A stretch of DNA of 32,000 nucleotides from Deinococcus radiodurans R1 = ATCC 13939 = DSM 20539 (GTDB lineage: Bacteria > Deinococcota > Deinococci > Deinococcales > Deinococcaceae). Both the position numbers and the translations under genes were made by a program. The notes under the pieces are model-generated. The model saw only the letters and a program-made list of their open reading frames with translations, made no database searches and was not told the origin of the DNA. Location: positions 90,001 to 122,000 of the forward strand of contig NC_000958.1 of the NCBI RefSeq assembly GCF_000008565.1. Direction: 5' to 3'. Positions 1 through 32,000 of the stretch are shown one piece after another; positions within the stretch are counted from its first letter, which is position 1, and each line of letters begins with the position of its first letter.

Positions 1-1010
<1,010 letters not shown>

Positions 1011-1148
1011 GGTGGGGCCTCCTGAAACATCTTCCGATTGAACCCGGTCATTCCGGATTCAATCCGACTTGAAAAGCTGAGCAGCAGAGCGGCTGCGAGT
1101 AGAAACAAATTCGTAGGAAAGGGGGAGAGAGGACTGGAAAAGGACGAA

Positions 1149-2096
1149 TCAGAGAGGAGTGACCGTCACCTGCGCCGCGTACCCGGCGAGCTCGTCACGC
1201 GCCGGGAGATGCGCGCCCAGCCGGGTGATGGTGCTCACGCTGAAACTTGTGGCGCGGCGGGCGGCGTCTGGGAGGGGCAGACTGTCGAGATGGGCGGAGA
1301 CGAGGCCCGCCACCATCGCGTCCCCAGCGCCCACCGTGGAGACGACCTGAACGTGGGGCGGCTTTGCCTGCACGGTGGCGCCCGGAGTCACGAGCAGCGC
1401 GCCGTCTTCTCCCTGCGAAATGGCGACCAACTCGGCGCCCCGACCCAACAGGTCACGGGCAGCGGCGAGCAGCTCGGCCTGCGTGCCCAGCTCGCGGCCC
1501 AGCGCGGCGGACAGTTCGTGGGTGTTCGGCTTGACGAGGTGGGGCAGCACGTTGGCGGTCAGGGCGGCGGTGAGGGCCGCGCCGCTGGTGTCGAGCGCGA
1601 CGAATTTGCCCGCGCCGCGCAGCTTCGCCACCAGCTCGGTGTAAAAGTCCGGCGCAATGCCCGGCGGCAGGCTGCCCGCCAGGACGAAGGCGTCGTGGGA
1701 TTCGCACAGGGCGTCCAGTTGGGCGTGCAACTCGCGCAGGTGCTCGGGCGTCGCCCGCAGGCCCGGCAGGTTGATGTCGGTGGTCTGCTGCGCGGCGTGG
1801 TCCACGATTTTGACACCCACGCGCGTTTGCCCCGGCACCCGCACGAAGGCGTCGGTGATGGCCTTGGTCCGGAAAAGGGCATCGAACACTTCGGCGTTGT
1901 CCTCGCCGAGCAGCCCGCTCGCGGTCACGGGCAGGCCCCAGTCGGCCAGGAAGGACGCGACGTTCACGCCCTTGCCGCCCGCCGTGAGGTGCAGCGTCTG
2001 CCCGCTGTTGACCGTATTGGGCCGCCAGCCGTCGGCGCGCACCGTCAGGTCGAGCGCGGGGTTGAGCGTCAGGGTCAGCACACGCGGCGTGCCCAT
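1149..2096 (-). CDS. fruK: 1-phosphofructokinase (PfkB family)
   Basis: 315-aa ORF with LNPALDLT, GGKGVNVA and C-terminal VGAGDAMVAG motifs. ATG 2096 lies 1 nt from the fruB stop (2098-2100). It sits between fruB and fruA, as in fruBKA operons. Confidence 0.9.
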   Translation of the reverse strand: MGTPRVLTLTLNPALDLTVRADGWRPNTVNSGQTLHLTAGGKGVNVASFLADWGLPVTASGLLGEDNAEVFDALFRTKAITDAFVRVPGQTRVGVKIVDHAAQQTTDINLPGLRATPEHLRELHAQLDALCESHDAFVLAGSLPPGIAPDFYTELVAKLRGAGKFVALDTSGAALTAALTANVLPHLVKPNTHELSAALGRELGTQAELLAAARDLLGRGAELVAISQGEDGALLVTPGATVQAKPPHVQVVSTVGAGDAMVAGLVSAHLDSLPLPDAARRATSFSVSTITRLGAHLPARDELAGYAAQVTVTPL

Positions 2097-2097
2097 C

Positions 2098-4577
2098 TCA
2101 GCCCCGGACCAGGGCGCGCACGGCAGCGGCGTCGGTCTGGGTCAGCGCCTGCGCGGCGAGCTGCTGCAAGTCCTGGCTGGAGCGCCCCCGCAGCGCGGCC
2201 TTCACGGCAGCGACCTGCGGCGTGCTCACCGACAGTTCCTTCACGCCCAGGCCGGTCAGCACCAGCGCCCCCACGTCGTCGCCCGCTGCGCCGCCGCACA
2301 CGCCGACCCACTTGCCGTGACGCTGCGCCGCGTTCACCGTCCGCTTGATGAGCCACAGGACGGCGGGATGCATCGCGTCGGTCTGCCGAGCGAGCTGCGG
2401 GTGCAGGCGGTCCATCGCCAGGGTGTACTGCGTCAGGTCGTTGGTGCCCACGCTGAAAAAGTCCACCTCGGGCGCGAGCGCCTCAGCCAGCAGCGCCGCC
2501 GAGGGCACCTCGATCATCACGCCGAGCGGGATGTGCGGGGCACCGACTTCGGCACGCACCTCATCCAGAATGGCGCGGGCACGGCGGAAGTCTTCGAGCG
2601 TGGCGATCATCGGGAACATGACGTGGACGTTGGGATGGTCCTTCGCCACCCGCGCAATCGCCCGCAGTTGCGGCAGGAAGAGGTCGGGCCGCTCGAAACA
2701 CAGCCGGATGCCGCGCATCCCCAGAAACGAGTTGTCCTCGCGCGCCAGTCCCAGGTAAGGCACTTCCTTGTCGCCGCCGATGTCGAGCGTGCGGATAATC
2801 AGTGGGCGCTCTCCCAGCGCCGCCGCCATCGCGCGGTATTCCTGCTCTTGGTTGGCCTCGCTCGGGGCGCTGTCGCGTTCCAGAAAGAGAAACTCGGTGC
2901 GCATCAGGCCCACGCCCTCGGCCCCGGCGTCGAGCGCCCCGGCAGCGTCCGCCGCCCGGTTGATGTTGGCGGCGATTTCGACCCGCACGCCGTCGCGGGT
3001 GCCGCCCGGCTGGTGGCGCGCGGCGCGGGCGGCTTCGCGCTCGGCGGTGAGCACGGCCATGCGCTCGCGGGCGGCCTGCACGTCATTCTCTGAAGGGTTG
3101 AGGTAGAGCCGCCCCGCCGAGCCGTCCAGAATCGCCAGGGTTCCGTCGGGCACCTCCAGCACGCCAGCTCCCGCCGCCACGATGGCGGGCAGCCCCAGCC
3201 CCCGCGCGATGATGGCGGTGTGGCTGGTCGGCCCGCCCTGCGCGGTGGCAAAGCCCAGCAGGGTATCGGGGCCGAGGCGGGCGGTGTCACTCGGCGTGAG
3301 GTCGGGAGCGAGCAGGATGACCGGCGCCGCGCCCGTCTGTACGGTGTCTTCACCCAAGCCCAGCAGGTGACGCAGCACCCGGCGCTGCACGTCGCCGAGG
3401 TCGCTGGCACGGCCCGCGAGCACCGGGTCGTCGAGCTTTTGCAGCTGCGCGATGCGCTCGTTCGTCGCCTGCTGGTACGCCCAGGCGGGGCCGTGGCCGT
3501 CGAGGATGCGCGACACGGCGTCCTGTACGGTCCCTTCGTCGGCGAGCAGTTCCTTGTGCGCCGCGAAAATGGCGGCCTTGTCGGCGCCGAAGCGGGCGTG
3601 CACGTCGGCCATCATGCTGTCGAGGTCGGCGGCGGCGGCTTGCAGGGCGGCGTCGAGCTGCGCGGCGCCCTGGGCCGGGTCGGCGGGCTCGTCGGTGACG
3701 GTCAGGGACCGTTGCAGATGCTGGCGGGTGGTGCCGACCACCAGCCCGTCGGCGGCGCCCACGCCTTCCAGCGCCGCGCCGACTTGCTGCGGAACCCAGT
3801 CGGGCGTGCGCGTGGTGGGAGGGGCGGCGGCCTGCGGCGCGGCGGCGCTCAGGTCGTCTCCCAGCCCGGACTGAATGGCGTCCACCAGCGGCCTGAGCAA
3901 CGCCTGCTGGTCGGTGCTGACGGTGAGCGGCGTGCCCCGCGTCAGGCCCAGGCTGAGCAGTTCCATCAGTTTGGTCGCGTCTGCCGAGCGCCCGTCGTCC
4001 CGGGTCAGCCGCGCTTTGGCGCCCGCTTTTTTGACCATCCCGGCAAGCAGGGTCGCGGGGCGGGCGTGCAGCCCCTGTGGGTTGGGCAACGTGACCTGTG
4101 CCGAATACGGCAGGCCCGGAGCCGCCGCCGCAGCTGCGACGGGCCGCTCGCCGGTCAGCGCCTCGATGAGGTCTCCGGCGTCGGTGGTGGTCCACAACCG
4201 CTCGACCAGGGCCTCGTCGCCCAGCACGCGGGTCAGGCGGCGCAAGATTTGCAGGTGTTCGTCGCTCGCGGCGGCAATCCCGACCACCAGATGCACCGGG
4301 CCGTCGGCGTCCTCGCCCCACTCCACGCCTGCGGCAGTTGCAACACGGCGATGCCGGTCTGACGAATGAGGTGACGCGACTCGGGCGTGCCGTGCGGAAT
4401 GGCGATGCCGTTGCCGAGATACGTGTTCGCTTGCGTCTCACGGGCGTACATGCCCTGCACGTAGGCCGGGTCCACGTTGCCGTTCGCGGCCAGCAGCCCC
4501 GCGACCTGCGCGATGGCGTCTGCCTTGTCGGCGGCCTGCGCCCCCACTTTGACGAGCTGTTTCGGAAGTTCAATCAT
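2098..4577 (-). CDS. fruB: Multiphosphoryl transfer protein EIIA(Fru)-HPr-Enzyme I, interrupted by an apparent 1-nt frameshift near 4327-4332
   Basis: EIIA-Fru (MIELPKQL...[12 protein letters not shown]) lies in ORF 4233-4577. An HPr-like module ([12 protein letters not shown]) and Enzyme I ([32 protein letters not shown]) lie in ORF 2098-4326. The two frames overlap and differ by one base. The expected CAG-GGC-GTG-GAG-TGG reads CAGGCGTGGAGTGG. Confidence 0.85.
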
Positions 4578-4668
4578 GCCTGCTCCCCCTGCCGGATCTG
4601 CGTTGCCAGATTCACGTTGTCGGGCCTATGACCCTGGCTGCGCTCGGCCTGCCTGCTTCTGAATGTTT

Positions 4669-4696
4669 ATGATTGATTTTGAGCGCTTTTGATCAT
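4669..4696. promoter_or_regulatory. AT-rich repeat block in the fruB / DeoR divergent region (candidate operator)
   Basis: ATGATTGATTTTGAGCGCTTTTGATCAT has ATGAT/ATCAT terminal inverted arms and a TTTTGA-gcgc-TTTTGA direct repeat. It is about 30% GC in a 66% GC background and lies between the fruB start (4577) and the DeoR start (4837). Confidence 0.3.
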
Positions 4697-4836
4697 AACT
4701 GCCAATTCATCGGAATGCAAGAGAAGGGCGGCGGGCGAAAATCTCTGCACCAGAGGATCCCGCATGTGGATGAACCTCTGGCGCAAGCTGTACGTTTCTG
4801 AGCGAAATTGAGCTTTCACTGCTAGCATGGGCCCTG

Positions 4837-5655
4837 ATGAGTCCCCCCCTTGCCGAGGAGCGCCTGACGCGCATCGTGCAGCTGCTCGCCGAACGCGGCA
4901 CCCTCCGCACGGCGGCACTGACCGAGCTCCTGGGCGTCAGCAGCGCGACCATTCGGCGCGACCTCGATGTCCTCGCCGGGCGTGGGCTGATTCGCAAATT
5001 GCATGGTGGAGCCGCGCTCGCCGCCCCGGAACCGGAGGCGCCGCTCAATCAGGACCAGTTTTACCGGGACCGCCAGCAGGTCAATCATCTGGGCAAGCAG
5101 CGCCTGGCCGGGCGCGCCCTGGAGTTGATCGCGCCGGGGCAGACCCTCTACCTCGACGCAGGCACCACCGCGCTCGCGCTCGCCGAAGCGTTGCAGCGCA
5201 CTCCCCAGCTGACGCGGACACTGCGGGTGGTGACTCACGGCATTGACGTGGCCTACGTGCTCAACGGCGAATGCGCGCTCTACGTGGTGGGGGGCGAGGT
5301 CTACGGCAGCACCTACAGTCTGACCGGCCCAGACGCGCTGAGCACGGTGTCGCGCTACAACTACGACCTGTTTTTCGTCAGTTGCACCAGCATCGACCCG
5401 GCGGGCCGCCTCACCAACTCCAACAGCGTCGAGGCGCAGCAAAAGGCTTCCATTCTGCGCCAGTCACGCCGCAGCGTGCTTATCGCCGACCAGAGCAAAT
5501 GGGGGCCGCCGGGCTTCGCGCCGTTCGCCGGCTTCGCTGAGGTCAGCGCCTGGGTGACTGACCGAGCGCCCGCCACCGCGCGGGCCGCTTTTGAGCAGGC
5601 CGGGGTGACGGTGCTCGAAGCGGACGCCTCAGCCAGGGAACTGTCCGCAGATTGA
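4837..5655 (+). CDS. DeoR-family transcriptional regulator, probable fructose-operon repressor
   Basis: 272 aa. The N-terminal DeoR HTH reads [31 protein letters not shown], followed by a C-terminal DeoR-type sugar-phosphate sensor domain. The gene is divergent from fruBKA. Confidence 0.9.
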
Positions 5656-5723
5656 GATACGTTGAAAGGTGGGTCTGAAGCTGAAATCTAGGTGGCGCAC
5701 CTCCGCAGTCGCGGCTCATGGCT

Positions 5724-6482
5724 TTACCCAGCCGTCAGCACATAAGCCGGCTGCGCGCCCCGCCGAAAGTCGCAGACCCGGTAGCCGCGCCCGAACAGCG
5801 CGTGAAATGCCCCCCGAGTCTGCTGGCGCCAGGTCACGGCCTGCTCGGGATGCTCGTCGAGAAGTCCCGGCAGGTCGGCGGGAATGTGCAGCAACACGGC
5901 GGGCGCTTCCTCCGCTCCTGGCCGCCAGTCTCCCGTTCGGGGGTCGTTGATGGCCGGGAGCTCGGCGTCCTGCGGCGGACGGGCAGGCAGACTCCCCGGC
6001 GTCCACACGGCGACGAGGCGGTCGGAGGCAATGCCCGCGTTGATGCCGCCCATTTCGCCGTAGAAATCGTCGATGTACGTGGTGGCGAATGCCCCCAAGC
6101 GGTGGATGTTGAGCTGGGCGTTGATGGCCCGCAGCGGGTCGTAGGTCCACTCGATTTGAGTGATGCCCCGCTCCCGGCCCCACTCGGCCTGAAACTGCTT
6201 GAGCTTTACGGCCAGGCCGGTTCCGCGCCAGGCCGGATGCACCGCCAACAGGTGCGAGTGCTGCACATGGCTCTGGGCTGTGGGCAAGCCGACCACCAGG
6301 CCGACGAGTTCGCCCGCATCGCTGCTGAAGGCGCCGGCCACCAGGCCACCGATATGCTCCAGCGCCCGCATGGCGTCCCGGGGAAAAATATCGCGTTCCG
6401 AGCCGCCCCACACGAGAAATTGCAGGTCTTCGGCGGCCAGGAGTTCGGCGGTGCCCCGGAGCTCACGAACCCGGGCCTTCAT
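5724..6482 (-). CDS. GNAT-like acyl-CoA N-acyltransferase
   Basis: Core HLLAVHPAWRGTGLAVKLKQFQ carries an R-x-x-G-x-A CoA-binding loop. ATG 6482 overlaps the upstream gene's stop as ATGA (6479-6482). The ORF-track start at 6509 is an alternative. Confidence 0.7.
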   Translation of the reverse strand: MKARVRELRGTAELLAAEDLQFLVWGGSERDIFPRDAMRALEHIGGLVAGAFSSDAGELVGLVVGLPTAQSHVQHSHLLAVHPAWRGTGLAVKLKQFQAEWGRERGITQIEWTYDPLRAINAQLNIHRLGAFATTYIDDFYGEMGGINAGIASDRLVAVWTPGSLPARPPQDAELPAINDPRTGDWRPGAEEAPAVLLHIPADLPGLLDEHPEQAVTWRQQTRGAFHALFGRGYRVCDFRRGAQPAYVLTAG

Positions 6483-7356
6483 TTGCACCGGATGTCCTGA
6501 CCGAACCACTGCGCGCTGAGCTTGGCATAGGTGCCGTCGGCCATGACCTTGCTCAGCGCCTGGTTGAGGGCGTCGTGCAGGGTCTTGTTGCCTTTGGCGA
6601 CGGCGCCTGCGTTGCGCTCCTTAGAAATCGCCTCGCCGATCACCACTTTGTCTTGCAATTTCGCCTGCTTGAGCATGTAGGCCACCACCGGGCCGTCCCT
6701 TTCGTCTTCAAGAATTCGCGGCCGCAATTAACCCTCACTAAAGGGATCACCACTTTGTCTTGCAATTTCGCCTGCTTGAGCATGTAGGCCACCACCGGGC
6801 CGTTGCTCGACCAGGCGTCCACCCGCCCCGACATCAGGGCCGTGAGCACGGTCTGGTCGTTGGGATAGGTCCGCACGTCCGCGATGCCGGGAATCTGGCG
6901 CAACACGGGCAACTGCGCGGTGCCCACCTGACTGCCCACACTTTTGCCCCTGAGCGCGGCGCGGGTCGTCGGTCCACCCTTTTTCGCCACGATGTTGACC
7001 GTGGAGCAGTAATGGGGCTTCAAGAAGTCCACCGCTTTTTCCCGCTCGGGCGTGATGGCGTGAGAAGCGAGCACCGCGTCGTAACGCCCCTGGTTCAGGC
7101 CGATGAGCAGGGTGTCGAAAGGCTGCGTCACCCACTCCACCTTGACGCCCAGCGTGCGGCCCAGGGCGTTGCCGAGGTCGATTTCAAAGCCCACCAGCTG
7201 CTTGCCGGCATACGCGTTGAAGGGCGGAAAAGTCCCTTCGGTCGCCAGGTGCAGGGTGCCGGAGTCCTTGATTTGCTGCCAGGTGCGCGGCGCAGCGGAG
7301 GCGGTGGTGAGGGTCAAGCAAGCAAGGGCGGCGAGGACAGCGTAGGAACGGTTCAT
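6479..7356 (-). CDS. Polar amino-acid ABC-type solute-binding protein (family 3), reading frame broken by a vector-derived artefact
   Basis: Signal peptide MNRSYAVLAALACLTLTTASAAP, then LHLATEGTFPPFNAY and FEIDLGNAL. The last ~60 aa (GEAISKERNAGAVAKGNKTLHDALNQALSKVMADGTYAKLSAQWFGQD) continue in ORF 6479-6727 once 107 bp (6697-6803) are removed. Confidence 0.85.
6638..6696. repeat. 59-bp direct repeat, copy 1 (identical to 6745-6803)
   Basis: GATCACCACTTTGTCTTGCAATTTCGCCTGCTTGAGCATGTAGGCCACCACCGGGCCGT occurs twice, 59/59 identical, 107 bp apart. Both copies start at a GATC. Confidence 0.95.
6697..6748. other. Cloning-vector sequence: pBR322 tail, EcoRI, NotI, T3 promoter, BamHI/Sau3AI junction
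   Basis: CCCTTTCGTCTTCAAGAATTC (pBR322 sequence running into its EcoRI site) + GCGGCCGC (NotI) + AATTAACCCTCACTAAAGG (T3 promoter) + GATC. This is the layout of pWE15/SuperCos-type cosmid cloning sites. Confidence 0.9.
6745..6803. repeat. 59-bp direct repeat, copy 2
   Basis: Identical to 6638-6696. It begins at the GATC fused to the T3 promoter end. Confidence 0.95.
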
Positions 7357-7374
7357 GACAGACCTCCTGGGCCT

Positions 7375-8562
7375 TCAGTACACCTCATCGGCGGGCGGCT
7401 GATGAGGCAGAGCGTCTATAAAGGGCGTTTGACCGGCCTGAATCTCCCTGGTCCAGCGCGTAACTCCCGCGAGGGCTTGCGGGTCTAGGCTCACCCCGAT
7501 GCCGGGGCCGGGGGGAACCGGCATTTCCCCACGCTCGACTTCAAGCGGCTCCTGAATGATGTCGCGCTCCCAGTAGCGGCTCGCCGAGCTCGTGTCGCCG
7601 GGCAGCGTGAAGTTTTCCAGGGTCGAGAGGTGGATGTTGTGGGCGCGTCCGATGCCGGTTTCCACCATTCCGCCGCACCACAGCGAGGCGTCGAACGCCA
7701 GCGTGAGGTCGTGAATCCGGCGGGCTTCGAGGTGCCCGCCCACCCGCGCCACCTTCAGGTTGATGACGCGCCCCGCCCCGATGCTGAGCGCCTGACGCGT
7801 GTCGCGGGCGCTGGTGATGCTCTCGTCGAGACACAGCGGAGTACGCAGGTTTTTTTGCAGGGCGGCGTGGTCGAGCAGGTCGTCGAAGGCGAGCGGCTGC
7901 TCGATGTACTTCAGGCCGTAGCCGTCCAGGCGTTGCAGGGCCGAGGCGTCGGCGAGGGTGTAAGCGCTGTTGGCATCGACGGTGAGCTGGGTGTCCGGCA
8001 GGGCCGCGCGCACGGCGGCCACCGGCTGTTCGTCCCAGCCCGGTTTGATTTTGAGTTTGATGCGCCGGTAGCCCTCGGCGGCGTGGCGCGCGGCGAGGTC
8101 GGCGGTCTGCTCGGCACCCGGCTGAATCCCGAGGCTGACCCCCACCGGAACCTTGTGCCGGACGCCGCCCAAGACTTGCCAGAGGGGGAGACGCAGCGCC
8201 TTGGCCCAGAGGTCCCAGAATGCCATCTCGACCATCGCCCGCGCCATGCGGTTGCCCCGGTAGGGCGCGAGTTCGAGGGCCAGCGCTTCAGGCGTGGCGA
8301 ACCGCTGCCCCAGCAGCCGGGGCAAGAGCTGACCTTCGACAAAGGCGACGGCGCCCGCCACAGTTTCTTCCCGGTAGAGCGGCAGAAAGTCCATCACCCC
8401 CTCGGCGTAGCCTTCCAGGCCCCCGGAACGCAGCGTCAGGAGCGGCACGTAGCGGCGGCGCATCACCCCGAAGCTCGTCTCGAAGTCGAACTTGAGCGGC
8501 ATCTCGAGCAGCCGCAGTTCAGCGCTTTCGAGGGTCAGGCCAGCGGGCGAAAAGGGCGTCAT
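7375..8562 (-). CDS. N-acyl/N-succinyl amino acid racemase / o-succinylbenzoate synthase family (enolase superfamily, MenC subgroup)
   Basis: 395 aa with [13 protein letters not shown] (KxK), [19 protein letters not shown] and [10 protein letters not shown] motifs. It closely resembles the characterised Deinococcus N-acylamino acid racemase but is not identical, so it is a paralogue. Confidence 0.9.
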
Positions 8563-8627
8563 GTGGACTCCTCTTTACCAGGCGGGGAGGGGAGAGGGGG
8601 CGGGGCTGTCCAAAATGTGGAGAACTG

Positions 8628-8703
8628 ATACGTGCTGCGTCCAATTCCCTAAAACCCGGAAAAACGCCGAATTTTAGTCCATTTCCCGCAGCACGTATTT
8701 TTT
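8628..8703 (+). promoter_or_regulatory. 12-bp perfect inverted repeat with a 47-nt loop followed by T6
   Basis: ATACGTGCTGCG (8628-8639) pairs with CGCAGCACGTAT (8687-8698) and runs directly into TTTTTT (8698-8703). It lies in the divergent racemase/SDR intergenic region, with no upstream + strand gene to terminate. Confidence 0.3.
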
Positions 8704-8726
8704 GCCACTCGCCCCGCTCGGGTTTC

Positions 8727-8745
8727 ATCGCTAAGTTTTAGCGAT
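8727..8745. promoter_or_regulatory. Perfect 8-bp-arm palindrome upstream of the SDR gene
   Basis: ATCGCTAA-GTT-TTAGCGAT, 38 nt upstream of ATG 8783. Confidence 0.3.
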
Positions 8746-8782
8746 TCAACCGCAATTCGTATGACCTGACGGCTCCCAAGGA

Positions 8783-9550
8783 ATGTTAGCGTGGCCCATG
8801 ACTCCACCGATTCTGGTGACGGGCGCCGCAAGCGGACTGGGGCTGGCGACGGCGCAGCTCCTGCGTGAGCGAGGCCACGACGTGATTCTCTCCGACCTGC
8901 GGCCCTCGCCGCTCGGCGAAACGCGGGTGGCCGACCTCACCGATGAGGCGGCGCGGCGTGACCTGATCGCGGGCCTGCCTCCACTGGGGGGTCTGGTCGC
9001 CTCGGCGGGCGTGGCCGGTCAGGCGCCGGGGCACCTCGTCATGGAGCTGAACTACGTAGCGACCCGTGACCTGGTGAGCTGTCTGCTTCCGAAGATAGCG
9101 CGGGGCAGCGCCGCCGTGGTGCTGTCGAGCACGTCCGCCCTTTTCGCGTCCCAGACGCAGGAGGAACGCCGCGTCATCCGCGACGATCCCGCCGCTGCGC
9201 GCCCCGGCTGGCAGGACCTCGAAGGCTGGGACGCCTACGGGCTGTCCAAGCGGCTGCTGCTCGACGAGCTGCCGGGGTGGGTGGCCGCCGGGCTGCCGCA
9301 CGGCGTGCGCGTCAATGCCCTGCTGCCGGGGCCAATTGAAACCCCCATGCTCGGCGATCTGGAGCAGATGCAGGGCGCGGAAGCCATGGATTACATGAAG
9401 GCGGTGGTGGGCCGCTACGGTCAGCCGCGCGAAATCGCCACCATTATTGCTTTTCTTCTTTCGCCCGACGCCTCGTGGCTCAATGGTGTGGAACTGCGGG
9501 TGGACGGGGGGCTCTTTACGCAGTTCGCCCTGGAGCAGCGCACCTCCTGA
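8783..9550 (+). CDS. Short-chain dehydrogenase/reductase (SDR)
   Basis: Contains the TGAASGLG Rossmann motif, the YGLSK catalytic YxxxK and a PGPIETPM segment. An alternative start is at 8798. Confidence 0.85.
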   Translation: MLAWPMTPPILVTGAASGLGLATAQLLRERGHDVILSDLRPSPLGETRVADLTDEAARRDLIAGLPPLGGLVASAGVAGQAPGHLVMELNYVATRDLVSCLLPKIARGSAAVVLSSTSALFASQTQEERRVIRDDPAAARPGWQDLEGWDAYGLSKRLLLDELPGWVAAGLPHGVRVNALLPGPIETPMLGDLEQMQGAEAMDYMKAVVGRYGQPREIATIIAFLLSPDASWLNGVELRVDGGLFTQFALEQRTS

Positions 9551-9584
9551 AGATCGTCGCCTGCCCATCCACAACAAAAGGCCA

Positions 9585-10214
9585 CTACAGCAGCCCCGCC
9601 CGCAGCGCCTTGACTGCCGCCTGGGTGCGGTCGGCGGCCTGCAACCTGTGCAGGATGTCCTGAATATGCAGTTTCACGGTGCTGACGCTGACGCCGAGCG
9701 CTTCGGCGATGTCCTTGTTGGGCAGCCCGTCGGCAATCAGGCGCAGGATGTCGAGTTCGCGGGGGGTCAGGGGCGAGTGGGCTTCAGGCATCCGCACGCC
9801 GCCGAGGACGTGGTGCGCCACCTGCGGATCGAGGTAGGCGCTGCCCGCCGCCGCCGCGCGAATCGCCAGCAGCAGCAGGTCCGGGCTGGCCGATTTGAGG
9901 CAGTAGGCGTCCGCGCCCGAGGCGAGCGAAGCGAAGACTTCCTCGCGCAGGTCGTGGGCGGTGAGCATCACGATGCGGACCCCCGGCCAGCGGCGCTTGA
10001 TTTCGCGCGCTGTGGCGATGCCGTCCATGCCCGGCAGGCCGATATCCACCACCGCCACGTCCACTGGCCGCCCAGTGAGGACTTCCAATGCCTCCTCCCC
10101 GCTGCGGGCCTCGGCCACCACGCGCAGGTCGGGTTCGAGGTTCAGCGTGGCGCGCAGCCCGTCGCGGGTAAAGGCGTGGTCCTCAACGAGCAGGATGCCC
10201 ACCGGGTCAGGCAT
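9585..10214 (-). CDS. Response regulator, NarL/FixJ (LuxR-type HTH) family
   Basis: Receiver domain (ILLVEDHAFTRDGL, VDVAVVDIGLPGMDG) plus LuxR HTH (TPRELDILRLIADGLPNKDIAEALGVSVSTVKLHIQDIL). The start overlaps the upstream kinase stop by 8 nt. Confidence 0.9.
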   Translation of the reverse strand: MPDPVGILLVEDHAFTRDGLRATLNLEPDLRVVAEARSGEEALEVLTGRPVDVAVVDIGLPGMDGIATAREIKRRWPGVRIVMLTAHDLREEVFASLASGADAYCLKSASPDLLLLAIRAAAAGSAYLDPQVAHHVLGGVRMPEAHSPLTPRELDILRLIADGLPNKDIAEALGVSVSTVKLHIQDILHRLQAADRTQAAVKALRAGLL

Positions 10215-11754
10215 GGGGCGCCTCGGGCAGGGTCAGCACGAACTGGCTCTGCGCCCGCGCCGTGCGGCGGTAACGCACCGTGCCGCCGTGCGCCTCGGCA
10301 ATCCGGCGGGTGAGGTACAGGCCCAGCCCGCTGCCGCTGCCCGCCCCCGCGCCCCGGAAGCGCTGAAAGAGCCGCGCCTGCTGCTCGGCGGGAATGCCGG
10401 GGCCGCTGTCTTGCACGATGAAGGTGACCTCGTCGCCGTCGCCGGTCAGAAAGAGCGTGACTTCCCCGCCCGGCGGGCTGAACTTGATGGCGTTGTCGAG
10501 CAGGTTCTGTACCGCGCGCCGCAGGTCGTGCTTGCGTCCCAGCACGGTCACGCCGCTGAGATTTGTTTCGACGGTGACGTTCCTGGCCTCGGCGCGGGGC
10601 CGCAGGTCGCCGGCCACGCTCAGGACCACGGCGCGCAGCGGCACCGGCTCGCGCTCCTCGTCCTCGCCGCTCTCGAACTTGGCGACGCTCAGGAGCTGGT
10701 CGGCGAGGTCGAGCAGCGTTTCGTTGGCCTGGAGCCCGTTTTCCAGCGTGGCGCGGTAGGCGGGCGGCAACTCGCCGTAAGCGCCTCTCAGGGCGGCTTT
10801 CATGTTCATGGCGTTCGCCAGCAGCGGCGTGCGCAGGTCATGCGAGAAAGCGTACACGAGGTCGCGCAGCAGTTCACCGCGCTCGGCGAGTTGCTGGCGG
10901 TTTTGCCGCAGGTCGTCGAGCAGCGCGGTGCGCTCCAGCAGCGGTTGCAGGGTGCGGACGGCGAGGCTGGTCACGCCCGGCGCGCTGTGCGGCGAGTTCA
11001 GGATGAGCAGCAAGTCGCCCTCGGTCGGGCGACGCAGGCGGGCGAGGTGGACGTTGCCGCCCTCGGTCGCCCACACGTCCCCGGCCCCCACCGGATGCGC
11101 CAGAAATTCCAGCGGAATGCGGGTGTTCAGGCGGCTGGGGCGCTCGGCGGCAGGCAGGTCGGGCGCGAGCACCAGCGCGTAGGGCTGCGTCAGCACCGCC
11201 TTGTCCACCGCGCCGATTTCCACGCTGCTCGCCCCGGTCAGGCGCTGCAAGGCCGCCGCCGCCCGCTCCACGAACTCGGCCTGCCCCAGTGGGCCACCCA
11301 GGTCCTCGGCGAGTTGCCGCCGGGCTTTTTCGCGGGCGAGTTGGTGCTCCTCTTCCTTGAGCGCCGCCGCCTGCTCGGAGGCTTCGCGGGCGCGGGTGGA
11401 GAGGTAGCCCACCAGCACCACCGCCAGAATGCTCACGGCGCGGTTGGCGAAGTGGTAGCCCCCCACGCCGTCGCGCGAGCCGTTCCAGAAGCCGGCGACC
11501 ACGTTCGCCAGCACCGCCAGCGCGGTGAGTTGCCAGACCGTCTTTTTCGACGTGCCGAGCGCCGCGAACGCGACCGACGCGCTGAGCACCGTGCCGAGCG
11601 CGAACGACGCGGGCGTCAGGAGGTCGAGCAGCACCACGACCACCAGCAGCGAGAGGGACACCCCCCACACCACCCCGTCGCTCAGGGGAAACTGCGGCGG
11701 CGGGAACAGCTCCCGCACGAATGCTCCTGTGCTTTCCGGCCAGCGCGTCCTCAT
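10207..11754 (-). CDS. Membrane sensor histidine kinase (N-terminal multi-TM module, GAF-like middle region, HisKA + HATPase)
   Basis: H-box FSHDLRTPL, N-box NLLDNAIKF, G-boxes DSGPGIP and GSGLGLYL. There are three to four N-terminal hydrophobic helices. I prefer ATG 11754 (MRTRWPE) over the ORF-track start at 11856. Confidence 0.85.
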   Translation of the reverse strand: MRTRWPESTGAFVRELFPPPQFPLSDGVVWGVSLSLLVVVVLLDLLTPASFALGTVLSASVAFAALGTSKKTVWQLTALAVLANVVAGFWNGSRDGVGGYHFANRAVSILAVVLVGYLSTRAREASEQAAALKEEEHQLAREKARRQLAEDLGGPLGQAEFVERAAAALQRLTGASSVEIGAVDKAVLTQPYALVLAPDLPAAERPSRLNTRIPLEFLAHPVGAGDVWATEGGNVHLARLRRPTEGDLLLILNSPHSAPGVTSLAVRTLQPLLERTALLDDLRQNRQQLAERGELLRDLVYAFSHDLRTPLLANAMNMKAALRGAYGELPPAYRATLENGLQANETLLDLADQLLSVAKFESGEDEEREPVPLRAVVLSVAGDLRPRAEARNVTVETNLSGVTVLGRKHDLRRAVQNLLDNAIKFSPPGGEVTLFLTGDGDEVTFIVQDSGPGIPAEQQARLFQRFRGAGAGSGSGLGLYLTRRIAEAHGGTVRYRRTARAQSQFVLTLPEAPHA

Positions 11755-11789
11755 GGGCCCCAGCGTAGCCCGCCTGTCCCCGGCGCACG

Positions 11790-11807
11790 ATTGGCCAGGT
11801 GGCCAAT
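11790..11807. promoter_or_regulatory. Perfect 18-bp palindrome in the kinase / kdpB divergent promoter region
   Basis: ATTGGCCA-GG-TGGCCAAT, followed by a partial third half-site (CTGGCCGAT, 11820-11828). It lies between the kinase start (11754) and the kdpB start (11886). Confidence 0.4.
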
Positions 11808-11885
11808 GCCCTGAGCCAGCTGGCCGATACCTCACTCCGCGCCGCAGGACGACCATAACGGCGCTATGAGTCTTTCTTCTTTCCG

Positions 11886-13922
<2,037 letters not shown>

Positions 13923-13932
13923 GGCGTTTATG

Positions 13933-14334
13933 TCAGTTCTCGTTACGAAGAGAAATTCCTGTCCAAATGGCTGCTCCACACATGACTATGAAAGGGAAAA
14001 TGAATTGTCTTACATCTAAACTCTTTGCCAAAGCCATTAACAGTAGGCCTACCAAAATTAGTAGAACCACTCCAGTCATGATAATAGCAACTTGTGCCTT
14101 CCGGGTTGGAGCCATTACATGAGCTACGAAAACCGGTGCTGCACCCGACGCTGCATTTGCAACAAGGAAAATCCACCAGCTTGGTGTGCTTACCCCGCCT
14201 GGGCCAGTAAGTTTGGCAAGAAAGGAAACAACTACATAAGCAACTAGAGAGCTTAAAAGTGCAATTGGAAGAAGTAAAACCCATCGTATTACGTCGGCAG
14301 GAGACCTCTCTTGCATGATGAGAAATCTTACCAT
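13933..14334 (-). CDS. Hypothetical four-helix membrane protein encoded on a low-GC island, antisense to kdp
   Basis: 133-aa ORF with four clear hydrophobic spans ([87 protein letters not shown]). A hand count over 180 nt gives about 41% GC. I recognise no family and see no obvious SD. Confidence 0.55.
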
Positions 14335-14368
14335 TTGTCACAATCTTGTGTTCTGCAAAGGAATCCTC

Positions 14369-14449
14369 ATGGACATCCTGCTTCCCCTGCTGCTGGTCGT
14401 CTTTTTCGCCCTCTGCGCCGCTTACCTCAGAGGCATGGACAACCTATGA
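14369..14449 (+). CDS. Candidate 26-aa hydrophobic micro-protein upstream of kdpF
   Basis: ATG 14369 is preceded by AAGGA at a 6-nt spacing. It encodes [26 protein letters not shown]. The stop overlaps the kdpF start as ATGA (14446-14449). GC content matches the native genome. Confidence 0.35.
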
Positions 14450-14526
14450 TTCTCGCCCTCGCTCTGATTTCGCTGGCCCTGTTCGTCTACCTGCTGTACT
14501 CGCTGCTGCGCCCGGAGGACTTTTAA
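14446..14526 (+). CDS. kdpF: K+-ATPase small subunit F
   Basis: [26 protein letters not shown]: 26 aa, single TM, with the typical KdpF C-terminal xPExF ending. It ends 2 nt before the kdpA ATG. Confidence 0.8.
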
Positions 14527-14528
14527 CC

Positions 14529-16235
<1,707 letters not shown>

Positions 16236-16314
16236 CCCCTCACCCTTCCGCCGCTGGCGCGGCTCCCTCCCTCTCCCAAGGGGAGAGGGCCCTTGCAAAG
16301 CGAGGGGTGAGGGG
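16236..16314. repeat. Nested palindromic (REP/MITE-like) intergenic element between kdpA and kdpC
   Basis: Outer arms are CCCCTCACCC (16236-16245) and GGGTGAGGGG (16305-16314). The inner hairpin is CCCTCTCCC-AAG-GGGAGAGGG (16269-16289). It starts immediately after the kdpA stop. Confidence 0.6.
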
Positions 16315-16365
16315 TCTTTGATCGCCCACCCACACCGCTAAAACCACCTCCAAGGAGTAATCAAA

Positions 16366-17019
16366 ATGACCACCCCTAATGCCAACCTCCAGAACTCCGC
16401 CCCCCTCCCTGCCGAGCGCCCCACGCCGCTGCCCCGGCTGCTGCTCAGTGCACTGCTGGCCGCCGTGCTGTTCATGCTGGTGTGCGGCCTGGCCTATCCG
16501 CTGCTGACCACCGTGGTCGCGGGCGCCGCTTTCCCCAATCAGGCGGGCGGCAGCCTGGTGACCCGGAACGGCCAGGTGGTCGGCTCGGCGGTGCTGGGCC
16601 AGAACTTCACTGCGCCGCGCTACCTGCATGGCCGCCCCTCCATGACGAGCAAGACCGACGGCAGCGGCCCCGAGCCCTACAACGCCGAGAACTCCGGCGC
16701 CAGCAACTGGGGCCCCACCAACGCCAAGTTGCAGGGCGCGGTGCAAGGGCGCATCGCCGCCTTCCGCCAGGAAAACGGCCTGGGCGCGGACGTGCCGGTG
16801 CCGATAGACGCCGTGACCGCCTCGGCCAGCGGCCTGGACCCCGACGTGACGCTGGCGACGGCACTTTTGCAGGTGAACCGGATTGCTCAGGCGCGGGGCA
16901 TGCAGCCCGCCGGGGTGGAAAAGGTCATCCGAGCCCACCTGAAAGGCCGTGATCTGGGACTGCTGGGCGAGCCGCGCGTGAATGTGCTGGCGGTGAATTT
17001 GAGCCTGGACGGGCAGTAA
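16366..17019 (+). CDS. kdpC: K+-transporting ATPase subunit C
   Basis: 217 aa with AAGGAG SD. Contains [32 protein letters not shown] and [11 protein letters not shown], all collinear with KdpC. Confidence 0.9.
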
Positions 17020-17024
17020 ACACG

Positions 17025-18122
17025 ATGTCCGAACCCATCCGCCTGACCCTCCCCCGCGACTCGCAGTCGCCACAGCCTGAGCGCGGCACCCACCGCATTT
17101 TCATCGGCATGGCGGCGGGCGTGGGCAAGACCTACCGCGCCCTGAACGAGCTGCGTGAGCGGCTGGAACGCGGCGAGGACGCGCTGGTCGGCGTGCTGGA
17201 AACCCACGGGCGGCGCGAAACCCTGCAGGCCGCCGAGGGCCTGCCCGTTTTTCCCCGGCGCGAGATCGTGCATGGCAACGTGACCCTGAGCGAACTCGAC
17301 GTGGAGGGCCTGATTGCCCGCAACCCCTTCATCGTCCTGATTGACGAACTGGCCCACACCAACGCGCCCGGCAGCCCGCACGAGAAGCGCTGGCAGGATG
17401 TGGAAGCGCTGCGCGACGCCGGCATTCACGTCCTGTCCACCATGAACGTGCAGCACCTCGAATCGCTGAACGACACGGTGGCGCGCCTGACCGGGGTGCG
17501 GGTACGCGAGCGGGTGCCGGATTTCGTGCTGCATGACGCCGACGAACTGGTTCTGATTGACCTGCCGCCCGAGGACCTGCGTGAGCGGTTGCGGGCCGGG
17601 AAAATCTACGCGCCCGAGAAAGTGGAGCAGGCGCTGGGCAACTTTTTCACTCTGCCCAACCTGACCGCGCTGCGCGAAATTGCGCTGCGGCATGTAGCGC
17701 AGGCGGTGGAGCTGGAGGTGCCCGAGGGCCAGCCCGCCGCGCACGAGGTGGTCGTGGTGGCGATGGCGGCGGAGGGCACGGCGGCCCGCCTGATTCGCCG
17801 GGGTGGGCAACTCGCCGAGCGCCTGCGCGGTGAGCTGCACGTGGTCACGGTGCGCCCGGCCCGCCTGACGCCCGAGGCCTCGCGGATGCTCGACACCTGC
17901 CGCGAAATCACCGAGGCCCTCGGCGGAGGATTCCGGGTGCTGGACAACGTCGGGACGGTGGGCGCCACACTGGTCGCCTACGCCCGCGCCGTTCACGCCA
18001 CCCAGATCGTGATGGGGGAGACCAGCCGCAGCCGCTGGGCCGAGCTGTTGCGCGGCGACATCATCAAGTACGTGCTGCGCGGGACGCAGGGCATGGACGT
18101 TCATGTCATCAGCCGGGATTAG
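17025..18122 (+). CDS. kdpD: Truncated KdpD: N-terminal sensor (KdpD-N) + Usp domain only, no membrane or kinase part
   Basis: 365 aa with RIFIGMAAGVGKTYRALNE (Walker-A-like KdpD-N), STMNVQHLESLND, then a Usp-like VVVVAMAAEGTAARLIRRGGQLAERL...QIVMGE. The ORF ends at 365 aa. Confidence 0.9.
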   Translation: MSEPIRLTLPRDSQSPQPERGTHRIFIGMAAGVGKTYRALNELRERLERGEDALVGVLETHGRRETLQAAEGLPVFPRREIVHGNVTLSELDVEGLIARNPFIVLIDELAHTNAPGSPHEKRWQDVEALRDAGIHVLSTMNVQHLESLNDTVARLTGVRVRERVPDFVLHDADELVLIDLPPEDLRERLRAGKIYAPEKVEQALGNFFTLPNLTALREIALRHVAQAVELEVPEGQPAAHEVVVVAMAAEGTAARLIRRGGQLAERLRGELHVVTVRPARLTPEASRMLDTCREITEALGGGFRVLDNVGTVGATLVAYARAVHATQIVMGETSRSRWAELLRGDIIKYVLRGTQGMDVHVISRD

Positions 18123-18333
18123 CATTTATGTCAGGAGGTGGCCTGTATTCGCCAATGGGCCATCCAGATGGAGGAGTCGCGCTATTCAGACTGCGGTCAA
18201 AATGCCGACGAACTGAACGTTTACCCTGTTGGATGAAGGCAGGCGCGTATCGGCTCCGCGCTGCATGAAAGTCGTCTCAAGCCGTCCGCTTCATTTCTGA
18301 CCCCGCCGAAACCCACCATGTGTACAGTGGACT

Positions 18334-19884
18334 ATGTTGTCCCGCCGTGTTCTGCTGACCATGGGCCTGACTCTGGCCTCTGCCTTCCCGACTGGGCTCG
18401 CTCAGAGGCCCCAGCCACAGACGGCTCAGGCGCAGGCGGACCTCGAAGCGATAAGCACCGCCTACACGATGTACCTCAGCGCCACGTTCATCCGGGACAG
18501 CTGCGTGAAACGCGACCCGGCCAGCGCCGTCAGGGTCAACCAAAGCTACGCGGCGTGGCTTGCGGCCCAAAACCTCGGCACGTTCGAGGCGCAGCTCGGT
18601 AAAAAGTTCGGGACTGATCAGGTCAAAGCGCTGCGCCAGGAGATAAGCGGCCAGCTGGCGGTCTTGGATACCGCGCTGCAAAAGCTGGGGCCGGCCAGTC
18701 AGGCCTGCCCGGCCTTGGCAACCCAGTTTTCATCCGATACCTTCGATGTGCGAAAGAAGGTGCCCAACCTCGCGGCGCTGCTCACTGTAGGTAGAGGGCC
18801 AAGCGGAACAACGGCGGCCAGTGGAAGTGGTAGCAGCGCCGGGGCCAGCGTCACCGTTTACAGCGTGGCGCAACTCTCTTCGCTCATGGCCCAAACGGTC
18901 GCGCCGCTGCGGAGCGCCGGAACCCGTGCTCAGGAGGCTGCCGGCCTGAAAAAATTGCAAACGCTGGGCAAGGTGATCGTGGTGAGCGGCACGACCAAGC
19001 GCAGGCGCTCCATCACGCAGGCCGACGACCGCCGCGAAGTCAGGTACGACGTGTATTGCTACGACATGCACAACGACGCCGCCGATCCGCCCCAGGGGCA
19101 AGTCACGGTGGCTGGGCGGATTCGTGAGTTCGACGCCAGCCTGGGTGTCGTGCTGGAAGACTGCGTGGTTTTGAGCGCCGGCCAGAGCGCCCAGTTCAAA
19201 AAATCTACCCTGGCCGTCGTGGACGCGGCGTGGCAGTTCAAGTCCCAGCCCTACGAGAAGTTTCTGGTGCCTGCCGGCCAGGGCCTGAAAGACAGCGAGA
19301 TTCTGGGCGCGTACATGGAGCAATCCAGCGCCGTTGGCGTCGGGGGGATGACGATCACCACCTATCCTGTCTCGCTGTTTCTGAAAGACGGCACCGTGTT
19401 CAATGATCCTTATTGGGCGCCCACGTCGTTCAACTTCAAGCTCTCGCGGCAGCTTGAGCCGCAGAAATGGGGCAAGTGGACCCGCCAGGGCAACAATTTC
19501 ACGATCAAATGGAGCGACGGCAGAACTGACACCTTCATCGTCAAGGGCGCGCCCAAGGCCCTACCCGCCGGCACGCGGTTGTCGGGGACATTCGAGACCA
19601 TCTCCGGCGGCGGCACCACCTCGCTAGGCGGCGACACCATTGTGGTGAGCAGCGGCACGTATACCTTCCGGCCAGACGGCACGTTCACGGGCGGCAGCTT
19701 CGGCGGCGGTGGTGACTCGTCAGTCACTGTCGGCAGCAGCAGGGCAAGCGGCGGCACCTACAGTGTCAGTGGCTACGGCATCACCCTCAGGGGCTCGGCC
19801 AGTCAGGAACGCCGGCTGTTCTTTGCCCGCTACAACGACGACATGCTGTACATTGGCAGCTCGACTTACACCCGCGACCGCTGA
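18334..19884 (+). CDS. Secreted hypothetical protein
   Basis: 516 aa. Signal peptide MLSRRVLLTMGLTLASAFPTGLAQ, a helical N-domain, a Gly/Ser linker (GPSGTTAASGSGSSAGAS), and a beta-rich C-terminal region with repeated G-T-Y/F motifs (SGTYTFRPDGTFTGG, GGTYSVSGYGITL). I recognise no family. Confidence 0.7.
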   Translation: MLSRRVLLTMGLTLASAFPTGLAQRPQPQTAQAQADLEAISTAYTMYLSATFIRDSCVKRDPASAVRVNQSYAAWLAAQNLGTFEAQLGKKFGTDQVKALRQEISGQLAVLDTALQKLGPASQACPALATQFSSDTFDVRKKVPNLAALLTVGRGPSGTTAASGSGSSAGASVTVYSVAQLSSLMAQTVAPLRSAGTRAQEAAGLKKLQTLGKVIVVSGTTKRRRSITQADDRREVRYDVYCYDMHNDAADPPQGQVTVAGRIREFDASLGVVLEDCVVLSAGQSAQFKKSTLAVVDAAWQFKSQPYEKFLVPAGQGLKDSEILGAYMEQSSAVGVGGMTITTYPVSLFLKDGTVFNDPYWAPTSFNFKLSRQLEPQKWGKWTRQGNNFTIKWSDGRTDTFIVKGAPKALPAGTRLSGTFETISGGGTTSLGGDTIVVSSGTYTFRPDGTFTGGSFGGGGDSSVTVGSSRASGGTYSVSGYGITLRGSASQERRLFFARYNDDMLYIGSSTYTRDR

Positions 19885-20002
19885 GCACCCGCTCGGGCTG
19901 CCCTGCACCAGTACCGCCACGTTGGTCAGCCACGCGCTGGGAGCATCTTCTCGGAATGGTCGGGCGCATGTTGAGTGTTGGTCTGGCCTCTGAAATGGGA
20001 AC

Positions 20003-20036
20003 GGGCCTGGCTTGAATTTTTGCAGGCCCTGCTTTC
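20003..20036. terminator. Hairpin between convergent genes (possible bidirectional terminator)
   Basis: GGGCCTG (20003-20009) pairs with CAGGCCC (20023-20029) around a 13-nt AT-rich loop, followed by TGCTTTC. It lies between the stop at 19884 (+) and the stop at 20038 (-). Confidence 0.4.
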
Positions 20037-20037
20037 G

Positions 20038-21393
20038 TCAGGTCCTGAACGGCTCTCTGGCGCGTGAGGCTGCGCAGGTCGTGTTCTTGGTGGGCTGGGG
20101 GCGCGGCAAGTCCACCGTGACACACAACCCACGGGGCCGCGTCGCCTCGAACAGGACGGTGCCGCCATGTAGCTGCACAATCCGGTCCACGATGGCGAGC
20201 CCCAGACCGTTGCCCTCACCGCTGCGGGCGGCGTCCACCTGATAAAAGGGCTCGGTCAGGCGGGGCAGGGCTTCGGCGGGCACCCCCGGCCCTGCGTCCT
20301 GAACGGTCAGCCTCACGCGGTCGGGTTCGCCCCACACCCGCACCGTCATGTCCGCTCCCTGGCCGTAGCGCCTGCCGTTGCCGATGAGGTTTTCGAGCAG
20401 CCGGGTCAGCAGCGCTTCGTCTCCGGGAATGAGCGTGTCTCCCCAGGTCTCGAAGTCCAGCCGCACGTCCGGCGCCGTCTCGCGCGCGCGGTCAACCGCT
20501 TCTCCGGCGAGATCAGCGAGGTCCACGGGCCGCAGATGCACCGTCCGGGTGCCGCGCGCGAGCAGCAGCAGATGGTCGGTGAGGCGCTGCATCCGGTCCA
20601 CGTCGGCCAGGGCTTCACGCATGTTCTCGCGCAGTTCCGCCTCGCTGCGCGGCGTGGCGAGCGACCCTTGCAGACGCACCTTGAGGGCCGCCAGCGGGGA
20701 GCGCAAGTCGTGGGCGGCGGCGCGGGTGAACTCTTCCTCGCGCTCACGCACGTCGGCGAGTTGCGTAAAAGAAGTTTGCAACGTATCGGCAAGTCGTCCC
20801 AGTTCGTCGCTGCGGCCTGCGCCGGGCAGGGGAAGCCGCAGGTTGTTGCCCTGCCCGAGCCGCGCCGCCGCCGCCTGCAAGCGGGCCACCGGGCGCAGCA
20901 GCCGGCCCGCCAGCGCAGAGCTGAGCAGGGCCACCAGCAAGGCGGCGGCAGGCACCGTCACCGCCAGCGCCCGCAGGTAGGCGCGCAGTGGGTCCACCAC
21001 CCCCAGCACATCGCTGGCGATTTGGGCGGTCGCGGGCTGGCCGCGCAGAACGAGAGGAGCGACGAGCACCTGATGCCCGGCGCGCGGCGCGTACCCGGCG
21101 GGCAGCGTCAGCGGCAGGGCCGGAAACTCGTCGGTTACGGCCACCACCTGGCCTCCCTGAACCACGCGCGCGTCCACGTTGCGCGGCAAAGAGGTGATGA
21201 CCAGCGGCGGCCTGGCTGTCAGTGGCCGGTGGTCGAGTTCCGCCGTCAGTCGCGGCATCAGCCCTTCGAGCCGCTGGGACTCGGAGGCCACCAGAAAGGA
21301 ACGCAGCGCCAGAAACTGCACGGCCGCCACCACCAAAACGATGATGGCCGTTTGCAGCGCCACGCCCAGCGCCAGACGGGTGCGGATGGTCAT
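20038..21393 (-). CDS. Sensor histidine kinase (two TM helices, HAMP, HisKA, HATPase)
   Basis: 451 aa with H-box [32 protein letters not shown] and GNGLGLAIV. The start overlaps the upstream regulator's stop as ATGA (21390-21393). By position next to dps2 it corresponds to the pair I recall as RadS/RadR (DR_B0090/91); that recollection is unverified. Confidence 0.9.
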
Positions 21394-22049
21394 GGCACCC
21401 GGTAGCCCAGACCGCGCGAACTCTGCACGGCCTCCGGCGCGAGCTTGCGCCGCAGGTAGCTCACGTAGACATCCACCACCCGCATGTCCCCGCTGAACTC
21501 CGGTCCCCAGACTTTCGTGAGCAGTTCCTCGCGGGTAAACCAGCGCTCCCTGGAAAGCGTAAGCGCTTCAAGCAAGGCGTACTCGCGCGCCGTCAGCCCG
21601 GTCAGTTCGCCTTGCCACCACACCTGACGCCCACTGGTGTCGAGGCGGCCCTGTCCTCCCGCGAATTCGATACGGGCGCTGCACATGGCCGCGCGGCGGC
21701 GCACCACAGCCCGCAAGACCGCCAGCAACTCGGGCAGCTCGAAGGGCTTGACGAGGTAAGCGTCGCCGCCGAGGTCCAGCCCTTCCACCCGGTCTGCGAG
21801 GTCGCTGCGCGCGGTCAGGAAGACGATAGGCACCTCCGCGCCCCCCGCCCGCAGCTCGCGCGCCAGCTCGAAGCCGCCCAGCCCCGGCAGCATCACGTCG
21901 AGCAGCAGCGCGTCGAAGGCCCCGGCCCGCGCCGCCGCCAGCCCCCGCACGCCGTCGGGCTCCCACGCCGCCTCGTGCCCCGCTTCTTCCAGCGCCCTCA
22001 CCGTAGGCAGGGCAATGCGGGGGTCGTCTTCCACCAGCAGCAGCCGCAC
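21390..22049 (-). CDS. Response regulator, OmpR/PhoB winged-helix family
   Basis: 219 aa. Receiver domain ([25 protein letters not shown]) plus winged-helix output ([30 protein letters not shown]). Confidence 0.9.
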
Positions 22050-22248
22050 CGCCTTATCGTCCTCCGGAAAGTGGGTTCACGCTGGGCATCCCTCATCCTA
22101 GCGAGCAGGGGCCGGAGCACCGTAAGGACCGGCACGCACTCGGCCCGTTGAGCAGACCTTTAGGAGGGCATTTTTCTTGCACTCGCCTAACATGCGCTTC
22201 CTATCGTCGGACGCAGGTGCCGACCCGGCACGATGATAAGGAGAAAAC

Positions 22249-22974
22249 ATGCGTCATTCTGTGAAAACTGTTGTGGTCGTTTCCAGCCTGCTCCTCGGTA
22301 CGGCCCTGGCCGGAGGCGCCGGCGCCCAGTCCGCGGGCAATGGCGTGCCGTCCACCAACGTCAATACGCCCGCCCCCAACACCGGGCAATCCACCGCGCA
22401 GAACACCAACACCGCTTCGCCGCTGCCCTACAACCGCGCGACCACGCTGCCGGCGGCGGGCACCGAAGACCTCAAAAAGAGCGTCCAGGCGCTGCAAAAC
22501 ACCTTGACCGAGCTGCAAGCCCTGCAACTCCAGACCAAGCAGGCGCACTGGAACGTGTCGGGCACACTGTGGTACACGCTGCACGAACTGCTGCAAGACC
22601 ACTACGAGGGCATCAGCAAGTTTGCCGACGACGTGGCCGAGCGTCAACTGTCAGTCGGGGCGTCGAGCGACGGGCGGGCCATCACCATCGTGGCGGCGTC
22701 GCGCCTGCCGGAAATTCCGGGCGGCTTCCTCGACGACGCGCAGGTCATCCAGTTCTTCACCTACCAGTACGAAACGGTCGGCCAGCGCATCCACCAGCGC
22801 GTCGGCGACGTGGAAAAGGTGGACCCCACCACCGCCAACCTGCTTCAGGAAGTTGAGCACATCATCGAGAAGTACCAGTGGCAGATGCGCGCCTTCTTGC
22901 AGAACACGCCGACCGACCCCAACACCGGCTTCGACATCAACAACGGCAAGCCCGTGCCGCTGCGTGGCCGCTGA
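22249..22974 (+). CDS. dps2: Dps-family ferritin-like DNA-binding protein with N-terminal signal peptide (Dps2)
   Basis: 241 aa. Signal peptide MRHSVKTVVVVSSLLLGTALAGGAGAQS, a low-complexity N-tail, then the Dps core (QTKQAHWNVSGTLWYTLHELLQDHYE, ADDVAERQL). TAAGGAG SD. It matches the known D. radiodurans Dps2. Confidence 0.95.
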   Translation: MRHSVKTVVVVSSLLLGTALAGGAGAQSAGNGVPSTNVNTPAPNTGQSTAQNTNTASPLPYNRATTLPAAGTEDLKKSVQALQNTLTELQALQLQTKQAHWNVSGTLWYTLHELLQDHYEGISKFADDVAERQLSVGASSDGRAITIVAASRLPEIPGGFLDDAQVIQFFTYQYETVGQRIHQRVGDVEKVDPTTANLLQEVEHIIEKYQWQMRAFLQNTPTDPNTGFDINNGKPVPLRGR

Positions 22975-23032
22975 GCCGAGCATCACCGAGAAGGGTCGTT
23001 TGCTGAAGCTGTAAGCGACAGAAACTGAAAAT

Positions 23033-23069
23033 GCGCCCGGTCAACAGTGCCGGGCGTGTTTTTGCTTTT
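23033..23069 (+). terminator. Rho-independent terminator downstream of dps2
   Basis: GCGCCCGG-tcaacagtg-CCGGGCG followed by TGTTTTTGCTTTT. Confidence 0.6.
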
Positions 23070-23156
23070 GGAGGGACTGGTTGTGGCTGTATCTCTCATC
23101 AGGAGGTGAAGCCGCGCTCTTTGGAGCTTCGGCCTGACCTCTCGCGCCTAAAACCC

Positions 23157-24251
23157 TCACTCTACCGGCACCGGCAAGACGGCGCGGTTTCGTCCTCCAT
23201 CTTTGGCCTGATAGAGCCGGCTATCCGCCATTGCGATGACCGCTTCCAGGCTGGGCGCCTCGGCGAAGGTGGCGCCCCCCGCGCTGATGGTCAGGGGCGG
23301 AAGATGGTCTACCCGCAGCGTGCGGATGGTGTGCAGCAGTTGCTCGGTGACCTGCTGGTGTTCGCGGGCGCTCTGGCACGGCAACACCATCACAAATTCT
23401 TCGCCGCCCCAGCGACCGATAAGTGCATGTTCTGAGGCGGCGGCCCGCAGCGTCACGCCGATCATTTGCAGCGCCTGGTCGCCGGTCAGGTGTCCGTAGG
23501 AGTCGTTGACGCCCTTGAAGTGGTCGACATCCACCATCAGCAGCAGGGTTTGCTCCGGCGACGAGGTGCGCCAGAGCGTCCCGAGTTTCTTTTCCAGCCC
23601 CCGGCGGCTGAGGGTGCCGGTCAGGGCGTCCCAAGCGAGCTGACCTTCGAGGTAGGCGCTGCGGACCTGTTCCTCGTTGACATAGTGGCTGTAGCGGGCG
23701 GCGAACGCGGCGGTGCCCAGGCCCACGGCGAGCAGCCCCAGCTCCGTCGGCACGCGGACATTTGCATTCACGGCGCTGGCGACGGTCAGGACATACAGCA
23801 GAGCCGAAAACGGCGCCGCGAGCCGGGTCGGCAAAATGGCAAACAGCACCATACCGAGAATCTGGACTTCGAGCAGCACGATGCTGCCGGTCCATGAATG
23901 TTCCAGCAGGTCCTGCACGATGTCGGCGGCGATGCGCCCACTCAGGGTCAGCACCGCCAGCCTGCAGACCAGCGACATGGGACTGGGCAGACGCCAGTTG
24001 ACGATAAAAATAGCGATGACCAGCGCAATCCCGCCGCTTCCCACCAGCAGTTGAAACTCGTCGTGTTTGCGCCAGGACCGGATGAAGGCCAGCAGTTGAA
24101 CGGCCAGTGCCCCCAGGGCCAGCACGGACACCAGCCAGCGCTGGCCCGAGTTGCCGCGCGTTTGGGAAGAGGGGGCTTGCGAAGTCACGAGCGGCAACGT
24201 AACCGACTGAGGGTCACAAGTTCTTGAAATCGGAGTCTCACTCAGGAACAT
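23157..24251 (-). CDS. Membrane-anchored diguanylate cyclase (GGDEF domain)
   Basis: 364 aa with five to six N-terminal TM helices. The C-terminal domain carries DVDHFKGVNDSYGHLTGD, the GGEEF active site (RWGGEEFVMVL) and ADSRLYQAKDGGRN. Confidence 0.85.
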   Translation of the reverse strand: MFLSETPISRTCDPQSVTLPLVTSQAPSSQTRGNSGQRWLVSVLALGALAVQLLAFIRSWRKHDEFQLLVGSGGIALVIAIFIVNWRLPSPMSLVCRLAVLTLSGRIAADIVQDLLEHSWTGSIVLLEVQILGMVLFAILPTRLAAPFSALLYVLTVASAVNANVRVPTELGLLAVGLGTAAFAARYSHYVNEEQVRSAYLEGQLAWDALTGTLSRRGLEKKLGTLWRTSSPEQTLLLMVDVDHFKGVNDSYGHLTGDQALQMIGVTLRAAASEHALIGRWGGEEFVMVLPCQSAREHQQVTEQLLHTIRTLRVDHLPPLTISAGGATFAEAPSLEAVIAMADSRLYQAKDGGRNRAVLPVPVE

Positions 24252-24491
24252 TAAGGTCTCACGTCGCTTGATTCTGGCAACTGAATGTCAATGAGAGGAA
24301 GAAGCCGCTAGGCAAGCTCAAGTTGCTGCCCACGCTCCCGAGGTTGAAGTCAGCGTAACAGGCGACAAGAGCCACTGAAGGCGCTGCGGCACCTGGCCTA
24401 GCCGCGCCGCCCATTTGACTGATGCTCTGGCCTGGCTGCGCCCGCTAGGCTGCCTCAGGGCTAGGCCGAAGCCTGCCCGGGAGACCCCATC

Positions 24492-25520
24492 ATGGCCGAA
24501 CGGCAAGTCATCAAAGAACGCGCCCAGCTTTTTCCCCACCCCAATGCCGAGAGACTCGAACTCTGCAAGGTCGGAACCTTTCAACTGGTCGTCCGCAAAG
24601 GCGAATACCGGGACGGCGACCCCATCGTCATCGCCCCCGAGAAGGCCGTCTTGCCCCCGCAGCTGGCCGGGCTCTACACGAACGCGGACACCGGCGCGAG
24701 CTACCTGCACGGCGCCGAGAAAAACCGCGTGGGCTCGGTGCGCCTGCGTGGCGAGGTGTCGCAGGGCGTGATTCTGCCGCTTGACGGGCTCGAAGACGCC
24801 CCGTTCGGGGAAGACCTCGCCGAGCGCCTCGGCATCACCTTCTGGGAACCGCCCGTCCCGGTCAGCATGGCGGGCGAAGTCGAGCCGCGGCCCCCGGCGC
24901 AGCACTACAAGCACCACGATGTCGAGCAGTTCGGCATCTACGTCAGCGAATTTGCCAGCGGTGAAGAGGTGATGGTTACCGAGAAGCTTCACGGCACCCA
25001 GGGCGTCTACTTCCGCACGGCGGAGGGCCGCTGGCTGGTCACGTCCAAGGGCCTCTCGCGCGGCGGCCTGACCCTGCGGGAAGCGGCGAGCAACGTCTAC
25101 TGGCAAGCGGCCCGCAACAGCAACCTCTTTGCTGAAGCCGACGCGGCGTTTTCCGGCGGCGAAGTGCAGATTTTCGGTGAAGTCGTTCCCGTTCAGAAGG
25201 GCTTTTCTTACGGTCAGCACAAACCCACGGTCTTCGTGTTCAAGGTGGTTTATGACGGCCTGCGCTTGCCCCGCCGCGACTGGCCGCAGTGGGTTCTCGA
25301 CCACGCGGTCCCGGTGCTGTACGAAGGGCCGTTCGACGAGGCCACTGTCCGCAAGTTGCGCGGCGGCCTGGAGACCGTTTCCGGGAAGGGGCTGCACATC
25401 CGCGAAGGCGTCGTGGTCGCGCCTAAAGTCCCGCGCTTTGCCGCCGACGGCAGCGATCTGAGCGTCAAGCTCATCTCCGACGCCTACGCCAAAAAGGAAA
25501 CGGGCGAGGAGTACTCGTGA
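24492..25520 (+). CDS. ATP-dependent RNA ligase, Rnl5 type (DraRnl)
   Basis: 342 aa. N-terminal OB-like module plus a nucleotidyltransferase domain with motif I EKLHG, whose lysine falls at residue 165 by my count. That is the published adenylylation site of the D. radiodurans RNA ligase (DR_B0094). Confidence 0.95.
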   Translation: MAERQVIKERAQLFPHPNAERLELCKVGTFQLVVRKGEYRDGDPIVIAPEKAVLPPQLAGLYTNADTGASYLHGAEKNRVGSVRLRGEVSQGVILPLDGLEDAPFGEDLAERLGITFWEPPVPVSMAGEVEPRPPAQHYKHHDVEQFGIYVSEFASGEEVMVTEKLHGTQGVYFRTAEGRWLVTSKGLSRGGLTLREAASNVYWQAARNSNLFAEADAAFSGGEVQIFGEVVPVQKGFSYGQHKPTVFVFKVVYDGLRLPRRDWPQWVLDHAVPVLYEGPFDEATVRKLRGGLETVSGKGLHIREGVVVAPKVPRFAADGSDLSVKLISDAYAKKETGEEYS

Positions 25521-26235
25521 CCCTGCTCAACGTGGTGGACGTGGAAGCGACCTGCTGGGAAGGGGAGCCCCCGGCGGGTCAGCACAGCGAAATCATCGAA
25601 ATCGGCATCGTGGTGCTGAATCTGGAAACGCTGGAACGAACGGGCAAGCGCAGCGTGATGGTCAGGCCGGAACACTCCGAGGTCAGCGCGTTCTGCACCC
25701 GGCTGACCGGCATCACGCCGGAGGAAGCCGCTTCTGGCGTCAGCTTTGGAGCAGTTCTGCGAATTACGCGTGCGTCGGAACAGCACCGCCACCCGCTCCA
25801 TTCTCTGCTTCGCAGCTTTGCAAGTTCGTTCTGCTCCCTGTTTTGTCCTCGCTCTCTGCGAGCTGTACCAGTCCGCTCGCCAAAAAGCTGTGCCATCTTT
25901 TTGTCAAATGCTCTAGGGAAGCGTGCGACCTGCTGCGGGCCGAGTACCACACTGATTCCCGGCCCTGGGCGAGTTGGGGCGACTATGACCGCAGGCAAAT
26001 TCAGCGGCAGGCGGTCGGCGGCGTTCGCTTTCCCTTCAGTGCGCGCCACACCAATGCCAAACGCGCTTACGCCGAGGCGTATTCCCTCAGGAAAGCGGGG
26101 ATGGCGCAGGCCCTCGCCCACGCCGGGCTGCCACTCGAAGGAGCGCACCACCGCGGCGCCGACGACGCCTGGAACATCGCGGCTCTGGTCGCCCAGCTGG
26201 TGAGTGAGGGGCACTGGCCGCAGGACCCCACGTAG
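25517..26235 (+). pseudogene. DEDDh 3'-5' exonuclease (ERI-1/KapD-like), disrupted by a non-coding-looking segment of about 155 bp
   Basis: Exo I VVDVEATCWE and EIIEIGIVV lie in the frame starting at GTG 25517. Exo II WASWGDYD and Exo III HHRGADDAWN lie in the frame of ORF 25843-26235. The two homologous parts are in different frames and are separated by 25763-25917. Confidence 0.75.
25763..25917. other. Putative insertion splitting the exonuclease gene (boundaries approximate)
   Basis: Removing exactly these 155 nt joins ...GVSFGAVLR to EACDLLRAEYHTDSRPWASWGDYD... in frame, giving a 187-aa exonuclease of normal size. The segment has lower GC, no exonuclease-like frame, and contains the hairpin CAAAAAG-n9-CTTTTTG (25881-25903). 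Confidence 0.4.
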
Positions 26236-26274
26236 ATAATCTGGGAAGACATGCACCCCGACTGAAATCCCTCT

Positions 26275-26613
26275 TCAGTTCAATCCAGGCGCCGTCTGAA
26301 CGACGTGACCATTCACCACGTCCAGGGTGTAGACCGGCTCGCTCAGCAGGTCTTCGGCCAGCGAGAGCTGAAACGTGTCGGGCGAAGTCGGAACTCCGGC
26401 AGCTCCGTCGGTCAGGGTAATCCACAGGCCCGATTCGTCCGCCGCGCACAGCAGCGTGCGCCCATCTTCAGTCCCGAACTCCTGAAAGGTGAGTGGGGCG
26501 ATCAGGGTGTGCCAACTCATCAGCCCGCAGAGGCCAGCCAGACTGTCGAGGTCGTCGCCGTCGAGTTCGTAGGCCCGGTACGTGATGCGGTGGGCGAGTT
26601 CGCTGAGGTCCAT
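26275..26613 (-). CDS. Hypothetical small acidic protein
   Basis: 112-aa ORF (MDLSELAHRITYRAYELDGDDLDSLAGL...) with native-like codon composition and no recognisable motif. Confidence 0.45.
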   Translation of the reverse strand: MDLSELAHRITYRAYELDGDDLDSLAGLCGLMSWHTLIAPLTFQEFGTEDGRTLLCAADESGLWITLTDGAAGVPTSPDTFQLSLAEDLLSEPVYTLDVVNGHVVQTAPGLN

Positions 26614-26782
26614 GCCGCTCAGTGTAGGGAAGGTGGAGGAAGGCCATTCTCTGGCAGCAGCTTGTCACAAACGTGAACGGCTGCTCAGGTGGGGGAGACC
26701 CGGCGCCCCTGGCCCGCCCAGGAGGATAAGGACGCCTGCGGCAGGCCCTTTCAAGCTGCCGCGCGGCCCCCAGGAGAAGCCT

Positions 26783-27571
26783 ATGCGTCAGGAACACCAG
26801 CAGATCTGCGTCGACGACACCACGCTCTATATCGAGGGCAGCGGCCCGGAAACCATCCTCATGGTGCATGGCTGGCCGGACACGTACCGCCTGTGGGACG
26901 CCCAGGTTGAGGCGCTCAAGGGCCGCTACCGGTGCGTGCGGCTGACGTTGCCTGGCTTCGAGGAACCGAATGCCCGCAAGGTCTACACCCTCGACGAATT
27001 GACCGGTTTGCTGAGCCGCGTGGTCGAGCAGATTTCTCCCGACCGGCCCGTGATTCTGCTGCTGCATGACTGGGGGTGCATGTTCGGTTATCAGTTTGCC
27101 CGGCGCTTTCCGCAGCGGGTTTCCAAAATTATCGGTGTGGACGTGGGCGACCGCTTCGAGCAGACGCCCAAAGCCCTGGCTTTTACCATCGCTTACCAGT
27201 GGTGGCTGGCCCTCGCCTGGTGGATCGGTGGCGGCCTCGGAAACCTGATGACCCGGGTGCTGATGCGCCTGATGCACGTGCCGAAAAAGACGCGCGAAGT
27301 GACCGCCGGCATGAACTATCCCTACTTTCAGATGTGGTTCGGCGGCAAGGAAGCCTATTCGCGGCAGGCCAAGTCGTTTTCACCGAGCTGCCCGGTGCTG
27401 TTCGTCTACGGCGAGCGCAAACCCGTCATGTTTCATACCCCGCGCTGGGTTCAGAAGGTAGAGCGTCTGCCCGGCGGAAAAGTGGTGGGCCTGCCGACGG
27501 GGCACTGGGTCATGGTCCAACAACCGGACCGCTTGAACCGCGAAATCCTCGACTGGCTGGCGACGGTTTGA
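26783..27571 (+). CDS. Alpha/beta-fold hydrolase, epoxide hydrolase / haloalkane dehalogenase-like
   Basis: ATG 26783 with AGGAG 5 nt upstream. Carries the HGWP oxyanion motif (ILMVHGWPD) and an Asp nucleophile elbow (LLLHDWGCMFG). The ORF-track start at 26582 gives an implausible Arg/Pro-rich extension. Confidence 0.85.
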   Translation: MRQEHQQICVDDTTLYIEGSGPETILMVHGWPDTYRLWDAQVEALKGRYRCVRLTLPGFEEPNARKVYTLDELTGLLSRVVEQISPDRPVILLLHDWGCMFGYQFARRFPQRVSKIIGVDVGDRFEQTPKALAFTIAYQWWLALAWWIGGGLGNLMTRVLMRLMHVPKKTREVTAGMNYPYFQMWFGGKEAYSRQAKSFSPSCPVLFVYGERKPVMFHTPRWVQKVERLPGGKVVGLPTGHWVMVQQPDRLNREILDWLATV

Positions 27572-27654
27572 GTACGGCTGGCTCGTAAGCGGCTGAGAAA
27601 GCGCGTGACGGCCTACGCCCAGCTCACGGGCGCGGACCGTTTTCTCCTTCCTCT

Positions 27655-28896
27655 TTAGCCGCTCAGCTCCCCCTCCAAAGTGTCCCAGGTCAGCCGGTGC
27701 GCCTCGCCCACTTCCGGGAATTCCAGCAGCCGGAGCTGGTCGGCGAGGACTGCGCTGTTCACCTGCCGCTCTCTCCCGCTGATGCGTGCTCCGAGCTGAC
27801 CGGGCGGCGTCCACAGCACGTGCAGCTCGGTCAGAGCGCCGTAGTCGTAGCCCAGCCCCAGCACCTGGGCGCGCTGGCTGCGGCGCAGGGTGGTCGCGTC
27901 CCAGACGGCGTGGCGCCCCCGGCGCAGGGCCTCGCGCAGTTGCTCGCGGGCGGCTTGCAATACCTGACCGTTCACCCGCTGGTCACTCGCGTTTTTGCCG
28001 AGCTTGGCCCGCAGCGCGTCCAGACTGATGAGGTCGGCGTCCGGGACGCTGTGGGCATACGTGCTTTTGCCGCTGCCCGAGGGACCGCACAGCACCGTTA
28101 GGCGCGGAAACCCGCTGCGGGCGGCCTCCTGCACTCGGGCCACCGCCTCGTGCGGCGTGTGAATCACCCCGGCCTCCCAATCCTGAATTCCCCGGCCCAC
28201 CGCCAGCGCGAGCAACTCGGGCGGCGCGCCGGGCAGCAGGGCCGCAATCTCCGCGCGAAAGGCGGCGTAGGGGTCCGTGACGTTCCAGACGCCGAGGTCA
28301 CGGGCAAGCAGTTCCAGATAGTCGGCGGTGTCCTCTCCCTTCCTGCCGTCGCCGCCGCGCACTTCGCGGCCCCGCGCGTCGGCTTTCGCCAGCCGCACGA
28401 GCAGGGGCAACGGCACCTGCCGCGCCAGGGCGAAGACGCCGCGCCCCAGTTCACTTTCGGCGGCGCGGTGCAGGCTGTGATGATGCGCCACCAGTTCCAG
28501 CACGGTCAAAATCAGCCTGGGAGCAAGGCCGGTGTCGAGCAGGCGGTACGCGAGATAGTCCCGCCCCCGCCGCGCGTGCTGGCGCGACCGCAAGCGTATT
28601 TGCCCGCTGCTCCCCTCGGGCTCCTCGCGGGTGGTCAGCGCCTTGCCGATGTCGTGCAGGGCGGCGGCCAGCAGCAGGGCCGCGCGGTCAAAGGGGTCGA
28701 GGCCTTCCGAGAGTTCGTGCGCCCGCGCCAGTACGAGCGCCGAGTGGGTCGCCACGTCGCCCTCGGCGTGCCACTCGGGGTCCTGCGGGGTGTGCGGCAA
28801 CTCGCCCAGCAGCGGCAACACCGGGCGCAGTTCGGCGCTCAGCTCGTCGAAAGTGACGGGCTCAGGCCGCGTCAGGAGGTAGATGAGGGCAGACAT
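27655..28896 (-). CDS. HD-domain phosphohydrolase fused to P-loop polynucleotide-kinase-like domain (PNKP-like end-healing enzyme)
   Basis: 413 aa. N-terminal HD motifs (HAEGDVATHS, LHDIGK, VAHHHSL); C-terminal Walker A LCGPSGSGKST and a kinase-like fold. GGAG SD. The start overlaps the PARG stop by 25 nt. It matches what I recall as DR_B0098. Confidence 0.9.
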   Translation of the reverse strand: MSALIYLLTRPEPVTFDELSAELRPVLPLLGELPHTPQDPEWHAEGDVATHSALVLARAHELSEGLDPFDRAALLLAAALHDIGKALTTREEPEGSSGQIRLRSRQHARRGRDYLAYRLLDTGLAPRLILTVLELVAHHHSLHRAAESELGRGVFALARQVPLPLLVRLAKADARGREVRGGDGRKGEDTADYLELLARDLGVWNVTDPYAAFRAEIAALLPGAPPELLALAVGRGIQDWEAGVIHTPHEAVARVQEAARSGFPRLTVLCGPSGSGKSTYAHSVPDADLISLDALRAKLGKNASDQRVNGQVLQAAREQLREALRRGRHAVWDATTLRRSQRAQVLGLGYDYGALTELHVLWTPPGQLGARISGRERQVNSAVLADQLRLLEFPEVGEAHRLTWDTLEGELSG

Positions 28897-29729
28897 AAGG
28901 ACTCCAGCTCGCGACGAAACGCGCCGAGCGTCGGGTGCTGAGGATGATTGTCGAGGACGGCGAAAGTAACGTGCTCAAAAGCGCCCTGGGCTTCCCCTTC
29001 CAGCAGCTCGCGGAAGGTGCGTGCCACGCCCGCCGGGTCGTTGCGGAACACGCCGCAGCCCCACGCTCCCAGCACCAGATGCGTCTGCTCCATCCAGGCG
29101 GCGACGCCCAGAACCCGCCGGGCCCGTTCCCGCAGTGTCGGCAGCACCTGCGGCAGTTGCTCAGGACGGCTCTGGGCCACTGCTCCAGCGTTCGGGGCCG
29201 GCGCGGTGATAATGTTCACCGGCACCGGCGCGGGCAACAGTTGCCCCGCGTCATCCCGGAAAATGGGGACCTGCGGGCTGTAAATGAGGTGGTCGGTATA
29301 GAGCGCCGAGTGGGACTGGCGGTTGACCGCGTAGTAAGGCTCGGCCTGGGGTGAGGTCAGACTGAAATAGAGCCCACTGCCACGGCACAGGTCTTCTTCC
29401 TGGGCCTGCGCGCCGCCCAGAAAACCGCCACCGGGGTTTTTGGCCGAGGCGAAGTTGAGCGCTGCGAGTGCTGACGCCTTTTCACGCAGGCGACGCGCCG
29501 CCGCAAACGTCGTCTCAGACGTGACCTCACAGGTCGTCTGAAAGCTGCCCCGGCGACGGCGTAAGGCTTCTCGTAGGTCTTCTCCCTGCTCCGGCGTGAA
29601 CAGCCGCGTGCCTTGCCGCATTGCCGCGAGACCCGGCAACCTCACCGGACCCGACCCGGTGACGGACTGGCCCGTGCGGAGGATGTTCAGCGTGTCCTGG
29701 GCCTGTTCGGTACGGTTTTTGCGGTTCAT
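28872..29729 (-). CDS. Bacterial-type poly(ADP-ribose) glycohydrolase (macrodomain, DUF2263/TIGR02452-like)
   Basis: Start MNRKNRTEQ at 29729 overlaps the ligase stop as ATGA. The PARG signature GGG-X7-QEE is present (ALNFASAKNPGGGFLGGAQAQEEDLCRGSGLY). The longer ORF-track form (to 29981) overlaps ligB and is rejected. Confidence 0.9.
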   Translation of the reverse strand: MNRKNRTEQAQDTLNILRTGQSVTGSGPVRLPGLAAMRQGTRLFTPEQGEDLREALRRRRGSFQTTCEVTSETTFAAARRLREKASALAALNFASAKNPGGGFLGGAQAQEEDLCRGSGLYFSLTSPQAEPYYAVNRQSHSALYTDHLIYSPQVPIFRDDAGQLLPAPVPVNIITAPAPNAGAVAQSRPEQLPQVLPTLRERARRVLGVAAWMEQTHLVLGAWGCGVFRNDPAGVARTFRELLEGEAQGAFEHVTFAVLDNHPQHPTLGAFRRELESLCLPSSTS

Positions 29730-30358
29730 GACTGCTCCTGGCGCTTCAGACCGTTCGGCTCCACCGGCTGACTCAGCCAGTGCTGATCGGTCTGCACGTG
29801 CCCGCGCCGCACCCACTTGGCGACCTTGCGCCCGAAGTCGGCGTAGGGAATGGCGGCGGTCACGCGCACCACGTAGCCTTCCATCCGTTCCGGGTCGGGG
29901 TCCAGGGCCTGAAGGGCGGCCTCGTCCCAGGGGCCGCGGTACAGCTCGCGCGGGGTGGGCAAAGAGAGCCGCTCGGCCCATCCGCGCACCTCGTCCCAGG
30001 GCCGCGAGACGTTAAGGTCGTCCCAGACGCTGAAGAGGTAAAAATAGCCGTCCAGATCGTCGTATTTCAAACTATGGACGGCGTAGACGTTCTCGCCGCA
30101 AAATCGCCAGCCGAGCGGGATGTCGTGGGCGACGCGGCCCCGCTCGGCCTTGACCCAGGTCCGTGAGGGGTGCGGGCGCATGTCGAGGCTGCGGGCGTGC
30201 AGGTCATCACGGTAGAGGCTGGTGTTTTCGCCGTCGAGCTTCTCGGTCACGACGACCTCCTTGCCGATAAATCCGCTCAGCGACGTGATGCGGCGGTCAT
30301 CGTTCTGGAGGCCCGGCGACCAGGGCAGGTGGGGGATGGAAGGGTATTTGACTCGCAT
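29726..30358 (-). CDS. ligB: Minimal ATP-dependent nucleic-acid ligase (nucleotidyltransferase domain only), LigB/DdrP
   Basis: 210 aa with motif I EKLDGEN, a motif III-like FCGENVYA, YFYLFSVWD and a motif V-like EGYVVRV...KWVR. No OB domain is present. First gene of the three-gene operon. Confidence 0.9.
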   Translation of the reverse strand: MRVKYPSIPHLPWSPGLQNDDRRITSLSGFIGKEVVVTEKLDGENTSLYRDDLHARSLDMRPHPSRTWVKAERGRVAHDIPLGWRFCGENVYAVHSLKYDDLDGYFYLFSVWDDLNVSRPWDEVRGWAERLSLPTPRELYRGPWDEAALQALDPDPERMEGYVVRVTAAIPYADFGRKVAKWVRRGHVQTDQHWLSQPVEPNGLKRQEQS

Positions 30359-30409
30359 ACAGGATCACTGCTGCGTAGAGTAGAGAAAACCTGAGGGTGA
30401 CGGCATCGG

Positions 30410-30443
30410 CCTGACGGTCAGGTGGGGTAAGCGCTGTGGCTTA
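30410..30443. promoter_or_regulatory. Two adjacent palindromes upstream of ligB (candidate operators)
   Basis: CCTGAC-G-GTCAGG (30410-30422) and TAAGC-GCTGTG-GCTTA (30428-30443), 52-85 nt upstream of the ligB ATG (30358). Confidence 0.3.
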
Positions 30444-30479
30444 GCTGTCCGGTCGCCGACTTGTGCGGTCCCCACGAAA

Positions 30480-30522
30480 GAAAAGCGAGCGGCAAGGACA
30501 CGTCCCCATCCACCCGCTTTTC
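30480..30522 (-). terminator. Possible terminator of the amine oxidase remnant
   Basis: On the minus strand, GAAAAGCG...CGCTTTTC (8-bp stem, long structured loop) is followed by TTTCG. It lies 29 nt downstream of the stop at 30551. Confidence 0.3.
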
Positions 30523-30550
30523 TAAGCTGTATCGGTTCTTCTTAGCCTGA

Positions 30551-31860
30551 CTAGCCTTCGTTGGGCGGCGTCTCAATCGGCAGAACGTCATCACCAACCT
30601 GCGTGGTGCCCGAGCAGCAACTGCCGCCTGACGCCGGCGCCCCGTCCTGCACGCTGTGGGCGTTGCGGTCACGCGGCAGGTTCATGGCCGGGTTCTGGCT
30701 GAAAAAGCCGTTGGGCTTGAGCATGAATCCGGCGTATTCCACCGGCATGATCGGGAAGTCTTCGGGCTTGCAGACGTGGGTGTGGCCGAAGGTGTGCCAG
30801 ACGATGAGATCTTCGTTCTGGATGTTGCGGTTTTGCTGCACGTACTTGGGCAGGCCGTCCCCGCCGGCATGCTGGTTGGGGTAGTCGCCCGAGGCGTACT
30901 TCTCGTTTTCATGGCACGGCGTCACCCAGATGTGCTTGGTGGCGAAGCCGCCGCGGTGCCGGACGGTCGAGCCTTCGCGCGCGAGCATCAGCGGGCTGGG
31001 GTTGATGATCAGTTTGTAGCCCGTGGGATTGCCCACCGAGTTCTTGACGTTGGGATTGATGATTTTCCAGTAGCGCCCGGTCTTGCCGTCCGCCTCGCGG
31101 CAGGCGTCGAGTTCGCGGGTCAGGGTGCGGCTAGTCGTATGAAAGACGTTGCCGTAGGGGTTGGTGTCGCTCCAGGGCGCCGGCTGAAACTCGTGTTCAG
31201 TGACCGAGTTCTGAACGCCGTCGACCATCATATCGAGCCGGGCATTGAAAAAATGCTGGTGGGTCGGGCCGCCCAGCCCCTCGTCGACCATGCCGCCGTA
31301 GGGGTAAGGCTGACCCGGTTCGATGGCCGCGGTCTGGATGATGCCGGTCAGCTTGGCTTCCAGCTGAATCGTGCCGTCCTGGTAGAGGTACCAGTAAAAG
31401 CCGTAATCGTAATTGCCCAATAGTCTGTGCAGTTTTGGAGTTCAGCTACCCAAGCTGCGATAAACACGGCGTTTTTTGCCCCTCCCCCTTGCGGGGGAGG
31501 TTGGGAGAGGGGAGCGCAGGCAGCGTCCTAAACAGCAAAATCTTGATCGCCTTCTCTAACGACCACAAAACTGCACGAACCATTGAATTGCCGACGGTGG
31601 CGAAAAACGAGATGACCAGCCGGCGCGAGCGGCGCATCTCGTGCATGCCGACCCGGAACTCGTTGTGCTTCCAGAGGGTGCCGTAGTCCTCCTCGTGCAT
31701 GCACACGGCGTTTTTCATGATGAACGGCTGCCCGAAATCGTCAGCGGCAGGAATGTCGAAGTAGCGAATCAGGCCCAGGCAATCGCAGCCGAGTTCCAGT
31801 TGATTGGCGACTTTGCCCAGGCCGTATTCGCCCGCGTCGAAGGCACTTTTCCAGCTCAGT
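30551..31860 (-). pseudogene. Copper (topaquinone) amine oxidase, C-terminal catalytic domain only; interrupted by a MITE and 5'-truncated
   Basis: The upstream part reads SWKSAFDAGEYGLG...CMHEEDYGTLWKH...RRLVISFFATVGN (31860-31586). The downstream part reads (G)NYDYGFYWYLYQDGTIQLE...HQHFF...WHTFGHTH (31417-30551). It is collinear with Arthrobacter-type amine oxidase. The frame closes at the stop at 31873-31875, and none of the three frames upstream encodes the expected VPYGDP region. Confidence 0.9.
31418..31585. mobile_element. 168-bp MITE-like element with 20-bp terminal inverted repeats and 7-bp target-site duplication
   Basis: TIRs are CAATAGTCTGTGCAGTTTTG (31418-31437) and the reverse complement of 31566-31585, CAATGGTTCGTGCAGTTTTG (17/20 identical). 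The flanking direct repeat AATTGCC sits at 31411-31417 and 31586-31592. There is no ORF. An internal hairpin CCTCCCCC-TTGC-GGGGGAGG lies at 31481-31500. Confidence 0.8.
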
Positions 31861-32000
31861 AGGTGACAACTTCACTTTCAGCCGCTCCTGGCGGGCAAAA
31901 AGCCTGGATGAACACCTCCAGGATCGCCATGAACTGTTGGGGTTTCCACCGGAGGGCATCCACGAGATGCTGAGCACCGTGCCGCACCAGACTGACCGCT
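31861..32000 (-). other. Foreign sequence abutting the truncated amine oxidase; 3' end of an ORF open to the window edge (possible IS end)
   Basis: Amine oxidase homology stops abruptly at about 31860. The minus-strand frame reads ...AVSLVRHGAQHLVDALRWKPQQFMAILEVFIQAFCPPGAAESEVVTY, stopping at 31859-31857. I recognise no family. Confidence 0.25.

What the first reader, a model, noticed from the sequence alone, without database searches (positions are those of the whole stretch)
6638..6803. Cosmid cloning-vector sequence and a 59-bp duplication embedded in a chromosomal gene (assembly artefact)
Seen directly: 6697-6748 reads CCCTTTCGTCTTCAAGAATTC GCGGCCGC AATTAACCCTCACTAAAGG GATC. That is the pBR322 tail up to EcoRI, a NotI site, the T3 RNA polymerase promoter and a BamHI/Sau3AI junction, which is the cloning-site layout of pWE15/SuperCos-type cosmids. 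The genomic sequence immediately after the GATC (6745-6803) is a perfect 59-bp repeat of 6638-6696, which also begins at a GATC. The net 107-bp insertion is not a multiple of 3. It splits the solute-binding protein into ORFs 6640-7356 and 6479-6727, and deleting it restores one uninterrupted gene. The simplest explanation is an untrimmed cosmid end-read of a Sau3AI partial-digest insert that was appended instead of overlapped during assembly. This is not biology. It matters because it creates a false pseudogene and a false phage promoter, and it lowers trust in the other frameshifts in this record.
Basis: seen in the sequence. Interest (0 to 1): 0.7.

Follow-up and report, generated by a model that had tools for sequence, protein, structure and literature searches.

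The report
Cosmid vector remnant in genome record
A 107-base block inside a transporter gene of the 1999 Deinococcus radiodurans R1 megaplasmid sequence is leftover cloning-vector DNA plus a duplicated overlap, an error of the record rather than biology, and it has produced a false broken gene and a chimeric protein entry in RefSeq.

Summary
Window 6638-6696 and 6745-6803 are identical 59-mers, separated by 48 bp (6697-6744).

The 48 bp plus the following GATC (6697-6748) match, 52 of 52 bases, the end of a vector-only contig in an unrelated myxobacterial assembly. That contig reads TEM-1 bla, pBR322 bla-upstream region, EcoRI, NotI, T3 promoter, BamHI.

The window is megaplasmid MP1 of the 1999 D. 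radiodurans R1 record, positions 90001-122000. All 14 D. radiodurans MP1 records in PLSDB lack the block. So do three metagenome or mock-community contigs and two contigs 96-98% identical to the window.

Deleting the 107 bp gives a 256-aa SBP_bac_3 protein identical to one found on 296 public contigs. The chimeric 238-aa ORF is on none, yet it exists as RefSeq WP_164928034.1.

A 2024 paper lists this site as a deletion between long repeats (ESDSA or recombination, with a misassembly caveat). It did not recognise the 48 bp as vector.

The only correction is that a T3-primed end-read cannot contain its own primer site and the sequence upstream of it. The read must have crossed the vector-insert junction from elsewhere. 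Biological interest is low; curation value is real.

The parts
6638..6696 (.). First copy of the 59-bp duplicated genomic segment. This is genuine megaplasmid sequence and starts at a GATC site. In the proposed reconstruction it is the end of the left-hand contig.
   Evidence: It aligns to the single copy in L004-L007 and L011-L013.
6697..6744 (+). 48 bp of E. coli cosmid-vector sequence: pBR322-derived tail 6697-6711, EcoRI 6712-6717, NotI 6718-6725, T3 promoter/primer sequence 6726-6744. It has no counterpart in any independent D. radiodurans sequence.
   Evidence: Together with GATC it is 52/52 identical to L001 2-53. L001 also carries TEM-1 bla. It is absent from 14/14 PLSDB MP1 records and from L002-L013. 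Its GC content is 50% against 66% for the window.
6745..6748 (.). GATC vector-insert junction: a BamHI half-site fused to a genomic Sau3AI/MboI site (window GGATCA, vector GGATCC).
   Evidence: GATC occurs only 47 times in 32 kb, so a duplication starting exactly on one by chance has a probability of about 0.0015 per position.
6745..6803 (.). Second copy of the 59-bp segment. It is the start of the cosmid insert, which continues to the right.
6479..7356 (-). Disrupted gene DR_B0078, an amino-acid ABC transporter substrate-binding protein (SBP_bac_3). The true gene is 6804..7356 joined to 6479..6696, which is 771 nt and 256 aa.
   Evidence: The restored translation equals P0121, a D. radiodurans protein on 296 contigs. 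Pfam PF00497 matches it full length, profile 1-132 of 132, 132 bits. The intact gene is annotated as E5E91_RS15505 / WP_027480350.1 in CP038665.
6640..7356 (-). Chimeric 238-aa ORF: 204 genuine residues followed by a 34-residue tail (PLVRVNCGREFLKTKGTARWWPTCSSRRNCKTKW). The tail is read from the vector and then from the first 59-mer copy out of frame. It is deposited as RefSeq WP_164928034.1.
   Evidence: It is encoded on no contig of the assembly collection.
6479..6727 (-). 82-aa ORF whose first 11 codons lie in vector sequence. The rest is the genuine C-terminus of the binding protein.
   Evidence: PF00497 profile positions 97-132.

Best explanation
The block is an error of the 1999 sequence record, not a feature of the organism.

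Shown: the window is D. radiodurans R1 megaplasmid MP1. The 48 bp are the cloning-site flank of a pBR322-based cosmid of the pWE15/SuperCos type, ending at its BamHI site. The genome resumes at a GATC, and the next 59 bp repeat the 59 bp that precede the vector string. No independent sequence of this replicon has the block. Removing it restores the exact protein found elsewhere.

Inferred: a cosmid carried a Sau3AI/MboI partial-digest insert starting at window 6745 and running rightwards. A read crossing its vector-insert junction kept 48 untrimmed vector bases. Those bases formed the left end of one contig. The neighbouring contig ended at 6696, so it truly overlapped by 59 bp. The non-matching vector overhang hid that overlap, and the two contigs were abutted instead of merged. 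A single chimeric subclone read would give the same sequence.

The consequences are a false frameshift, which the original annotation called authentic; a false T3 promoter; and a chimeric RefSeq protein.
For: Vector identity: 52/52 match to L001, whose upstream sequence is the pBR322 bla-upstream region and TEM-1 bla. The two halves of the string also match engineered or pBR322-derived plasmids separately.

Source of the window: neighbour protein accession AAF12532.1 and D. radiodurans names. Replicon sizes are 177.3-177.4 kb. Window 6697 corresponds to MP1 96697 in Table 4 of PMC11276467.

Absence elsewhere: L004-L007 split into two alignment blocks that overlap by exactly 59 bp on the locus side, and the alignment shows a single copy. 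All 14 PLSDB MP1 records match in two pieces covering 91% of the query and span 444 bp, which is 551 - 107. L011-L013 behave the same way.

Lineage: records and contigs that share the window's T allele at 9823 also lack the block. These are CP015083, CP031502, the ENA mock-community contig and the JGI contigs. The ENA contig comes from a mock community containing 'D. radiodurans R1'.

Proteins: the restored protein is an exact match on 296 contigs. The chimeric ORF is on none. The junction string is absent from JGI metagenome contigs.
Against: No raw traces or assembly files of the 1999 project could be examined, so the route by which the artefact arose is inferred. I could not find documentation that a pWE15/SuperCos library was used for this genome; the 1999 paper is not held. 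No sequence explicitly labelled ATCC BAA-816 was compared here, and PMC11219805 states that resequencing of BAA-816 is still needed. The other (T7-side) end of the putative cosmid insert is not in the window. It would be expected 30-45 kb to the right, beyond the window's end.
Confidence: 0.95

Rival explanations
1. The sequenced culture (ATCC BAA-816) really carries this insert. It would be a remnant of laboratory DNA, such as a cosmid or plasmid integrated by homologous 'duplication insertion' in this naturally transformable species, with almost all of the vector lost later.
For: Vector flanked by direct repeats of the target is the topology of a Campbell-type integration (established knowledge). 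No sequence labelled BAA-816 was available for comparison.
Against: Only 48 bp of vector are present. There is no bla, ori, cos or marker between the repeats or elsewhere in the window. The repeat starts exactly at the library cloning junction (GATC), which fits a clone end rather than a recombination product. Sequences sharing the window's allele at the one lineage-informative SNP lack the block, including an Illumina assembly of a mock community containing 'R1' DNA. The chimeric product appears on none of the contigs in the collection, while the intact one appears on 296.
Confidence: 0.03
2. The 1999 structure is ancestral, and the other laboratory lineages lost 48 bp plus one repeat copy by recombination between 59-bp direct repeats (ESDSA, homologous recombination or SSA). 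This is how the site is classified in Table 4 of Zahradka, Zahradka and Repar 2024, which adds a caveat about misassembly.
For: The geometry, unique DNA flanked by direct repeats with one copy missing in the other genomes, is what such a deletion would leave (PMC11276467).
Against: The 'unique DNA' is E. coli cloning vector, which cannot be ancestral Deinococcus sequence. The two-copy state breaks a conserved gene. Relatives 96-98% identical to the window (L002, L003) have a single copy, and orthologues in other Deinococcus species are uninterrupted proteins of about 250-259 aa.
Confidence: 0.01
3. This is a variant of the artefact that is nested inside the best explanation and does not compete with its verdict. 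Instead of two contigs being abutted, a single chimeric shotgun subclone was read through and accepted as consensus in a low-coverage region. The subclone would be a co-ligation of a genomic fragment ending at 6696 with a cosmid fragment starting 48 bp upstream of the BamHI junction.
For: It explains both arbitrary break points (6696|6697 and the start of the vector piece) in one step. There is no microhomology at the left junction, as expected for blunt co-ligation of sheared fragments.
Against: Nothing in the sequence distinguishes it from a mis-join, and no traces are available.
Confidence: 0.3

Closest known systems
pWE15 / SuperCos 1 cosmid cloning site (EcoRI-NotI-T3 promoter-BamHI-T7 promoter-NotI-EcoRI on a pBR322-derived backbone). 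The vector names are from my own knowledge (Wahl et al. 1987; Evans et al. 1989).
   Same: The order and exact sequence of the pBR322 tail, EcoRI, NotI, T3 and the BamHI half-site are the same. The match to an independent vector contig that also carries TEM-1 bla is 52/52.
   Different: Only 48 bp are present. pWE15, SuperCos 1 and their derivatives cannot be told apart from this stretch, and no reference vector library (UniVec) was available.
Vector contamination of public sequence records (the class of error screened by VecScreen/UniVec and NCBI FCS-adaptor)
   Same: Untrimmed cloning-vector bases were deposited as organism sequence.
   Different: The contamination is internal to a finished replicon rather than terminal. 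It is accompanied by a 59-bp duplicated overlap, and it has propagated into a RefSeq protein (WP_164928034.1).
Deletions between long direct repeats in D. radiodurans laboratory lineages (PMC11276467, Table 4, event 4)
   Same: This is the same site: 48 bp unique to genome-1999 at MP1 96697, 59-bp flanking repeats, gene DR_B0078.
   Different: That paper attributes the site to ESDSA or homologous recombination, with a misassembly caveat, and never mentions vector (0 occurrences). Here the 48 bp are shown to be vector, which settles the matter in favour of an artefact.
Campbell-type 'duplication insertion' of plasmids in D. radiodurans
   Same: Foreign vector DNA lies between direct repeats of the target.
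   Different: There is no vector backbone or marker, the repeat is only 59 bp and starts at the library junction, and the structure is absent from all independent sequences.

Membership tests
pWE15/SuperCos-type cosmid vector sequence | Contiguous identity to an independent copy of the vector across the cloning-site flank | tested here: met
   Window 6697-6748 equals L001 53-2 at 52/52. L001 reads from the bla-upstream region through EcoRI, NotI and T3 to GGATCC and encodes TEM-1.
pWE15/SuperCos-type cosmid vector sequence | Site order EcoRI, NotI, T3 promoter, BamHI | tested here: met
   Direct reading gives EcoRI at 6712, NotI at 6718, T3 at 6726 and GGATC at 6743-6747.
pWE15/SuperCos-type cosmid vector sequence | Exact vector identity (cos sites, SV40 ori/neo cassette, T7 side of the polylinker) | not testable with these tools
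   No reference vector library is available. L001 is only 1277 bp (bla plus polylinker). The plasmid collection holds no whole-length match.
pWE15/SuperCos-type cosmid vector sequence | Second (T7-side) vector junction at the far end of the insert | tested here: inconclusive
   There is no T7 promoter and no second NotI site in the window. A 30-45 kb insert starting at 6745 would end beyond position 32000.
Assembly/cloning artefact (not present in the organism) | Absent from independent assemblies of the same replicon | tested here: met
   All 14 PLSDB MP1 records lack it. L004-L013 also lack it, including sequences that share the window's allele at 9823.
Assembly/cloning artefact (not present in the organism) | Removal restores a gene identical to independently observed sequence | tested here: met
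   The restored 256-aa protein equals P0121 exactly, which is on 296 contigs.
Assembly/cloning artefact (not present in the organism) | Junction lies at the restriction site used for library construction | tested here: met
   The insert starts at GATC fused to the BamHI half-site. GATC density is 0.0015 per bp.
Assembly/cloning artefact (not present in the organism) | Junction not reproduced by independent reads of the sequenced strain ATCC BAA-816 | tested here: inconclusive
   The junction is absent from JGI metagenome contigs, and the chimeric product is on no contig. An 'R1' mock-community assembly lacks the block. None of these is explicitly labelled BAA-816.
Assembly/cloning artefact (not present in the organism) | Original traces or assembly show the mis-join or a chimeric read | not testable with these tools
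   The 1999 traces and the 1999 paper are not held.
Genuine Campbell-type vector integration | Vector backbone or marker present between the duplicated target segments | tested here: not met
   Only 48 bp lie between the repeats. No other vector motif occurs in the 32 kb.
Genuine deletion between long direct repeats (ESDSA/HR) | DNA between the repeats is native genomic sequence, and the two-copy state is ancestral | tested here: not met
   The intervening DNA is vector. Relatives L002 and L003 (96-98% identical to the window) and orthologues in other species have a single copy and an intact gene.
SBP_bac_3 (PF00497) periplasmic amino-acid-binding proteins (the host gene) | Full-length match above the Pfam gathering score | tested here: met
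   The restored protein scores 132.1 bits against a cut-off of 26.4, covering profile positions 1-132 of 132. The chimeric ORF covers only positions 1-111.

The most novel reading that the evidence does not exclude
The block is physically present in the culture that was sequenced in 1999 (ATCC BAA-816). It would be a scar of laboratory DNA taken up by this naturally transformable bacterium, making BAA-816 an unrecognised engineered derivative with an inactivated amino-acid-binding protein.
Probability: 0.03. Interest if true: 0.3.

Novelty: not a real feature. Interest (0 to 1): 0.15.

Why it matters
The finding has no biological novelty, but it matters for curation.

1. DR_B0078 is not a pseudogene.
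2. RefSeq protein WP_164928034.1 is a chimera with a C-terminal tail read from the vector and from an out-of-frame repeat copy. It should be suppressed.
3. One of the four 'deletions between long direct repeats' reported in 2024 as possible footprints of D. radiodurans double-strand-break repair is a vector artefact. This weakens that category, and events 2 and 3 of the same table deserve the same check.
4. The T3 promoter at 6726 is not a phage promoter of the organism.
5. The case shows that vector screening can miss short internal vector stretches in finished genomes.

Tried and rejected
- A search of the 61-bp region against PLSDB plasmids found no whole-length match. It gave only separate hits to the pBR322 tail and the T3 part, so natural plasmids are not the source.
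- The PDB search with the neighbouring racemase hit a D. radiodurans paralogue and did not identify the organism. Cluster names and accessions did.
- Scans for the vector cloning-site string in viral contigs and JGI metagenome contigs found nothing. The only independent copy is L001, from the genome collection.
- Attempts to read White et al. 1999 and Makarova et al. 2001, and literature searches for Deinococcus with cosmid, pWE15 or SuperCos, gave no information on the libraries used.
- The supplements of PMC11219805 do not mention DR_B0078.
- The look-up of ORF 28872..29981(-) failed because the called gene uses a different start codon. As a result, window 29885-32000 was not compared with independent assemblies.
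- I considered a T3-primed end-read as the culprit and rejected it, because such a read cannot include its own primer site and the 29 bp upstream of it.

Full report
**1. The observation**

Window 6638-6696 and 6745-6803 are 100% identical 59-mers, both beginning with GATC and spaced 107 bp apart (family D1). No dinucleotide-preserving shuffle of the window produced two matches.

Between the copies lie 48 bp, CCCTTTCGTCTTCAAGAATTCGCGGCCGCAATTAACCCTCACTAAAGG. This string is unique in the window, with 0 matches expected by chance. It contains the window's only NotI site and its only T3 primer match. No T7, SP6 or M13 primer sites occur anywhere in the 32 kb. Its GC content is 50% against 66% for the window.

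On the minus strand the block splits a gene into a 238-aa ORF (6640..7356) and an 82-aa ORF (6479..6727). Deleting 107 bp, which is not a multiple of three, gives one 256-aa ORF.

**2. Is the 48 bp really vector?**

A scan of one genome per bacterial and archaeal species for GAATTCGCGGCCGCAATTAACCCTCACTAAAGGGATC found one hit. It lies at the extreme end of a 1277-bp contig of Archangium violaceum Cb vi76 (L001).

That contig is pure vector. It encodes TEM-1 beta-lactamase. It then reads through the classical pBR322 bla-upstream region (...ATAGGCGTATCACGAGGCCCTTTCGTCTTCAAGAATTC) into GCGGCCGC, AATTAACCCTCACTAAAGG and GGATCC. Window 6697-6748 matches it at 52 of 52 bases.

The match stops one base after GATC. 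The vector has GGATCC and the window has GGATCA, the expected hybrid site when a Sau3AI/MboI fragment is ligated into BamHI. GATC occurs only 47 times in the window, so the duplicated genomic segment starting exactly on one is not a coincidence.

The layout EcoRI-NotI-T3-BamHI on a pBR322 backbone is that of pWE15/SuperCos 1-type cosmids. That naming rests on my own knowledge, and no reference vector library was available to decide which one it is. Natural plasmids in PLSDB hold only the two halves separately.

**3. Where the window comes from**

- The restored protein's closest named relatives are Deinococcus proteins.
- The exact restored protein, and the exact neighbouring 395-aa enzyme, are recorded as D. 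radiodurans proteins. The neighbour carries accession AAF12532.1, which I recognise from my own knowledge as belonging to the original 1999 deposit.
- The replicons carrying this locus are 177.3-177.4 kb records described as plasmid pMP1.
- Table 4 of Zahradka, Zahradka and Repar 2024 (PMC11276467) lists, for 'genome-1999' (AE001826.1), 48 bp of unique DNA at megaplasmid position 96697. [quoted passage not shown]
- Window 6697 corresponds to 96697, so the window is MP1 positions 90001-122000 of the 1999 record.

**4. Independent sequences lack the block**

- Four essentially identical loci each align in two blocks, to window 12562-6745 and to window 6696-3269. These are an ENA metagenome contig, GCA_041878445, CP094464 and CP038665. 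The two blocks overlap by exactly 59 bp on the locus side, and nothing matches the 48 bp. The multiple alignment shows a single copy of the 59-mer running straight on.
- Two Logan contigs 96-98% identical to the window show the same pattern.
- All 14 D. radiodurans MP1 records in PLSDB match a 551-bp query in two pieces covering 91% of it, over 444 bp, which is 551 - 107.
- Two JGI contigs and further stretches of the ENA contig agree.
- The restored protein is an exact match to P0121, seen on 296 contigs from NCBI, JGI, ENA and Logan. It matches Pfam SBP_bac_3 over the full profile.
- The chimeric 238-aa product is on no contig of the collection, and the genome-to-vector junction string is in no JGI metagenome contig.

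**5. Could it be real in the strain that was sequenced?**

No sequence labelled ATCC BAA-816 was available, and PMC11219805 says that strain still needs resequencing. Three observations nevertheless argue against a real insert.

- The only lineage-informative SNP nearby is 9823: T in the window, C in the Orsay/Zagreb ATCC 13939 lineage, giving Q131R in a response regulator. CP015083, CP031502, the ENA contig and both JGI contigs share the window's T and still lack the block.
- The ENA contig comes from project PRJEB12287. That project sequenced the Shakya/Podar mock community, which lists 'Deinococcus radiodurans R1' with the 1999 genome size.
- A genuine Campbell-type integration would leave the vector backbone between the repeats. 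Here there are only 48 bp, and no other vector motif appears in the 32 kb.

I give the real-insert reading about 3%.

**6. The published interpretation**

[quoted passage not shown] The word 'vector' does not occur in that paper.

The vector identity of the 48 bp removes the ambiguity. E. coli cloning-vector sequence cannot be ancestral Deinococcus DNA that other lineages deleted. The single-copy state is also found in the two 96-98%-identical contigs, and orthologues in other species are intact.

**7. How it most likely arose (inferred)**

A cosmid insert began at the GATC at 6745 and extended rightwards. A read crossing the vector-insert junction retained 48 vector bases. That read cannot have been a T3-primed end-read, since such a read would not contain the T3 site and the 29 bp upstream of it. 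More likely it was a primer walk on cosmid template running out of the insert, or a shotgun subclone of the cosmid.

The contig to the left ended at 6696, so the true overlap was 59 bp. The non-matching 48-bp overhang prevented automatic merging, and the contigs were joined end to end. A single chimeric subclone read accepted as consensus would give the same sequence. The left junction shows no microhomology, which fits either route. The two routes cannot be separated without the traces.

**8. Consequences**

- The 1999 annotation called the frameshift authentic.
- The RefSeq re-annotation turned the 5' fragment into protein WP_164928034.1 (P0123). Its last 34 residues are read from the vector and from an out-of-frame repeat copy.

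**9. Other discrepancies in the window**

I compared window positions 1-29884 with independent assemblies. Only two further differences are shared by all of them.

- A missing C after 4329. Restoring it gives the exact 826-aa FruB-type PTS protein. PMC11219805 reports this gene as complete on resequencing.
- An extra C at 16290, between kdpA and kdpC.

Otherwise the record is very accurate in this region.

**10. Verdict**

This is not a real biological feature. Interest is low (0.15) and the value lies in curation.

Noticed in passing
window 4329/4330 (genes 2098..4326 and 3350..4573, minus strand): The window lacks one C that all 7 covering independent assemblies have. Inserting it fuses the two overlapping ORFs into the exact 826-aa PTS EIIA-HPr-EI (FruB) protein called in the other assemblies. 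PMC11219805 reports FruB (KDR_B0075) as complete on resequencing. This is a second frameshift error of the 1999 record.
   Followed up: yes
window 16290: The window has an extra C in a C-run relative to all 3 covering assemblies. The position falls between kdpA and kdpC, so no reading frame is affected. It is probably a base-calling error.
   Followed up: partly
window 9823 (response regulator 9585..10214, minus strand): There is a T/C difference giving Q131R. T is shared by the window, CP015083, CP031502 and the ENA/JGI contigs. C is found in 12 other MP1 records, including CP038665 and CP068793. It looks like a genuine polymorphism between laboratory lineages and is useful as a lineage marker.
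   Followed up: partly
window 6640..7356 (-) ; protein P0123: RefSeq WP_164928034.1 (238 aa, 'ABC transporter substrate-binding protein [Deinococcus radiodurans]') is the chimeric ORF, with a 34-residue tail read from the vector and from an out-of-frame repeat copy. It is known only from NCBI nr and is encoded on no contig of the collection.
   Followed up: yes
L001 1-1277 (NZ_JPMI01000116.1, Archangium violaceum Cb vi76 contig00122): This entire contig of a public myxobacterial genome assembly, a GTDB species representative, is cloning vector: TEM-1 bla, pBR322 sequence, EcoRI-NotI-T3-BamHI. It is vector contamination in a second, unrelated record.
   Followed up: partly
window ~11709-11722 (histidine kinase gene); L010/L013 (JGI 3300014786): One JGI contig lacks 14 bp (GCTCCCGCACGAAT) that the window and all the other covering loci have. 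This shortens the called kinase from 503 to 484 aa. It is either a variant or an assembly error in that sample only.
   Followed up: no
L006 (CP094464.1), corresponding to window 9511, 9766, 11464: This record has three private single-base deletions relative to every other sequence, and two genes are not called there. These are probably errors of that assembly.
   Followed up: no
outside the window: genome-1999 chromosome I 1960529 and chromosome II 288082 (PMC11276467 Table 4, events 2-3): Two further 'unique DNA flanked by long repeats' items are listed in the 1999 record: 24 bp with 526-bp repeats in DR_1939, also annotated 'authentic frameshift', and 917 bp with 600-bp repeats in DR_A0268/9. 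They have the same geometry and may be similar mis-joins.
   Followed up: no
PLSDB record NZ_CP015083.1: The 2016 PacBio version of this megaplasmid is 203,183 bp, while the other 13 records are 177.3-177.6 kb. The extra 26 kb is unexplained here.
   Followed up: no

Follow-up and report, generated by a model that had tools for sequence, protein, structure and literature searches.

A foreign low-GC segment with an antisense four-helix membrane protein gene in the kdp cluster of Deinococcus radiodurans megaplasmid MP1

The kdp locus and the insert within it

We analysed a stretch of 32,000 nucleotides of Deinococcus radiodurans R1 (positions 90,001 to 122,000 of NC_000958.1), here called the window, which contains the kdp genes. 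The gene order was taken from one RefSeq annotation (NZ_CP150842.1). Its plus strand carries kdpB, kdpA, kdpC and a gene for a universal-stress/KdpD-N protein, while a hypothetical protein (WP_342482061.1) is encoded on the minus strand between kdpB and kdpA. A response regulator and a histidine kinase are also annotated on the minus strand. The features of the locus are the following:

11886-13922, plus strand: kdpB, convergent with the inserted gene, the two stop codons lying 10 nt apart
13927-14355, no strand assigned: foreign AT-rich insert of 429 bp, GC 0.44, edges set by the alignment with D. wulumuqiensis
13933-14334, minus strand: intact gene for a membrane protein with four transmembrane helices (4-TM), 133 aa from ATG 14334, taken from the list of open reading frames (ORFs)
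14325-14333, minus strand: extended -10-like motif TGGTAAGAT, 8 nt upstream of ATG 14316, candidate promoter
14356-14368, plus strand: native spacer with the Shine-Dalgarno-like CAAAGGA that serves ORF X; right flank of the insert, common to D. wulumuqiensis and a Deinococcus MAG
14369-14449, plus strand: ORF X, hydrophobic peptide of 26 aa, ATGA overlap onto kdpF, conserved in six Deinococcus
14446-14526, plus strand: kdpF (TIGR02115 E = 5e-10, PF09604 E = 3.8e-9, both above cut-offs)
14529-16235, plus strand: kdpA (ORF list, annotation, family models)
16366-17019, plus strand: kdpC (ORF list, annotation, family models)
17025-18122, plus strand: gene for the N-terminal half of KdpD (ORF list, annotation, family models)

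Published work treated kdpBACD-N as one operon and did not mention the antisense gene (PMC5716572). The kdpB promoter, which is induced by K+ limitation, was characterised there by Dani et al. (PMC5716572). The corrected R1 map reads kdpB, foreign antisense gene, ORF X, kdpF, kdpA, kdpC, kdpD-N and is relevant to studies of kdp regulation. The initial annotation had placed the insertion precisely between kdpB and kdpF. Its position inside the kdp cluster holds, but direct adjacency to kdpF does not, since the immediate neighbour is ORF X, which overlaps kdpF.

The regulators of this locus are split. The response regulator that accompanies the divergent histidine kinase is of the NarL/LuxR type (GerE) and not an OmpR-type KdpE (9585-11856, minus strand), and a separate non-kinase sensor, the N-terminal half of KdpD, is encoded downstream of kdpC (17025-18122, plus strand). 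This arrangement was already described by Dani et al. in 2017 (PMC5716572). Further downstream of the cluster, an ORF of 516 aa (18334-19884, plus strand) is annotated as hypothetical and has no Pfam or NCBIfam match. Two records, CP094464.1 (BRD125) and NZ_CP050122.1, are 1 bp shorter over window positions 13000-15500 and list no kdpB CDS; kdpB may be frameshifted or a pseudogene there, or the records may contain a sequencing indel. The 1-bp difference lies outside 13900-14400.

An island of about 41% GC had been noted directly after the kdpB stop, and the hand count behind it, 73/180 over 13921-14100 (0.406), was exact. Over 13923-14355 the GC content is 0.443, whereas the 612 other 433-bp segments of the window have a mean of 0.668 (sd 0.039, minimum 0.561), which corresponds to z = -5.8. 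This is the sole GC trough of such depth in the 32 kb and nowhere else does the GC content fall below 56%. The AT-rich codon usage of the antisense ORF was likewise borne out. Its GC3 is 0.35, compared with 0.86-0.93 in the six neighbouring genes, and its codon adaptation index (CAI), calculated with the codon table of these six genes, is 0.11, compared with 0.63-0.75 for the host genes.

To define the edges we used D. wulumuqiensis, whose kdp locus, at 86% nucleotide identity, is the closest among the plasmid-borne ones. TGAGGCG right after the kdpB stop and CAAAGGA right before ORF X occur in both species, and the interior is unrelated. Since the two flanks are shared and nothing is shared between them, the foreign segment corresponds to 13927-14355. 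The ORF fills almost the whole insert, leaving 6 nt past its stop codon and 21 nt before its first ATG.

The end of kdpB is itself AT-rich. Its last 13 codons (13884-13922) have a GC content of 0.36, the lowest of the 666 windows in the gene, and share 54% identity with D. antarcticus, which is nearly the lowest value of the 666 windows. The protein ends in IGGLMS, where relatives have ITP(F/L)(M/L)x. We rejected a foreign tract that would start at about 13884, by homology-facilitated capture with a foreign kdpB 3' end, because the insert-free terminus of D. wulumuqiensis is equally AT-rich (~36% GC). The two termini differ notably only in the last five codons (IGGLMS and ITPFMQ). The AT-rich terminus is thus shared with D. 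wulumuqiensis, so it predates the insert and is not part of it.

Other Deinococcus kdp loci were collected by a kdpA-based scan of GTDB genomes and by BLAST of plasmids, which gave five. They all have the same unusual order kdpB-X-kdpF-kdpA-kdpC and lack the insert at the orthologous junction (L003, L004, L095, L096 and L097). The distance from the kdpB stop to ORF X is 8-9 bp in D. antarcticus, D. psychrotolerans and D. ficus, ~80 bp in the Deinococcus MAG, ~190 bp of unrelated GC-rich sequence in D. wulumuqiensis and 446 bp in D. radiodurans. As far as the six compared sequences reach, the insert is specific to D. radiodurans, and the junction between kdpB and ORF X appears to be a recurrent insertion spot in the genus. 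Two inverted arms of 21 nt (CCTCCCCCCTTGCGGGGGAGG and CCTCTCCCACAAGGGGCGAGG) give the ~190-bp spacer of D. wulumuqiensis (R12 plasmid NZ_CP049361.1, L095 1345-1530) the look of a small palindromic repeat element, which does not occur in the D. radiodurans window. On the D. ficus plasmid pDFI1 (L096 ~2511-2630) an extra spacer of ~120 bp separates ORF X from kdpF, which overlap in the other five Deinococcus.

Within the species the insert is 100% identical and in the same position in 14 MP1 records under different accessions. The 501 bp around the island match these 14 records of the D. radiodurans megaplasmid MP1 at 100% identity, and there was no other match among 72,556 plasmids.

The initial annotation had found no integrase, transposase, tRNA or clear flanking repeat, and scans of the window, the neighbours and the flanks confirmed this. 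The 32-kb window contains no tRNA, neither the six neighbouring ORFs scanned nor the flank annotation contain an integrase or transposase, and the search for flanking repeats, target-site duplications and terminal inverted repeats gave trivial short matches only. A resemblance of 13927-13945 to the start of ORF X (~65% over 23 nt by hand alignment) was unconvincing. We also dismissed two features of the plus strand. A structured RNA or riboswitch is not indicated, since the strand has no Rfam match at E up to 10 and no excess folding (z = +0.67). A plus-strand ORF of 67 aa (13919-14122), which overlaps the kdpB stop through ATGA, matches no family and is the antisense of the real gene.

A recent horizontal acquisition from a lower-GC donor, as proposed at the outset, is well supported by the absence of the insert in five Deinococcus, by its unameliorated composition and by the mobile-element contexts of its homologs. 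No close relative that could point to the donor was found in 5.8 billion proteins, in metagenome and viral contig scans or in sequenced phages and plasmids (tblastn); the tblastn search against 50,697 sequenced phages gave no homolog of the ORF. The closest homolog, P0002 (40% identity), lies on a contig of 40% GC and its gene has a GC3 of 0.34, close to the 0.35 of the island. The insert would then be a single-gene fragment from a donor of ~40-45% GC, captured at a variable intergenic spot between kdpB and ORF X. Illegitimate recombination may account for the capture; natural transformation could have preceded it, for instance, or a larger element could have decayed. It represents a clean case of unameliorated single-gene capture without mobility machinery, in a host that is naturally competent and highly proficient in DNA repair.

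The antisense gene and its protein family

The predicted 133-aa ORF on the opposite strand (13933-14334) is present. However, the likelier product has 127 aa and starts at ATG 14316, which is the start chosen by PGAP (WP_342482061.1). Only one of the 14 assemblies lists the ORF as a gene, according to the PLSDB gene tables, which are incomplete.

A word-indexed search of 5.8 billion proteins matched only a fragment of the ORF itself. The exhaustive HMMER (phmmer) scan of 1.84 billion cluster representatives found 33 remote homologs with E-values from 4.4e-8 to 1e-3. Most have 123-160 aa, and their alignments cover the greater part of the query. When 29 sequences are aligned, helix 1 opens with (L/I)RW-x3-LP, and helix 2 contains a conserved glycine and is followed by (I/V)AP-x-(H/R)-K. 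The D. radiodurans counterparts are IRWVLLLP (16-23), G64 and MAPTRK (74-79). Three residues, W18, P23 and P76, are invariant in the 29 sequences and all of them are kept in the D. radiodurans protein. A leave-one-out profile built from the other 28 sequences gives this protein 105.7 bits, while the shuffle controls reached at most 9.7 bits (2000 composition-preserving shuffles) and 24.7 bits (2000 shuffles preserving the helix/loop pattern).

Because of these homologs, the kept motifs and the profile score, the ORF is not a true orphan. It is a genuine and intact member of a family of ~135-aa 4-TM proteins that has no database name (P0002-P0037). The earlier description of an orphan without a recognisable family is therefore correct for the curated libraries, as Pfam, NCBIfam, PADLOC and PHROG contain no fitting family, but it overlooked this uncharacterised family of remote homologs. 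The family is rare, with 90%-identity clusters of only 1-4 sequences each. A few members carry N-terminal extras, a zinc ribbon in P0005 and long forms in P0023, P0026 and P0030.

The best match in the curated libraries, to Pfam DUF7338, is weak and local and is due to the N-terminal LRW...LP helix (residues 14-56, E = 0.017). The likeness ends there, since the match, at 15.2 bits, falls short of the gathering cut-off of 27, it appears in only 3 of 29 members and the model has 180 positions.

The four hydrophobic helices of the initial annotation were found both by hydropathy and by AlphaFold. Hydropathy peaks lie at residues 18-40, 53-75, 81-103 and 111-129. AlphaFold2, run on the family alignment, predicts a four-helix bundle (mean pLDDT 90.6, pTM 0.82) with helices at 12-42, 52-74, 79-103 and 109-132. 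The predicted topology is N-in/C-in, which would place the conserved R78-K79 loop (A-P-x-(R/H)-K) in the cytoplasm, and the charge distribution fits this. A Foldseek search against PDB and BFVD returned nothing better than E = 0.27 and TM 0.40, and a PDB profile search was empty. The family consists of rare, uncharacterised, mobile-element-linked 4-TM proteins with a confident predicted fold that lacks structural relatives.

The genomic context could be read for 13 distinct homolog loci, in hosts ranging from 30% to 63% GC. Most of the loci examined adjoin integrases, excisionases, phage repressors or defence-type genes. The Winogradskyella locus (L083) has a tyrosine integrase and an HTH_17 excisionase-like gene, and the marine contigs (L084-L087) have an integrase, or a DNA methylase with a GHKL ATPase. 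The neighbours are P4 cII, Peptidase_M78, Beta_protein and an AAA_13 ATPase in Luteibacter (L092 and L094), and HEPN_Swt1/DUF499 in L093; the support from L093 and L094 consists of defence-type genes only. AlpA, a divergent HTH_3 repressor and HTH_17 surround the gene in L098, while RecT, an AntA/ANT antirepressor and an S24 cI-type repressor are found in L099, and an integrase with an AAA_25 replicase-like gene in L100-L101. Two short contigs (L090 and L091) have no mobile-element marker.

None of the 13 loci lies near kdp genes. An all-against-all BLAST of the neighbours across 10 loci found no conserved partner gene, and we therefore regard the gene as a stand-alone single-gene module. As judged from these neighbourhoods, the context pattern of the family is that of "moron" genes of prophages and integrative elements. 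The D. radiodurans copy itself is isolated within the window and does not lie in a mobile element or defence island.

Expression and possible roles of the inserted gene

Upstream of the start of the antisense gene, a generic promoter scan for canonical sigma-70 promoters found nothing, and the gene has no Shine-Dalgarno sequence. The extended -10-like motif TGGTAAGAT is one of only six TGNTANNNT motifs on both strands of the 32 kb. We estimate the chance probability of such a motif this near a start codon at ~0.06, so the evidence it provides is weak. TANNNT occurs in the insert at 7.5 times its background density. Many mRNAs of Deinococcus are leaderless, and in a related Deinococcus this is the dominant mRNA type (PMC4007540). 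A leaderless or near-leaderless mRNA that starts from the candidate promoter TGGTAAGAT and encodes the 127-aa product is thus plausible. Published expression data for the antisense ORF were not found in the full-text literature searched by neighbouring locus tags or in one supplement.

No terminator-like site is predicted between kdpB and ORF X on either strand, and therefore read-through from kdpB should cross the insert antisense to the gene. The initial annotation had raised transcriptional interference with kdpFAC as a possibility, on which published RNA-seq bears only indirectly (PMC10855626). There the log2 fold change was -1.11 for kdpB and -1.32 for kdpA in one comparison, and 2.58 and 2.23, respectively, in a second. 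That the two genes change together argues against a strong uncoupling by the insert.

We favour the reading that the insert is a captured foreign single gene for a mobile-element accessory 4-TM protein, which would have an exclusion- or defence-type role rather than one in K+ transport, and give it a probability of roughly 0.6. The gene's own AT-rich extended -10 element would probably drive a leaderless mRNA from ATG 14316, and its transcription would converge on kdpB. The protein may act as a membrane-level accessory of mobile elements, for example in superinfection exclusion or in a defence of the abortive-infection type. This role is our best guess, made through guilt by association from the 13 distinct loci. 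A membrane immunity or exclusion protein was also among the earlier suggestions. The homolog contexts favour it among the functional guesses, although only by association, and none of the 29 members matches any PADLOC-DB model at E up to 0.1.

Other functional suggestions fared worse. The window protein has no PHROG or Pfam holin match, which speaks against a holin; matches to holin families were isolated, weak and limited to single family members (E 0.0018 or worse), and an endolysin domain was recorded beside none of the homologs whose loci were examined. The small transporter gets no support from family or structure searches.

Lambda RexB and P22 SieB are membrane proteins of the superinfection-exclusion or "moron" type, encoded by prophages near a repressor or integrase, and RexB has four helices. 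The window protein and its family resemble them in being small (~130-145 aa) and polytopic with four helices, and homologs lie beside an S24 repressor with ANT (L099), an HTH_3 repressor (L098) or integrases (L083, L085 and L100). However, searches by sequence and by fold revealed no resemblance to any known exclusion, defence or holin family. A comparison made through Pfam-A only (E threshold 10 for the window protein, 0.1 for the 29 members) found no family of the RexB type, and the family has no conserved RexA-like partner across the 10 loci. Moreover, unlike the prophage exclusion genes, the D. radiodurans copy does not lie in a prophage but alone inside a housekeeping operon. We also compared the insert with integron cassettes and other promoter-poor insertions of one gene, which it resembles in being little more than a single ORF. 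It differs from a cassette in that the 6 nt from stop to edge leave no room for attC, the ends have no inverted repeats and there is no integron integrase nearby. The 4-TM family could reasonably enter screens for exclusion or defence functions encoded by prophages.

The insert may instead be inert passenger DNA, captured recently, whose ORF is still intact for want of time to decay and which has no functional expression or role. This is a real possibility, although we would not bet on it. The wholly unameliorated composition and the lack of both a Shine-Dalgarno sequence and a canonical sigma-70 promoter fit an inert passenger, as does its listing as a gene in a single assembly. A CAI of 0.11 also predicts poor translation in the host, and the D. 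radiodurans sequences are near-clonal and so provide no within-species evidence of purifying selection. On the other hand, all the family-invariant residues and the four helices are intact, the extended -10-like element is well placed for a leaderless mRNA, and the TANNNT density makes some transcription likely.

In a bolder form of the preferred reading, which we consider quite doubtful, the family would be an unrecognised class of single-gene, four-helix membrane effectors for exclusion or abortive infection, carried on prophages, satellites and islands, and the expression of the D. radiodurans copy would be inversely coupled to K+. Some members of such a class would be fused to N-terminal sensor-like domains, for example the zinc ribbon of P0005 and the long forms P0023, P0026 and P0030. 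Transcription of kdpB induced by K+ limitation would collide with the gene, so that its expression would be inverse to the potassium status.

Co-option by Kdp is improbable in our view. The inserted gene would then encode an extra membrane subunit or regulator, or its antisense transcription or AT-rich spacer would modulate the read-through from kdpB into X-kdpF-kdpA-kdpC. The precise position inside the operon, convergent with kdpB and with no predicted terminator before ORF X, could point in this direction, and the operon normally includes small membrane peptides (KdpF, ORF X). Like these two, the inserted gene encodes a hydrophobic membrane protein within the kdp operon. However, they have one helix and ~26 aa whereas its product has four helices and 127-133 aa, and the gene lies on the opposite strand, has a foreign composition and is absent from all other kdp operons examined. 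The window protein matches none of the Kdp models (KdpF/A/B/C), including TIGR02115 and PF09604 for KdpF. The five other Deinococcus kdp operons function without the insert, kdpB and kdpA still co-vary in the published RNA-seq (PMC10855626), and the plus-strand RNA has neither excess structure nor an Rfam match. The interaction with the Kdp complex suggested in the initial annotation thus finds no support, as 0/13 homolog loci are kdp-linked and the gene is missing from the other Deinococcus kdp operons. We consider a Kdp-related function of the inserted gene unlikely.

Finally, an assembly or contamination artefact, that is, a low-GC segment foreign to the D. radiodurans megaplasmid, would explain the abrupt compositional break and the lack of close relatives in any database, but it is refuted by the 14 identical assemblies with the insert in the same position and by the junctions, both of which run continuously into native sequence homologous to D. 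wulumuqiensis.

A small open reading frame beside kdpF

ORF X is unannotated and lies directly upstream of kdpF, which it overlaps through ATGA or GTGA. It is also present at L003 5845-5925, L095 ~1534-1614, L096 ~2430-2510 and L097 ~2457-2537. It matches no Pfam or NCBIfam model. A second small hydrophobic ORF next to kdpF was found in 27 of ~80 kdpA loci, from Proteobacteria, Paenibacillus, Acidobacteria and others; in Mesorhizobium, for example, it encodes MDIAVIGVGILFFALCFAYIKSCDAL. ORF X may be an overlooked extra small subunit of Kdp. A widespread second gene for a small peptide near kdpF may interest Kdp researchers more than the island.

Follow-up and report, generated by a model that had tools for sequence, protein, structure and literature searches.

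The closest described system is the DR_B0100/0099/0098 operon of Deinococcus radiodurans, which encodes a ligase (LigB or DdrP, here LIG), a macrodomain glycohydrolase (PARG) and a fusion of an HD phosphoesterase with a polynucleotide kinase (HD-Pnk). It is a classic unsolved item of Deinococcus research: despite the strong induction of the operon by radiation, there has been no agreement since 2007 on the substrate of LIG. LIG self-adenylates at K40, and the K40A exchange abolishes formation of the AMP adduct; neither alone nor together with both operon partners did the enzyme join DNA or RNA (Blasius 2007). Ligation of DNA was seen only in the presence of DRB0098 and PprA (Kota 2010, as far as that work is cited in de Groot 2019) and failed in two other laboratories. 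HD-Pnk is an active kinase, also on DNA 5'-OH ends (Blasius 2007). A ligB knockout was fully resistant to ionising radiation in one study; an HD-Pnk mutant and a deletion of the whole operon are equally sensitive to it (de Groot 2019).

A related cluster is that of Runella slithyformis (Munir & Shuman). It likewise contains a minimal ligase gene, which overlaps with the HD-Pnk gene downstream of it, and this ligase also self-adenylates without sealing standard ends. The two clusters differ in their other components: in Runella, genes for Tpt1 and a methyltransferase-HIT protein precede the pair and PARG is absent, whereas in D. radiodurans PARG lies between LIG and HD-Pnk.

The three-gene operon and its surroundings

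The window, i.e. the whole analysed stretch of 32,000 nucleotides, holds the radiation-induced, previously studied operon ligB(ddrP)-parg-hd-pnk of the D. radiodurans R1 megaplasmid pMP1. The 3.2-kb DNA of the locus is 100% identical to DR_B0100/0099/0098, and its RefSeq annotation consists of exactly the LIG, PARG and HD-Pnk CDSs, with zero differences. The three are real, annotated and experimentally studied genes, and chance ORFs are excluded. The original prediction, made from the sequence alone, had named the operon correctly, and its coordinates, overlaps and motifs for the three minus-strand genes were confirmed in every detail. The features of the locus are as follows.

24492..25520 (+): DraRnl (DR_B0094), Rnl5 nick-sealing RNA ligase, convergent with the operon and part of its repair island; PF09414 plus PHA02142 OB domain, RefSeq "RNA ligase (ATP)"
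25517..26235 (+): RNase T-like exonuclease (DR_B0095), frameshifted; PF00929 on the first part only
27655..28896 (-): HD-Pnk (DR_B0098), 413 aa, N-terminal HD phosphoesterase and C-terminal P-loop 5'-OH polynucleotide kinase; PF01966, PF13671
28872..28896 (-): overlap of 25 nt between the 3' end of PARG and the start of HD-Pnk, from the sequence
28872..29729 (-): PARG (DR_B0099), 285 aa, bacterial-type macrodomain glycohydrolase, ATG at 29729, stop ending at 28872; PF10021, TIGR02452, 5ZDA, RefSeq CDS
29726..29729 (-): ATGA stop/start overlap of LIG and PARG, read directly from the sequence
29726..30358 (-): LIG (ddrP/ligB, DR_B0100), 210 aa, nucleotidyltransferase of the ATP-dependent polynucleotide ligase type, accessory domain absent; ORF, PF09414
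30359..30479 (-): probable promoter/leader of the operon, inferred from its position
30480..30523 (-): strong hairpin with a U-rich run after it, probably the terminator for the copper amine oxidase pseudogene that lies upstream

LIG is 100% identical to RefSeq WP_010884034. The Pfam family RNA_ligase (PF09414) matches residues 33-183 (E 5.6e-33; 114.9 bits, cutoff 27), and the domain search detected no second domain outside these residues. The KxDG lysine K40 of motif I (EKLDGEN in VVVTEKLDGENTSLY) is invariant in 16 homologues, as are motifs III, IIIa, IV and V (G88-E89-N90, F106/F109, E160-G-x-V-x-R165 and K181-x-V-R184). The AF2 model (pLDDT 90.5) is a single compact domain whose short tails are conserved. 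Its closest folds are the RNA ligases Rnl5, Rnl3 and Rnl2; Foldseek assigned a probability of 1.0 to the ligase domains of Rnl5, Rnl3, Rnl2, REL1 and Trl1, and RNA ligases rank above DNA ligases. According to both the domain search and the model, LIG lacks an appended nucleic-acid-binding module (OB or N-/C-terminal) as present in DNA ligases and Rnl1-5. The earlier view of a ligase reduced to its nucleotidyltransferase domain, which by itself leaves DNA and RNA unjoined despite self-adenylation (Blasius 2007), is correct. We infer that LIG joins strands only with the help of a partner or on a special substrate.

PARG is matched by PF10021 (E 2.3e-44; 151.7 bits, cutoff 23.5) and TIGR02452 (E 2e-79; 266.8 bits, cutoff 50), and corresponds to the crystallised D. 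radiodurans PARG (PDB 5ZDA, E 1.5e-170). Its segment NPGGGFLGGAQAQEE reads GGG-X7-QEE, and the catalytic signature GGG-X6-8-QEE is satisfied by GGGFLGGAQAQEE. HD-Pnk combines an HD domain (PF01966, E 3.9e-13, residues 48-173), with the dyad H81-D82 in LHDIGK and an HHH motif in HHHSL, and an AAA_33 domain (PF13671, E 8e-28, residues 266-394) with the P-loop GPSGSGKST. The latter is similar to the kinase domain of Clostridium Pnkp (PDB 4GP7, E 4e-8); the HD domain is a predicted metal-dependent phosphoesterase.

Neither an RDRM-like site with at most three mismatches nor a sigma-70-like match was found within 30359..30479. The hairpin at 30480..30523 has a folding energy of -28.7 kcal/mol and a z-score of -3.96, and none of 200 shuffled sequences was equally stable. 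It likely insulates the operon from the copper amine oxidase pseudogene upstream.

A ligase-kinase core and PARG as an accessory

The ligase census comprised the 80 genome loci most similar to D. radiodurans LIG, out of more than 590. Among these best 80, a Pnk domain follows LIG directly at 77 loci from at least seven phyla, and at 52 of the 77 both are fused to a single ORF. In the fusions, the HD region is reduced to its C-terminal half and the HD dyad is gone; a protein with MJ1316, EEP, 2H and PAP domains is encoded after them. An unfused pair as in Runella occurs at 25 of the 80 best loci. Here, the junction is mostly an overlap of 1-8 nt or a gap of at most 6 nt. Pnk is immediately downstream of LIG at all 25 of these loci; D. 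radiodurans and closely related strains have PARG in between. PARG, in contrast, was found at only two of the 80 best loci. The PARG-bearing ligases form one Deinococcus clade, one member of which is devoid of PARG. Given a kinase at 77 loci and PARG at two, the conserved machine is the ligase with its kinase, to which a single lineage has added PARG as an accessory.

The conserved unit therefore has two components, which heal and seal broken strands: a minimal adenylyltransferase of the RNA ligase type and an adjacent, overlapping or fused 5'-OH polynucleotide kinase. The kinase carries either an HD 2',3'-phosphoesterase or a degenerate HD domain that is backed by a 2H/EEP/MJ1316 protein encoded next to it. 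PARG is a recent insertion between LIG and HD-Pnk in one Deinococcus subclade. The idea that PARG must be translated together with the enzymes that heal and seal was thus not borne out; PARG and HD-Pnk are even split by other genes in D. lacus and one metagenome-assembled genome (L001, L081). Nor is the triad conserved beyond close relatives, an outcome that the original prediction had itself listed as counting against it: seven homologues of PARG, taken from other places than the linked Deinococcus loci, have neither a ligase nor a Pnk neighbour. These PARG genes are solitary, accompany toxin-antitoxin genes or belong to NAD/ADP-ribose salvage clusters that also hold NADAR, ARH, NrtR and PnuC. 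Among other Deinococcus species, D. soli, D. gobiensis and D. actinosclerus have been described as carrying two-gene operons, and D. maricopensis as having the genes unlinked (de Groot 2019).

Within the subclade, the 4-nt overlap of LIG and PARG recurs at the Deinococcus loci L081, L082 and L083 and is hence kept in four genomes; PARG and HD-Pnk overlap by 1-4 nt in L082 and L083. At L081-L083, the triad is flanked by RlaP, which adds nucleotides to damaged RNA 3' ends, and by an intact RNase_T gene after the cluster. The D. radiodurans counterpart DR_B0095 is frameshifted, as was noted earlier (de Groot 2019). In D. yunweiensis (L002), Rnl5 follows directly after HD-Pnk. In the PARG-bearing Deinococcus subclade, the triad thus belongs to a larger island for RNA-end repair, which also encodes RlaP, Rnl5 and an RNase T-like exonuclease.

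The late and lineage-restricted insertion of PARG shifts the focus to the ligase-kinase pair, which is found in many phyla and often as a single fused protein. It also weakens the case for de-ADP-ribosylation as an inherent part of this machine.

Possible roles of PARG at strand ends

The reading that we prefer, and to which we assign an even chance, is that PARG acts as an accessory cleaner of ADP-ribose-blocked ends ahead of healing by HD-Pnk and sealing by LIG. PARG would remove ADP-ribose from a ribose 2'-OH or a terminal phosphate of a damaged strand, which most likely would be RNA or contain RNA. The adduct would otherwise block the kinase, the phosphoesterase or the ligase, or give an abasic mis-ligation. 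HD-Pnk would then convert 2',3'-cyclic-phosphate or 3'-phosphate and 5'-OH ends to 3'-OH and 5'-phosphate, and LIG, assisted by a partner or acting on a special substrate, would close the break. The ADP-ribose might stem from foreign ART toxins or from an endogenous writer.

Published activities bear on these steps. DrPARG strips 2'-O-ADPr made by RhsP2 from RNA and shields E. coli against this toxin (Lu et al. 2025). Release of ADPr linked to a 5'- or 3'-phosphate of RNA and DNA was demonstrated with the PARG of S. coelicolor and not with DrPARG. Moreover, 5'-ADPr-RNA is left unjoined by T4 Rnl1 in the presence of ATP and is mis-joined in its absence, which leaves an abasic site. The RNA-end mechanism is favoured by the context of RlaP, RNase_T and Rnl5, by the RNA-ligase-like fold of LIG, by the action of DrPARG on 2'-O-ADPr RNA and by the equal radiation sensitivity of the HD-Pnk mutant and the operon deletion. 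Against it stand the lack of ligation by the three purified operon proteins together (Blasius 2007), the DNA ligation with DRB0098 and PprA only (Kota 2010, as cited), the accumulation of antibody-detected PAR in the parg mutant (Cho 2019) and the full radiation resistance of the ligB knockout in one study. Radiation induction, together with the phenotypes under UV and in genome reassembly, speaks for DNA more than for RNA, and the jumbo-phage neighbours of LIG, pyrimidine-dimer glycosylase and WGR-PARP, likewise have a flavour of DNA repair.

The mechanism of the triad had been called still undescribed; however, the hypothesis of ADP-ribose-blocked ends, together with the analogy to aprataxin and a figure of the operon, is already contained in Lu et al. 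(NAR 2025), and ADP-ribosylation had been raised for DR_B0098-0100 by Blasius 2007. A modified base as substrate, by the logic of DarT/DarG, is unlikely, since DrPARG is inactive on uracil-ADPr and guanosine-ADPr on RNA is reversed by NADAR enzymes only. What stands of the original interpretation is the locus, the minimal inactive ligase and the missing writer in the window; the obligate role of PARG and the novelty do not, and the base substrate is unlikely.

It is possible, but unlikely, that PARG works on protein-linked poly- or mono-ADP-ribose after DNA damage and resides in the operon for co-induction, with no hand-off to HD-Pnk and LIG. DrPARG is an exo- and endo-glycohydrolase on PAR, and endogenous PAR was detected in D. 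radiodurans, increases after UV and accumulates, as the antibody-detected species, in a parg mutant (Cho 2019). The occurrence of PARG elsewhere, alone or with toxin-antitoxin or salvage genes, is also in line with such a role. However, D. radiodurans encodes no PARP, no modified protein is known, and DrPARG does act on ADP-ribosylated RNA. Furthermore, the insertion of PARG lies precisely at the junction of two translationally coupled genes, and four genomes preserve its overlap of 4 nt with LIG, which suggests co-function over mere co-regulation.

Distinctly unlikely, in our view, is a bacterial counterpart of PARP1-PARG-PNKP-LIG3 on DNA nicks or gaps, in which a writer marks the break, PARG clears it, HD-Pnk heals the ends and LIG seals them with helpers such as PprA. 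The strong induction by ionising radiation, the phosphorylation of DNA 5'-OH ends by HD-Pnk, the ligation with DRB0098 and PprA (Kota 2010, to the extent cited) and the delayed genome reassembly of the parg mutant (Cho 2019) agree with this model, as do the WGR-PARP and pyrimidine-dimer DNA glycosylase genes next to jumbo-phage LIG relatives. The cellular neighbourhoods, in contrast, are of the RNA-repair type (RlaP, Rnl5, RNase T, MJ1316 cyclic-end domain, 2H), LIG folds with RNA ligases ahead of DNA ligases, DNA ligation failed in two other laboratories, the ligB knockout was radiation-resistant in one study and the Deinococcus loci encode no writer. The published parg knockout may also be polar on hd-pnk, and the sole in vivo phenotype ascribed to PARG therefore needs re-testing.

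ART, PARP, DarT or Tpt1 domains are absent from the 27 ORFs scanned in the window (two window ORFs match no family), as had been predicted for ADP-ribosyltransferases, and from the Deinococcus loci L081-L083. A linked writer does occur beside relatives of LIG, in jumbo-phage contigs only: WGR-PARP genes adjoin LIG relatives at six of 80 loci, and the converse inspection of seven type-1 PARP loci found five intact LIG genes and one remnant alongside. Pyrimidine-dimer DNA glycosylase genes are also adjacent to the jumbo-phage ligases. This neighbourhood is a new lead and offers a concrete pair of writer and ligase for biochemistry.

Ligases of the LIG family stand beside the eraser PARG in the Deinococcus subclade, beside Tpt1, which transfers ADP-ribosyl in an NAD+-dependent manner, in Runella, and beside WGR-PARP writers in several divergent jumbo-phage lineages. 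These neighbours underlie a more general reading, which we consider improbable: the minimal ligase family would be tied to ADP-ribose chemistry at strand ends, and the substrate of LIG, which is inert on ordinary nicks, would be an ADP-ribose-marked 5'-phosphate end, either as a pre-activated donor that mimics the adenylated intermediate or licensed after removal of the mark. If true, prokaryotes and phages would possess a PARP-PARG-PNK-ligase pathway of break repair parallel to eukaryotic single-strand-break repair.

It is very improbable that PARG deals with by-products or intermediates that carry ADP-ribose and arise in a Tpt1-type reaction, in which LIG would make a Trl1-like 2'-phosphate junction and KptA/Tpt1 would remove the phosphate with NAD+. 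The model draws on the Runella cluster, where LIG and HD-Pnk accompany Tpt1 and a methyltransferase-HIT protein and where LIG likewise fails on ordinary 3'-OH/5'-P ends; on actinobacterial LIG-Pnk fusions, whose pairing with a 2H phosphoesterase yields the Trl1 domain set; and on the established idea that Macro and 2H proteins process Tpt1 products. However, the domain scan revealed no Tpt1 gene in the window, and Tpt1 is absent among the families common to at least two of 117 LIG neighbours. PARG-type macrodomains are not known to possess ADP-ribose-1''-phosphate phosphatase activity. The Runella HD domain has been described as a 2',3'-phosphoesterase; it reportedly leaves 2'-OH/3'-OH ends, so that no 2'-phosphate would remain.

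Hardly credible is the second option of the original prediction, namely that LIG or HD-Pnk is inactivated by its own ADP-ribosylation and restored by PARG. The lack of activity of recombinant LIG would fit only if the protein made in E. coli were modified, which is unlikely; E. coli-made LIG is inactive with no ADP-ribosylation system present. In addition, most LIG/Pnk modules do without PARG, and no writer is known.

Comparison with known repair and reversal systems

The preferred role of PARG as a cleaner of blocked ends can be compared with three groups of systems. In T4 Pnkp with Rnl1/Rnl2 and in bacterial Pnkp/Hen1 RNA repair, the ends are likewise healed by a kinase and a phosphoesterase and then joined by an ATP-dependent ligase; in phages, relatives of LIG adjoin a T4-type Pnkp at seven of 80 viral loci. 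In D. radiodurans, however, the phosphoesterase is an HD domain instead of a HAD or calcineurin-type enzyme, the ligase is devoid of a nucleic-acid-binding appendage, a Hen1 methyltransferase is missing and an ADP-ribose hydrolase is added.

DarT/DarG and other pairs of ART toxin and macrodomain share with DrPARG the reversal of nucleic-acid ADP-ribosylation, as seen in the protection of E. coli from RhsP2. In contrast to these pairs, DrPARG has no adjacent cognate toxin gene, is of the PARG type and not of the DarG/TARG1 type, is inactive on uracil-ADPr and is unmatched by the defence models of PADLOC.

With aprataxin (APTX) and the PARP1-PARG-PNKP-LIG3 pathway, the triad would have in common that a nucleotide-type adduct is taken off a 5'-phosphate so that ligation can proceed, an analogy made explicit by Lu et al. 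2025. The Deinococcus hydrolase, in contrast, is a PARG macrodomain and not a HIT enzyme, and the genus has no known PARP, XRCC1-like scaffold or writer.

Operon structure and published activities

Three overlapping minus-strand reading frames were recovered in the window, and their coordinates, motifs and overlaps agreed exactly with the original prediction:

29726-30358, minus strand: DR_B0100 (ddrP/ligB, here LIG), a ligase of 210 aa with the motif EKLDGEN
28872-29729, minus strand: DR_B0099 (PARG), 285 aa, with NPGGGFLGGAQAQEE, which corresponds to GGG-X7-QEE
27655-28896, minus strand: DR_B0098 (HD-Pnk), 413 aa, with LHDIGK, HHHSL and GPSGSGKST

The stop codon of LIG and the start codon of PARG share an ATGA (29729-29726), and the overlap between PARG and HD-Pnk measures 25 nt. 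By means of Pfam and NCBIfam, LIG was assigned to the RNA_ligase family (PF09414, residues 33-183 only), PARG to the microbial PARGs (PF10021 and TIGR02452), and HD-Pnk to an HD plus an AAA_33 domain. PARG matches the crystallised D. radiodurans enzyme (PDB 5ZDA, E 1.5e-170). Over the operon region the DNA agrees with pMP1, a plasmid of D. radiodurans R1, at 100% identity, and RefSeq contains the same three CDSs. The ligase-PARG-HD-Pnk feature is real and already known.

A scan of the upstream intergenic region gave no promoter match and no terminator call; folding instead revealed a strong hairpin with a U-rich tail (30480-30523; -28.7 kcal/mol, z -3.96) between the operon and a copper amine oxidase pseudogene. 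RDRM-like sites (approximate consensus TTMTGTN5ACAKAA, at most three mismatches) occur four times in the window versus 6.8 expected, and none lies upstream of the LIG operon. The amine oxidase gene (30551-31718, minus strand) is split by a frameshift, one ORF covering profile positions 155-407 and another 114-157. In the pMP1 record, IS4-family transposase genes (ISDra1, ISDra7) are located about 1.5 kb beyond LIG and begin near the window end.

According to Blasius 2007, DRB0100 self-adenylates at K40 but does not join DNA or RNA, whether used by itself or combined with DRB0098 and DRB0099; the 5'-kinase is DRB0098. In the primer table of that study, the cloning primers DRB0098F and DRB0098R fit the two termini of the PARG reading frame (DR_B0099, 28872-29729) and not those of DR_B0098, which is probably a labelling slip; the R371 mutagenic primers truly match HD-Pnk. 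Makarova 2007 found a DRB0100 knockout to be fully IR-resistant and D. geothermalis to be devoid of the operon. As cited by de Groot 2019, Kota 2010 described the knockout as sensitive and ligation as requiring DRB0098 and PprA, and Schmier & Shuman 2018 observed the same phenotype for an HD-Pnk mutant as for deletion of the whole operon.

PARG structures, together with endo- and exo-glycohydrolase activity, were reported in Cho 2019. The parg mutant of that study accumulates PAR and is impaired in UV recovery. The glycohydrolase activity and the PAR accumulation favour a rival explanation in which PARG de-PARylates proteins and is merely co-regulated with the ligase and the kinase. Mapping of the Cho 2019 primers to the window located the mutation: positions 29120-29458 inside parg were replaced by a PgroEL-kan cassette, and the kanamycin cassette is oriented against the operon. 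Since the start of hd-pnk overlaps the last part of parg, and loss of hd-pnk by itself causes the full operon phenotype, the UV phenotype ascribed to PARG could partly be a polar effect on hd-pnk; the accessible parts of Cho 2019 report neither complementation nor a check of DR_B0098 expression.

Against this rival stands the activity of DrPARG on RNA. DrPARG strips the 2'-O-ADP-ribose placed by RhsP2 from RNA, with E. coli being protected, and a Streptomyces PARG strips ADP-ribose from the 5'- and 3'-phosphate ends of both RNA and DNA (Lu et al. 2025). On uracil-linked ADP-ribose, DrPARG is inactive (2026 paper). In Fig. 6 of Lu et al. 2025, DRB0099 is drawn within the three-gene operon as an aprataxin-like repairer of ADP-ribose-blocked ends. 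The main hypothesis of the original prediction, which had regarded the mechanism of the triad as still undescribed, was therefore already in print.

Distribution of PARG and search for a writer

For the census, the 80 genomic loci closest to LIG were taken from more than 590; they span Deinococcota, Verrucomicrobiota, Actinomycetota, Planctomycetota, Myxococcota, Gammaproteobacteria, Chlamydiota and Bacillota. PARG is present in two of these best 80, from D. lacus and D. yunweiensis. In one MAG of Deinococcus, with a ligase of 79% identity, LIG and HD-Pnk overlap and PARG is missing. Starting from the 7833 PARG homologues, the triad was found in D. arcticus, Deinococcus sp. HMF7620 and one MAG. 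It was absent from seven other PARG contexts examined, in which PARG is solitary, lies among toxin-antitoxin genes, or belongs to an NrtR-NADAR-ARH-PARG-PnuC cluster of NAD/ADP-ribose salvage. In the ligase tree all PARG-bearing loci fall into one clade, one member of which has no PARG. The PARG/HD-Pnk junction varies inside this clade: D. lacus has an opposite-strand DUF1152 gene between the two and a PARG that seems shortened at its N-terminus, and the triad-bearing MAG carries two small ORFs at this place. Absence of the triad beyond close relatives had been named beforehand as an outcome that would speak against the proposal, and the loci examined from either side confine it to one Deinococcus clade; de Groot 2019 is consistent with this narrow distribution. 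So narrow a distribution of PARG weakens the view of de-ADP-ribosylation as an integral part of the pathway. Just upstream of RlaP-LIG-PARG in D. lacus (L001, 6108-7062) are two tandem paralogous ORFs, of which the one scanned is a NUDIX hydrolase; they might dispose of free ADP-ribose released by PARG.

The statement that no writer is encoded in the window was borne out, as none of the 27 ORFs scanned has an ART, PARP, DarT or Tpt1 domain. Likewise, no writer is encoded in the three PARG-derived Deinococcus loci examined (L081-L083). A hidden writer may exist among the ORFs without a family match. In the window these are a 516-aa ORF (18334-19884, plus strand; no match in Pfam, NCBIfam or PADLOC) and a 112-aa ORF (26275-26613, minus strand; no match in Pfam or NCBIfam), both with a gene-like codon GC pattern; in L081, three unassigned ORFs have no NCBIfam match. 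The literature describes D. radiodurans as having no PARP. One rival view is that ADP-ribosylation acts as an on/off switch. According to another rival, PARG clears by-products of Tpt1. The LIG/HD-Pnk pair of Runella is reported to be clustered with Tpt1; among the families common to at least two of 117 neighbours of non-actinobacterial LIG loci, there is no Tpt1, macro or ART family.

Viral relatives of the ligase

Relatives of LIG are encoded on 438 viral contigs; of the cultured phages, jumbo phages alone have one. HD-Pnk and PARG are absent beside the viral ligases examined; partners in some loci are T4-type Pnkp, HD_4, Rnl1-type ligases and NAD kinase. Six of 80 viral loci encode, on the same strand and 0.3-3.8 kb from LIG, a WGR-PARP whose H-Y-E motif is intact. 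These PARPs are of two types with a mutual identity of 23%. Approached from the PARP side, five intact ligases and one remnant were found just upstream of seven type-1 PARP loci, whose PARPs are 42-100% identical; the type-1 loci compared (L098, L109, L121) have no DNA similarity. A pyrimidine-dimer DNA glycosylase is directly beside LIG in L098, L100 and L140. The jumbo-phage contigs concerned are L098 (5001-8294), L100, L109, L121, L135, L140 and L172-L178. No PARP adjoins LIG in the cultured phages XacN1 and CcrSC, and the phage association is therefore lineage-limited. This neighbourhood is new here. Because phages pack their genes densely and phage families keep their gene order, it is a lead to a functional pairing and not proof of one. 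Many phage ligases (L171, 5551-6630; L102, L117, L119, L122, L142, L166) are longer at the N-terminus by about 150 aa; this extension is absent from the 210-aa cellular form and might be the source of the missing nucleic-acid-binding module.

Ligase-kinase coupling and the proposed end-repair role

In the best-supported reading, the ligase and the kinase/phosphoesterase form a core heal-and-seal module, to which PARG would have been added as an accessory cleaner in one Deinococcus lineage. By taking ADP-ribose off 2'-OH groups or terminal phosphates, PARG would allow error-free healing and sealing. What each domain is, how the genes are linked and which activities the enzymes have in published work is shown; we infer in what order the enzymes act, that RNA is their main substrate, and where the ADP-ribose comes from. 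T4 Rnl1 refuses 5'-ADPr-RNA with ATP and mis-joins it without ATP, leaving an abasic site; this behaviour shows why cleaning by PARG would matter. What remains of interest is the substrate of LIG, the possibly polar parg knockout, and the jumbo-phage ligase/PARP neighbourhood.

The gene neighbourhoods suggest a role in the repair of strand ends, chiefly those of RNA. In a Deinococcus subclade the order is RlaP - LIG - PARG - HD-Pnk - RlaP - RNase T-like exonuclease, and in D. yunweiensis Rnl5 lies directly 3' of HD-Pnk. RlaP extends the damaged 3' ends of RNA by one or two nucleotides. The window contains, convergent to the operon:

24492-25520: Rnl5 (DraRnl)
25517-26235, plus strand: RNase T-like exonuclease (DR_B0095), following Rnl5; frameshifted, with only the first part matching PF00929

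In related Deinococcus (L081-L083) an intact RNase T-like gene comes after the ligase cluster. Outside this genus the two-gene LIG/HD-Pnk cassette has unrelated surroundings, and in a Pfam census of 117 genes that neighbour LIG in non-actinobacterial loci, each family occurred three times at most. PADLOC detected a weak Cas3-HD similarity for the HD domain only and no match for LIG and PARG; the triad is no catalogued defence system.

A further rival explanation is that the triad repairs DNA single-strand breaks on the eukaryotic pattern. Against it stands the fold of LIG: the nearest structures to its AF2 model (pLDDT 90.5) are the RNA ligases Rnl5, archaeal Rnl3, T4 Rnl2, REL1 and Trl1, and DNA ligases score lower. 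A PDB sequence search with LIG gave chance matches only (PRD1 capsid protein, E 0.15), so there is no close solved structure.

The LIG family is large and strongly conserved, with 3265 homologues at E <=1e-5; the best 120 have lengths near 210 aa and identities of 54% or more. A polynucleotide kinase domain directly follows LIG on the 3' side in 77 of the 80 closest loci (best 80 of more than 590). Both are part of a single ORF of 525-695 aa in 52 loci (Actinomycetota and one other MAG); the remaining 25 have a separate HD-Pnk gene next, mostly with an overlap of 1-8 nt or a gap of at most 6 nt. In an Enhygromyxa MAG, the gene right after LIG and HD-Pnk (L061, 9991-10722) is a second paralogue of the RNA_ligase family. 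The HD region that joins the actinobacterial fusions is degenerate, HD being replaced by HG or HQ (e.g. L007, 7920-9635; L017, 8001-9899). The gene after the fusion encodes, in 40 loci, a protein of about 960 aa (e.g. L017, 9881-12769) that combines an MJ1316 domain for cyclic-end recognition, an EEP nuclease/phosphatase, a 2H phosphoesterase and a PAP-type nucleotidyltransferase. Taken with this downstream protein, the actinobacterial LIG-Pnk fusion has the same domain logic as fungal tRNA ligase, namely ligase, kinase and 2H.
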